Under the pieces are notes generated by a model. That model saw nothing but the letters and a program-made list of their open reading frames with translations. It had not been told where the DNA came from and made no database searches. A DNA stretch of 63,040 bases, filler included, from Lenisia limosa (Eukaryota; Protista; Breviatea), in assembly GCA_001655205.1 (NCBI GenBank). It is 8 parts of 8 records of this genome, joined end to end, with 100 filler letters (N's around TTAATTAATTAA, not from the genome) between each part and the next. Parts side by side here need not be neighbours in the genome. Positions count along the whole stretch, not along the records: positions 30,969 to 38,066 come from LPNZ01009677.1; 7 more parts are not named here. One strand, written 5' to 3'. Both the position numbers and the translations under genes were made by a program. Positions 1-63,040 of this stretch are shown here, in pieces (position 1 is the first letter of the stretch; each line of letters opens with the position of its first letter).

Positions 1-504
1 CCCGCCGCAGCTTTAGGTCCCTATGTCCCCCCTCCCACACAAGAGGTTTGGCTGGCTTCTGTCCTTCCGAGCCATTGGTGCCACACGACACTGAAACAGT
101 TAATCTCTCTTATATCACTAGTTTAACAATTATTAATACTGAGCAAGTGAATGTGAAAACTCATCATGGTCTGAGTAACGCTTCAGGCACGCGCGCCAGC
201 CCCGCACCCCGGGCTTGACGAACGCGCCAATGCGGTCCAGAAGGTACAAAGGGAACGTTTTCATGAATGCTTTTTGACTCATCTCAACATGACCCTGTAG
301 GCCCGGGCCGAGTTGGCCAAACAATGGGAGGAGTTCTACCGCAAGTATCCGGAGGAGCACCCTGACTACAAGGCCCCACAGCAACAACAGCAACAGCCCC
401 AAATGCAGCAACCTCCTGTCCCCCAAGCCCCCCAGGTTGCACAGGCCTATCGTCAACAAGCACCTGTCTTCAGCCAGGTTCAGGGCCACGCTCAGTTCTA
501 CTAA
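1..504 (+). CDS. 3' end of a spliced gene with a Gln/Pro-rich C-terminus (partial)
   Basis: Acceptor ccctgtag at 300, then ARAELAKQWEEFYRKYPEEHPDYKAPQQQQQ...HAQFY* (301-504). The WEEFYRK motif loosely recalls the FUBP-type 'AWEEYYKK' motif. The N-terminus lies outside the window. Confidence 0.55.
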
Positions 505-839
505 CTCTGTCATGAATTTCTTAAGTTATCTAGGGTGGTTGGGTTTATCGTATATATATGACTCTTATCCTTTAAAGGGACTCAAAACAGAAAATTACCG
601 TCCTTCCTTGAGATGAAATATGTTTGTGAGCTGAATTCCCCTTTTCAAATGCATCAATAAACAACAAACGGGTTACTTCCCTTTTGACCTTAAATAATCC
701 CTAAAACATTAGTGGAGCAGCATGGAAATCAAATGAAAACAAGAAAAAAAGGACATTATAAGTCAGATCGGTGTACAGGGTATAGACTAATTTTGTTCGT
801 ATGGTATGTGGTTCAAGGCAACTTGGAGCTCCCCAAACC

Positions 840-2500
840 TCACCACTGGCAATCCACATACTTTCCCTACCAAGGCCAGCCTCATTAATGCTGCTCGTAT
901 TCTCTGTGGGAATCACCCTTTTTTCTGTTGATGTTCATTTTCTTATGATTCCGTTTTGATAATGGGTATGTTTCTTGTCATTATATAGTCACTAAGAAAC
1001 CAGTCGTTGCACAGTCAGTTTCGATTATGACTATTAATAACAAAAACAAAAACCGGCAATCTTGCATCACTGACTTTGATGTTAAGCCTGAACTTATGTT
1101 GAGCGTGTGTTTTCACATGAATAGTTCATTCTGAGAAAAGATCTCGCTTGAACCCCATGACACTCACAGCGCAGTTAAACATTAGATTCCATGTTGGATT
1201 AATGAACCCTCACTCTTTGGATAATACAGGCATTTAGCTTTTTAAGTATTGTATTTTTTTTTTAACGCACATAATTATTTTTACATTAGTGGAGTTAAAG
1301 TGGAATCTTGGTCGTTATGGCTTCCAAATAATGTTCCTCACGTTCAAGTTTTTTGTCTCTCCGAAATTCTTCTTCGCTTTGTATCTAAGCATTAGAAGCA
1401 GATTGCTGTGGACGAATACCACGCGGTGTCTGAGTGGTATGTGGGAACTGACACCCTTGATGAAACCGTTTGAATGATGTCTTTGATTTCTCTCGTCAGG
1501 GAGGTCTTTAGAGCGGTTATGGTTAACATTACAAAGCTCATTCAGCAGGCGAGACGTTATGCGATCCGGTTTGATCTTAACTCTATCTTCCTTTCATAGC
1601 TTCTTAGTTAATGACAGCAACATTGCCACTGGCAAGCCAGAGAACCTTGGTCTCAAACCATTTTGGACAAAGTAGTGACGGAGTCGATCGTGAGGTAATG
1701 CGTAATTGATAGTTTTTTGAGATACTACTCTAGAAATAATACTCTAGAAATAACATCCTTATCACCTCCTTTCTCTCCACCACATCTGCCAAAAGCTGTT
1801 GAATCGCAGGGCCCGTCTCTGAAGGGTGGAGATGATCGATAAGGCTGTTGAGGTGGAGAGAAGCCGACTCGATAATCTTTGGGTTGAGTTCATTGCAAAG
1901 GTATCTTACGGGCTAAAGGGAGATGGTATTGCAGAGTCCGGGAGAAGGGAATGGAAAGCATTCCGGAAATAGGATTTCCGGTTACAAGAGAAGATATTAG
2001 CCTTGGGCAGGGGTATTGGAGGAGTATTCGGTATGCTTATGACAAGGTCAAGGTCCAAATCTATTTCCGAACAAAAGAGATTCCTATACATCCACATTCT
2101 GGTAAAACAATTGCTCTTACGACTGACATCACTTACAACGTCTCAGATTTGAATGAACTAATACTATGAGAGTGGACCACCGATGCCGTAAGCAACGCAA
2201 TAAACGACCCAAATTTTGACATGCCATTAAGAATCGAGATTAACGGTGTTACCTTGGAGGATGGCGATGATATCCCTCCCAAGATAATGTCTTCCACGAA
2301 GTGCTCCAACAAATTCATTTGGGATCAAGAGAGGAAATTGTCCGCACGGGCATTATTTATGGGCATGGGATTGGCGGTTGCACAGAGTGTTTAAAAGAAG
2401 ATTGTAAGTGAAGAAGAAATATCGTCTGCAGAACTCTGTCGATGGTTGTTCAACCAAATGATACAGTTCAACAGCCGAGAAGAAATGCGATGTTAACTAG
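840..2500 (+). pseudogene. Degenerate RecQ-like SF2 helicase
   Basis: Collinear fragments: FQIMFLTFKFFVSPKFF (~1320-1375), KQIAVDEYHAVSE|WEVFRAVM (motif II; compare RecQ IAVDEAHCVSQWGHDFR; 1396-1520), LMTATLP (motif III, ~1608-1630), SIIFGLS (motif IV-like, ~1869). Joining them needs frameshifts, and there are in-frame stops. Confidence 0.5.
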
Positions 2501-3162
2501 TTGACTCTATTTCCGGTCTATTTCCGGTCCGTCTCGAAGAATGAATAAATGGTGTTAATGGTCTACCTGTTGTGGTAGTAGCAGAGTTACCAGATCATCA
2601 GCCGAGAAATGGCTCTTCAAGAAGCAAGAGGAACTTGGGGAGTAGCACGATCAGTGGTTGTACCTATTTTGAAGGCTGATGAGTGGCCTGAGGAAGAGGT
2701 AAAGGTTCTTTGTAGATGGGAAGAAGGTTGAAGATCTTGAACTGTTCAACCAGAAGTTGATTGAAGCTGAAAAGGTTGCGTTTCCCCAGAGTTCGAGGCA
2801 AAGCAGGTCGAAGCCCGCAGTGATGTTAGGAGTTGAGGATTTTTGGTGTTGTGGTTAGAACCACAGCGTTCAGTGTTATTCATTTCACAGCGGAATGGAT
2901 CGTGATCTCAAGCAGTAGGCAGCCCGGATATCCGAGAGGAACGATAGCTTCAACAACTCTACTGCCAATGACGAAACTTTCGCCAATGTTGTTGTCACTC
3001 GCATCCCTTTGACGCCCTCAATCTATCCTCCGGAAAATAACAACGTGTTGGGTTGGAAGATTATAAAACTATGAGCTTAAAAAAAAAAAAAAATTACGTA
3101 AAATTGTTATGGTGATTGAAACACCCTCCGTCCAAAAAGAATATCCAACACCAATCCCCCAC

Positions 3163-3850
3163 CCAAATTTCTCCGTTGCCTCGATCGCAAGGGCTGGCTG
3201 CATCTCAATGTTCCACGTGGCAATAAGAACATGCGAAATAGTCCTCGTGATACAGCAACCACCTTTTTTCTGAAGAGTAAAACATTTGTTGAAACATGAG
3301 GGAGTCTAACAATACAAACATAAATTATCAAAGTGGATAGGCTGACAGTAGGGGGGGGGGGGGGNNNNNNNNNNNNNNNNNNNNNNNNNNNNNNNNNNNN
3401 NNNNNNNNNNNNNNNNNNNNNNNNNNNNNNNNNNNNNNNNNNNNNNNNNNNNNNNNNAAAAGATTGGCCGAAAAAGTGTTTCAGAAAAGAAACCGAAGGT
3501 AGTACTCACGGAAGTAGCATAGATGGCCAGAGGGTCAGCCCGCGATATTACGCCATAATGCTGTCCGGCCACACCAAGCCCGGCAGCGTGCAGTTTTGTT
3601 GGTGTCCGTAAGGCCTCAAGAATCGCAATTGCCTGGGTTGAAGAGACCTTCGGATTGTTATGGATGAACCACTTGGGTGACTAAATATTCCGTATTTACG
3701 ATTCTGGATGTGAAAAAAGGAGATTATCATACATTATACATACTTTCCTATATCATGTACATGTATGTATACATACATTAATGGGAAGGGGAAGAATGTG
3801 GGAAGTGAAATATGATATTAAGCCTCACAATTGCGTTCTGCCACCTTTCA
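3163..3850 (-). CDS. Profilin family protein, PFN4-like (5' part probably in the N gap; last exon not found)
   Basis: Exon 3680-3510 SPKWFIHNNPKVSSTQAIAILEALRTPTKLHAAGLGVAGQHYGVISRADPLAIYATS and exon 3269-3163 KKGGCCITRTISHVLIATWNIEMQPALAIEATEKFG. These match the profilin pattern GL..AG.KY...RAD...IY...GG.....T...LIA.Y...MQP....EA.E.LG. Confidence 0.75.
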
Positions 3851-4995
3851 CTCCCCCCCCCCCCCCCCCNNNNNNNNNNNNNNNNNNNNNNNNNNNNNNN
3901 NNNNNNNNNNNNNNNNNNNNNNNNNNNNNNNNNNNNNNNNNNNNNNNNNNNNNNNNNNNNNNNNNNNNNNNNNNNNNNNNNNNNNNNNNNNNNNNNNNNN
4001 NNNNNNNNNNNNNNNNNNNNNNNNNNNNNNNNNNNNNNNNNNNNNNNNNNNNNNNNNNNNNNNNNNNNNNNNNNNNNNNNNNNNNNNNNNNNNNNNNNNN
4101 NNNNNNNNNNNNNNNNNNNNNNNNNNNNNNNNNNNNNNNNNNNNNTACTTCTAGTCATTAGGAGGAAAGAAAAAAACCTTCACACGCGTCATATTTGACT
4201 ATTGTCATCCTCATACCTGTCCGCATATCTCCCTTATACTCCCTCATACCACCAGCATTCAAGCTCCCTAACACCTGTCCTCAGACCACCCACATTCAAG
4301 CTCCCATATGCTCTCTCATACCACCATTCAAGCAGACGTTTGTGTTGTTGCGCCTCCTCGGGGTTGGAAAGGCGTCAAACACGTCAAATGATCTTTGTTA
4401 CCACTTTCGCCACAGATCACTAGGTAACTACGGTACACTACTTTTACCACAACACCATGCTACTCTTAACTACAACACTATCAAACAGGTATCAAAAAAT
4501 ATTACAGTTGTGTTGAGCCAGTGGCCCGCGAGTGGAAAAAAGAAAGAAAAATTTTCTGTATTTTTTCTTGGGCACAATCATTTATTTTTAAGTAGAGTCA
4601 TTTCGTGTTATTTTCATTGACATAGTGTTGACGCTTCTAACTTACACTCTTTTCGCTTTTTACTAAGAGAGTCAGGGATCGTCAGCTTATTTGCTATGCT
4701 ACCCTTCTTTTTGGAATCCTAAAGGATACCCATTTAAAAATTTACCAAAAATTAACTCTTGTTGTAAGATGCGTCTTTGTCATTATCACCCCTCGCTGTA
4801 CAAGTCTGTCGACTGGTTCTGAACCCACTCAAGGGCACCTTGGTGACTTGGATGCTTGAGACACCGGTGGGATCAGAGTGCAACCAGCGGGAATGGGATA
4901 GTCCGGAGGGTGTATGACCTCAAAAAAGAAACAGAAAGAAATTCATATTAGCAACAAAACAAAACGGCATTCACATAACCATCCGCATCTCTCCC

Positions 4996-7900
4996 TTATG
5001 AATTGGCTTCTGGTATTTGTCTGAATTTAGACCGCCTGAAAAAGTTGCTCAAAAGCTGGTTGGACGGTCGGAGCATATTTCCGTATCCTTCAACCAGAGC
5101 CCTGAAAAGGAAATTACTTTTTTATCGGGAATAAAATTATATCTACTCAGTATTCACTTAACACAGGGTTCCAATAAAATTTAGTGAGATAATTGCACAG
5201 TGTGAATGACCCCATTACCCACTTTCTGATTTGTTCCTTGCAGAACATTGGGAAAGGGCTAACCAAGAACTGAAGCCTTTCTGTTTCCGAGTTTTTGTAG
5301 AGGTTGCGTGGGCTCTGGAAGAGTGTTAGTGATAATAGGACCCAATACAGTTTGACAGTCGTCCGTTGAAGTGCATGGGGGGGGGGGGTCATAAAATTAC
5401 CCAAGTTTGCCAGCAAACCCAACATACCATTTGCTGCAAGACGCTCTTGAAAGAATGGTATGCGATGGNNNNNNNNNNNNNNNNNNNNNNNNNNNNNNNN
5501 NNNNNNNNNNNNNNNNNNNNNNNNNNNNNNAAGCCACTCAATAACTTCGTGCTGAGGGTGTGAGTCTAGGTCGAGCGGGGGTGGGGGTAGGCATGTTTTT
5601 CAGTAAAGCCAAGAGAATTAGTTTCTGTTGGCTTTGATTGTGTTATTTTTTTTACACATGATAAGGATCGGAGATAAATGAAGATTATAATGTCAAAATA
5701 CATTTAACTCAAATTTTCGAAGAAATGAGAGATGCTAGCTTTTGATATGAAAGCCTTACGGATTCAATCTGCCAGTCAACAGGCAGGTAGTGGTTGTCGA
5801 TATAAGAGACGGGCAGTGCGAAGTCTATGGCCACTGTGAAGGTGATGAAAAGGTAATCAATTCACATGCGCAAAGCAAAGAATCCCAGCATAAGCAGCAA
5901 CAATGCCATTGATTGAAAAAGGTGAAAGGTTCCCACATAGGATGTTTGTGAGTCTTTGGTTGAGCATCTCGACGTTGACCTTAGTCTGGGACTGAAAGGC
6001 CTCAATCAGCCTCACAACGTCACCAGGTGTCAGTTTGCCTAGGCTGTTAGAAGGTCTCAAATGTCAGGACGGAATATCTGCAAATCTCTAGTCTTTTCGG
6101 GCTCAAAACAGATAGGCCTTGCTTGATGGGGTATACGGTAAAGACCCCCTTACCTTTGACTAATTCAAACTTCTTGGGGGTGATCTTGGTGGAATAGTGT
6201 AGGAGAAGCCAGAAAGATTCAGCGCATATTTTGGTCTGTGAGAGGACCTATTCGGATTAATGACTTACATGATGAATTGATACCACGAAGTGCATTATAC
6301 TGAGATGGCAGGCAACGCACATATGTCAGTTCGGCGGCGATGGATGCTTCCGGCGTGTTGATGGCCCGGGCAAACTGGTCGAACGTTAACCAGAGGGCCA
6401 CTGACGGGTGTGCCCGGAGAGAAAGGGTCAACGCCGTGCCGTATGCTTGGGTTTTGCAATTGATCTGGGGGGGGGGTGAGAAATGTGTCATTTAAATCCC
6501 AAAAAGGCGTGAAAAATCGATACTACAATAGTTTGGATGAAGCGTGGAATTAGGTATCCTAGATGATGAAGTCACCCTAATAAATTGGCCTCATCCCACT
6601 AATCTCGTATCGATTACAGGCAGTTCTTCATGGTGCGACTGGAATGGTGAAAAGTGGGCACAATTCAGTATTTCACTTCAGTCTGAGCATGGATGTGATG
6701 CCTACCACAAAACACTCCAAACGCGGCGGATTGACGAAAGGCAAATTCACAGCACAGAGAATCGTTTTTAAGACATCTGAACCAAATTATTTTAAAAAAT
6801 AAAGCGGTGGAAACAAGATAACCAAAGAAGAAAATGTTCGAGGTTAAAGTCCGAACCCACTTGTTGAAATAGATTCATTGTTCTTTTGGATATAGTCGCA
6901 AATAGCTGGGTAATCTTGAGGCCGTTGCTCTGCTAAAGTCAACCCTGCTTTACCTGAGTGGCAGATTTGTTCCTAACCCCCCACCGCAGCATTGCTTGAA
7001 TATTTCCACCAAAATGCTCTCATTCAGTCCAGCTGAACAGTTGGATTCACTCAAAAAAGAAAGTAATGGCAGAACTATTCTGAAAAAAATTAAATCCCCC
7101 CCTCTGACAAAATTTGAGGTTATTTTCAAGTATGGTATCCTTTTCACAGTGTTGAGCAGCCTAAATGCGTAAATGAGAAAACAAGGGAAATATCTATTAG
7201 TTTATATAGTATACTATGATATTATACATGTATTTGTATATCATATGATATAATATAATGCCATATAGTATATCGAATATTATTATATGGTCATAGTCCA
7301 TATAAAAGTTAACATGTTTTGTTATGAAGGGTATCAGTCCATGCTCACGGCATTCATGAGCGAAATTGCCAAAGGTAAAGGGGTATCCCCGACTGCCGGC
7401 CCTGGACTCGTTAATATACAACAAAATGAGAACGGCATTCGGTAAAACTTCTTGTCGTCTTGGCAACCCCTCAACCTGGGTTAAGCTCCTTGAGAGTCTT
7501 ATAAACTATTTCAGCCGCATGGGTCGAGCTATAAGATGAAACATGTATGAAAGTATAGTACATATCGATATCAACATGCATGAAATGCCATCGATATCAA
7601 CATGCATGTAATGCTATCGATATCAACATGCATGCAATGCTATCGTTTGCTATAATAATGCTATTCTGAGCTTCCTTGGGTACTAATCAACTTTATTTCT
7701 CCATGAATTTCACATAATTATACATATGGTATTCAAAATGAGGGCTTCCCAAAAAGTATTCTGAGATTCAGTCTATGCTGTCGAGAAAGCGGTTGGAATA
7801 AGGGCAAGATAAGCTGAGCACAGGAATACCTTCCTTCACCACAAAGTATTGGAACAGTCGAAATGGAGGACATGAGCAAAAGTTTTGAAATGGTTTCGAT

Positions 7901-10900
7901 GTGGTCATCACTTAAATGGCCTGGATTGTCAGAACCGATGGAAAGATCCCATGGACTATCAAAGATGGGTCGCCCAATACTAAGTGCGTCTTTGACAAGC
8001 TTTGTAAGTCCTTCAACTGCTTTATTGGGAAGTTGATCAGGTAGATCAAAGAAGAAGTCAACGTTATCAACAATTTTCTGAAGGGTCAAATCGGCAAATC
8101 CATATCCATATACGGAATAAAAAAAAGATTGCAACTGCAGTCCCCATTCAAAATGATGAGGAGAATCACACCTTCATTTCAGCGATCAGAATGGAGCAGC
8201 ACTCAGCCTGAGTGCCTTCTAATAGAAACACTTTCACCATCTAAATGTTCAATATGAGGGGCTTGGCATATTTCAATAAAATGAAACACAGTTTTTGACC
8301 AGAGATGATCGTCTTACAAAAAAGCTTAAATAGTAAACAAAATCAGATCATCCCTCCAAGATAATCCTATCTTACATCAAGGAGTTTTTGACTTAGGTCA
8401 GTGGTTCCCTTCAAGCATAACTCCTGAGAGGGTAAGTTGGCTGCAGTCTTCAGCTGGTATAGTCCACGTCTACTAAATAATACTATATCATAGTAGATAT
8501 CATAAATTATGTGAATATGTACTATCAAACATGGAGGCGTCTTATATTGTTATATCATAGAATGTATCTCTACATATTTAATCTAATAGAATGTATCTCT
8601 ACATATTTATACTGTTAGCAGTCCATCCTCCCCGCAGACTTTCGCAAGATAGATTCTCGACCAACTGCAATCAATGAGCTTGGTCATCTGCTGCCAACTG
8701 GTGATCGCATGGATGATCTAAATTGTCAATGCTGTGGTGGGAGTGGAACATATTATGGGCAACACACACCCAGGGATAACATGGCACTATCGACAGTTTC
8801 GGTCGGTCTCTGAGTCCTACAAGCCAGTACCAACATCGTCTCGGAGACCGTCTGATTTGATAGTCATGCGGGCAACAGAAAGCAGCAAGTCCCCGTCAGC
8901 GTCCTCACTGACATATTAGAAATGGTGTGGGTGTGGCGTAAATAGTGGAATAGTTTACGTTTATACTATGTAATATGACAGAGGATCTCACCTAAGATAC
9001 TCGTGAAGAACCTCAAACACTTTGTGCGCGTCCGTCAGCTGAAGAAGTAAACCTCCGAAAGCTTGAGGGAAAAGCTGGATAGTATGCGAAAACAGCAACC
9101 TGATTTAAAAGCCTACATATTCCAAAAACTTCAGTAGCTGCATTCGGTTCAGGTTATCAGCATCTTTGATGGAAATCTCACAGCCTGGTTTGTTATACTG
9201 CCACGGTTCCAAGGCCATGGAATGCACATCAATGAATCTCTGATTAAGTCCGTATGAACCCTCATGCTATCTTTTTTGACTCAGAAGTCATCAACCCTGG
9301 CCAGTGTTCAAAGGATGTTGACATCGGCAACCACAGACCTTCAATAAGGGCAGCAGTGAAGCCAGGCGAGAAAGACGTGTACTCGCACAGGTTCAGCCCG
9401 CTCTGGGCAACACCTATTGCTATGCTGGGGCAGAAGCGCTTGAACAACTTCCGCAATTCGATGGGGTTGGTTTCCTGGATAATCAAGGGGTCAGAGTAAG
9501 TTAAAATGCACACACGATATTAAAGCAAGAGGGGGTAAGATGTCGACATTGTCAAAGAGATTCGTGGTATCCACGCATACCTTGTTAATAACTTTAGTGA
9601 CTTCGAGGGGGTGGGTCAAAGCATACTGCTCGTCAAGCATGTCAACAAGCCAACTGGCAGGGTCGTTACTAATGATCATTTCTGCCATGAAGCTCTGCAT
9701 TTCGGGGTACTTGGAGAGAGCGGCTTTTACTCGTTTACCGTCAAAGTCGTTACCTCTCTATACAAGTTAGAGATGCAGCTAAAACACTATGGGATTGATA
9801 TCATTCATTATTTTGAAAAAACAGATCAGGACCATTGATATATAAAAGCCTGGGGGAGTACCAAGGGCTTCTCTGTTTATTATTACCGCCTTTCCAAACC
9901 TGTTGAATGATGTGGACAATGGTATTTGAGGAATAGAATCCCCAGGGCATATGCTCAAGGAAGCCAAGGATCGACTCAGCAGGCAGCATCAGGAGGGAGT
10001 TGATACGGATGCCTTCTCGAGAGGTGGCTAAGAGCTGTCCGCACTCGCTCCATCTGAGGGTAATCAATAGGGGATGTGATGAGTGATATGAACGAGAGTT
10101 AATACTGAATACGTTGCATTCTTACATTTTGTGGTCAGGACAAGCTGTCAGAATCTGAAGAGCCAAAGTCAAGCCGTTTTGGTTAAAGATTGGGCACAAT
10201 AACAATAAAGCTACCAATATGATGTTGCAAGGGCAAAATACCTCTCTTCATATTAGTGGGGTGTGCACTTCAAAAATACACACGATTTCTCTGACTCGTT
10301 CCCTTCCCCCCCCCCCCCNNNNNNNNNNNNNNNNNNNNNNNNNNNNNNNNNNNNNNNNNNNNNNNNNNNNNNNNNNNNNNNNNNNNNNNNNNNNNNNNNN
10401 NNNNNNNNNGTGTTGAACTTATTGACTGGATTTCCTAGAATTATTAGAGAAAAAATCGAATGAGAAGCTAAGAAGGCTCTCGAAATAATAACAAAAGGCG
10501 TACCTCAGTAGTAATGTCGGTGTAGATCAGCTGCCTGATTCCGAATATGTGCATTTGGGCGTCAAGCACAGCGTCTAGTGAGCTGTCTTTGTAGATGACA
10601 TTCAGCTGCTTTCGTAAGAATGAAGGGATACTATCCAAAAAGGTGGGCAGCTTGATACTAACTTTAGAATGTTAGTATTGGTTTGATATCAAGAGACTGG
10701 CGCCTTATATACCCGGGTGTGTATGTGTAAAACACGGGGTGGGGTTACAAAAGTGAATATATTAACCCCGTCTGACTTTTCTTTTGAAGTCCATAAACGG
10801 CTGTAACCCATACATACTGTATCCCCTAAAGTGGTAATGAATTGCTGGAAGCATTGGTTATCATAACTCAAGAACTCATTGTTCAAAGCTCATAAACAGC

Positions 10901-13900
10901 CACTTACACTATTCCAATTCCTTGAGACTGTTCCATGGCTTGAGAAACAACTTCGGCTGGGATGAGCTCCACGAAGGTGTCCTTGTCAATATCGATAATG
11001 GCAAGGATAGCGCTGTAAAAATCGGATAGATTTGGGAAATATGCGAGATATCTAACCCATGCCTGACATGTGGGCAGTTTTTCCCGAAACGAAATTTTAG
11101 CTAATTCCAGGTAGTAGTCGGCTTTTGAGGAGACAAACTGCTTTGTTGGAGGGATATTGGCTGCAATCTAGGGTGTCAAAAACACACCGTTCATCTACGA
11201 ATTATCATTGTATCAAACACAAACAAAACTTATTAACGTCATCTTTTCAACAATATAATAATACTCAACACCGTTCAGCATTATTCCCATTGAAGTGATG
11301 CCTACTTTCATGGCCCATCCGCTCGTTGTTGTGGCTCTCATCCAATTCGCCTCGGCGAGTGCGGAACAATAGTCGCTTTCAATGGTAGTCAGCTCCATAT
11401 CGTCTTGTCTATTCAGGTACTACAAGGTCAAAACAGAAATAACGAAGTGAAGCTCACCTCTTGCACCAGAGCTGGAACACCACTGCTCTGAGCGAATTGG
11501 AGGGCCGACACAAGAGGAAGATGGGTGGGTGCATAAAAGCGTGTTCGGTTGTCAACAGTCCAATAGGGGTGGTACATGCCCATCATGTGATTCATTCGAT
11601 GGTAGAATAGTACACAGTCGGAGGGGGTGGTCACACGGCGATCCCAGAACTCATTTTGTACAAAGGGCCTACCGAGTCAAAGCGTGGAATTGGAAGTCAT
11701 ATTAATTGAGAAGTTTGTTGTTCATTTGTATTCATACTCTCATGTAGTTGAGTAACATTGAAAGGATTAGAGTAGAGAAGCTCCTGGTGTGTCCTGAAAC
11801 GTCTCAATCAGATCACAGAACCCCAATTTCGAAGACTATGACATGATGTGTATGAGGGAAAAGAATCTAAAATCGGATGATGTTTGCCTCAGAGTGGCTA
11901 AAATAGATATCAACAACGTCCAACCATACTTTCCCACTAATATGCCAAAGTGAACACAATTTACCCATCATACAGAACAATGGAATACGACTGTGACATT
12001 GCCGGGAGCATGACGAGGGGCAAGATTGCTGAGGGCAGATGCTGGGCAGACCCTGGGTCAAGAGACACCCGGTCTCTGATGGTCTGAAAGCATCAATGGA
12101 TGTTTACAAATATCGGTGTAAGTACAGTATGCCTGAAATATGATACAGTGAAACTAGTTCAAAATCACATAGGCCAAGGAATATAATTTGCGGACTATTG
12201 TCCCACTATTGCAGCAAGTTGAAGAGCAGCTGTGCAGAGCAGAGAAAGAGGCTTGCTATAAAAGTCGTTCATTTCAGCCTAGAGAGTAAATATGGCTTGC
12301 CCTATCTCTTCTTCCGCCTACCGGGTCACGCTCATCGAGTTCTCCTTCAATGGGAGGGAGGGGTGCTGCCGTAATTTGCTTATGAAGATAATACTCCAGA
12401 CTAAACAAACGTTGTTCACCTGTTCCATTCTCTCTCTGGGAAGGTAAAGAATGGACTTCAGATATCGGTAATAGCTGAGAGAGTTTTCAAAGCGTAATGG
12501 AACCATGTGGAGTATTACAATGATGGGGTTGACAACAAGACCGTTTATTGCAAACCCCTTGAATAGGAAATAGTCCTTCAAGTTCTTCAATTAAATCTTC
12601 GTCGCCCCTAAAGAAGATGAAAAGGGAATATATATAAACAAAGATTAATACAAATATTGTAACATTTTATTCCATTTGCCCTTGTTTCAAAAACAGATGC
12701 AGCTAGGAGAAAGGCTCACGATGAGAAGACCTCTTGAATACGCATTTGGTCGGCTTCGGAGCGGCAAACTTTCTAAAGGATGTTATAAGGCGGTTTATTT
12801 GCCACGGAAATAATATTGCTGCTCACGTTTACAGAAAGAACGTTCGCTCTGTTCATGTTGGGGTTGGGAGTTGGCAGCTGCAATTGCGGATAACCGCTCG
12901 ACCACATCGCCTTTGTTGTTACAAATGAAAGGAGGTCTGACTGCTTTGATCGAAATATATCGATGATATCGAAACTCAGAAATCTTTTCAATAAAGTGAA
13001 TCCTGGGGTACAAACAAAGAGATGCAACACCCCCCCCCCCCNNNNNNNNNNNNNNNNNNNNNNNNNNNNNNNNNNNNNNNNNNNNNNNNNNNNNNNNNNN
13101 NNNNNGTTAATTGTTAGTACTGTTCCCAGTTGGACTGATAAGATTCTCGTATTCTTGCTTTAAGGAATACCCAGAAAAGTAGTTCTGTCATCATATTTCC
13201 AAACCAAAAATCCGTTATATTAAACTGAAAAGGCCTACTTGGAGGGTGAGAATGCTGCTCATTCCACTAGGATTCAAGAGCTGAAAAGTAAGACACTGAC
13301 TTGGCTTTTCAAATTTGTAAGAAGTTCAGTACCTACAAATAAAAATTAAAGAACTTGCAATGCTACTGTTTATCCCTCACATTTGTTGGGTTTAGAGCGA
13401 ATGATCGCCCAACGGCAATGAAGGCGAAAAACGCATCGTGAAGGAACTGACAACTCTGATAGCATGAGGATTAAATATACGTTAAAATATGGCTGAAACG
13501 GTCACACCATCACCTGAATAATGATGTCTAGGTTATACATTTATCGGGTAAGGAGGCAACAGAATATGACCCCCGTCACGTCTGCATTCAAGTTGATGGA
13601 TTGCGAATCGGCTTCTATCAGGTCTTCTAATGCCTTCTTTATGATGGAGATCAGCACCTTGAATGGCATCTGAAAAAGAATCAAAAGCAAGGCAGGTGAG
13701 TGGCAACTGTCCGACTTGTGGTCAATATGTACTTTACTACAAAAGTGCTTACCTGTGAGAAGCTCAGGTTACGCGATTCGGACAGATCCTGACCTGATTC
13801 CTGTACATAAGAATGAATAGCAAACTACACTTTTGGACGCTACATATTAAACATATTACTACACTACTATATCTTATGACATACTATTGATTTCCTCCCC

Positions 13901-16900
13901 CGCTAATCCTTTGTTTTGTAAATGAACACTTAAATCTGTGTGCACGGAGTTGTAAAACTAATTATTGGGTGGGTGAAATAACAGTTTACAAAGCCAATAT
14001 GATATTCTTTAGACATGAGTGTACACTTCGTCCATAATCTATCCAAGCCAACTCACATCGTCATCAGCCAAAATGAGCCCTGACCTCTGCAACAATCCAG
14101 GGAGCGGGTGTGGTTCAAGGGAAACCAAGCCTAAAATCCGTTATTTGAGGAAATGAGAAGAAACGCTGTTTTCGAAGCAGATTTGGGTTTCGTACTTATC
14201 AGTTTGATTACGCTGTTAAGAACATAAATTAGAGCGCAATGGCACTTTGTGCATGTTTTTATTGATGCCCCCTTTGAACAATAAGGTACTTATCCAGAAC
14301 AAAATTATTGAACAAACAAGACACCCAACCTACAATGCCCGTCCGCCTCTATTTCGGAGGACCTCCGAGGTACCACTCCAGGAATCTAACAGCGTGGTCA
14401 CCAAAGGGTGTTGTAAAAGCCCAATTGAAGCGCCAGTAGTTAACATCACAGAATTCGATCCCACCTGTTGGTGATACTGCCCTTGCGGTTGGTAGGGTAT
14501 CCTCAGCTCGTGAGCAACATTGTAAGCGCATTTAGTACTATTAGGTGAGTCTCATTTACTGTGTCATAATTCATCTGTTGCAATTATCAACCTCAATGGG
14601 CCGAAGTGAAGCCTTACTGCCCACCCCAAAGTATCGAAAATGACCTGGCAGAATTTGGTCCGTCCGGCCTGGTCGCTGGCGAGGGGCTGAAGAGATTAAT
14701 GTACCCATATTATCCTCAGTGAGGTTGAAATGGCAAAAAAGGCAACAAGCTCGAATTCCAACCATTAGAGCTCCAGACTTGGTTCCGGAAGTAACTTCTC
14801 TGAAGTTGGCAGGAAGCTTGATAAAGTACTTGCCATGCTCCCTATGTTATGCCGTCAGAGTCAACTCCCCTCTTCGTAGATTTTGGCTCAACCACCCCCT
14901 CAGGGAACGCATAGAAAGCCCCCCACATGAAGGTGGTCATGTCAAAGAGCTCTTCTGATTTGGGGACTATCAGAAGAAGCCGGTCCTGGATCGGCTTGAA
15001 GTTTGGATACTACAGAGAGTCAATGCAGCAACGAACAGTCTCAATGACAGGGATAGATGCATAATAGCCAATCCTGGCATAAAACCCAAAATAGAGAAAA
15101 ACATCATAGTTCCACACAATTGCCACAGCCTCCCACAACCCTTTGGACATCAACTAGAAGCTATCCATCGGGGGCCTAGCAGCCCCACAAACCACAGAGG
15201 AGCCCAAGGCTTGTTTGAAGACACAGGTAAGGAGGCTAATGAGAACCGAAAGTCTCGAGACTGGGACAAAACTCGGCTGCAGAGTGTGCCTCCATTCTGC
15301 AAATCAGATGAAAATTAAACTCTTATTAGGTTCTCCCATCTCTCAAAATCGATATTATCAGTCATGTGATCGATGGAAGGGCAATATATTATCAGTCATG
15401 TGATCGATGGAAGGGCAATAATTAGGGTTTCAATTCTGTCAAGAAAAGCCCCAATTTTGACAATTTTCGATAGTTTAGCGGTCTTTTGGGAACCGAAGAA
15501 AAGCTCTTCCAAAAATTATTATATTGAAAAGTGTATGCCTTATATCCAAAACTTATTTGACCGATGCAAGAGCTGAAAACGACTTCTCACCTTCAAAAGG
15601 ATCTTTGAGATCTGGTGCTCCCATCCACGGCAGGCTGTCTAACGGGAGGTTGTTATGATGGCGAGAAAAGCCGAACAAGAGAAAACCACCTACAAAGGTG
15701 GGCGAACACCATGCTGTCAATCACTCTAATCAAGGCATCCAAGGAAGCCTCATGAGCGCTGAATAATAAGCCAGGCTGCATTGAACAGCCGCAGAGGAAC
15801 TATTACACAGCCCCCTCTCACTCATCATTTGGCGGCCAAACAGGGGTGACAAGTGACAGCATTTTATCCGAATGCGACACACTTTCCTGGGGGGGAGGTG
15901 ACAAAAATATAGAAATGAACAATAAGACAAGGTAGGGTTTGGTGAAAAATGTTAACATAATACATATCATATAGTAAAACAAAAAAACAACAACAACCAC
16001 CCTATCAGCGTTTTAAAACGGTTAAAAGTACATGGATTTGGTATTTATAAGTTAGAATCTATTACAAAATCATTTTTATTCCACTGGTTATTAAGGTTTT
16101 GCAACTGATAACGTGTTGTTAGTTCACAACATTGATTATTTTGAAAACTTGTGATCATTCCTATTGAAACTATCACTTCCTTTCTTATTCGACTATGATA
16201 GTGTAAGGATATTGAGGTCGGTATATTGCAAGCCAGGATTGCAGTGTCAGGAGGACAACCATGTTGGACGATTGTATATAGGGTTAGAACCCATAACACC
16301 TACCCTTCATGGAGCCCTATTGTATATTGAAGAAACATATAGAGCCTAGTTTAGGAGTATAACCTGGGATGAAGAGGGTGGGCTCAAAAATATTTCAAAA
16401 GAGGAATTGTTATTCAATTTTTTTGTTAAATCTCAGTGAACTGAAATAGTCTCTTAACATCTTACGATATTAAAATTGTGTGATTATGTAATATGTTGCT
16501 GCTATCATTGTTTACATCCCTCATCATTAAACACACTGCTGCATTTAAGATTATTTTATGGCGCAATTTAATTGAAGAAAAGTGAGTTCAGCCTACCAGG
16601 TTAGACCGAGCAGATCGGACCATTTCGTTGACCTCCGCTTGTGACTTTCTGACAAGTAAGTTGGATTGTAAATATGGTAAAATTCTGTCATTTTCCACAT
16701 CATGTATATATGATACATTTGAGTTCACCAAAACATTACAATACAATATCTACGGATGCAAATGAATACAAAGAGCCCCCGATAGTTCGGCCTACGCAGC
16801 AGTAATTGACGGCAGCTGGACACTTTCACCAAATATCGGTAATGTATCCAAAACCAGCCTGGTGAAGTTGGGGGTACTCGAGAGGAACGGCTTTGAAATT

Positions 16901-19620
16901 TCCTGTGTCTATCAGGGGGAATTCAAGAATGGAGTGTGAGACGCCAGTATTGACTATTTATCTCATTAAGGAGAGAATACGAAAATAGCAACTAATAAAT
17001 ATCATATGATAAGGTTGGGCAAAGCCAATAATAACATTATTAACACAGGGCTTCCGTAGCCGCCCCTGTCTCACTTTGAGAACCGGACTGAGCGCCGCAG
17101 CAAAAACATGCGACAGAGGGTAGAAGGTAAACTCTTCATTCAGAAACTGCTCTAAAAATGACGAACCTAAATCAGTGTTGTTACTAAGACCAAAGGACTC
17201 GAGGTGGTTCAGATAACAGTGTTATCAAGGAGAATCAAATGTTTTCAAACAGAAAAACCCCACATATATTAGATGTGATCGACTCAGAATATTTATGATA
17301 TCCCAGCAACGATAAAAATAAGCAAGATTAGCATACAAAGCTCAACAGACGGACAAAATTGGAACAGGCCCTCCGATGCATCTTGCGCTGCCTGTGATGT
17401 CAGCGGCTTGGTCCTGTAATACACTGATCCAGATACTTTCTCCAATAATTTTGACAAGATAAATATTTGGTCTTATTCGGAATAAAAAACCCTGCTTTTT
17501 GTGATCGAGTTAGTCCAAGACCAACACTTTGTCTTTTCAATATGGCCTTTCTTCTTTTGTAAAGCGTGTCTCTGATCTGCAGAAGGTGAAACGAGAAAAT
17601 ATTGTAATATAGTTACGGACAAATACGGGGATAGTAGCATCGAAAAAGCGCCACCCCTTGCTATCAAATATTAAACCTGCAAATAGTGCAAATATGTTAG
17701 ATGGTACCACCTACTTCACTTTGTCTTTTCCACAAAGCAGCATGGATAGCTGTGTGATGTTCTAAAAGTTCTGCATCATTAGACCAAAGAGAAAAAAAGT
17801 CTTATAATATCATATGGCATTAGTATGTAATATATATAAGTATTATATGATATGATGTACTAAACACACAATACATACATATTGTATATTATATTATTAT
17901 ATAGTATCATATGATATAGTATAATATATCAAATAGTATATCATGTACATGTATACATATATGTACATATTGTGAATATTATGAAAAAGAAACCCTTCAC
18001 ACCCTTCACACTCATTTTTTTTTATTTTTAAGCACAGGATATCCAACTGGAACAAAAGCCACACCCCCTATGGTCATTATAGTATTCAACCCACTGTCTA
18101 TTCTTTGCAGATCAGCTTCACTGGACTTTGTCAGCGACTGAATTGAGTTAAAGAAATCCACAAGCTTTATGACAGAAATTTTAGTACTGCAAGAATAAAG
18201 ATTACAACCAGGGTTTCACTCATGTTTCATCAAGAATAATGTACAACAGCCCACATTCACATTATGTCATCTGTTTTAAATAAATAACACACTCAGGGAC
18301 AAACCTCTGCCTCCTTGCCATTTCGGTGCGGGAAGGCTTCTACTTTCAAATGCGGAACAAAAATGGCATCAACACTCTGCGATGATTAAAATTAACTTTT
18401 TCAAGAAGTATGTATGCCGGAAGAACAAACCTCAAATCCTTCGAATTGTCTTGGGTCTGTCACAAACAAGCAGTGCCCCTCATCTTGGTACGAAGGCGGT
18501 GTGTAGACAAAGGCGTCGTTGCTTTGTATGGCCTAAGATTATTTTTGAGTACTTAATCAATAAAGCAAATTTGAGTAAAAAAATATTGGTTCTGGCCTGT
18601 TTTGTCTGTTTTATCTATTCTCTCTCGTTTCTGTCCTTTTCTTTCTTCTTTGGCTAACTTTTAGAACAACACATTGTCATACATCCATATGAAAAATATT
18701 CACGACGAATTGTGCGAATAAATGTTTATTCTTACAAGAAGTTTTTTTTATTGTAACTCAAACTGAACTGTTAATGGATGAAAGAAAGGAGTGATTTTGC
18801 TTACTTTGAGGTTGTCGAGTTCCACAAGTTGGGGCTGCTTGGAGACAATATCGTATTCGTGCGGGGATTCTAATACAGTGAAATCACGTGCCAAAGATGA
18901 TTTTTGCCCTCTTCTTCATCGAAACGCAAAAAAGGTACAAAGCCGTGTAAGTCAATAAAATGTTCGTATAACACGTATATCATGTATATATTATCACTAA
19001 ATATAATCTACGACGATATGCATGGGGTCACAGACCAAGTAATTCATACACCGTCATATAAAAGGTTACGGATAATAATACTCTTTCCGAATTCTTTTCT
19101 TTGCAAAGAAAAGTACTGTTCTGACTGTCAGTCAATGGGGGGAAGTTAAATCACCAACATACCGCAGTTCTCGGACTTTAGTCTCTTGCCTTCTCTTTGG
19201 GGGTCATTGTCTAAACGGTGAGAGGGATTGCAGAAGAATGGTATCAATACATTTCTCTTCGCCAACGTCAAATTACATTATACTATTACGACAATAGACA
19301 ACAACAAGTTCAATATTTCTTGATAAGGAATATCTGGCCACCATGCACCCAGCGGGATAAAAATAAGTAAAAAGCAAATATGATATCCAAGACCCTAAAC
19401 AAGAAACAATCACACACACGTCCCCCTCCCTCCAAAGCTGCTGCCCATCCTCACCATCTGGCCTCCTTTTGTTGGTCGCATCCTCCTGGACATCAAGATC
19501 CATAGCCAACTCAGAGAAAGCGGCAATTCTGTAACAGGTAACCTGATCAGGTTGCAGTCATTGTCATCCAAATCCAAATACAAGGTTTCAAGATTTGAAG
19601 GTTTGATGTTTTTTTTTTTC
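4996..19620 (-). CDS. Very large multi-exon helical protein, tentatively Rod/KNTC1 (RZZ) or NBAS-like
   Basis: Dozens of open GT-AG exons on the minus strand, e.g. 11165-10910 IAANIPPTKQFVSSKADYYLELAKISFREKLPTCQAWVRYLAYFPNLSDFY... and ~17210-17070 LNHLESFGLSNNTDLGSSFLEQFLNEEF. The gene is well supported. The product call rests on weak collinear resemblance to remembered KNTC1 segments (GSSFLEQFLNEE vs SGSSWIEFLNNE; VTPVWPPN vs KANWPEN). Both ends are approximate. Confidence 0.45.
7564..7645. repeat. 26-bp tandem repeat, about 3 copies
   Basis: ATCGATATCAACATGCATGnAATGC(C/T) at 7564, 7590 and 7616. Confidence 0.9.
15352..15420. repeat. 34-bp tandem duplication
   Basis: ATATTATCAGTCATGTGATCGATGGAAGGGCAAT, 2 copies. 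Confidence 0.9.
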
Positions 19621-19838
19621 TTTCTTCGTGTTTTTGTTCTGGGTTGTTTGTTGTTGGGTTGTTGGCGGGAGACCAACGAGGTGACGGAAAGATCAATAGA
19701 TACCCCCCAGGGTTTCCTTTTTTGCTGAAGTTCGCTGGTGTGTCCGTGTGTCCCCCGTTTCTCATTTAAACAGGTTGATAGTGTATAATAATATAACTTA
19801 AGTAAAGTTAACATATTAGGAACGGGGATCACTGCACA

Positions 19839-21035
19839 ATGGGATTTGACACTGGTGAGTGTGCAATTAGTTGGTTTTCTTATACGTTTAGAGCCAAGCT
19901 CTTCACAGGCCCACTGGATTATATTCTACCCCCTTTTCATCAGAGGATCAGTGTCTATCAAGAATGGCAGAAAAGTCTCAACCGAGCATTGCCCTGTTGG
20001 AGGATTACTGTTTGGGTCTTGGGGTAACCATCAGCGTGTTTTGTCCATTTCCTTTCCTAATACCGTACTTGGCTGGACATTGTGAATGCACGAATGTCTT
20101 TTTTGTAATTTATTTTGACCACTTAGAAAAACCCAATGATTTCGGATATGTCCGAAGCTCTTAAGTCTCTATCAATTAGCCACATTATTGAGGTGAGGGG
20201 GCTATTGGGAGGTTTAGCCCTGGAAATGAGTTACGTTACGACCTATTGTCGGCTTCTTGCTGATAATCAATCTCTAATATAAGCCAATATAGTTTTTTTC
20301 ATTACGGAGGGGTGCATTTCCCCCCTCTCTCTTAAATTCTCTTCATACCTCCCCTCCTCGCGTGTGTATGGGTGCTACCAAGCAGTGAATAAAGTCGTTT
20401 TGAATGGATTTGAAAACCACTTTCTTGTTTTCTCTATTTTCGACACAGATAAACACAATAAAGCTTGAAATGGAATAAAAGGGGGATTTATCATCACCTC
20501 TTTTCTTCTGATTCAACAGGAGAAAACACACCCCTCAGATTTCTTCCATCCCGGTAGAATCCGGATTCGGCTTTTTGATGAAAATAAGAAGCCTCTACAT
20601 GATGACTATCCCAACAGTACGCTGGGTAATGATATTGTTCTTCAACGGGAAGCCCTAGTTTCCGGGGTATATGATGCAAATAGTGAGAAGAGAGAGAGTA
20701 ATGTTCACTCTTTGTGACTACTTTCTGAAGTCATAGTATTAGGTGCATAAGAAGATGTACTTTCTTCTTTTTTTCTGGAGGAGGGCTGGCTTGATCAGGG
20801 TCTTATCGAGATTTACCCAGAGTTTTTTTTGTTTGTGTTTGAACCAGTTTTGACTACTTGGAAACGTGATGTTTTATGAATACAGGAATGGCCATTTTCC
20901 GCCAAATCGGAAAGATGCTCAAAGAGAAGGAAGAAAAGCGTAAGCCTTGGCATGAGTTGTATTGGTAGACGTTTTACTTTGCTAATCTCTCTAGCGACAG
21001 TCATTGTGCAAAAGAAGAGAAAGAAGAAGAAGTAA
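19839..21035 (+). CDS. SRP19: Signal recognition particle 19 kDa protein
   Basis: Spliced: MGFDTEPSSSQAHWIIFYPLFIRGSVSIKNGRKVSTEHCP|KNPMISDMSEALKSLSISHIIE|EKTHPSDFFHPGRIRIRLFDENKKPLHDDYPN|RMAIFRQIGKMLKEKEEK|PTVIVQKKRKKKK*. Shows the SRP19 WI.IYP....GR and HP.D...GR.RV.L motifs plus the basic tail. Confidence 0.88.
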
Positions 21036-21412
21036 AGTTATTTTGAATAGAAGATGGGTTCAGTCAGCACTTTGTTATGGGGAAGTGTTGAAGGCTACGA
21101 ATTGCTTTCTTTATATGATATTTACTTTCTTATGAGGCTAGTTGGAGGCTAGTTGTGTTTTAATGTTGTCGTCCACTCTTTTACAACACATATTTGAAAG
21201 TTAGGGGTTTTTTTTAGGTAAAAGATTGGCGTCAATGACTGTGATTGTCAGGGATCTTTGAAATTTGGGATTTGCGTTACCCCCGAAACAAATAGCTTTT
21301 AAGAACAGTGACAAGAAAACAGCAAAAATAACCTGAACAACAACGTGTGAACAACAAGTGAACAACACAGCACAAAAGACAAAGAATTCTTTAACAACCA
21401 AAAACATTTGAA

Positions 21413-24400
21413 ATGAGGTTCTTCCTCCTCCTCATCCTCTCCGGTCTTCTTTCTTCTGTGATTGCAACGCAGTGTGGAGACCTTCTTGTTTTTGGTCTTT
21501 CCCTGAGTTTGCCGGATTCTGTTTGGAGGTTTTAATATCCCTTTGACAACTTAGATCTTGAAGAGTGGGAGTACCCAGATAGTAGCTCACAGCCTTGGGT
21601 GGATTATGTAGACTGCTGTAAATGGCATGGTGTTACTTGTGCCAGTAAGATGGGTCTAGTTATTTGGATTTAGACCTTCTTTTTTTTGACACGGACAGAT
21701 GGCGGGAATGGGAATGTGACCACGATTGACCTTGAAAATGTTGTTGGCCTCGCAGAGGTGTCATCAACAAGACCTACTTTGCACTCTCTCACCTCCCTCC
21801 AGTATGTGACTGCATCTGATCATAATAAAGAAGCTTTTTTGTATATTGAGATCAAAAGAAGTCCCTTAGCAAAACTTCAACATTACATCACCACACAGTT
21901 CGTTGACGCTTGAGAATGGCTTCCTTAAGGACATGCCCATTTTACCGGATGGTCTCAAATTTCTGAGAATGGATGGTGTTGGGTGGGCAGGGTGTATTCT
22001 TTCCTTTCTTCACGTTTTGATGCCCCATCTTCACAATGTGTTTATCTCGTGTTAATACTGTAGTCTCGACTCCATGAGCTCATTACCGAGCACGTTGACT
22101 ATTCTGGATATCTCGGGAAATGACGTGACTGAGGTGATTGGGCTGATATCTCGGGAAATGTCGAGCGTTGGATAATATGATTATTTTAAAAATGGATTAT
22201 TTGCGGGGAGTGATACGTCGAGCTTAGCTTTGGTTGTATCTATTTATCAAGGACTGGTCGTGAAATTCCGTTTTTTTGCAATAGAGGTTACGGTTTCACA
22301 ACAACATGCTCCTTAATAATGACCTGCAGCTGACATCGCTGCCTTCGACACTGATCGCGCTCAACGCCGAGTTCAACCCCCTCTCCTCCATGGTGCCCCT
22401 TAGCAGCCTGCCTAACCTTGTCAACCTCCATCTCTCACACACTCATTTGACTCAGGCGTTCATTGATGCTCGTTAGGGGGGGGGGGNNNNNNNNNNNNNN
22501 NNNNNNNNNNNNNNNNNNNNNNNNNNNNNNNNNNNNNNNNNNNNNNNNNNNNNNNNNNNNGCTTTGGGTGTCTGAGTGATGCTATTGCAAGTTAGTACCT
22601 TTCCGCGAAGCTGCTATTCCTATCATTAACTAACATTAGAAACCTTCCCTCCCAACCTCGAATCACTGGCGTTGGCCGCTTTGCAGCTGACCTCCGTGCC
22701 GACTTTACCTTCTGGTCTCTCAACAATCGACTTGAGCGACAATGACATCGACACTATCCCCAACCTTCCGAATGCTGTGTATGCCGAACAGTCTCGCATA
22801 TTTATATAATATTATATACAATAGGGTCTCATAGCAGTTCCCATTGCTGGGGAGGAATGTAGAAATAGTCACTATATTCGTATTGGGTGTAGAAATAGTC
22901 ACTAGATTTGTATTGGGTGTATTATTTTCGATGTGTTGTGTTTTCTCATGCCATTTTAGTTGACATTGTGCACTCATGGATTTAGCAACTTGTACTTAGC
23001 AGGAACATTGATCCATTCAACTGGGACGTTGGCAAACAGTTTGTGGGTATAACACAATTCAGTCCTTTTGTCTGACATGGATAATTCTTCCAACCAAATG
23101 GTAATCCTTTTGTCCCTATGTGACCACCCAGCCTTGAAACTTATCGATCTCTCCCGCACGCCCAAACTGCAGACCATCGAGCTTCCCGCCAACCTCCTCC
23201 ATCTCAAGCTCCAGGCTTCGGCCCTGAAAACCATGTCGTATCTTCCGAGCCACGTGGAGGTCATTGATATTTCGGGCACGCTTGTTACCAAAATTCCGAC
23301 TCTTCCAGACCACATCCTTGTTGGATGGGAGGGTCGTGTTGGGCTTTCAGACCATATCACTATTGGATGGGAGGGTCGTGTTGGGCATCCAGACCGCATC
23401 ATTGTTGGATGGGAGGGTCGTGTTGGGTCAGTTTTAAAAAGGCCTATGCCTCGAGACATTGATAAGTCCTGTTGTGATATTATTCATTGCGTGTGGATGG
23501 GTCAGGCAGATGGGCAGTTTCACTATCCAGACGTTCATCGCATCAAGTTGTGCACTTACGTCGTTCCCCACCCCGCCAACCACCCTGCTTCATTTGGACC
23601 TTTCCTCCAACGAATTGAAGGCCCTTCCTGACATGTCTCTTTGCAGCAATCTTTTTTACTTAAATGTAGCGGGAAACGAGGTTGGTGGGGTGGGCCATTT
23701 TAGTCTTGTTGCTTCGTCGAAGGTCTGATAATAACATCAGAATCTAACATTTTTTGCATGTTTCACCTTTTAGATTGAGAATCTCCCCACCATGCCCAAC
23801 TCACTTCGCCACCTTGACGCCCGCAGAAACTTCCTTTCGGTTCTCCCCGANNNNNNNNNNNNNNNNNNNNNNNNNNNNNNNNNNNNNNNNNNNNNNNNNN
23901 NNNNNNNNNNNNNNNNNNNNNNNNNNNNNNNNNNNNNNNNNNNNNNNNNNNNNNNNNNNNNNNNNNNNNNNCTGTGTTATATGGTTTTATCATATGTGTA
24001 CATATCATATATTATTATGCTATAATTTACCATAGCATATATAGTATTGCGATTGAGGTGAGAACCCTTTTTTATTCCACTGATACATTTATTTTCTCAC
24101 ATTATTCTCTTGACTTACCAGTACTTGAACATCGATAATAACAATTTCGAATCGCTGGGCAGTCTTCCCATTCGTCTCGAAGAACTCTACGCCTCTTCAA
24201 ATGAGTGGGTCCCCTTTGCGCTCACTGTCCCATTCTCTTTACCATTCAGATTGGATGATGCGGATTTCACTGAGCAAATCACTCTCCGTGTCGCTTATTT
24301 GGACCACAACTACCTCAACGAATTCCCCAAGTTCTCCTCTAATGTTGGTGGTGGAGGTGCTTTCTTGTTGTGTGTTTATGGCTGTCCCTCTCTCAGTACA

Positions 24401-26788
24401 AGGATCTGACCATTTTTCAGACAGTAGCAAACCCCATTAGCTAAATAGCATCCTAACCATCCTTGCCACTCACCCAGTAGTTGGAGGTCCTATCCATGCA
24501 GAATTGCTACCTCAACTCTGCTGATGACTTCACCGGAATCCCGAAAACTATCAAAACCCTCCGAATGGCACACAACACCATCCTGTCCCTCAAGGAGGTC
24601 GAGTTTCACGAAGGTTGGCATCAAGGCAGCAAAGATATTCTCTTGTTTTTTGGAATTGGTTGATTTTTGATTATCGATATTTACAATAGCAACCCCCCCC
24701 CCTCATACATTGCCAAAAACCAACCTGAGTTGTCAACTCACACGCACCCCTCATTGCATAAATCACGCACCCCAGGACTCATTGAGCTGGATATTGCCTC
24801 AAACGACATGGAGTTCATGCCACCCCGCCTGCCGACTACGCTCAAGTCTTTTGACGGCTCAAATAACGACTACAGGGGTATGTAGGCTGAAGTAATAACG
24901 ACTACAGTATGTTGGCTGAATAGTACACCCAGTTCAATTTGGGGCTGAACATATAATATAGTATATGATATATATATTATATTATACTACATGTATATAT
25001 ATACATGTAGTATATATTTTTTATATATCATATAGTACATATATATATATGATATGTATGTACATACGTAGTACCCCATACACACCAGATCCTCCTAACC
25101 ATTCCTAGGCGATCTCCCCGTGAACCTTGTCGACATTTCGATGTCCATGACCAAGTGTGATCTGTCCCATAATCACTTCGACTGGTGAGTCCTGTCTCAT
25201 AGTGGCTTCATTTTGCCCCAAATGTAACCTGAATATGAATATTATGACGTCCATCCATTACTGATGGTTTAGCCCGAGTGATATTGACTGGGCAGTGTCT
25301 GTCTGTCTCCTCTGTGAAGGTTTGTTGTCATGCCGATTCGAGACCTGCAGTTCAATGGCTTGAAGTATCCAGTCTCACTTCTTCAGGGAACACAGACCCA
25401 GCCGACCCTGTTGATCCGAATGCCAACGATCCAAAGAAACACCCAAGGTTGGCTTTCATTACAAGCATCTGGGCATCGTATCCTTACTGCTATCATACTT
25501 GATAAATCGATTGACACACGTGAATCTCTCTTCGTATCCATTCCACCCAAACATCTAAGTCATTGACATTTTAGTACTTCAACCACAGTTGAGGACACGG
25601 AGAAGGAAGACAATGTAGGGGGGGTCAACTGCATTGCCATTACACCTCTCCACCGTATAATATTACTTTTTTTTTAGTATTAATTGTGTTTTTTATTGCA
25701 TACACAAATATATATTTGCTATAATATATATTGCATATATTTTTGTGTCTTTTTCTCAAGATATTGTTTATTGACCTCAAAGGCCTTCGCCATTCGGGTG
25801 CTGATATTTGCCACAGCCGCTTCTTTGGGTATCGCACTAATCTGCGCAGTGAAGGCTAAAAAGGTCAGCTTTTCTTATCAAAGAGCAGGGAGCGAGGGCT
25901 GCGAATGAGCAAATCGGTTGTTAATATCGTAACGGAATGCAGGCAAAATCGACAGCTTTCTTTCATTTTTCTTTGTTGCCTCGTGTGTGCCACAAGGTTC
26001 TACATTACTCAATATTCGTGTTTGCCACTTATCCCCCTCTGACATTGCAGGCACCAAGCCGTCCTGCCGCCTACCAACTAATGACCGATGTCAATGAGCC
26101 GAATGACTATGTTCCGCCTACTGTCACAGTAGGGGGAAGGAATTCATGATGACAATACAATGAGGGTGAAGAATTTTTTCTTGGTTGAACTTTGGCTGGA
26201 AATGAAATTCAATTAACATTTCTTACAAACATGGTTTCTCATGGCATTGCTCCACTGTTCATTCCGATTCAGACTGCTGAACCAGTGACCATTTCCGAGC
26301 CTGCCGACTTGAGCCAGGAGGCCTATGTCCCACCATGTGAGGGACATTCCTCCCTTTTGGGCTGTTTCTCAATTTCTCATTTGGCATATCTTTGACGTTT
26401 TGCACTAAGCCCATTTTGCCACTGTTCACCCTACAGCCACGCAAGACACCACCCCAATGGAGCCCAAGGAAGAAGCCGTGGAGGACCTCATTTCCACCAG
26501 TCCGGTCCAGGAGCCGGTACTCTCTGAGCCCACTGACTCTTTGGAGGAATCGAAAAAGGTTGCTGGGTTATTTGGTGAAAGTAAACTTTTTGAACTACAG
26601 TTGAGAGGTGTTGATTTGTTTCACAGGTTCGGATTTATTCTTTCTTGGCAGCCTGGTCCTGATGAAACAGGATATTGTGTTTGTATCTTAACCTCTCTGT
26701 TCTTCGTCCCCTTATTATGCAGGCACCAAGTCGTACGTTCGAGTCGGATAGTGACGACAAGGAAAGCGATGATGATGCTGACAACTGA
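21413..26788 (+). CDS. Leucine-rich-repeat type I membrane (receptor-like) protein without kinase domain
   Basis: Signal peptide MRFFLLLILSGLLSSVIA; cap DCCKWHGVTC (~21610-21642); many LxxLxLxxNxL exons (LTILDISGN, LLHLDLSSNELKALP, LIELDIASNDMEFMP); TM helix AFAIRVLIFATAASLGIALICAVKAKK (~25783-25863); acidic tail ending ESDSDDKESDDDADN* at 26788. Confidence 0.85.
23306..23427. repeat. 42-bp tandem repeat, 3 copies
   Basis: CAGACCxxATCxxTxTTGGATGGGAGGGTCGTGTTGGG units start at 23306, 23348 and 23390. Confidence 0.9.
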
Positions 26789-26899
26789 GGGTATTTCTAT
26801 AATGTACAGGCCGGGGTTTATGCCTAGAGTTCTGGGGAATAAATAGCACAAGGTTTGAGAGATTTCAACGAAATACATTCCAATGGATAGACATGCTCA

Positions 26900-29800
26900 G
26901 AACCCATGCAGTAAAAACGTTCTTAAATTCCAAGTGCTCTACATAGCGTCTAGCAAGGAGAAGGCATTGACCACACATTCGGGTGGAGCACATGACGGGT
27001 CTAGACTCATCAGTCTCAAAGTCGATATCACTGAAGACCAATATTGGATCATTTTGATTATGTAAAAGAATAAGATTTGCCTACTCCACCCACGTTGGCA
27101 TGCATAGCACAAGTCGCAGTTAAAGTAATCAGAGCTATTGCTGCGAATTTCTGCAAGTTGTTAGAGATATGAGAATTAGTTATGAAGAGATCAGCAGCCA
27201 CGAACGTTGTACAGTGGGGCCCGCAGACGACGCCCGACTGCAGAACGGCTCGGCAGGGGTCATGTCACTCTTGGACTTCGGGCTATAGCGTGACGCATGA
27301 TACAAAATGCCCTCTTTACAAGATTAACCCAGGGTAGTGCAGCTTTTTGTTCCAGTATTTGACAGTAAACACGCTTAGGTGGCTAATTACCATGACTGAA
27401 TGACCCCCCCCCCCAACCTCCAGCAANNNNNNNNNNNNNNNNNNNNNNNNNNNNNNNNNNNNNNNNNNNNNNGCAGTACTGTGTTCTGTCTAACTGGGGG
27501 AGCAACTCCGCTGTTTTTGACGACGGTGTGAACTCGATACTCGGGTCTAAAACAGGATAAACAACAGTACATCAGATGATAGCTTTGGAATGAGAAGGCG
27601 AGCAAGACGGGAGCTTGCTTGCATGTCAACCCTAAGTTCAAGGCTTACCAGAGACATGATAATGCAGAAAGAACCAAACCTACCAAGGTAGTTTATTTTC
27701 TCCGCGCATTTGAGGATTGTTGAAAGTAATGTGGGAGTGCTGTCTGCTGCCTACACCCAGTGACAATTGTTGACTTTACTCAGTAGAAAGAAAGATAGCA
27801 TAGCAGTATTGTTTTTCTAAAATATTATACCATATCATATGATATCTTTCTTAATAGATTAACCCTGTTAAAATATCACAATTGTACTCTGACTGAAAGC
27901 AATCATCCTCTTACCTCTTCCAGGAACTGTGAAACTTCCTTGTTCAAAGGATTCTGCAAAGAATGAGAGAATGGATCCGACAATACCCAATGGAGGGGCA
28001 AATGATACCATAGCTCATAGCAATGACTGTAACCATGCGCTCAGCTCACCCGCAAGTTTTTAACCTTAGGAAGAGGCCCAAGTCCTTCCAACTCGTTATA
28101 TTTCATGATCTAAACAGATCAGCAATCAAGTCAAGACCGCACGGTCATTTAAAATGATATCAAAACACGAGATGCTATCTATTCAGCTCATTTCTGGATG
28201 TTGTATTTTGCATTCAACTGCACCCGCTACTCACCTCGTTTCTCCCAATATCCCTCAAGGATGAGACAGACACATAGCCTGAATAATAAACAAAAAAGCT
28301 GGAGTTTTATCAGAGTAACAGTTCCCTTGTGACGAAAAATGAGGATCTTAAAAATGAATTTTGCCTTTCACAGTACCAAGTTGTCCAAATCACAAATCTT
28401 GACCATAATACTCAGCATCCTTATTCCCTACGCTCATACCTGGAAACTCTCGGGCGCCACACTCGGCATGTTGGCGGACGTTGTGACCAGACCCCTAAAT
28501 GAGACAATTAAAAATGGGCAGCTGATTTCTCTCACCCTCCCAAAAATATCCCAGCTAGAGTACAAACCTGGGTGAATTCGCAGACGGCGTTGGTTGCCCA
28601 GTCCTCACGGCACCCGGATAAAAGAACCACTACGCCACCGTTAAACGCCGCCTCCGGACCAAAATGGGCCGGGCATGACTCAAGAGCGTTCCGGGGTACT
28701 TCGGGGTGCCATTTCGCCCATGTGAACTGAACGGCTGGAGAATCAAGATACTCTTTGAAATGCAACAAATGACAGGAATGCTCACAGAACACTACAAGAA
28801 CCAGGTGTTATGGATAACATGTTCCGGCCAAAACCGAAAATGCACATGGCAAGAAGATATGCAGTGTGATGGCCGTAGTATTTGTCATCAGCGGCCTAAC
28901 CCTAACAGAAGCCTGGACAAAATATTCCCTAACCACACCTCGTGCCACAGCCCGTCTTTCCATAACTTCATAGCACAGTGCCAAGGGCTGTGTGAAACGC
29001 TTCAATACTGCAGAGGAAAAATCGACCATGATGGGATAACCCGCGTCCGATTCCAGGAAGGGAGGGAAGACAGGGCACTCAGGCGTGAAATCGAGGTGTC
29101 TCAAGCCTGACCCTATCGGAACTGTGAAGAATGGGATGCCCAAGTCCTCGCAAGCCTTGGTAAAGAAGGGCCCCAATTGTCCCTTTAAGGTCAGTGGTTC
29201 ATATCATGTCTAAAACAATACCGGTACAATCAATTAGGTAGGTAAACTAGAAAGGACATATGGCTACCATTATAAAGCATTCGAACCCCTTTTTGCCCCA
29301 ACTCTTTGGTCCAGAGGCCGACAACAATCATCATCCACCCAGAAGGCCACGGTCTTGACTATGGGGTGCGGCTTCCTTCGGGTGTTCAAGAGGCATCTGG
29401 AGGGTTATATTCGAGACTTTGGAAGACAAAGCTTCTCGTTAGTTTGTATAAGATAGTGAACAGCGAATTCATGCTCAAATTCCTTCCGCAAAATATCCTC
29501 TGAGCCCCCCCCCCCCCACAAAGACTCCGCTGTTGGCTCCAGCTTGACTAGGCTGACAGAGCCCGGCAGAAGACACTTGCATCTATTCAGGACCTGCAGA
29601 CGTCATTTTATCCGGACTTTGGGGATATTATATCATATATTTACATGCTACACATTCATCACGTACATACCGGAATAATACTTCAGGTATAACTTTGAAA
29701 CATTAATGAGAGTGTTTAAATAAAATTGCCTCTCAGACTGCAGAACTCATAAAGAGGACATTTACCCCTCAGGAATGCTGTTGAAGAGAGAAGGAGAATT

Positions 29801-31200
29801 ACATTATGATTCTCATCTGTTGACTGATAACCCCGACCGCATCACTATCACCACCGTAATTACTGCCAATAGCCCTTGGCCCACTTTTCTTCCCTTTGAC
29901 TCAACTGAAGCGATAAGGCAGTCTCTGGAGAAAGTAAAATGGAGCAAATCGCAACAGGAAGCAATATTTCTCCCTTCACTCTATTTTTTTTTTGAAATAT
30001 AATTGTTTGTTCAGAAATGGTGACAATTTACAGTAATTCTTTCCTTCATCTTTGCTCACTAAATATCAACAGAAAGCTATGGAGAGAACCAAAAAATGTC
30101 AAAAACAAGTAAACAATACAGATCTGTATTTATCACCACACTAAGAAAGACTGATAAGCGTGGAGGAATCATCCGGGCCACTCACCTGCAGTACCACGCG
30201 TCAGCATAGAAGTGCACTGCCTCTCTGTCACATTTCTTACTGATACACGAGCGCATTGAGCCCACTGCCAAAGTCAAATGCTGCATTCAAAATGTTCTTT
30301 GCTAATATATGCTCTTTTGGTGTGATTAAAAAGGACAAACTTGGGTTCATGAGAATGAGCGGATAGAAGTGGCAGAGTGTGAGATTTGNNNNNNNNNNNN
30401 NNNNNNNNNNNNNNNNNNNNNNNNNNNNNNNNNNNNNNNNNNNNNNNNNNNNNNNNNNNNNNNNNNNNNNNNNNNNNNNNNNNNNNNNNNNNNNNNNNNN
30501 NNNNNNNNNNNNNNNNNNNNNNNNNCATTTAGATAACAAGCAGAAACCCACTACACGGGGAAATGTGAAAAACCAAAGACTACTAAAGCCTTCCTTCACC
30601 TCCTTCCGCTAGTTAAAAATACAATTATCTATAAACGCCATTCTGGATGACAAAGACATGGAATTGCGACTACCTCGACCAACCTTCCAATACTGACGAC
30701 AACTTTCTTACACTCACACACAAGCAGGCTTTCTCTTGGCTTTCTGATTTTTCTAATAATAAACTGTTGAACTCTTTTTCGCTATCTCAGGTCAATCGTC
30801 AATCTCAGGGTTTTGTCTCTGGAATATTTCAGGATAATTTTCGCAATATTTTCTCGATTTTTTAAGAANNNNNNNNNNNNNNNNNNNNNNNNNNNNNNNN
30901 NNNNNNNNNNNNTTAATTAATTAANNNNNNNNNNNNNNNNNNNNNNNNNNNNNNNNNNNNNNNNNNNNCTTCACCACTTCTGACGGAAACAGCATTCGAT
31001 GGCTCTTCGGCTGGGAATCCAATATCTTCACACCTTTGTAGGGAAACTGATCATCGAAGCCGTTGACAAATGACCATTCTTTAGGCGGTCCTGGGGGGGA
31101 TGAAAAACTCCATGTTAATAGACACATAGAATATACGATTTTCATCCATATTGATTCGGCCATCAACACACCTGTCATTTCGACAACTTCAGTATGAACT
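26900..31200 (-). CDS. Multi-exon gene of unknown function (boundaries approximate; may be more than one gene)
   Basis: Open minus-strand exons with GT-AG ends, e.g. GPPKEWSFVNGFDDQFPYKGVKILD (~31090-31020), NAAFDFGSGLNALVY, EAVHFYADAWYCR, GPFFTKACEDLGIPFFTVP...VFPPFLESD (29176-29030), EIRSNSSDYFNCDLCYACQ (~27155-27097). Confidence 0.45.
30913..30924. other. Artificial six-frame stop linker TTAATTAATTAA (also 38111, 51752, 54214, 56301, 57819, 61562)
   Basis: An identical 12-mer centred in ~100-nt N blocks. This is an assembly gap marker, not biology. Confidence 0.95.
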
Positions 31201-31948
31201 TTATCACCACGTCGTTGTTATACTAAGATGTCAGGGAATCTGTGTTTACAAAGTACCGAACAACAAGTGAGGCACAATACAAAACAATTCAATTTATACA
31301 ACGTTTAACCCACCTAGGGTATTAAATATAAACAAGTTTAATTGTAAACCCCACCGAGAAAGTGCCAAAAACTAAAATAAGATTACAATGAACCTGACAG
31401 CTGCCAAATGAATCCTGTGTTTTCCTCCAGTGATGCCAATTATTCAGCAATTCAGTCGTGTGTTGTGACGACCCGCCTACTACCCCTGCGCTACGTGGAT
31501 ATTATGTGTATATTATTAGAGACAACAACAATATTGAAAATGCTGTGTGGTTTTGTGGCTGATGTGCAACGAGGAGATCGTTATATACATCGGAAGCGAC
31601 GGAAGGTTCAGTTCAGTTGTTAAGGAAAGAAAATAGTTGACAGTTGGTTTCATTGTATTTGTATTGAAGAGCTCTCTCATAGATTAATTATATTTTTTAG
31701 ATTGTGTGCCAATTGTGCAGAGAATCACTACCCCCCGCCCACCCCGAATTAGCACACTAAACGGAAGAAACGGAACAACAAAAACCCCTTCATTGGAGAA
31801 TTGAGGAACTGGGTATTATTTTCACTTTGTAAACCACTCCAATTTACATTGTGGTAAAAGCAAACTGAACAAAGTAATTATCTTTGGTTGGATACCTTTT
31901 TTCCCTTACCCCCTAGTCTTTACGCCATCCTCCTGCTGCCCATCAGCC

Positions 31949-34900
31949 ATGCCTCCCAAAAAAGCAAAACGTTTGTTGGACCTTTATCTTTTGTTGGCTA
32001 TTGGATGGACCGTATGGGTTTGATTTGTGCTGGATTTTTTGACAGTTATCATCAATATATCTTTTAAATCTGATGTTGGTCAGACGAAAAATACACTATG
32101 TATATTTGACTGCCACCTTTAGCTCCTGTGACACCAAAAGCAGCGCCTAAAACAACACCAAAGGCCAAAACGCCCATCCAATATGATGAGGATGGGAACA
32201 GAATTGCCAGGAGCACTGGTAAAATTGATCGAAGGTAATCGACTTTATCATTTATCAATGCTCTCTTTTGGTAGAATGCTGGCATTTATTCAACATTTAT
32301 GTAGAAATTAGAACAAATAATTGAGTAGAAATGACGTCACACATATCATCATATTATATTACTCTTAAGGCTGGTTTCATAAATTTGTATCTTCTAACTT
32401 TACAGAACAGTTGCAGGCAGAGCAGAGAAAGAAGCTGAACGCAGTATGTGTGTTTATTCAAAATCAACAGGCACACATATCCTCAGCATTCAAACAAATA
32501 CAATAGCAACCATCACATTGAATCTTGAAGTTGTGGTATGTCCCCAATAATGCGGAGTTTGTTTCAATTCATATCCTGAAGGCAGGTTAGATCTTTTGAA
32601 ATTCAAGAAAATCCAATTTGGCTTATTTAATCTAACACTATTATAGGAGCAGCCTCCCAGCCTGTAACACCCATGAGACAATCAGTGCCATCTTATCATA
32701 GTCCTCCGCCACCTTCGTCGCCGCCAACATACGCAAGCCCAGTGGGGGGGGGGNNNNNNNNNNNNNNNNNNNNNNNNNNNNNNNNNNNNNNNNNNNNNNN
32801 NNNNNNNNNNNNNNNNNNNNNNNNNNNNNNNNNNNNNNGCATAAACTACAGGTAGTATTTACAATTATATGCATAAAATATGAAGTGCCACTCGAAACGT
32901 TGTGGCAGTAAAATTATTATGATATTCGGTACTATCATCATTTGCATTTGAACATAACTGTCCACAATGTTTCAACCACCACATCATTTTGCCATACACC
33001 AATTTAGCCTTTTCTTTTACCTTCTAATCCCATATAGCCCTCGCCACCTCCCACAGTCACCCAGTCCAAAATGCTTCCAAGATATGAAACTCCCTCAAGG
33101 TGGTGGGTTATTGTACAGTGGCTGGGCTAAGTCTTGCCCTTTTCCTTGGGAAATCATATGGCAAATCGGTCAAGACTTATCCCGGTCACCTGTATATGTT
33201 GCCATAAGTGGTTTCCGGTCTTTAACATGAAAACAAAAAAATACTGATGCTTATCCGTTTCAACTTGAAGAAGCCTTGGAGTTAGGGCTTCACTTCGGGT
33301 CGAAAAAAGTCAGAATTTCTCGATAAATCCTCGAAAACTATCTATACTTTACCGGTCTTTCTAACCGAAAGTGAAGCCCTACTTGTCATCCTTACTTTAC
33401 GCCTTGTAGTTCACATGTACCGTCATACTCAGTGCCTTCTGGAGGACAGGCAAGCGGAAGAGGTAAGGGAGCAATAATCCCGGATTATCGAACATTACTA
33501 TCTTTATAGTACAGTCCCTCAATCTGCTATTCTTAACAGTTGCAGCTGGGGGCTCCAATGCCCGTGAAGAAAGACTTCGAGTAGAGGAGGAAAAAATGCG
33601 CGCTTTGAGCCTCAAAGAAAGTAGGTTATTCTGGCGGTTTAAAATATAAATAATGACCCTTTTCATTGAACTATTTTTCTTTTGGTTTATATTGTTCAGA
33701 AAAGGAAAGAGAAGAAAAGGAAGCGAAGAAAGAGAAAGCAGTGCAGTTGGTGAAGGAGAGAAGGATAAAGGCTAAAGAGGCTGTCACTAACCGAATGCTC
33801 GCACTCGAGGAGCAAGGTGGGTCATATTTGTGATTTATCATTTCATATTATATTTTGTGGAGATTGGGGAATATTAATATTCAGATATTGTGAGAGGGAG
33901 AACTAATTTGGATTTCCAACGATTATTCTCTTAACATTGGAATGTAGTCACATAACAAATAACTGTAGTTGGTTCTTTTCACCATATAATAGCGAAAAGC
34001 AAAAGTCCCAGCCCTGGCCCCAAGTTGAAAGACGGCGGGAGGAAGCGAGACGGCACTCCTGATGAGCGGAAGGTTTGAATGATACACGTGTTTTCGGAAA
34101 ACAATTATTTTATATTTTTTCGACTTGATGATTTTTACCATTTCAGACATTGCAAAAAGAAGACACATGGAAGTTGGAGTGGTGAATGTTAAACAAATCT
34201 AATTCTTTAGCACAATTATTATTCAAACCATTCAATATTAAAAACGCAACACTTTTGCTGCGTTATTTTTTAATGATGGGTGTCTCAACCTCAACTGGTG
34301 TTTGTTGGAAACTTTTTTTGTTTGGAGCCAGAAAACATAGAAATTTATATGACTTCTCTAACAACTAGGGTTCATGAAGAACGATGTGAATGGATCACAC
34401 ACGAGGTAGTGGAAGACTTGAAGAAAGAGGTAGGTAATGCTAAATGTCAACAAACTCCACATAGGCAGTGTTTAATAAAAGATGATTTCCAATTCAATTT
34501 TGTGATGAGTAACGATGATAACACCATCTTGTATACATAATAAAGAAACCAATAGCTGAGTGTTAAGCTTTTTTTTTTTAATATACTAATGTGAATCCTA
34601 TCATTTGAAATACCAGTATCATGTTGGATGCACGTCATACATTTCATACCCCCAGGGCTATAAGCTGCGTTTTGAAAGGCAAAAGGAAGTTACGTACAAT
34701 AACAATGGCAAACGACTTGATATCAAAATCATTGAAGAGAGAAAAGGGGGAAAGTTGGAGGGATCTTCTTGTGTGTTTCTACTTCCAGAGCTAACTAGTA
34801 AAATTTTTTTTGATTTGTTATCGTAATGCGTTTAGAGGTATTGTAGTAGATGCCAAGCACTACCGTTCAAACCCAATGGATAGGCAACAGGTCGATTCAA

Positions 34901-36824
34901 CCCTGGAATATAAAGTGGGTGTGAAGTTTATTTTTATAAGTGTATTATCTTTTTATAACTTTAATGCGTAGGTGAAAGGCAAATGCAGCTCGGCCATCAT
35001 TGTCAGGTCTTCAACAACAAATGTTTGTTATAGCTGTTATTTTATTTTATTGTGTACTGTTTTTTTTCAAAAAAAAAATATTTCAAACATAATATATCAT
35101 ATAATCATCTGAGTGTTGTGACCTGATTATATTCAATATTTAGGATATGCTTTCACGGGGCGGATTATCACGCTGTGTTTCTGACCGTTCAGACTCGGGA
35201 TTCAGTTGAGAAATACGCGCTAAACAAGGGGGTCGTACTTTGCTTCACAAAGGTGGATAAGCCGCAATTATACTGATTATTGTTTTCAAATAAATACAGT
35301 AACATATTAGAACTATGGTTCCGTTTTGAAGGACGAAATTCGCAAACTATTCAGGAAAGAAGAAAATGAGGTTGGTGGATTCCGGCTTGTTCATTGTATG
35401 AGATATGATCATTTTGAAATTTTTAATTTGACATATTTTTTTAATAAACGTATTCGACCACAATCCTCATAAAAGTGATTTTCTTCAAGGAAAATTGGGA
35501 TTATATTTGCTAGCAGAAGAAACAATATGTTCTTTCATACTCATACACCAGAACATTTCAATATTGAGTGTGTAATTTGTTTCCTAATTCACACGGCTTA
35601 ATTTCAGCAGCCATTCTGGGGTGACGCAAGTGTTCGAGAGGATTCACAGACCAAATCCCTGGGTAACACAGAATACACAAAAGACGAAATGCGATTCATT
35701 TTCGGACAGTCACCGAGTCTGCCATCGTCATCTCTCCGATCGCAGTCCCCTCCAGCACCTTCAAGAATATCACCACCAACCTATCAGGAAGTTAGTGAGG
35801 CGCGTCATCACATAATATTGGAGCTGTCTATCCATTCCAAAACCACCTAATTTTATGATATGCATATACTATTTTAACAAATAAAACTCTAGAGCACTCC
35901 TTCTCAAAGAAGTAATGAACAAATTGAAGAGCAGGTAGGCGTTTAAGAGACATACTATACATGTACCTGGTCAAGCAAATATTAAAGGTTTACTTGCCTA
36001 ATGTTGTCATGATTTTATTTGGGTGAATTCTAAACTATGGCACACACCTCTTATTTGGGCGATTAAATTATCAAATATTAGTAAAAAAACAGTATTGAAA
36101 AAAACAAATATTTAAAAGTAATTATCCCCCTTTTTTTTGAATATTCGGAGTCTAAATATAATATTTGGGAAAGAATTAAATATTTTATTTGATAATTTTA
36201 TCGCCTTCTTGTTATTTTTGTTACAAGGTATCATCATTCACAATGACAGGTACAACAAATCATTGCTCAGATTTACTCCCATTATGATGACGTGAGTGGT
36301 GATGCTGTCCTATTTATTGGAGTTTTTGATAATGCTGTTATGTTTTCGTTTTAAATCCACTAATCCATTCAGATGGACAAACCACATGTAAGCGAGGCAG
36401 TCGCCAAAGGAGAGGTTATCTTTCTGATCTCATTGGGGAAAGACGTTAATCCCAATTCAGGTGTTAATCTGAAATTCATTTTTTAGCTTGCTGAAGAGGC
36501 GCGCTTCCTCATAGGGGAGTCCCTTAACCTTCTTGATTACCTTGCGGTAGGGCAATCCCATTATGAGAGCAAAATAATGTAATGGTTTCTGTTCGTTCTG
36601 TTTGATNNNNNNNNNNNNNNNNNNNNNNNNNNNNNNNNNNNNNNNNNNNNNNNNNNNNNNNNNNNNNNNNNNNNNNNNNNNNNNNNNNNNNNNNNNNNNN
36701 NNNNNNNNNNNNNNNNNNNNNNNNNNNNNNNNNNNNNNNNNNNNNNNNNNNTTTGTAGATGCTCACGAACGATCAGGCATTTTTCTGTTTTGAGAGAGTT
36801 TCTTTTCCATTTCATTTAGCTTGA
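31949..36824 (+). CDS. Spliced protein with Pro-rich/coiled-coil N-terminus and an Mrr-type PD-(D/E)xK nuclease-like domain
   Basis: Starts MPPKKAK. Phase-consistent exons give VHEERCEWITHEVVEDLKKE|GYKLRFERQKEVTYNNNGKRLDIKIIEERKGG(K)|GIVVDAKHYRSNPMDRQQVDSTLEYK|VKGKCSSAIIVRSSTTN|TRDSVEKYALNKGVVLCFTK|NYGSVLKDEIRKLF (34366-35360). The 3' end is uncertain. Confidence 0.7.
33285..33379. mobile_element. MITE family A, TIR type 1, full length
   Basis: TA|GGGCTTCACTTCGGGTCGAAAAAA...TCGATAAATCCTCGAAAACTA...AACCGAAAGTGAAGCCC|TA. Terminal inverted repeats with TA on both sides; intronic. Confidence 0.85.
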
Positions 36825-36952
36825 AGAAAAAGTGGAGAAACGTTTTTTTAAAGGGGAGAGGATAAATGGGTGAAGGAATATCCAGATGCGACAGATTCAA
36901 CCCCTTAGAACTCAATAATAAATGAAAACCATGAATCACAACACCCTTGCCC

Positions 36953-37624
36953 TTAGAAGTCTTTAGTCATAGGGGGGGTGTCGTCACTGGGGAGGAAGTC
37001 CAGGCTGAAAGTGGCTACGGGTGAGGAGGTAGCGGGGTTTGAGGCGAAGATCTTCGCAATGCCTAATGTGATAAGATAAAGTCATCACACAACATCCGTC
37101 TAGTCCCATCACCAAATCAGCATTGATAAATGTTCAATGAAAAGAATTGGAATTATAAAAATAATCATTTAAGTCAGTAAACTATCGTTCAAAGTAGAAC
37201 CTCAGGTACCTAAAAAAAACCCCCAAGTAGCCCTCCTACCAGCCTTGAGGTCGGTGACGATGGTGGTGAAGGTCTCGAGATAATCGGGGAATTTTCCGTT
37301 GCGGTAAACGGGGAACGTGGGGTTCTGTGTGTGTTAAGCGAATGTTGGGTTTTAAAGGGAAATTGTGTTGCAAAATCAAAAAACGTTCTTCATCTGCATT
37401 TCTTTCGTTTTACNNNNNNNNNNNNNNNNNNNNNNNNNNNNNNNNNNNNNNNNNNNNNNNNNNNNNNNNNNNNNNNNNNNNNNNNNNNNNNNNNNNNNNN
37501 NNNNNNNNNNNNNNNNNNNNNNNNNNNNNNNNNNNNNNNNNNNNNNNNNNNNNNNNNNNNNNNNNNNNNNNNNNCGGATTTCAGCCTCATCCTTGGGCTC
37601 GTGAGGGAGTTCTTCAAAGCGACG
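36953..37624 (-). CDS. C-terminal exons of a peptidase C45 / AAT (tan-like) Ntn-hydrolase family protein (5' part lost in gaps)
   Basis: RRFEELPHEPKDEAEI..|NPTFPVYRNGKFPDYLETFTTIVTDLKA|GIAKIFASNPATSSPVATFSLDFLPSDDTPPMTKDF*. Resembles the C45 C-terminal YP(I/V)YR...T..T...DL.......NP pattern. Confidence 0.6.
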
Positions 37625-37719
37625 CTGCGCAGTTAATAAGATTAAATCTGGCCCAAAAACTGAAAGAAGCAAGTTTTTAGTTTTTTTAACCCTTTCTCGA
37701 ACAATGAAAAATAACACTC

Positions 37720-37795
37720 TTTGTGATTAGAAGATGATTCTTGGAGTTGGAGGTGATTTGTGATTAGAAGATGATTCTTGGAGTTGGAGGTGATT
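37720..37795. repeat. 37-bp tandem duplication
   Basis: TTTGTGATTAGAAGATGATTCTTGGAGTTGGAGGTGA, 2 copies. Confidence 0.9.
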
Positions 37796-38253
37796 AAGCA
37801 GCTTGTGCTTCTTCTTTTAAACAGAATTATCCAATACCCCCCCCCCCNNNNNNNNNNNNNNNNNNNNNNNNNNNNNNNNNNNNNNNNNNNNNNNNNNNNN
37901 NNNNNNNNNNNNNNNNNNNNNTTGAGGCGGCGGTACTGAAAAGTTACATCTCAAATGATAATAGCAATTTCAAACAACAAAAAAGGGATGTAAAACATAT
38001 TCGTTTGTTTTCAAAAAACTGAAAACAAAATACTTCATAATACAACAGAACCTATTCAAAACAAATNNNNNNNNNNNNNNNNNNNNNNNNNNNNNNNNNN
38101 NNNNNNNNNNTTAATTAATTAANNNNNNNNNNNNNNNNNNNNNNNNNNNNNNNNNNNNNNNNNNNNTTTATATTGTAAAAACTGTGTTAAATGGAGATCG
38201 GCCACACACTCGCAAAGAAGAGGAATCCATTACACCATAGCAAGTAGCCCAGT

Positions 38254-42401
<4,148 letters not shown>

Positions 42402-43099
42402 CTTAGAGTATTAACTAAAACACAAAAGACAACAAATGCGGAAAGGAGACCTGTGTCTATAAACTCCTTATATGTCCTTATGCAAGAATATGCCAGCTAA
42501 GACACAGTAAAAAGGCCTATTTAATTAATTAGAAAAAACTTAAATATATTGGCGTTGAACGATCACGCGCAATTAATTGCCTCCCGAATAGAATTCAGTG
42601 AATTGCCGAATGTTCTAGAATTTAGTATAAAAGCATTTTTCTTTTTGAATAAATCCTTTTTTCAAGCTCTCTTTTGGAGAATGTATTACTAGTTCTCGAC
42701 TTGTTTTCCCTGATTGGTGTTACTAAGTGAGAATGGAATCTATTTTTCGTTGTTGTTTCTCAGCAGCTGTACTGAGGATGAAGTTATCTTACATGTCATA
42801 AAACAATTTACCTTCGTTTTGAATGGACCTTGTTCTTATTGATGACTTTACTTGTCATAGTTATTCTGACTCGCTTGATTTTCCTGTCTTGTTCCTTGTT
42901 CTTGCCTATTTCACTGTTTCTAGGTTGCTGGTGGCAGGAGAAATGAAGTGCATTCAAATGTAGATTTTCACGTGTTTGTGGGTCTTTTTGTGAGTTTATT
43001 CTATTTGGGTGCACCGATGACGACAACTTGGCTAACTGAATCGCTACGAGCGTGAATTCCCCCCTTTTTTCCCCTCTCATTCTAATTGTTGCTCCTTGC

Positions 43100-46000
43100 C
43101 TTCTTCTTCTTTGCTCCTCACGCAAGTTAAACAGGTGGACAGAATATGAGATCTGAGGGATGCTAACCGTGCTAGTTGATTTGCTTGGTTAGCATTTGAT
43201 TTTCACATCTTTAGGTTTCTTCACTGATGGCTGTACTGTTGCGTTCTTATCCTTGCCTCCTCCGTATGTTGGGATGGAGGTACTATTTTTTAAGTTGGAT
43301 GTGACGCTAATTTGATCTTTACTGCTGCGACTAGCTTTCGTTCTGAAAGGATGTTGCGCTCATGATGACTTTCCTTGTCATAGTTATTCTGATCCATTTG
43401 CATTCAGCTTTTCTACACACATGCCTTCATTTCATTTTTCACCCCCTTTAGTTACCAAAGCCCAAAGTCCCCTATCGTCAGAAGTTTTTATCATTTCCCA
43501 AAATTATAGGGGCTGTTGAAGAGGAATATCCTGGTATTTTCTCGTCAACAGCCCCCCTGCCCCTTGTTATATTGCTCGTGGTTGTCATTGCTGTCACAAT
43601 CCTATCATGATTGATTCAACAATGATTCAATCTTTCAATTCAAAACACATTGCGTAGCGCTGTTGCGCCAAGTATTAATCTGACAATACATTGAGAAATT
43701 CTCTGTATACCCCGGACGGTCCTGGTATACTTCCTGAAGGGCCCGGATTTCGGGAAGAGAATATCACAGCTCTAATCCGAGAATAGTCGAATAAAATCAA
43801 AACCTGAACTCAGTTACTCACCTTCTGAAGCAAAGAAAGCCAAGATGTCATACAAACACGAATGCTGGGAGTGCTAGTAGGTTAATGCAGGAGGATCTGG
43901 CTTTTATATCATGTGTAACAGCGATTATTGATATATTTAGCCAGTCACCTGTCCCTTGCCTTTGGGCCTGTTGTTGCCAGTAAGCTTTTGCACTTATTTT
44001 CAATTATAAACAATGTAGATGTTGTGCTTTTGGAAATTACCATGAAAGAATGAGTGTAAGAGGGTTTGATAGGTTCTGATTGCTGCTTCATCCGAGTTTC
44101 CTTGTCTTTCTTCTTTCTGCCATTCCATGGGTAGTAGATGTATTTCGTATGTATTTCATTCCAACCGATGCAATTTCACCCTGCAAAGGGGAGATTTTGC
44201 GGAGTTGCATTTCAAAGGCCACTTCATTTGCTTTTTTTGAGCAGATCTAGGAGGATTACATATATAGTACATGTACTTTAGTATATGATATATACTCCTC
44301 CTTGAGCAGATTCTTTTTATTCATAATTTTAGCCAATTGCGAGTCCCCCCATCCTCAATAATCAAGTGAGTTTTAGTAATTGGTATTCTTTCTTTCTCTT
44401 CATTTTAATGAGACCACTACTCTTTTTTCTGGTTTACGTTGTTAGTGGATATGCTGTATCACTGATCTTCTGTGCCATTTGTGCATCCCCTGCTTCTCTG
44501 CGGTCAAGGGAAGGTGAGGTGCCAATGGGTTTTTGATGTGTGTGCCTTTTCTTCGGTACTGAACGCTCAGACTTGATGCTCGCGAGAAATATGGCTTGAA
44601 GGATTGTCACATTGTTGTGGATGTTCTCATCGGCGTTTGAGGGGCTGTGTAGACCCTTGACTCTGACCATGTCATCTAGGATCCTTTTGATCAACTCTAA
44701 AGCAGAATGTTGATTGCTGTTATTTTGACTGTGCAGTGTTGCTGCTTCCCATGCTCGCATTGCCAGGTCCTCCAGGAAGTCAACCATCGTGAAGCCGCGT
44801 TAGGCCCAATGCCGGCCATCCTCCAGGTCGGCATGGGTTGTAAAGGGGGGGGGGGTGTCAATGACTCTGACAAAGGAACAAGTGGAAAATGGAACAATTT
44901 GAATAGTTGACATTTTTGCCCTTATTCCTGATTTGTTCAGCAAGCACCAAAGGGCTCATCTATGGGAGGGAAAAAAGTGGCAGTCAAGGGCAAGAAGTAA
45001 CTCCAAAAGATAAGACGGAATAGAATTAGGAATAGTAGTTTTAGTTGAATTGTATGTATTGTAGATATAATTAGACTCAGGATAAACACTTCAGATTACT
45101 TGGAAGGCCCCTTTTGAATTTGCTTATTTCACTCAATCAAACAAAATACAATTTAACTTATTTCTAATGAGAGAAGCACGCTTTCTTTGAATCTTACAAG
45201 TTAGAGAGAAGATAGCCAATAATGGATAATTGAAATCATACCCATCATACAGATGAAGTCACTGGGACTGTCAGACTTGATGTGAGGTTGGATATTGGTG
45301 GAAGGGGGGTGAACACATGGAGCCACAACTGAAACTTCATCTTGGTTATCTGAAGGTTCGCCCTGTTTGGTTACAAAGTTGGGTGTGGTGGGAAGAAGAA
45401 TACCGGTATAATTTTCGAAGATTTATCGAGAAATTCTGTCTTTTTTCGAACCGAGGTGATAGTTATGACGAATGATGGTTTCTCAGCCTACCACAATGTC
45501 AAGGAACATGGAATCCTCAAGGGCTTGGTATCTGGCTACGGCTATTTGTTGATCATGGAAATATTTCAGAAGATTCTCCCGTGGCACTGTGAGTTTCGCC
45601 TAAATCGTAATTTCACCAAAGAAATGTAACAATCTCCCCACTGCAAACCAAGTTCTGAAAGTCAGCTTCAATTTTGTGGCACCTCTCGACATTCGGGGTG
45701 TACACTGATTTGACCTAAGTGAATCAGCCCAATGTCACTTGTGATTATGAAATGGACAGAGCTTTAGAAACCTTTATTTGTGTCAATAACTATGAAGTGA
45801 ATCATAAAATTTCACTGAAGACGTACATGTTGGACTGGCCTGAGAGATGGAGCAGTCATTGGATCAAGAGCAATGAGTGCTGGAGACTCCAGAATCTGTC
45901 GGGATAATGCTCCGGCCTGGAAGAGTGAATCATATGAACAGGATAAACGAAAATGGACATTTTAAGAATTATCTCATTATCTCACCTGCTGACTAACAAA
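43100..46000 (-). CDS. Probable multi-exon gene of unknown function (possibly decayed)
   Basis: Exon-like open stretches on the minus strand: SYDSLFQAGALSRQILESPALIALDPM (~45930-45850), VPRENLLKYFHDQQIAVARYQALEDSMFLDIV (~45590-45495), and ORF 44434-44787. No recognisable domain. Confidence 0.3.
45401..45459. mobile_element. MITE family A fragment (other fragments at ~14600-14616, ~15452-15507, ~49040-49077)
   Basis: TACCGGTATAATTTTCGAAGATTTATCGAGAAATTCTGTCTTTTTTCGAACCGAGGTGA matches the core plus one TIR. Confidence 0.7.
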
Positions 46001-46599
46001 TTGAATGAGAGAGAAGAAGAAGGGGTAAAGTAGGGTGGAATGTAAACAGCAAAAAGTGCACACTAGTATATCAAATAAAAGAGCTGTAAAAGATTGAGGA
46101 AAAGAGGTATGAATAAAAAAAAAATCTAATTAATCTCCAAATGAATCTCTCCGTTGTACAGACATAATAGAATATTCGAGATAAACAAAGAGTGTGATGA
46201 CAAGTTGATGAGTTTCGAAGTTTGTAACAAATATAGAAGAGCTTAATCTCTTTTATACAATTAATTATATTTATAAAAACATATTCCCACCATTGTGCTT
46301 GGTTTAGTTGAGTTTTGAGCTCTGGACAAAAATAACCTTTGGTTTTTGGACTGATGAGTTGAATACCACTAATATCACTAAATAATAAAAATCTAATGAT
46401 AATAATATCACTAATAATGATCTAAAGCTTGGTTGTACTGGGCCCCGTCTTAACAAAAAGGCTGAGACTGACTTTCCAAATAAGGAAAGTTTTGAACTGG
46501 GCGGACACGTCATCGACCCGGTACCCGATCAAGGTACCCGATAATGGATCCGTATAATTATTCGGTTCACTCACAAACTTTCCTTATTTGGAATATCCA

Positions 46600-49500
46600 T
46601 ATTTTCTCTTTGTGGAATTTCTTGCTTCAGTGATGTGTGGACCTCTGCTTCTTCTTTCCCTTCCTCTCTTTCAGTGTCAATCTTGGACGAAATTACGGCA
46701 CCCCTTGTCACTAAATTTCACCTCGTTCACTACTCCACTTTCCCCTTGATAATTTTTGGCCCGCTTGACTCCTTTACATTTGACTATCTTCAATGAAGGA
46801 GCCTCTTTGGATTCCAATACTGATAGCCTTTGTTTATTTCATTTGTTTGTCATATGCAAGTGCTGCAAGTCCGTCGGTACAAACACAAATTAAAGGTTCT
46901 TTTGGGGAGTGACAGTGTTAAATTCCTCTGATATATAAAGGGAACATGATGTCGAGATATGATAGTTCTTTCGCAATTATTTGTTCAGATGCATGGGTCA
47001 GCCCTGAACAAACATCGCTGGCTGACGGGTTTTTCAATTTGGCCATTCTCGTGAACACGACCAGTATTGGTACAGTCACTGCAATACAGACCAACACAAT
47101 CATGGGAGTAAGTTGGATGCAAGAACTTACGTGAAACGAAAAGTGCAATCTTATTTTAGATTCAGAAAAGCAGAGACTTTTCTTTCCTTTTCTGAATTTA
47201 TTTTCAAGAAGTGGGTAAAGGTGGAGTTGATCATTAACAAATCATGATTTTGTACCAAGATTGGCAATGGAGGTGAATAATGATTCAACTACATATTTGA
47301 CATTGTGCTCATTTTGCTGCTAATTTCACCATTGTAGAACCCAAGGCAGCTCTGTTCTTTCCCAGGTGACAAATGGACTGTAAGGTGCTCTCAATTTCAG
47401 TGCTGAATAATAATTTTTTTAGTCGAAAGAGCTCACAGTTGAGGAACATTTCAATATTGCTGAAGTTGAACGAGACTTCAGAAAATACACGCTAAATATG
47501 CACCTCAATATGATGGTTTGAGATTTTGCTGGATTTGAGAATTACTATTAGGGGCAATTTTGTCCATTCAAAGTCGGCATTGAGGGTGAACTTTATCGTT
47601 TAAGTGGAAACGTCAAAATCATGGGCCAAATAACTGTAAGTTAACCACATATCTTCAATGTGAGATAACTTATTTAGGTTGCACGGGGTGTTACACGGTC
47701 AAGAAGTATATTTTTGTATTTTGAGCTTTTCCTGACACGGCATGTCGTTGTCAAAACAACAAGGTTAGAATTTCCCTAAAGTGACGATTTTCATTGTTAC
47801 TTAACTGACTACAAAGTACGCTCACTGAACCTCCGATCATCATCCCGAGAAACGACAGTCTCCTTGGTGTCCATGAGGTATGTAATGTTCCGTACAAGCA
47901 CATACCACACAAACAAGGAAGAGTGGAGTAAGTTAACAGTATTCGATATTCAATGCTATGAAGGCATTGATTGTGATAGGTTCGCGGACGAGCAGTGACC
48001 ATTGGCTCTGGGGACCCGGACGCACCTGTACCCCAGGACGTGGCTCACGTCGGGCCGGTTGACAAGGATGGAAAGCCGACGGTGTATTTCAGGTGGGTGC
48101 GTATTGTCGTCATTTGACTTCAGCCCGCCTGTGTCCACTTTTGACTGGAAAATCAACAAGGTCAAACTTGTCTACAAAACACAGGTGAGTAAACTGTTGT
48201 CATGTTGACAATTTAAGGTCTCGCCTGGTTTACGTCTGAACTTTTTAAACGCTACGGTCAATGACCATCTTTCTCTTTTTGGGTACGAGAACACTGTGTC
48301 TGCTTCAAAATCTTGTGCGCAGATAACTGGATTTGGCGATGAGTATATCATTAACAAGAAGCCAGTGAATGTTACAGGTAATGGGAGTGACACACAAATT
48401 GACCAGTCAGAACCGACAGAAGTATGTTATCAAGAGTTTACCTTTCTGCTTAGACCAGTTCAGGGATGCATTTTCTCCTCAAATAACACTATTGTATGAA
48501 ATTGACACCTTTTATGTATTCTTATTTTGTTTAGGATTTTGGACTGGAATGTATTCCACCCTTTACTTGCAATAAAAATGAATTCAAATATACCCTCAAT
48601 GCGCTACTGACCAGCACTGGTCCTACTGAAAAATGTGACACCGTAAGAGCTGCAATTACTCTAAAACATAATTTAGGTTGCGATTAAGGATGGTATAAGT
48701 TTGTCCTACACGACACCAAATGACGTGTCTGTATTCTACAAGAACTACAAAGTAGCTCCAACGATACATATTTCCCCACTTGACCAGTCAAACAAGGTAT
48801 GAGCAAAGGCTATCATTATAATCGCAAGCAACTCCTTTGCCCACAAATATGTTATGACAACTACAGTAGATTCCAGAATGTGACTTGTCCCTTACTCTTC
48901 CAGATGCTAGGAGTCACCCCAATTTCTGTTAGTTTTCTGGACTCAGCACGGAGGTATCGAAACCTTTATCAGGTCATTTCAGGCGTATCCGTGAGCGGAC
49001 AAATAGCAAATTCCAAACTTTGAGATTACCACATAACAGGGGCTTCACTTTGGTTTGAAAATATTCGATAGTTTTCGTTGTCATATAACGATTAGGGAGT
49101 CGCTTCAAGAAACAAATTCCTCCAGTCAACGACGGTCAATAGTCTTGGCTTTTCAGTTCGGTTGGCAGTCTGGTGGTTGTGCGTTGACATCATCATTAGG
49201 GTGACAGACGGGCTCTCAGATTCGCTTATTAAAATGAGCGAGGCGGAATCATACACGACTTTTGGTTTTGAGGCCAGATTACAGGCCAAACTACTTATCA
49301 ATGAGGTTGGTAACTGCTGATGAATGTTCGGATTCGGCAGCCAATAACAATTTAGGAAACCCGAAAATACGACCTTGAGGCTGCTGAAATGTACCACTAC
49401 AGTTACACTGAAGAAACAGTGAGATTCATAAATGTGGAAATGTGTATATTGCTTGTCTATGATTTGACATGACGTCGCAGTGTGAGTGGGAAACGTCATC

Positions 49501-49859
49501 TCCATGCAGCATCAACAATGGCGGCTGCATGGTGCCGCCTTACATTGGATGCAGCGCTCTTGGTTAGCTAATGGCCACTGTAGCTGACTCTTTTAGGCTG
49601 CTCAGCGCGTAATAAATGCAACCAATGCCCTTACGGGGTGACAGCAAACGGCGACTGTGAGGAAAAGCCGACCCTTGAGCCCACTGCTGAGCCTGAAGAC
49701 GAAAGCATTGGTGACGGCACATACTACATGCTTGCCGGTTTGCTTGCTATCTTTCAAATCATCCATCCAGGACTGGCTGCCGCCGGAGGTGTCATTTTCG
49801 TTGTGGCCGTGGTCATGGCTAAGAAGAAGAAGAAACAAACTTACCCCGGGCATCCTTAA
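46600..49859 (+). CDS. Probable type I surface protein with a membrane-proximal EGF-like module
   Basis: Many + exons; CSINNGGCMVPPYIGC at ~49505-49550; final exon ANGDCEEKPTLEPTAEPEDESIGDG...LAAAGGVIFVVAVVMAKKKKKQTYPGHP* gives a TM segment plus basic stop-transfer. The start was not resolved. Confidence 0.55.
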
Positions 49860-50226
49860 GTCCTGCTATTCATATTATTGATGTAAATCATCTAAAAACC
49901 CAAACAATGTAATGCTTCAAATAATTGCCATGTATTATCCGAAATAGCCAATCTCCAAGAAAGGCAATCCGACTCACATCAGCTAAAGCATAATGTCCAC
50001 ATCACCTTCAATCTAAGGGGGTGACAAAAGAGTCTTTTATTTAGTTAATGTTTATTATCTAATTATGGCAATCCACTCTCACCTGAGCATCCAGGTTTTC
50101 AAGGGTAGTGTTAACCTTCTTCTTCTTAGGCTTGCGTCTAAACCATGAAATTATCAAGCTAAGGAATCTATGTGTTCTTCGTGATCATGATACGAAACAG
50201 AACGCAAACAATAAATGGTGTGTAGG

Positions 50227-50316
50227 GGGCTTCACTTCGGTTCTAAAAAAGACTGAATTTCTCGATAAATCCTCGAAAACTATCAATATTTTATAGGTAT
50301 TTTTCGAACTGAAATG
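50227..50316. mobile_element. MITE family A, type 1, right TIR degraded
   Basis: GGGCTTCACTTCGGTTCTAAAAAAGACTGAATTTCTCGATAAATCCTCGAAAACTATCAATATT...TTTTCGAACTGAAATGAA. Confidence 0.8.
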
Positions 50317-50399
50317 AAAATGGTGTGGTTCAAACATCACTGGTTAAGTAATGACAACACAAGTTTTTATACACCTGAACTACAACAAGAGAATCCCCC

Positions 50400-52410
50400 T
50401 CACTTTCTGGCAGCAGTAGGAGCCCAGTCATCAGTTTCTTCAACATCTACAGAGTTAATGACCATATGCAGGATCAAAAGAATGAGTAACCCCAAGTACT
50501 TTCAAACATGTTCTTCGGTGCAACTGCTTCTTCCTCAACCTACGGGGATAAGTAACGAAAACTCAAGACAATGCCCTCATTCCAATCCACGAAACAAACC
50601 TTCTTCTTGGACTTCTTGCGTTTCTTTTTTGTGTCGTCTTCGAAAGAGAAGTCACCGTCAGTCACTCCTGCCAAGTCAGCAAATGTGCTTGATTGAAGAG
50701 GGTTAATTACGAAAAAAAAGCCTACCAAGGGGAGCGGGCACTCTGATACCGGAAGGAGGGCTGGGAGTGGGGGCAGAAAGAGCTGTGGAGGGAAATAATG
50801 ATAATGTAGAATTAAAGAGTGAAATTTTTTTCAATAACACTATACTAACTTGTAGGAGCAGCAGCAACAGGTTCAGCAACCTAAAGAGTCACATGGTTGT
50901 CCTAACACATCCAGCTTTGAAATATCTAAATCATAGTTATGTAGCTTCCCCGAACCTTGACCGCCTCCTTGACCTGAGGTGGGGAAGGAGCTGATGACGA
51001 CTCTAAAATGTCAGAAAAGGAAGCGGAGAGGTGTCAAACTATTTTGTGAGAGATGTCAAAAGTGAAAACGAAGCCTCATAAAATGAACAAAAATGGCCGC
51101 ATAACCCACCCTTGTTCTGAGTCAAATGAGCCAGGAGAGAGCCGTGAAGAAGCGACTCATCTATATCTCCCGAAAGAACATCTCGAATTCGCTTTAACTC
51201 TGTACCAATTAGATCCCTGTTTTATTCATCGAGAATAATCATCATGGTCAAGCCTATTACACATAGCATGAAGGAAAAATTAAAGTCCCAGCTAACCAGC
51301 AAGGACGAGGAATGATGTGTCAGGATCGGGGCTTCCTCTAAGGGGATTAGGTAAACGTACGCTAACGATCATACGATGATCCCCCCTCCCCTCCCCACTC
51401 TCCAAGAAGCTCCTTCTGCAGAATTGTGATTGCGTTATCAAGGTACTTTCCGCAGTGTCCAGCTAAAGCAGAGGAGCCTGACGAGCCTGCTGGATAGATG
51501 TGAAAGATAGCTGGGACATATCATATAGTATATTAAAATTTGTATAATAATTACAATATAATGTATCTGTCCAGTGTGCATATATCAATAATATATGATT
51601 ATACATATATATTTCAGCAATGTGAGGCCCACTCGTTACACCCGAATCTGCCCGGACCGGGGGGACCATTGAGCCTGATGATGGGTCCTGTCTCTGTCTG
51701 GAGAGGGNNNNNNNNNNNNNNNNNNNNNNNNNNNNNNNNNNNNNNNNNNNNTTAATTAATTAANNNNNNNNNNNNNNNNNNNNNNNNNNNNNNNNNNNNN
51801 NNNNNNNACGATCATCATACTATCCCAGCATCCCCACTTACGCAAATGAACGTTGGCGTAAGAGTCCCTGGCGAAGATCCCGGGCGGAGAGAGGCCCTTC
51901 ATCATGATGATGATCACCCATCAGAAAGGAAGCCGGCTTCCTCAACCTTCGCAACTACCTATCTCCCTATCTCATTCTAGCTTCTATAAATAACTAAATA
52001 TAGCGAAGAGTTGCAAGAGGAAGCTTGGAAGAGCCTTAAGGTGCCTTTGGCTATCAGAAAACAGTTGCTTTTTACAACCACAAGATCATAATTTTGCAGC
52101 ACTTCTGGTACGTCTGGCTGGACCTCTGGTATCCTTATGAACTTATTATCTGGTTCTTTCTCCTTGTAAAATCATTTTTGACCAATAATTTCGGTAAATA
52201 TCGAAATTTCCGATATATTTATCTCGCGCTCAGGAGCTCCTTCAAATAACATAATAACAGCAGCATAAATAAACATCAAGAACATACATAATGTACATAT
52301 GATAGATGTTATTGCTCCAGGATGCACGATGTTACTAGAAGTATAAACATAGCAAGGATTCTCCCTTAGATATTGATGTAGTTTTGAAATCTGCAGTCCT
52401 CCACGAACCT
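50400..52410 (-). CDS. Multi-exon gene of unknown function with a charged low-complexity C-terminus
   Basis: Exons EKEPDNKFIRIPEVQPDVPEVLQNYDL, VVAKVEEAGFLSD, GHCGKYLDNAITILQKELLGE, TELKRIRDVLSGDIDESLLHGSLL, DGDFSFEDDTKKKRKKSKKK|VEEEAVAPKNMFEVLG|DVEETDDWAPTAARK*. Confidence 0.5.
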
Positions 52411-52743
52411 GGGGAAAAGTCCTTTCTAATATCGTGGGGGGGGGGGGGTTAAGCAAAGANNNNNNNNNNNNNNNNNNNNNNNNNNNNNNNNNNNTGATTG
52501 TGCTAGGAGGAATAAATCTAAAGTACTACTTATACTTGCCTTCTATTTTAGTACTTATAGTTATTCCTCCAAGGTTTGTGGGGTTTTTTTTGTGTCGTCT
52601 AGTATTTATTTTTAATTTTTTTGTTGTTGCTTCTATTATTTCTTTTTGTTAGTTTGGAGTTTTAGATTATTCTTGGTGGTATCATTACTCCAATATTCTT
52701 CGTCGAATTTTCCTTTGTTTTACCCCGTAAGCTGGAGTGATGG

Positions 52744-52850
52744 GATGCGGAAAAAAGCGCCTGGGCTTTGTTTGTTTTTTTGTTATCAACCCTTGTGTGT
52801 TATCAGCCAACAGAGTTGATTTTGGGCTTTTTTGTTTTCTAATTTTCACA
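52744..52850 (+). repeat. Dispersed repeat family B (copies at ~54140-54365 on + and ~58175-58280 on -)
   Basis: Shared CCTG(G/A)GCTTTGTTT..TTGTTATCA(A/C)CCCT(T/C)GTGTGTT...GAT(T)TTGGGCTTTTT...AATTTT. Confidence 0.75.
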
Positions 52851-52873
52851 ACCCCCCTCCCTTAACCCATTAG

Positions 52874-54966
52874 GAGAAGCCATGGGAAAACTGCCTCTCG
52901 GATGTCTAGTGTTTGATGCGGACTTTGAATCTGGTATGTTTAGATGACACACGCAAGTTGATATGTATGTGTAGATGACACATCAATATCTGCATATAAT
53001 ATAATATACAGGGAACTTTTATTTTCCACGCAGCGATATGATACCTAATACCCACTCGTCTTTTTATTGACCGGCAACATTATTCCTCCAGGTACCTAAC
53101 ATTATTCGTAGCACTAAATAGCCAACATTTAATTCCCAGATAACCTTTTTTTAACATTGTTTTTCTTTGAACGGAAAAAGAGAAATAATTTTAGAAATCT
53201 AGGGAAACAAGTACATAGGAATACCAAAAATAAATTACTATCTCGCACACTATCGCGCCCACGCTCCTATCCTTGGATATTTCATAACACAAGCGCTTCC
53301 CTGCGGTCCCAAAAAATGACCGGATTTTCGATAAGCTCTCGATATTTTCCCGGTATTTTTTTCGGAACGTAGGCAAGTCCTACATATCACTAAACAAGTA
53401 TTAAAGCAGGGTGGTAATTCAGAAAGATATTTCGTTCAATTTTCTCAAAGATTGACGCATATTGATAGTTAATAACAAAAAAGTAATTTATTTGAAAGAA
53501 GGCGTCTTAGGAAAAAATTCTAACACATCTGTAACAATTTTCTGAATTACCACCCTGATTTAACACCCAGGTAACCTCGGATTTGCCAAGGCCCTTTCAC
53601 GATGGGAGTACACTGTAGCAATTCGTGGAGGTGGGACGGTATTAGTTAAGTATGCTAATGGACAATTTGAAATGTGTTTCCGTGGCACAAGACCATTGTT
53701 GAAAGACCTACGGTTATTGCTTGTATTACACAGGGGTTATCGTCCTTATTTATGTTATACAATAATCTATTGTCTCTGATAAGCGTGATGGTGTGTACGG
53801 CTTCGGTCAGATAAAACCTAATATTTAACGTTTCAGACACAAATCGCGCAAGATTCCGCGTGTGGTTCTATTTTCGCGTCAGAAACAGTTCGGCTAATCA
53901 GCGTGTCATTATACACATTACTGGGGGGAGCAAAGCTCGGTCGCTCTTTCGGTAGGGGACGGGGATGGTATTATCAAATAGTTGCCAACAGTGTATTAGA
54001 GCTTCCCTGTGGTCCGAAAAAGACCGGTGGAATATCGATATTTATCGAGGATTTATATAGAACTTCAGTCTTTTTTGGACCATAGGAAGCCTACAATATA
54101 CAAGTGCCAGAGGCCAACCCAATGTATTCGGGATGCCCCCTCGACGGTGCTGCAGAAGTGACTGGCCTGNNNNNNNNNNNNNNNNNNNNNNNNNNNNNNN
54201 NNNNNNNNNNNNNTTAATTAATTAANNNNNNNNNNNNNNNNNNNNNNNNNNNNNNNNNNNNNNNNNNNNCTGGGCTTTGTTTTTTTTTGTTATCAACCCT
54301 CGTGTGTTGTCAGCTAACAGAGTTGATTTGGGCTTCTTTTTGTTTCATCAATTTTTCAATTTTACTCCCCCCCCCCTCTAGCATTCCATGACCATTCCAG
54401 GGGGAGGTGACCCCGGATGGGGTCAAGCCTCCGTCATACACTACGAGTGGAAACTCGTGTCACCCTGGAGTGACGCACGTGACTCGTTTATGCAAACTGA
54501 TGTGGGTAGGGCTTCACATCTGTTGGAAAAGAACACTAAAATATCGATAGTTTTCGAGGATTTATCAAGAAATTCTGTCTTTTTTCAACCTGAGACACTA
54601 GATATGTGTCTTGATTTGGAAGAGGGATTGGGGGGGGGGGTTGAACTTGCATTTTGGAAGGACTTAGATTAATCTCTCTTGTTCAGAATTGAGGTCATTT
54701 GTTTCATAAATATATTTCTCTTTTTACCCCTCCCTCTTTGGGTTTTATCTTTTTGCCTAATTTGTGCATTCACCCCCATAGGAAATAACATCAGTGGACC
54801 AAGATGTAAAATACGACCCCTCAAGGACTGCTTTTCTCCCCTATGCTCCATGGTAATTTTTGATAGCTTCTCAGACCCCTAGATTAGAATGTACTTTTAG
54901 CTTGTTTCCGTACGCGAGGCTGAGTTGAGTGTTGTGGAACTTCGGTTTTGGACTATAGACTGTTAA
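52874..54966 (+). CDS. Cytosolic carboxypeptidase AGBL4/CCP6-like, N-terminal domain (catalytic M14 domain not found)
   Basis: MGKLPLGCLVFDADFES|GNLGFAKALSRWEYTVAIRG|DTNRARFRVWFYFRVRNSSANQRVIIHIT (52882-53920) matches the CCP FDA.FESGNL and AGBL4 DT.NPRFRVWF.F.V.N....QRVI motifs. Downstream exons are divergent and interrupted by a linker gap at 54214. Confidence 0.7.
53293..53380. mobile_element. MITE family A, type 2
   Basis: GCTTCCCTGCGGTCCCAAAAAA...TTTTTTCGGAACGTAGGCAAGTCC|TA; intronic. Confidence 0.7.
53999..54091. mobile_element. MITE family A, type 2, full length
   Basis: TA|GAGCTTCCCTGTGGTCCGAAAAAGACCGGT...TCGAGGATTTAT...TTTTTTGGACCATAGGAAGCC|TA. Confidence 0.8.
54509..54595. mobile_element. 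MITE family A, type 1, degenerate
   Basis: TA|GGGCTTCACATC...TATCGATAGTTTTCGAGGATTTATCAAGAAATTCTGTCTTTTTTC. Confidence 0.7.
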
Positions 54967-55388
54967 GAAGTATTCAGCTGACAAGACAGGAAAATATTTA
55001 TTTTCAGGCGCGTTGGGATTGTCGTCATATATATGATATGATATTGAGACCGCCTTTTGACTCTGTTCAATGTTATAAATTCTGCATCGTGACAATGCTA
55101 TAAATAAATACCGTTTGTCAAACCTTTCTTGAAAGCAACAGTATAAGAAGTGTAAAACTTCTATCACCCTAGATCCATACCACCACGCACATTGGCAATA
55201 GTTGCACATGGCCGAATACTTCTTCCTTTCCAGAGAGGAGGGGATGGGGTGAGCAGGGTCAGAGAAGCAGCACTGATGTATTGTATGTCTTCTTACGAAA
55301 CTCCTTGTCTTTTTTCTTTTTTTTTGGATAACATTGACCCCCCCCTGGGAAACCTAAAAAGAAATCTATTATACCATGCCGCTCGGCT

Positions 55389-58300
55389 CTAATTGAGGGT
55401 GTCTGTCGCAACTTCCCCGCAAAGTCCCATTGCCCCGAAGAGCTGATCCTGGGGAGTGAGTGGGAGTATAGGATGCGGGATGGTTATAAGAAATATACCA
55501 CCTATAGCAATGACAAAGCCCACACCATCACGCATAAGAGATATTGAATTAATTCACCCTGTGCATACAGTTTTCTGCATGCCTTCCCAACATTCATATA
55601 AATGGTGACCCCCTGCCAACTGAAATGGTGTCTTCTGAGAAGAGTTTCTCTCCGATGGACTTGAGATACTCTGAAATTGGGAGGTAGGACTCCTGGGGGG
55701 GGGGNNNNNNNNNNNNNNNNNNNNNNNNNNNNNNNNNNNNNNNNNNNNNNNNNNNNNNNNNNNNNACGAAGGGAATTTTGATGAAGAATATTGGCGTAAA
55801 GGTAAAATTTATGAGAGAAAAAAAAAGGGGGGGGAGAAGAATAGCATTGATTATTATAATTACAAATACACTAAACGAAGCAACAAGAAGCCTACCTTGA
55901 GTGCTTCGTCCACGCCAGAGATGTTGCTGTAAATGATATCAGACCGCTCCTTATCGTCCGTACGCATGCAGAAGAGGAGAGGTGCCGCAACGGAGCGCGT
56001 GGCCGGCGGGATCACGCTATTCAGGTTACTGGGTTATAGATGACGCTAGTAAGGTTATTGATGCCCCCCCCCCCTCCAATCACGCTTATAAGAGATTTTG
56101 GATTATAGTATAAAATTAATTCACCTAATCATTTACCTTAAAACTCTGTGTACACAGCTTTCTGCGTACCTCCCCAACATACCGAACATACTATGATATT
56201 ATTTATATGATGATATAACACTCTTGTTTAAGATGGATCCTTTACCAACCCCCCCCNNNNNNNNNNNNNNNNNNNNNNNNNNNNNNNNNNNNNNNNNNNN
56301 TTAATTAATTAANNNNNNNNNNNNNNNNNNNNNNNNNNNNNNNNNNNNNNNNNNNNGATATCCAGCGCAAGATACAGGTTGTTGGCCTGGGCTGTGGCAA
56401 TCATGTCCTCGAAAGTGGGGAGCTTCGCCCCCGCAAATTCGTCACCAAAACGGTCAGAATAGCCGAAGTCAACCTGATTTGTCAGTAAGTTCACGTGACA
56501 ATATCGATATTTATCAATTTTGATGTTTATATTATGAATTGTCTTTTGTCAAGAGCACACAAAAAAAGGTCAGAATATCAAAGTCATCCTAAAACGCCTT
56601 TAATATGAGATTATATTATATGTCCTAAAAATGTATAACTAACAATATGCATCATAAAAATCAACCGAATTTGTCATAAAATATCGATGTTTTCGATAGT
56701 ATGAATCGGGGTGAAGCCCTCGACTAATCGCTAAATCTCTTAGAAGCGTGATGGGGTGGACGGCTTCGGCCATAACCCCACCCCCACCACCACCAACGTT
56801 GTTATAAAGATACTCGTAGGTGTAGTCGGAGATGTACCCAGAAGCGTTCGTGGTTCTATCGAGAAGTTCATCGTGGAAGGCAACAATTACACCGTCCTGA
56901 GGATTTTGAGCAAATGTCCAGGCACAAAAGAGTTGCAAATATACCTCAACACCTCAAAACAAATAATGAAACACCATGAAAACTAGCGCTCTGTGCAATC
57001 AATTTTTTAAAAAATTAATTGACACAGTTTAAAACTATATTGTCTGAAATGGAGTTCCCATGACAATAGGTCTCACTTAAATGTTGCAATTATTCTTTCA
57101 ATTAATTGCACGGAACCTGATAAAAACACCCCCCCCCCCTAGCNNNNNNNNNNNNNNNNNNNNNNNNNNNNNNNNNNNNNNNNNNNNNNNNNNNNNNNNN
57201 NNNNNNNNNNNNNNNNNNNNNNNNGACAGGCCGCCACCGACATCACCGTGTTTTCCGGATACTGCGGGGGTTATACATTATTAAGGCTTCACTTCGGTTC
57301 GAAAAACACCGGTAAACTATCGATAGTTTTCGAGGATCTATCGAGAAATTCAGTCTTTTTTCGAATCGAAGTGAAGCCCAGTTGTACATGTATATAAAAG
57401 TACATGGGGGTGGGGGGGGGTTATAACTCTGTGTACACAGCTTTCTGCGTGCTTCCTCAGGATACACGGAGTCCTATAACTACATGTATAGAGCCTACCA
57501 AGTTAGAATGGCCTCTGTGAGCGTATATCAGCGGTGTTCGCGAGTGGTCACTGTGAGGTGAGAAGAAATTTACTGTAGACTCAGAAAGAAAGAAGAAAAA
57601 TAACACTGTAGACAGCAGAAGGCAAGAAGAAATGTACATAGTGTAAGTATACTGTGGCAAGGAGAAATATATAATATAGGATTGGTATCATTTGCTGTAG
57701 TATATTTTGTACATAAGAAGGCACATTAGTAACAATCCGGAGTGATTACTAAAAGGTAGAACCCCCCCCCCCCCNNNNNNNNNNNNNNNNNNNNNNNNNN
57801 NNNNNNNNNNNNNNNNNNTTAATTAATTAANNNNNNNNNNNNNNNNNNNNNNNNNNNNNNNNNNNNNNNNNNNNGGGGGGGGGGGGTAGTGAAAATGGAC
57901 AAGCCCAAAATAAAAAATGGAAAGATTATGCGAAGGACTTCCCTACGATCCACAAAAGACCATCAAAATTCAATATTTTTCGAGGATTTACGGGGAGCTT
58001 TTTGGTAATTCCTCGAAAACTATTGATATTTCCCTGGTTTTTTTCGAACCGAAGTGAAGCCCTAAGTAGAAAATTAACACAATACCCCCACCGTACCTGC
58101 CACTCGCTCAAATGGGGACGGCGTGGTGAAGTCCTCAATTTCAAAGGCCGTGGAGCCAACCTAGGGGGGTAAAATTGGAAAATTTATGCAACTAAAAAGC
58201 CCAAAATCGTTGGATGGTAACACACGAGGGGTGATAACAACAAAACAAACAAAGCTCAGGCCAGTCGCTTCTGCAGCATCNNNNNNNNNNNNNNNNNNNN

Positions 58301-58984
58301 NNNNNNNNNNNNNNNNNNNNNNNNNNNNNNNNNNNNNNNNNNNNNNNNNNNNNNNNNNNNNNNNNNNNNNNNNNNNNNNNNNNNNNNNNNNNNNNNNNNN
58401 NNNNNNNNNNNNNNNNNNNNNNNNNNNNNNNNNNNNNNNNNNNNNNNNNNNNNNNNNNNNNNNNNNGTTTTAGAACCGGGAAACAAATGAGTGAAATGCT
58501 AGTGGTTATACAGTTGGCTAGAGTACAACATAAAACAAAGCCCATTCCAGTTGGTTCTGTGTTAAAATTTTAGTTAGTCCTGTGGGTGAGGGTGAGGGGG
58601 GGGGGGGGNNNNNNNNNNTTTGCCCACCTCTCCTTCGGGAATAAACGGTTCAGGGATGTCGGCTTCAACTGGTGTTTCGTCTGAGGGAGTAAAATTGGAA
58701 ATTTCGATAAGAATATTGATGAAGGTAATTACTAACTAATCAAGAACCGAATAATCTGAACTATTTGGGGAAACCAATGCCCCTCGCTTGTCTTTTGTTA
58801 ACATACAAAAATGACCCCCCCCCCNNNNNNNNNNNNNNNNNNNNNNNNNNNNNNNNNNNNNNNNNNNNNNNNNNNNNNNNNNNNNNNNNNNNNNNNNNNN
58901 NNNNNNNNNNNNNNNNNNNNNNNNNNNNNNNNNNNNNNNNNNNNNNNNNNNNNNNTCCTCGCTGCTCGAGTCACCAGATGGCAT
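55389..58984 (-). CDS. Glycerophosphodiester phosphodiesterase (GDPD) domain protein
   Basis: TPLIYAHRGH (~57530-57500), DGVIVAFHDELLDRTTNASGYISDYTYEYL (~56900-56805), AKLPTFEDMIATAQANNLYLALDI (~56430-56358), and a GLCGEVATDTLN* end. The acidic 5' exons (MPSGDSSSE, DETPVEADIPEPFIPEGE) are tentative. Confidence 0.85.
57284..57379. mobile_element. MITE family A, type 1, full length, reverse orientation
   Basis: TA|AGGCTTCACTTCGGTTCGAAAAACACCGGT...CAGTCTTTTTTCGAATCGAAGTGAAGCCC; in a GDPD intron. Confidence 0.85.
57935..58062. mobile_element. Composite MITE (type 2 left arm plus type 1 right arm)
   Basis: GGACTTCCCTACGATCCACAAAAGACC...TTTTTTTCGAACCGAAGTGAAGCCC|TA, with the core duplicated as an internal inverted repeat. 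Confidence 0.7.
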
Positions 58985-59623
58985 CCTACGTCGTTAAAAC
59001 GGCATCTCAAGCCGCCTTGATCCAAAGATTATCAATATACCACGCGATATGGATATCTCAATATATAATGATGCGAATAAAACAAGTTTGTATCGCTCAA
59101 AAGAGATACTGGATTGTAGACATCGAATGTCGTTAAGGAGCTCATCAGGCTATTGGGTGCAAAAAAGGCTCGAAAAGGGCTGTTCTATTTCAGAAGGAGT
59201 ATATGTCAAGATGAGGATTAATCAAGGTCCACACCATCACGTTCATGACGTCATTAATTAGAGAAGCGTAAGACTATACACCCAAGAATGGGAAGATCAT
59301 CAGCTTCATCTAGAAACTAGCTCTGTTTACTATCTAATCTTTAAACTGTGATAGACTCATCAATATACCTTTAAAGAGCCGTTGGAGAGCGCTAAAAGCG
59401 AGCTCACTTGACAGATAACACAATACTGAGGGAGTTTCTCCTTATATCATATACTCCTTCTATTAATTACTAATAAATAACAGCGTTTTTGCCCATAAGC
59501 TTTGCGGTAACTGGCCCAAAAAAATTCAAATCGAAACATATAAACGAACTTATGGTCCAACTCTTTTTATGCCAAAAAAATGAAAAAAATCGTCTTTTTG
59601 CGTCTTTACTTTAACTTTTAGGT

Positions 59624-62600
59624 ATGGAGTGCACTAGTGAGCGGGGTTGAAGAGCATATAGTTTCGTTTTTTTGTGGAGGTTTTTGACTTTTGCTCTAGT
59701 TTCCGGTGAGGTTCCCACTGAGCCCGTCACTACCTCTGACGGATATGTTTTTGAAAAGAGAATCATTCAAAAGTACATTGAAGAGCATGGAAAGCACCCC
59801 ATTTCTGGAGAGCCTCTTAGCAGCGACCAACTGATTATCATCAAGGGTAGGTGCACGTTTAAAACTTTTTGGCGAGATTTGATTTCCTCTTTTTTTGACT
59901 TTCTAAAGGAGCTAATGTTGTCAAACCCCGCCCTGCCAATGCTACTAGCATTCCTTGCATCCTCCAGATGCTTCAAAACGAATATGATGCCCTCTCCCTT
60001 GAGGCTTACACTGTTCGTCAAAACAACGAAACTCTCAGACAGGTACTGCGTTACTTTGGCGTTAATAAGGCCAACTAACCCTCGTAGGAACTTTCTCACA
60101 CTCTTTACCAACATGATGCTTCTTGCCGTGTTGTTGCTCGCCTCATGAAGGAACGTGACGACGCTCGTGCGTATGAGGGGCCATTCTATCAACCTACCAA
60201 GGCATTTTCAATTCAGGGACTTCCCCCTTTCTTCCCTCCCCTTTGTATGATCGATCTTCAGCGAGCTTGCCTCTTACCGTGCTTCCGGTGCCGCTCCTGC
60301 TGACACTAGTGCCCCTGGTGTTTCTGAGGAGCTCGTTGGACAGATGACTGCTTTATCTTCCAAGTTTGAGGGTCTGGATCTCGTGATGTTGAGATATCAC
60401 GCAGCTTGAGTCTGTGACTGAGAATGAGCTTCTTACATGGCTTTTAAACACATATCCATCCTTTACCTTTCTACTGCAAAATCATACACAACAAAAGCCA
60501 GTATCATTAGTTTTTTTGTTTGATTGTGGGTGTTCTATGTCTCTTCTACCCCTTCCCCGCTTCATTATTTTGGGCTTTTTTTTTGTTTCATAANNNNNNN
60601 NNNNNNNNNNNNNNNNNNNNNNNNATGACTCCCCCCCCCCCAGGCTCTCCAAGGCTCGTAAGAAGCGTGTCGTCTCTGAGACTATTGCCACCAAGGAGGA
60701 CATTGCTGCCTTCAAGGTCCAGAAGGAGGTTCCTCTTCACAAGGTTGGGAGAGGAGAGGGTGTTTTTCTTGTTTTTTTTTTGTTGTTATTTTGTTGTTTT
60801 TTTGTTGTTTTTTTGTTTCATAACTTCTTACCCCCTCCCCCCCAGGCCTCCAACCCCGGCATCACCGACATGGTNNNNNNNNNNNNNNNNNNNNGTCGTG
60901 GCCACCTCCGGCATGGACGGAGACGTCGTTGTGTTCGACCATGTCCAGAACCAGGTGAGGGAGGGATGAAAGTTCTAAGTGTGTTGGGAAGGGGGGGGGG
61001 TAAATTTAGAGCTTCACTTCACTTCGGAAAAAGACTAATTTCTCGATAAATCTTCGAAAACTAACGATATTTCCCGAACCGAAGTGAAGCTGTAGGTAGA
61101 ATGCTATTGTTTTATTTTGGACAAGCACAGAAATCAGAATTATTTTTATCTAATTTCCTTTGTTTCACCATAGTNNNNNNNNNNNNNNNNNNNNNNNNNN
61201 NNNNNNNNNNNNNNNNNNNNNNNNNNNNNNNNNNNNNNNNNNNNNNNNNNNNNNNNNNCCTATAACTTTCCCATTTTACACCCTTCAGATCCGTAGCACC
61301 CTCCGCGGCCACGCCAAGGCCGTGACCTCCATTGATGCCCATCCCGATGCTTCTTTCCTCCTCTCCGCTTCCAACGACCGCACCATGCGTCTCTGGGTTC
61401 ATGATGTGGGTGCAGGTCCTTCTGATAGTTCTTCTTCTTGCTTCTCTTCATCTTCTTGCTCCTCTTTTTCTTCTTGCTTCTTTTCTTCTTGATCTTCTTC
61501 TCTCACCCCCCCCCCCCNNNNNNNNNNNNNNNNNNNNNNNNNNNNNNNNNNNNNNNNNNNNTTAATTAATTAANNNNNNNNNNNNNNNNNNNNNNNNNNN
61601 NNNNNNNNNNNNNNNNNTGTTGTTCTCTCACCATCACCACCAATCACAGTACCCGAGCGGCTGCCGTCGGCTTAATTCGCGGGTTGTGCGTGGCCGATAT
61701 TGCCGCCTGTATTCCGCTTCTGCCGAGATTGGTAACTGTGTCACGTGACCAGTGGTGGGTCCTCCGAGCCGAAATCCTCAGGGTATGAGGGGGTAAAAAT
61801 GGAAGAAACTTGGGCTTCCCTATAAGATCGTGGAAAGATCGATACACCTTGACCGATTTTCTTTGGGATCTGATAGCAAATCAGTCAAGACTTATCCCGT
61901 CAGTTTATATCCTCGTTATCCCCGGAAATACCTTGCATCAACCTCACCCATATCCTAACTCCTCCCTCTATATGATTTTGGGCTTTTTTTGTTTACAATT
62001 TCCATTTTACCCCTCATACCCCCTGACCTGGCCAGGTCTGCGGAGCTGTTCTGCCTGCTTTGGCTGCCGATGATGAGAGTGCTGTACTTGTGGGCGGGTG
62101 GGCTTCCTATATCATTAAGGCTTCACTTCGGTTCAAAAAAAGACTGAATTTCTCGATAAATCCTCGACAACTATCGATATTTTCCGTCAATATGAAATGC
62201 ATTATATGATATGATATATAGCTTATAATCCCGATTTGTTTGGCCATGATTTAGAGCGTCCTTGACTTCTTAGGTTTATGACCTCGTGAAGTTCATTTTG
62301 AACCCAACCGCAGCAACTCCCGCCACTATTAAGGTAAATGTTATTTTTTATTGTTGAAGAAAATAGGCTTTAAGTATTCAATGTAATCTAAAGATATAAA
62401 AATTCATGTATTACTTTGATTTGTTTCCCCATATTTATATCATGTATTAGTATATGATAGATATGTAATATGTATATTATCCTGGCTCTCAAAAAAAGCA
62501 CACAATCCAGAAGGGTTTTAAACGATTACTCAAGAAAAAGAAAATTGACATAATTGTTTTAAAAATCAATATGAAGTCCAAATAATTCATATTTTAAGGC

Positions 62601-63040
62601 AAATGATTGGGTGAATTATTTTTATACTATAATGCAATATCTCTTATTAGCGTGATGGTGTGGACGTGCTATATAGTATAATTCATATTGGACCGGCTCT
62701 GATTGTACCCTTGAATTTCAAATTTAAATAAATCAATAAATCAATAACAAGGAGTACTACTAATAGGGCGGTAAAATATCGCCTTAGTCGATGTTGGGAC
62801 TGTAGGGAAGCCGTAAATGCTAATACTCACTCCCCCTTGCTGGTGTTTGTTATTGCTTATATTTAGTCTATTTTAAAACCAAAGGGAAGCAATGCTCATA
62901 ATCCAGATTGGCTTGGCCATGATTACACCGCATCTGCGAAGCCATCCCGCTTTGACTTCAGTCTTCATTGGTGCGGCGAGGGAGGGGTGCTGTTAGGGAG
63001 GAATGTCATTACTGTTACATTGGGGGAGGGGAGTAGTTTT
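59624..63040 (+). CDS. PRP19: Pre-mRNA processing factor 19 (U-box, coiled coil, WD40); runs off the window end
   Basis: MECT|[40 protein letters not shown] (U-box); [30 protein letters not shown]; [27 protein letters not shown]; WD40 exons [13 protein letters not shown] and [28 protein letters not shown]. Confidence 0.95.
61009..61092. mobile_element. MITE family A, type 1, in a PRP19 intron
   Basis: TA|GAGCTTCACTTCACTTCGGAAAAAGACT...CCGAACCGAAGTGAAGCTG|TA. Confidence 0.8.
62118..62185. mobile_element. MITE family A, type 1, 3'-truncated, in a PRP19 intron
   Basis: TA|AGGCTTCACTTCGGTTCAAAAAAAGACTGAATTTCTCGATAAATCCTCGACAACTATCGATATTTT. Confidence 0.8.

Follow-up and report, generated by a model that had tools for sequence, protein, structure and literature searches.

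A spliced, transcribed gene of Lenisia limosa with a predicted Mrr-type nuclease domain

Mrr-type domains in prokaryotes and eukaryotes

Mrr-type domains with a restriction-endonuclease fold are familiar from the defence enzymes of bacteria and archaea. We know of no functional study of the eukaryotic Mrr-type domains. DUF2034 (PF10356) is the fungal Rrg7 family. The metal-binding motif that defines the Mrr family is D...(Q/E)xK, more broadly (D/E)...(D/E/Q)xK, and MspJI is killed by the substitutions D334A and Q355A (PMC2938202). A study of MutS1 from Cyanophora paradoxa, citing Smith et al. 2009, reports that Mrr family members need both Asp residues of motif II, DGGxD (PMC12292046). In eukaryotes other than plants, Mrr_cat/DUF2034 restriction-endonuclease-fold domains have been recorded with unknown function, and the same PD-(D/E)XK survey saw no horizontal gene transfer in this group (PMC3424549). 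A weak Mrr_cat-like domain is also present as the C-terminal extension of the nucleus-encoded Cyanophora MutS1, and its authors judged it probably inactive (PMC12292046).

Here we describe a gene of Lenisia limosa at positions 31949-36584 (+ strand) of a 63,040-nt window, that is, of the whole stretch of DNA analysed; the surrounding part (30,969-38,066) is LPNZ01009677.1. Its predicted nuclease domain resembles the Mrr_cat domain of the EcoKMrr/MspJI family at the profile level across ~90 residues. The order of elements is the same (helix-GY, strand-2 D, strand-3 xK then Y/W, a helix, a hydrophobic strand ending in S/T and an A..(Y/F)A helix), and the domain retains the conserved Asp together with the invariant Lys. 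In contrast to that family, the Lenisia domain is eukaryotic, has five introns inside, reads D-A-K instead of (Q/E)-x-K and carries Gly in place of the first Asp of DGGxD. Unlike type IV enzymes, the protein has no detected Mrr_N/winged-helix reader, its place being taken by a disordered, basic tail followed by a charged helix, and unlike type IV systems, the gene is not adjoined by restriction-modification genes. With Cyanophora MutS1 it shares an Mrr_cat-like domain in a eukaryotic nucleus-encoded protein; however, in Cyanophora the catalytic Lys is replaced by Arg and the Asp spacing is altered, whereas Lys287 and a canonical D...DxK are found in Lenisia, and the partner domains are unrelated. 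Compared with the DUF2034 group, the Lenisia protein begins with what looks like a basic, nuclear N-terminus, not a mitochondrial presequence. A sequence-only reading of this DNA had put the gene forward as a candidate for an undescribed system, which is too strong, as eukaryotic Mrr_cat/DUF2034 domains are on record (PMC3424549). The same reading's suggestion of a domesticated, possibly horizontally acquired nuclease for genome defence or repair is speculative. The gene is a well-supported annotation of an uncharacterised eukaryotic Mrr_cat member, not a new kind of system.

Gene structure and transcript support

The spliced gene model joins 21 exons, all with GT-AG borders, into a single 487-codon frame without a stop. 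Transcript evidence came from a polyA RNA library (run X1; DNA run X2 is from the same study), in which a contig of 1630 nt matched exons 5-21 with 0 mismatches and with GT..AG joints where predicted. The gene is spliced and transcribed, resident in an intron-rich eukaryote, and its product has ~487 aa. Of its 20 spliceosomal introns, 5 lie within the nuclease domain. The earlier description of an intron-containing eukaryotic gene is confirmed by the RNA contig: the six phase-compatible exons placed at 34366-35360 correspond to our exons 11-16, with AG/GT borders and one frame whose translation contains all the peptides quoted. G+C is 41.8% in the domain exons and 48.9% in the other exons.

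Exons 1-3 are predicted from borders and frame, the RNA comparison covering later exons. Exon 1 (31949..31970, aa 1-8) holds the start codon (MPPKKAK), an ATG followed by a GT donor, with frame continuity into exon 2 (32123..32234, aa 8-45), a TPK/KAK-rich basic stretch with AG/GT borders and no Pfam match. For exon 3 (32406..32443, aa 45-58), the frame stays open only from the acceptor at 32404-05, and the alternative at 32417 runs into stops. Exon 4 (32647..32741, aa 58-89) is Pro/Ser-rich, with AG/GT borders and the first PPTY. The junction of exons 4 and 5 spans an N gap and is supported by the loose end of the RNA contig; because this loose end, before 33038, is identical to the final 30 nt of exon 4, the gap (32754-32838) lies inside intron 4.

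Exon 5 (33038..33099, aa 90-110) is a contig piece linked by joint 33097>33408 (GT..AG) to exon 6 (33410..33462, aa 110-128), which leaves by joint 33460>33544. Contig pieces also cover exon 7 (33546..33620, aa 128-153; joint 33620>33700), where a charged E/K/R helix begins, exon 8 (33700..33816, aa 153-192; joint 33814>33991), which continues this helix as a coiled-coil candidate, and exon 9 (33993..34072, aa 192-218; joint 34070>34145), a basic linker (KSKSPSPGPK..RKRD). Exon 10 (34147..34172, aa 219-227) precedes joint 34172>34369 (GT..AG); its end was corrected to 34172 by the RNA, the next in-frame donor (34181) being unused. In every recomputed bin over exons 10-21, RNA depth equalled 33.1 x (exon bases in bin)/126. 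Because the bin depths obey this relation, the borders of exons 14-16, whose joints were not printed, are fixed as well.

Two further starts were corrected by the RNA. Exon 16 begins at 35311 (acceptor 35309-10), 7 codons before the start given by the acceptor at 35330-31, and exon 17 (35611..35790, aa 364-423), a contig piece, begins at the distal AG of a NAGNAG. The latter is a Ser/Pro-rich linker with the second PPTY and no Pfam match. Exon 18 (35893..35934, aa 424-437) has AG/GT borders, in agreement with RNA depth in bin 35863-35988 and with the record length. The RNA departs from exon 19 (36250..36291, aa 438-451) at 36291, and the 15 letters between the sides of joint 36291>36487 form exon 20 (36373..36387), a 15-nt micro-exon (MDKPH) with AG/GT borders. 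Exon 21 (36487..36584) ends at a possible stop (TAA, 36582-36584). The 3' end and with it the C-terminus are uncertain, as the RNA contig covers only 36487-36541 of this exon, and a possible donor GT at 36547 could lead into the assembly gap that starts at 36607.

Nuclease domain and active site

The predicted PD-(D/E)xK nuclease domain (residues ~228-345, exons 11-16) shares homology with the Mrr-type (type IV) catalytic domain. Against a profile that we built from a diverse set of 23 Mrr-type domains of bacteria and archaea, the spliced domain scored 27.8 bits, compared with 9.3 bits for the best of 5000 shuffles, and the whole protein 23.6 bits, as one domain at aa 238-321. The reversed sequence was absent from the best eight rows of this search. 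Alignment of the domain to the Mrr profile with hhalign gave a probability of 92.6% and an E-value of 4.5e-7 over 93 columns, with motif-to-motif register. In Pfam, Mrr_cat (PF04471) was the top family for the 59-aa piece from exons 12 and 13 (E 0.0038), matched over profile positions 23-67 of 115, with 17.8 bits for a half-domain piece, below the 21-bit gathering cut-off meant for the whole protein. No other nuclease family was listed for this piece. PF10356 was also not among the families listed at E up to 10, in a search where HMMER filters drop weak matches. The Mrr/type IV-like character first noted from the sequence alone is borne out by all three profile comparisons.

Narrower queries gave less. 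An enterobacterial Mrr profile, whose sequences came from a word search plus contig scan and were close EcoKMrr orthologues only, ranked the real domain 10th of 2001 with the same motifs aligned, which is suggestive, not significant. Pairwise BLAST of the domain against EcoKMrr stayed at noise level, and exons 12 and 13 had no match in a sequence search of the PDB. Pfam exon by exon returned nothing meaningful, with one chance match to the Sas-5 implico domain; on the 59-aa piece, this Sas-5-like family (PF21518) was likewise at chance level (E 0.087; 12.9 bits, cut-off 27), and panD (NCBIfam) was a weak chance match (E 0.065; 13.2 bits, cut-off 106). A PADLOC scan had no match.

The profile alignment starts in exon 11 (34369..34429, aa 227-247; joints 34172>34369 and 34427>34654), which encodes the first helix of the domain (..CEWITHEVVEDLKKE). 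Exon 12 (34656..34753, aa 248-280; RNA, 0 mismatches) supplies the GY turn, strands 1-2 and motif II (GKRLD), aligned to the DGGxD region of Mrr_cat. Here the GAT codon of Asp269 (34719..34721) falls on the conserved strand-2 D, the second Asp of DGGxD in 23/23 family sequences. Exon 13 (34836..34914, aa 280-306; RNA, 0 mismatches) contains strand 3, aligned to the family (Q/E)xKRY, and then a helix; its motif III codons (GAT GCC AAG, 34849..34857) encode Asp285-Ala286-Lys287, with the invariant Lys retained and Asp in the Q/E position. Strand 4 (SAIIVRSS), aligned with GVFVTTS, lies in exon 14 (34972..35022, aa 307-323), placed by RNA record arithmetic and bin depths. RNA record arithmetic also placed exon 15 (35193..35252, aa 324-343), whose helix and last strand (SVEKYA..VVLCF) align with A..FA...I.L. 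A helix following the domain is encoded by exon 16 (35311..35370, aa 344-363; contig piece 35309-35368, with a 2-nt cut ambiguity).

In the alignment to the 23 Mrr-type domains, D pairs with D, (Q/E)xK with DAK, GVFVTTS with SAIIVRSS and A..FA with SVEKYA, so that the catalytic motif reads D269...D285-A-K287, a complete canonical D...DxK. It is the D variant of (D/E)...(D/E/Q)xK, with strand positions taken from the alignment. In motif II, G-K-R-L-D, the first Asp of DGGxD is replaced by Gly, leaving one of the two Asp of the Mrr motif, and the glutamate of helix 1 (the family's FE) had no confident alignment position. The domain had been described as apparently intact. This holds for the D...DxK with its aligned Lys, for the helix after it, for the S/T-bearing hydrophobic strand and for the closing A..YA, which all align with the Mrr family, but not for the first motif II Asp. 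Judged from this alignment, the active site is of the canonical PD-(D/E)xK type rather than the Mrr-type D...QxK. A comparable combination is seen in L091 of Halomarina sp. BCD28, an archaeal plasmid protein annotated 'restriction endonuclease', which has a G-x-x-x-D motif II and an acidic motif III (E-V-K). L091 was the second-best pairwise phmmer match to the Lenisia domain, at a noise-level 9.9 bits; it differs in being prokaryotic, with its domain inside a ~1000-aa protein, and resembles the Lenisia domain at the profile level only.

Flanking segments and possible functions

Upstream of the nuclease domain are a basic, proline-rich tail and the charged helix, in which exon 8 is 26% E, 19% K and 12% R. 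No Mrr-type N-terminal domain was detected in exon-by-exon Pfam scans, which are of low power, and the narrow enterobacterial EcoKMrr N-terminal (Mrr_N) profile showed no similarity (-0.2 bits). The remaining N- and C-terminal exons, searched one by one in Pfam, had no domain. Exon-like ORFs of the adjoining minus-strand genes had no Pfam match either, nor had the DNA piece an Rfam match.

The reading that we favour, and consider probable, is an Mrr-type nuclease held on DNA by a histone-H1-like tail and oligomerised by the charged helix. The protein would be a Mg2+-dependent DNA endonuclease, with modified, damaged, branched or foreign DNA as candidate substrates. Its lysine/proline-rich N-terminal tail resembles histone H1 in composition and may target DNA non-specifically; it also resembles a nuclear localisation signal. 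Nucleases of this kind need a dimer or higher oligomer for double-strand cleavage, and the composition of the long charged helix (aa ~135-192) suggests that it could provide one. The Ser/Pro linker and a short acidic helical C-terminus may be regulatory or bind partners. The gene is backed by transcripts, its exon structure is settled, its canonical triad is complete and its partner regions differ from those of the bacterial enzymes. It is thus a concrete candidate for exploring the role of Mrr-type nucleases in eukaryotes, where repair, recombination and defence against foreign or modified DNA are the roles to ask about. If its activity were modification-dependent, type IV restriction would also have a parallel in a eukaryote.

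Alternatively, the fold may have been kept and cleavage lost. The domain would then bind DNA or protein as part of a structural or chromatin-associated protein, a role proposed for the Cyanophora MutS1 extension. We regard such a loss as rather unlikely. The Gly at one of two motif II Asp said to be essential in Mrr enzymes and the unplaced helix-1 glutamate point towards it, as do the long disordered, charged segments flanking the domain, and no orthologues were found that would give conservation data for the catalytic residues. However, the D...DxK triad is complete with its invariant Lys, unlike in Cyanophora, and alongside the missing Asp an acidic residue occupies the Q/E column, the same pairing as in archaeal L091 (GRAID, EVK).

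An active, nuclear and reader-less Mrr core could also serve as an immune nuclease, held on chromatin by the H1-like tail, oligomerised by the coiled coil and cutting foreign or aberrantly modified DNA of viral, transposon or symbiont origin. This seems to us improbable; if true, such a chromatin-held defence nuclease would mirror type IV restriction in a eukaryote, with an architecture that is new in having no reader.

Still more doubtful is a lineage-specific, fast-evolving conflict or mobile-element nuclease instead of a housekeeping protein, either recently acquired from bacteria or viruses or derived from a toxin/effector, as restriction-endonuclease domains of that type occur in Crinkler-type effectors. 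In its favour is the lack of relatives. Exon 12 (32 aa) had 0 matches at E<=0.001 among 1.84 billion (1.84e9) protein cluster representatives; exon 13, searched with tblastn in plasmids and phages, had none at E<=10, and exon-containing stop-free stretches, compared with viral and metagenome contigs by exact 8-residue peptides, had no relatives. G+C in the domain exons is also somewhat lower (41.8% against 48.9%). Yet these searches were of low power, with a 32-aa query or exact 8-mer peptides, and even a self-match was absent: it would have passed the threshold, so the genome's own protein is evidently not among the representatives and the blank is no sign of rarity. Moreover, 5 spliceosomal introns within the domain and 20 in the gene, typical low-complexity eukaryotic sequence around the domain and polyA expression argue against this reading, neither a header domain nor a signal peptide nor any transposon feature was apparent, and the published survey found no horizontal transfer in the Mrr_cat/DUF2034 group (PMC3424549).

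A resemblance by chance, including D...DAK as a chance pattern, or membership of another PD-(D/E)xK family would suit the blank single-exon Pfam and PDB searches, the noise-level EcoKMrr BLAST and the 59-aa match under its gathering cut-off, but is already largely refuted and most unlikely, given that Mrr_cat tops the Pfam scan with other nuclease families unlisted, that the profile score has an 18-bit margin over 5000 shuffles and that hhalign (E 4.5e-7) sets four separate motifs in a consistent register.

A spliced and transcribed gene

The genomic piece at 30969-38066 (LPNZ01009677.1) is interrupted by four N gaps. On its plus strand, open stretches the size of exons and bordered by AG and GT join into a single frame; these borders and the frame continuity give a gene model whose 21 exons run from the ATG at 31949 to a predicted stop, TAA, at 36582-36584. 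The model comprises 487 codons with zero stops, and all 20 introns are GT-AG, 57-315 nt in length. Exon 3 has two candidate acceptors, only one of which keeps the frame open. G+C content is 46.9% in exons and 32.7% in introns. Because 487 codons stay open across 20 canonical junctions, the frame cannot be due to chance.

The stretch was matched in one study: every sampled word occurs in its DNA run (X2), whereas its polyA RNA-Seq run (X1) contains 27% of them, as expected if the RNA carries exons only. The transcript evidence consists of contigs from this single study and thus speaks to presence and structure of the transcript; how strongly the gene is expressed, and whether further isoforms exist, lie outside its reach. 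An X1 contig of 1630 nt, aligned over 32839-36606, matches exons 5-21 with 0 mismatches. The intron-containing gene described by the sequence-only reading is correct, and the RNA supports the splicing of the 21-exon model with three details corrected. Among the GT..AG joints listed for the contig are 33097>33408, 33460>33544, 33620>33700, 33814>33991, 34070>34145, 34172>34369 and 34427>34654. The RNA places the end of exon 10 at 34172, the start of exon 16 at 35311 and the start of exon 17 at 35611. Exon 17 has a NAGNAG acceptor (CAGCAG, 35606-35611), of which the RNA uses the distal AG; use of the proximal AG would add one Gln. According to the record coordinates of the contig pieces, the interval from exon 13 to exon 16 has room for precisely 51+60 nt, and X1 bin depth equals 33.1 x exon bases/126 in every recomputed bin over exons 10-21 (for example, a depth of 17.9 in bin 35233-35358 corresponds to 68 bases), which together set the limits of exons 14-16. 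The contig also includes a micro-exon of 15 nt (36373-36387, AG/GT borders), whose letters separate the two flanks of a joint. As the loose end of the contig before 33038 matches the last part of exon 4, the N gap at 32754-32838 falls within an intron. Exons 1-3, upstream of the stretch compared with RNA, are predicted, as is the C-terminus beyond 36541, where the contig terminates; the frame may stop at 36582 or be spliced from 36547 into the assembly gap.

Assignment of the nuclease domain to Mrr_cat

Exon by exon, no single exon matched a Pfam family, and a PDB sequence search with exons 12 and 13 gave no match. Starting from EcoKMrr of E. coli K-12, a word search and a genome scan yielded close orthologues only; the resulting narrow profile aligned the correct motifs, with the real domain ranked only 10th among 2001 sequences. 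A tblastn search of plasmids with the EcoKMrr catalytic domain, listed as a spread of matches, reached down to 26% identity, and nearly all matches are annotated 'restriction endonuclease'. Twenty of these, from Proteobacteria, Firmicutes, Actinobacteria, Cyanobacteria and Haloarchaea, were combined with three EcoKMrr-type sequences into an HMM. Against the 487-aa protein, this HMM found one domain (aa 238-321, 23.6 bits). Residues 219-363 alone scored 27.8 bits, compared with 9.3 bits for the best of 5000 shuffles of the same segment, and comparing this one sequence with the family alignment by hhalign gave a probability of 92.6% (E 4.5e-7, 93 columns).

The Pfam library was also run on one 59-residue piece, exons 12+13, which is half of the domain. 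The top match was Mrr_cat (PF04471; E 0.0038, 17.8 bits, profile positions 23-67 of 115), the family that the sequence-only reading had named; the sole second match listed was the Sas-5 implico domain at chance level, and no other nuclease family was listed. On the same piece, PADLOC returned nothing and NCBIfam panD alone, a weak chance match. The half-domain score, although below the 21-bit cut-off that applies to full-length proteins, agrees with the local HMM. Membership of the predicted domain in the Mrr_cat family is thus supported at the profile level by two independent models.

Predicted active site and protein architecture

In the profile alignment, the family GY turn corresponds to Gly248-Tyr249, the second Asp of DGGxD to Asp269 and (Q/E)-x-K-R-(Y/W) to D285-A-K287-H-Y. 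The VGRP..V helix aligns with MDRQQVD, the GVFVTTS strand with SAIIVRSS, the A..(Y/F)A helix with SVEKYA and the final I.L strand with VVL. The defining motif of the superfamily is D...(Q/E)xK, in its wider form (D/E)...(D/E/Q)xK, with the D at strand 2 and the xK at strand 3, and MspJI is inactivated by D334A and by Q355A (PMC2938202); the two Asp of motif II and the Lys of motif III are stated to be essential (PMC12292046). Here, motif II reads G-K-R-L-D. As Gly replaces its first Asp while the Q/E position holds Asp, the predicted active site is a classical PD-(D/E)xK triad rather than the arrangement specific to Mrr. The Mrr-like domain proposed as apparently intact is supported at the level of family, with the qualification that its site is a canonical D...DxK.

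The same pairing is found in the alignment set in an archaeal plasmid protein of Halomarina sp. BCD28 (L091), which has G-R-A-I-D with E-V-K, and both motif II Asp are kept in all Q-x-K members. This single case hints that an acidic motif III residue might compensate for the lost first Asp. The helix-1 glutamate (family FE) found no placement in the profile alignment, and catalytic competence is therefore plausible rather than established.

By composition, residues 1-134 are basic (pI 10.5) and Pro/Ser/Ala-rich, beginning with PPKKAK and TPK repeats and including one PPTY; residues 135-192 form a helix-like segment rich in E/K/R/A/L, and residues 193-227 a Lys-rich linker. The predicted nuclease domain (residues 228-345) is followed by a short charged helix (346-363), a Ser/Pro/Gln-rich segment with a second PPTY (364-440) and a short acidic, hydrophobic-patterned end (441-487). 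Whereas a reader domain is typical of bacterial Mrr enzymes, none of this type was detected here, as exon-wise Pfam was blank and the EcoKMrr N-terminal domain profile scored -0.2 bits against the protein. Judging from composition and general knowledge of such segments, the basic tail could bind DNA, the protein might undergo nuclear import and the charged helix may mediate oligomerisation. The two PPTY motifs (PPxY-type, WW-domain-ligand-like) lie in the N- and C-terminal proline-rich segments (exons 32647-32741 and 35611-35790), and the N-terminal TPK/KAK repeats resemble histone H1 tails; in sequence composed like this, either feature may have arisen by chance.

Relatives, origin and surroundings

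No relative was found for exon 12 among 1.84 billion cluster representatives, for exon 13 when plasmids and phages were searched with tblastn, or by peptide-pattern scans of viral and metagenome contigs. These searches reach close relatives only, and the protein itself is missing from the representative library, so the blanks are uninformative on distant eukaryotic homologues. In a superfamily survey, the Mrr_cat/DUF2034 group is recorded from Bacteria, Archaea, phages and eukaryotes other than plants, with no observable horizontal transfer and an unresolved phylogeny (PMC3424549). Our literature search turned up no functional work on eukaryotic nucleases of the Mrr type beyond a sceptical note on Cyanophora MutS1 (PMC12292046). 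Since such domains are already catalogued in eukaryotes, we rate the gene as an uncharacterised new addition to a known group. Five introns lie inside the nuclease domain, and G+C is 41.8% in the domain exons versus 48.9% in the other exons; neither decides between ancient residence and transfer. The horizontal origin and the role in defence or repair suggested by the sequence-only reading are hypotheses at this stage.

Around the gene, the piece showed neither restriction-modification genes nor genes for transposons or RNAs. Both of its ends carry minus-strand open stretches that look like exons of neighbouring genes (30969-31097, 36956-37081, 37205-37324 and 37577-37726), with no Pfam match. 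Intron 5 contains a very high-copy element (33091-33342; X2 summed contig depth 10,000-50,000 versus about 35 elsewhere), at which many X2 contigs break (33140, 33183-33190 and 33283-33285). It carries a 22-nt inverted repeat (33118-33139/33168-33189) and looks like a MITE/SINE-type repeat. A 20-nt inverted repeat in intron 18 (36058-36077/36186-36205, 95% complementary, arms 108 nt apart) may mark the two termini of a small insertion. At 37731-37800, inspection by eye showed a stretch of about 35 nt (TGATTAGAAGATGATTCTTGGAGTTGGAGGTGATT..) that is duplicated almost exactly in direct orientation.
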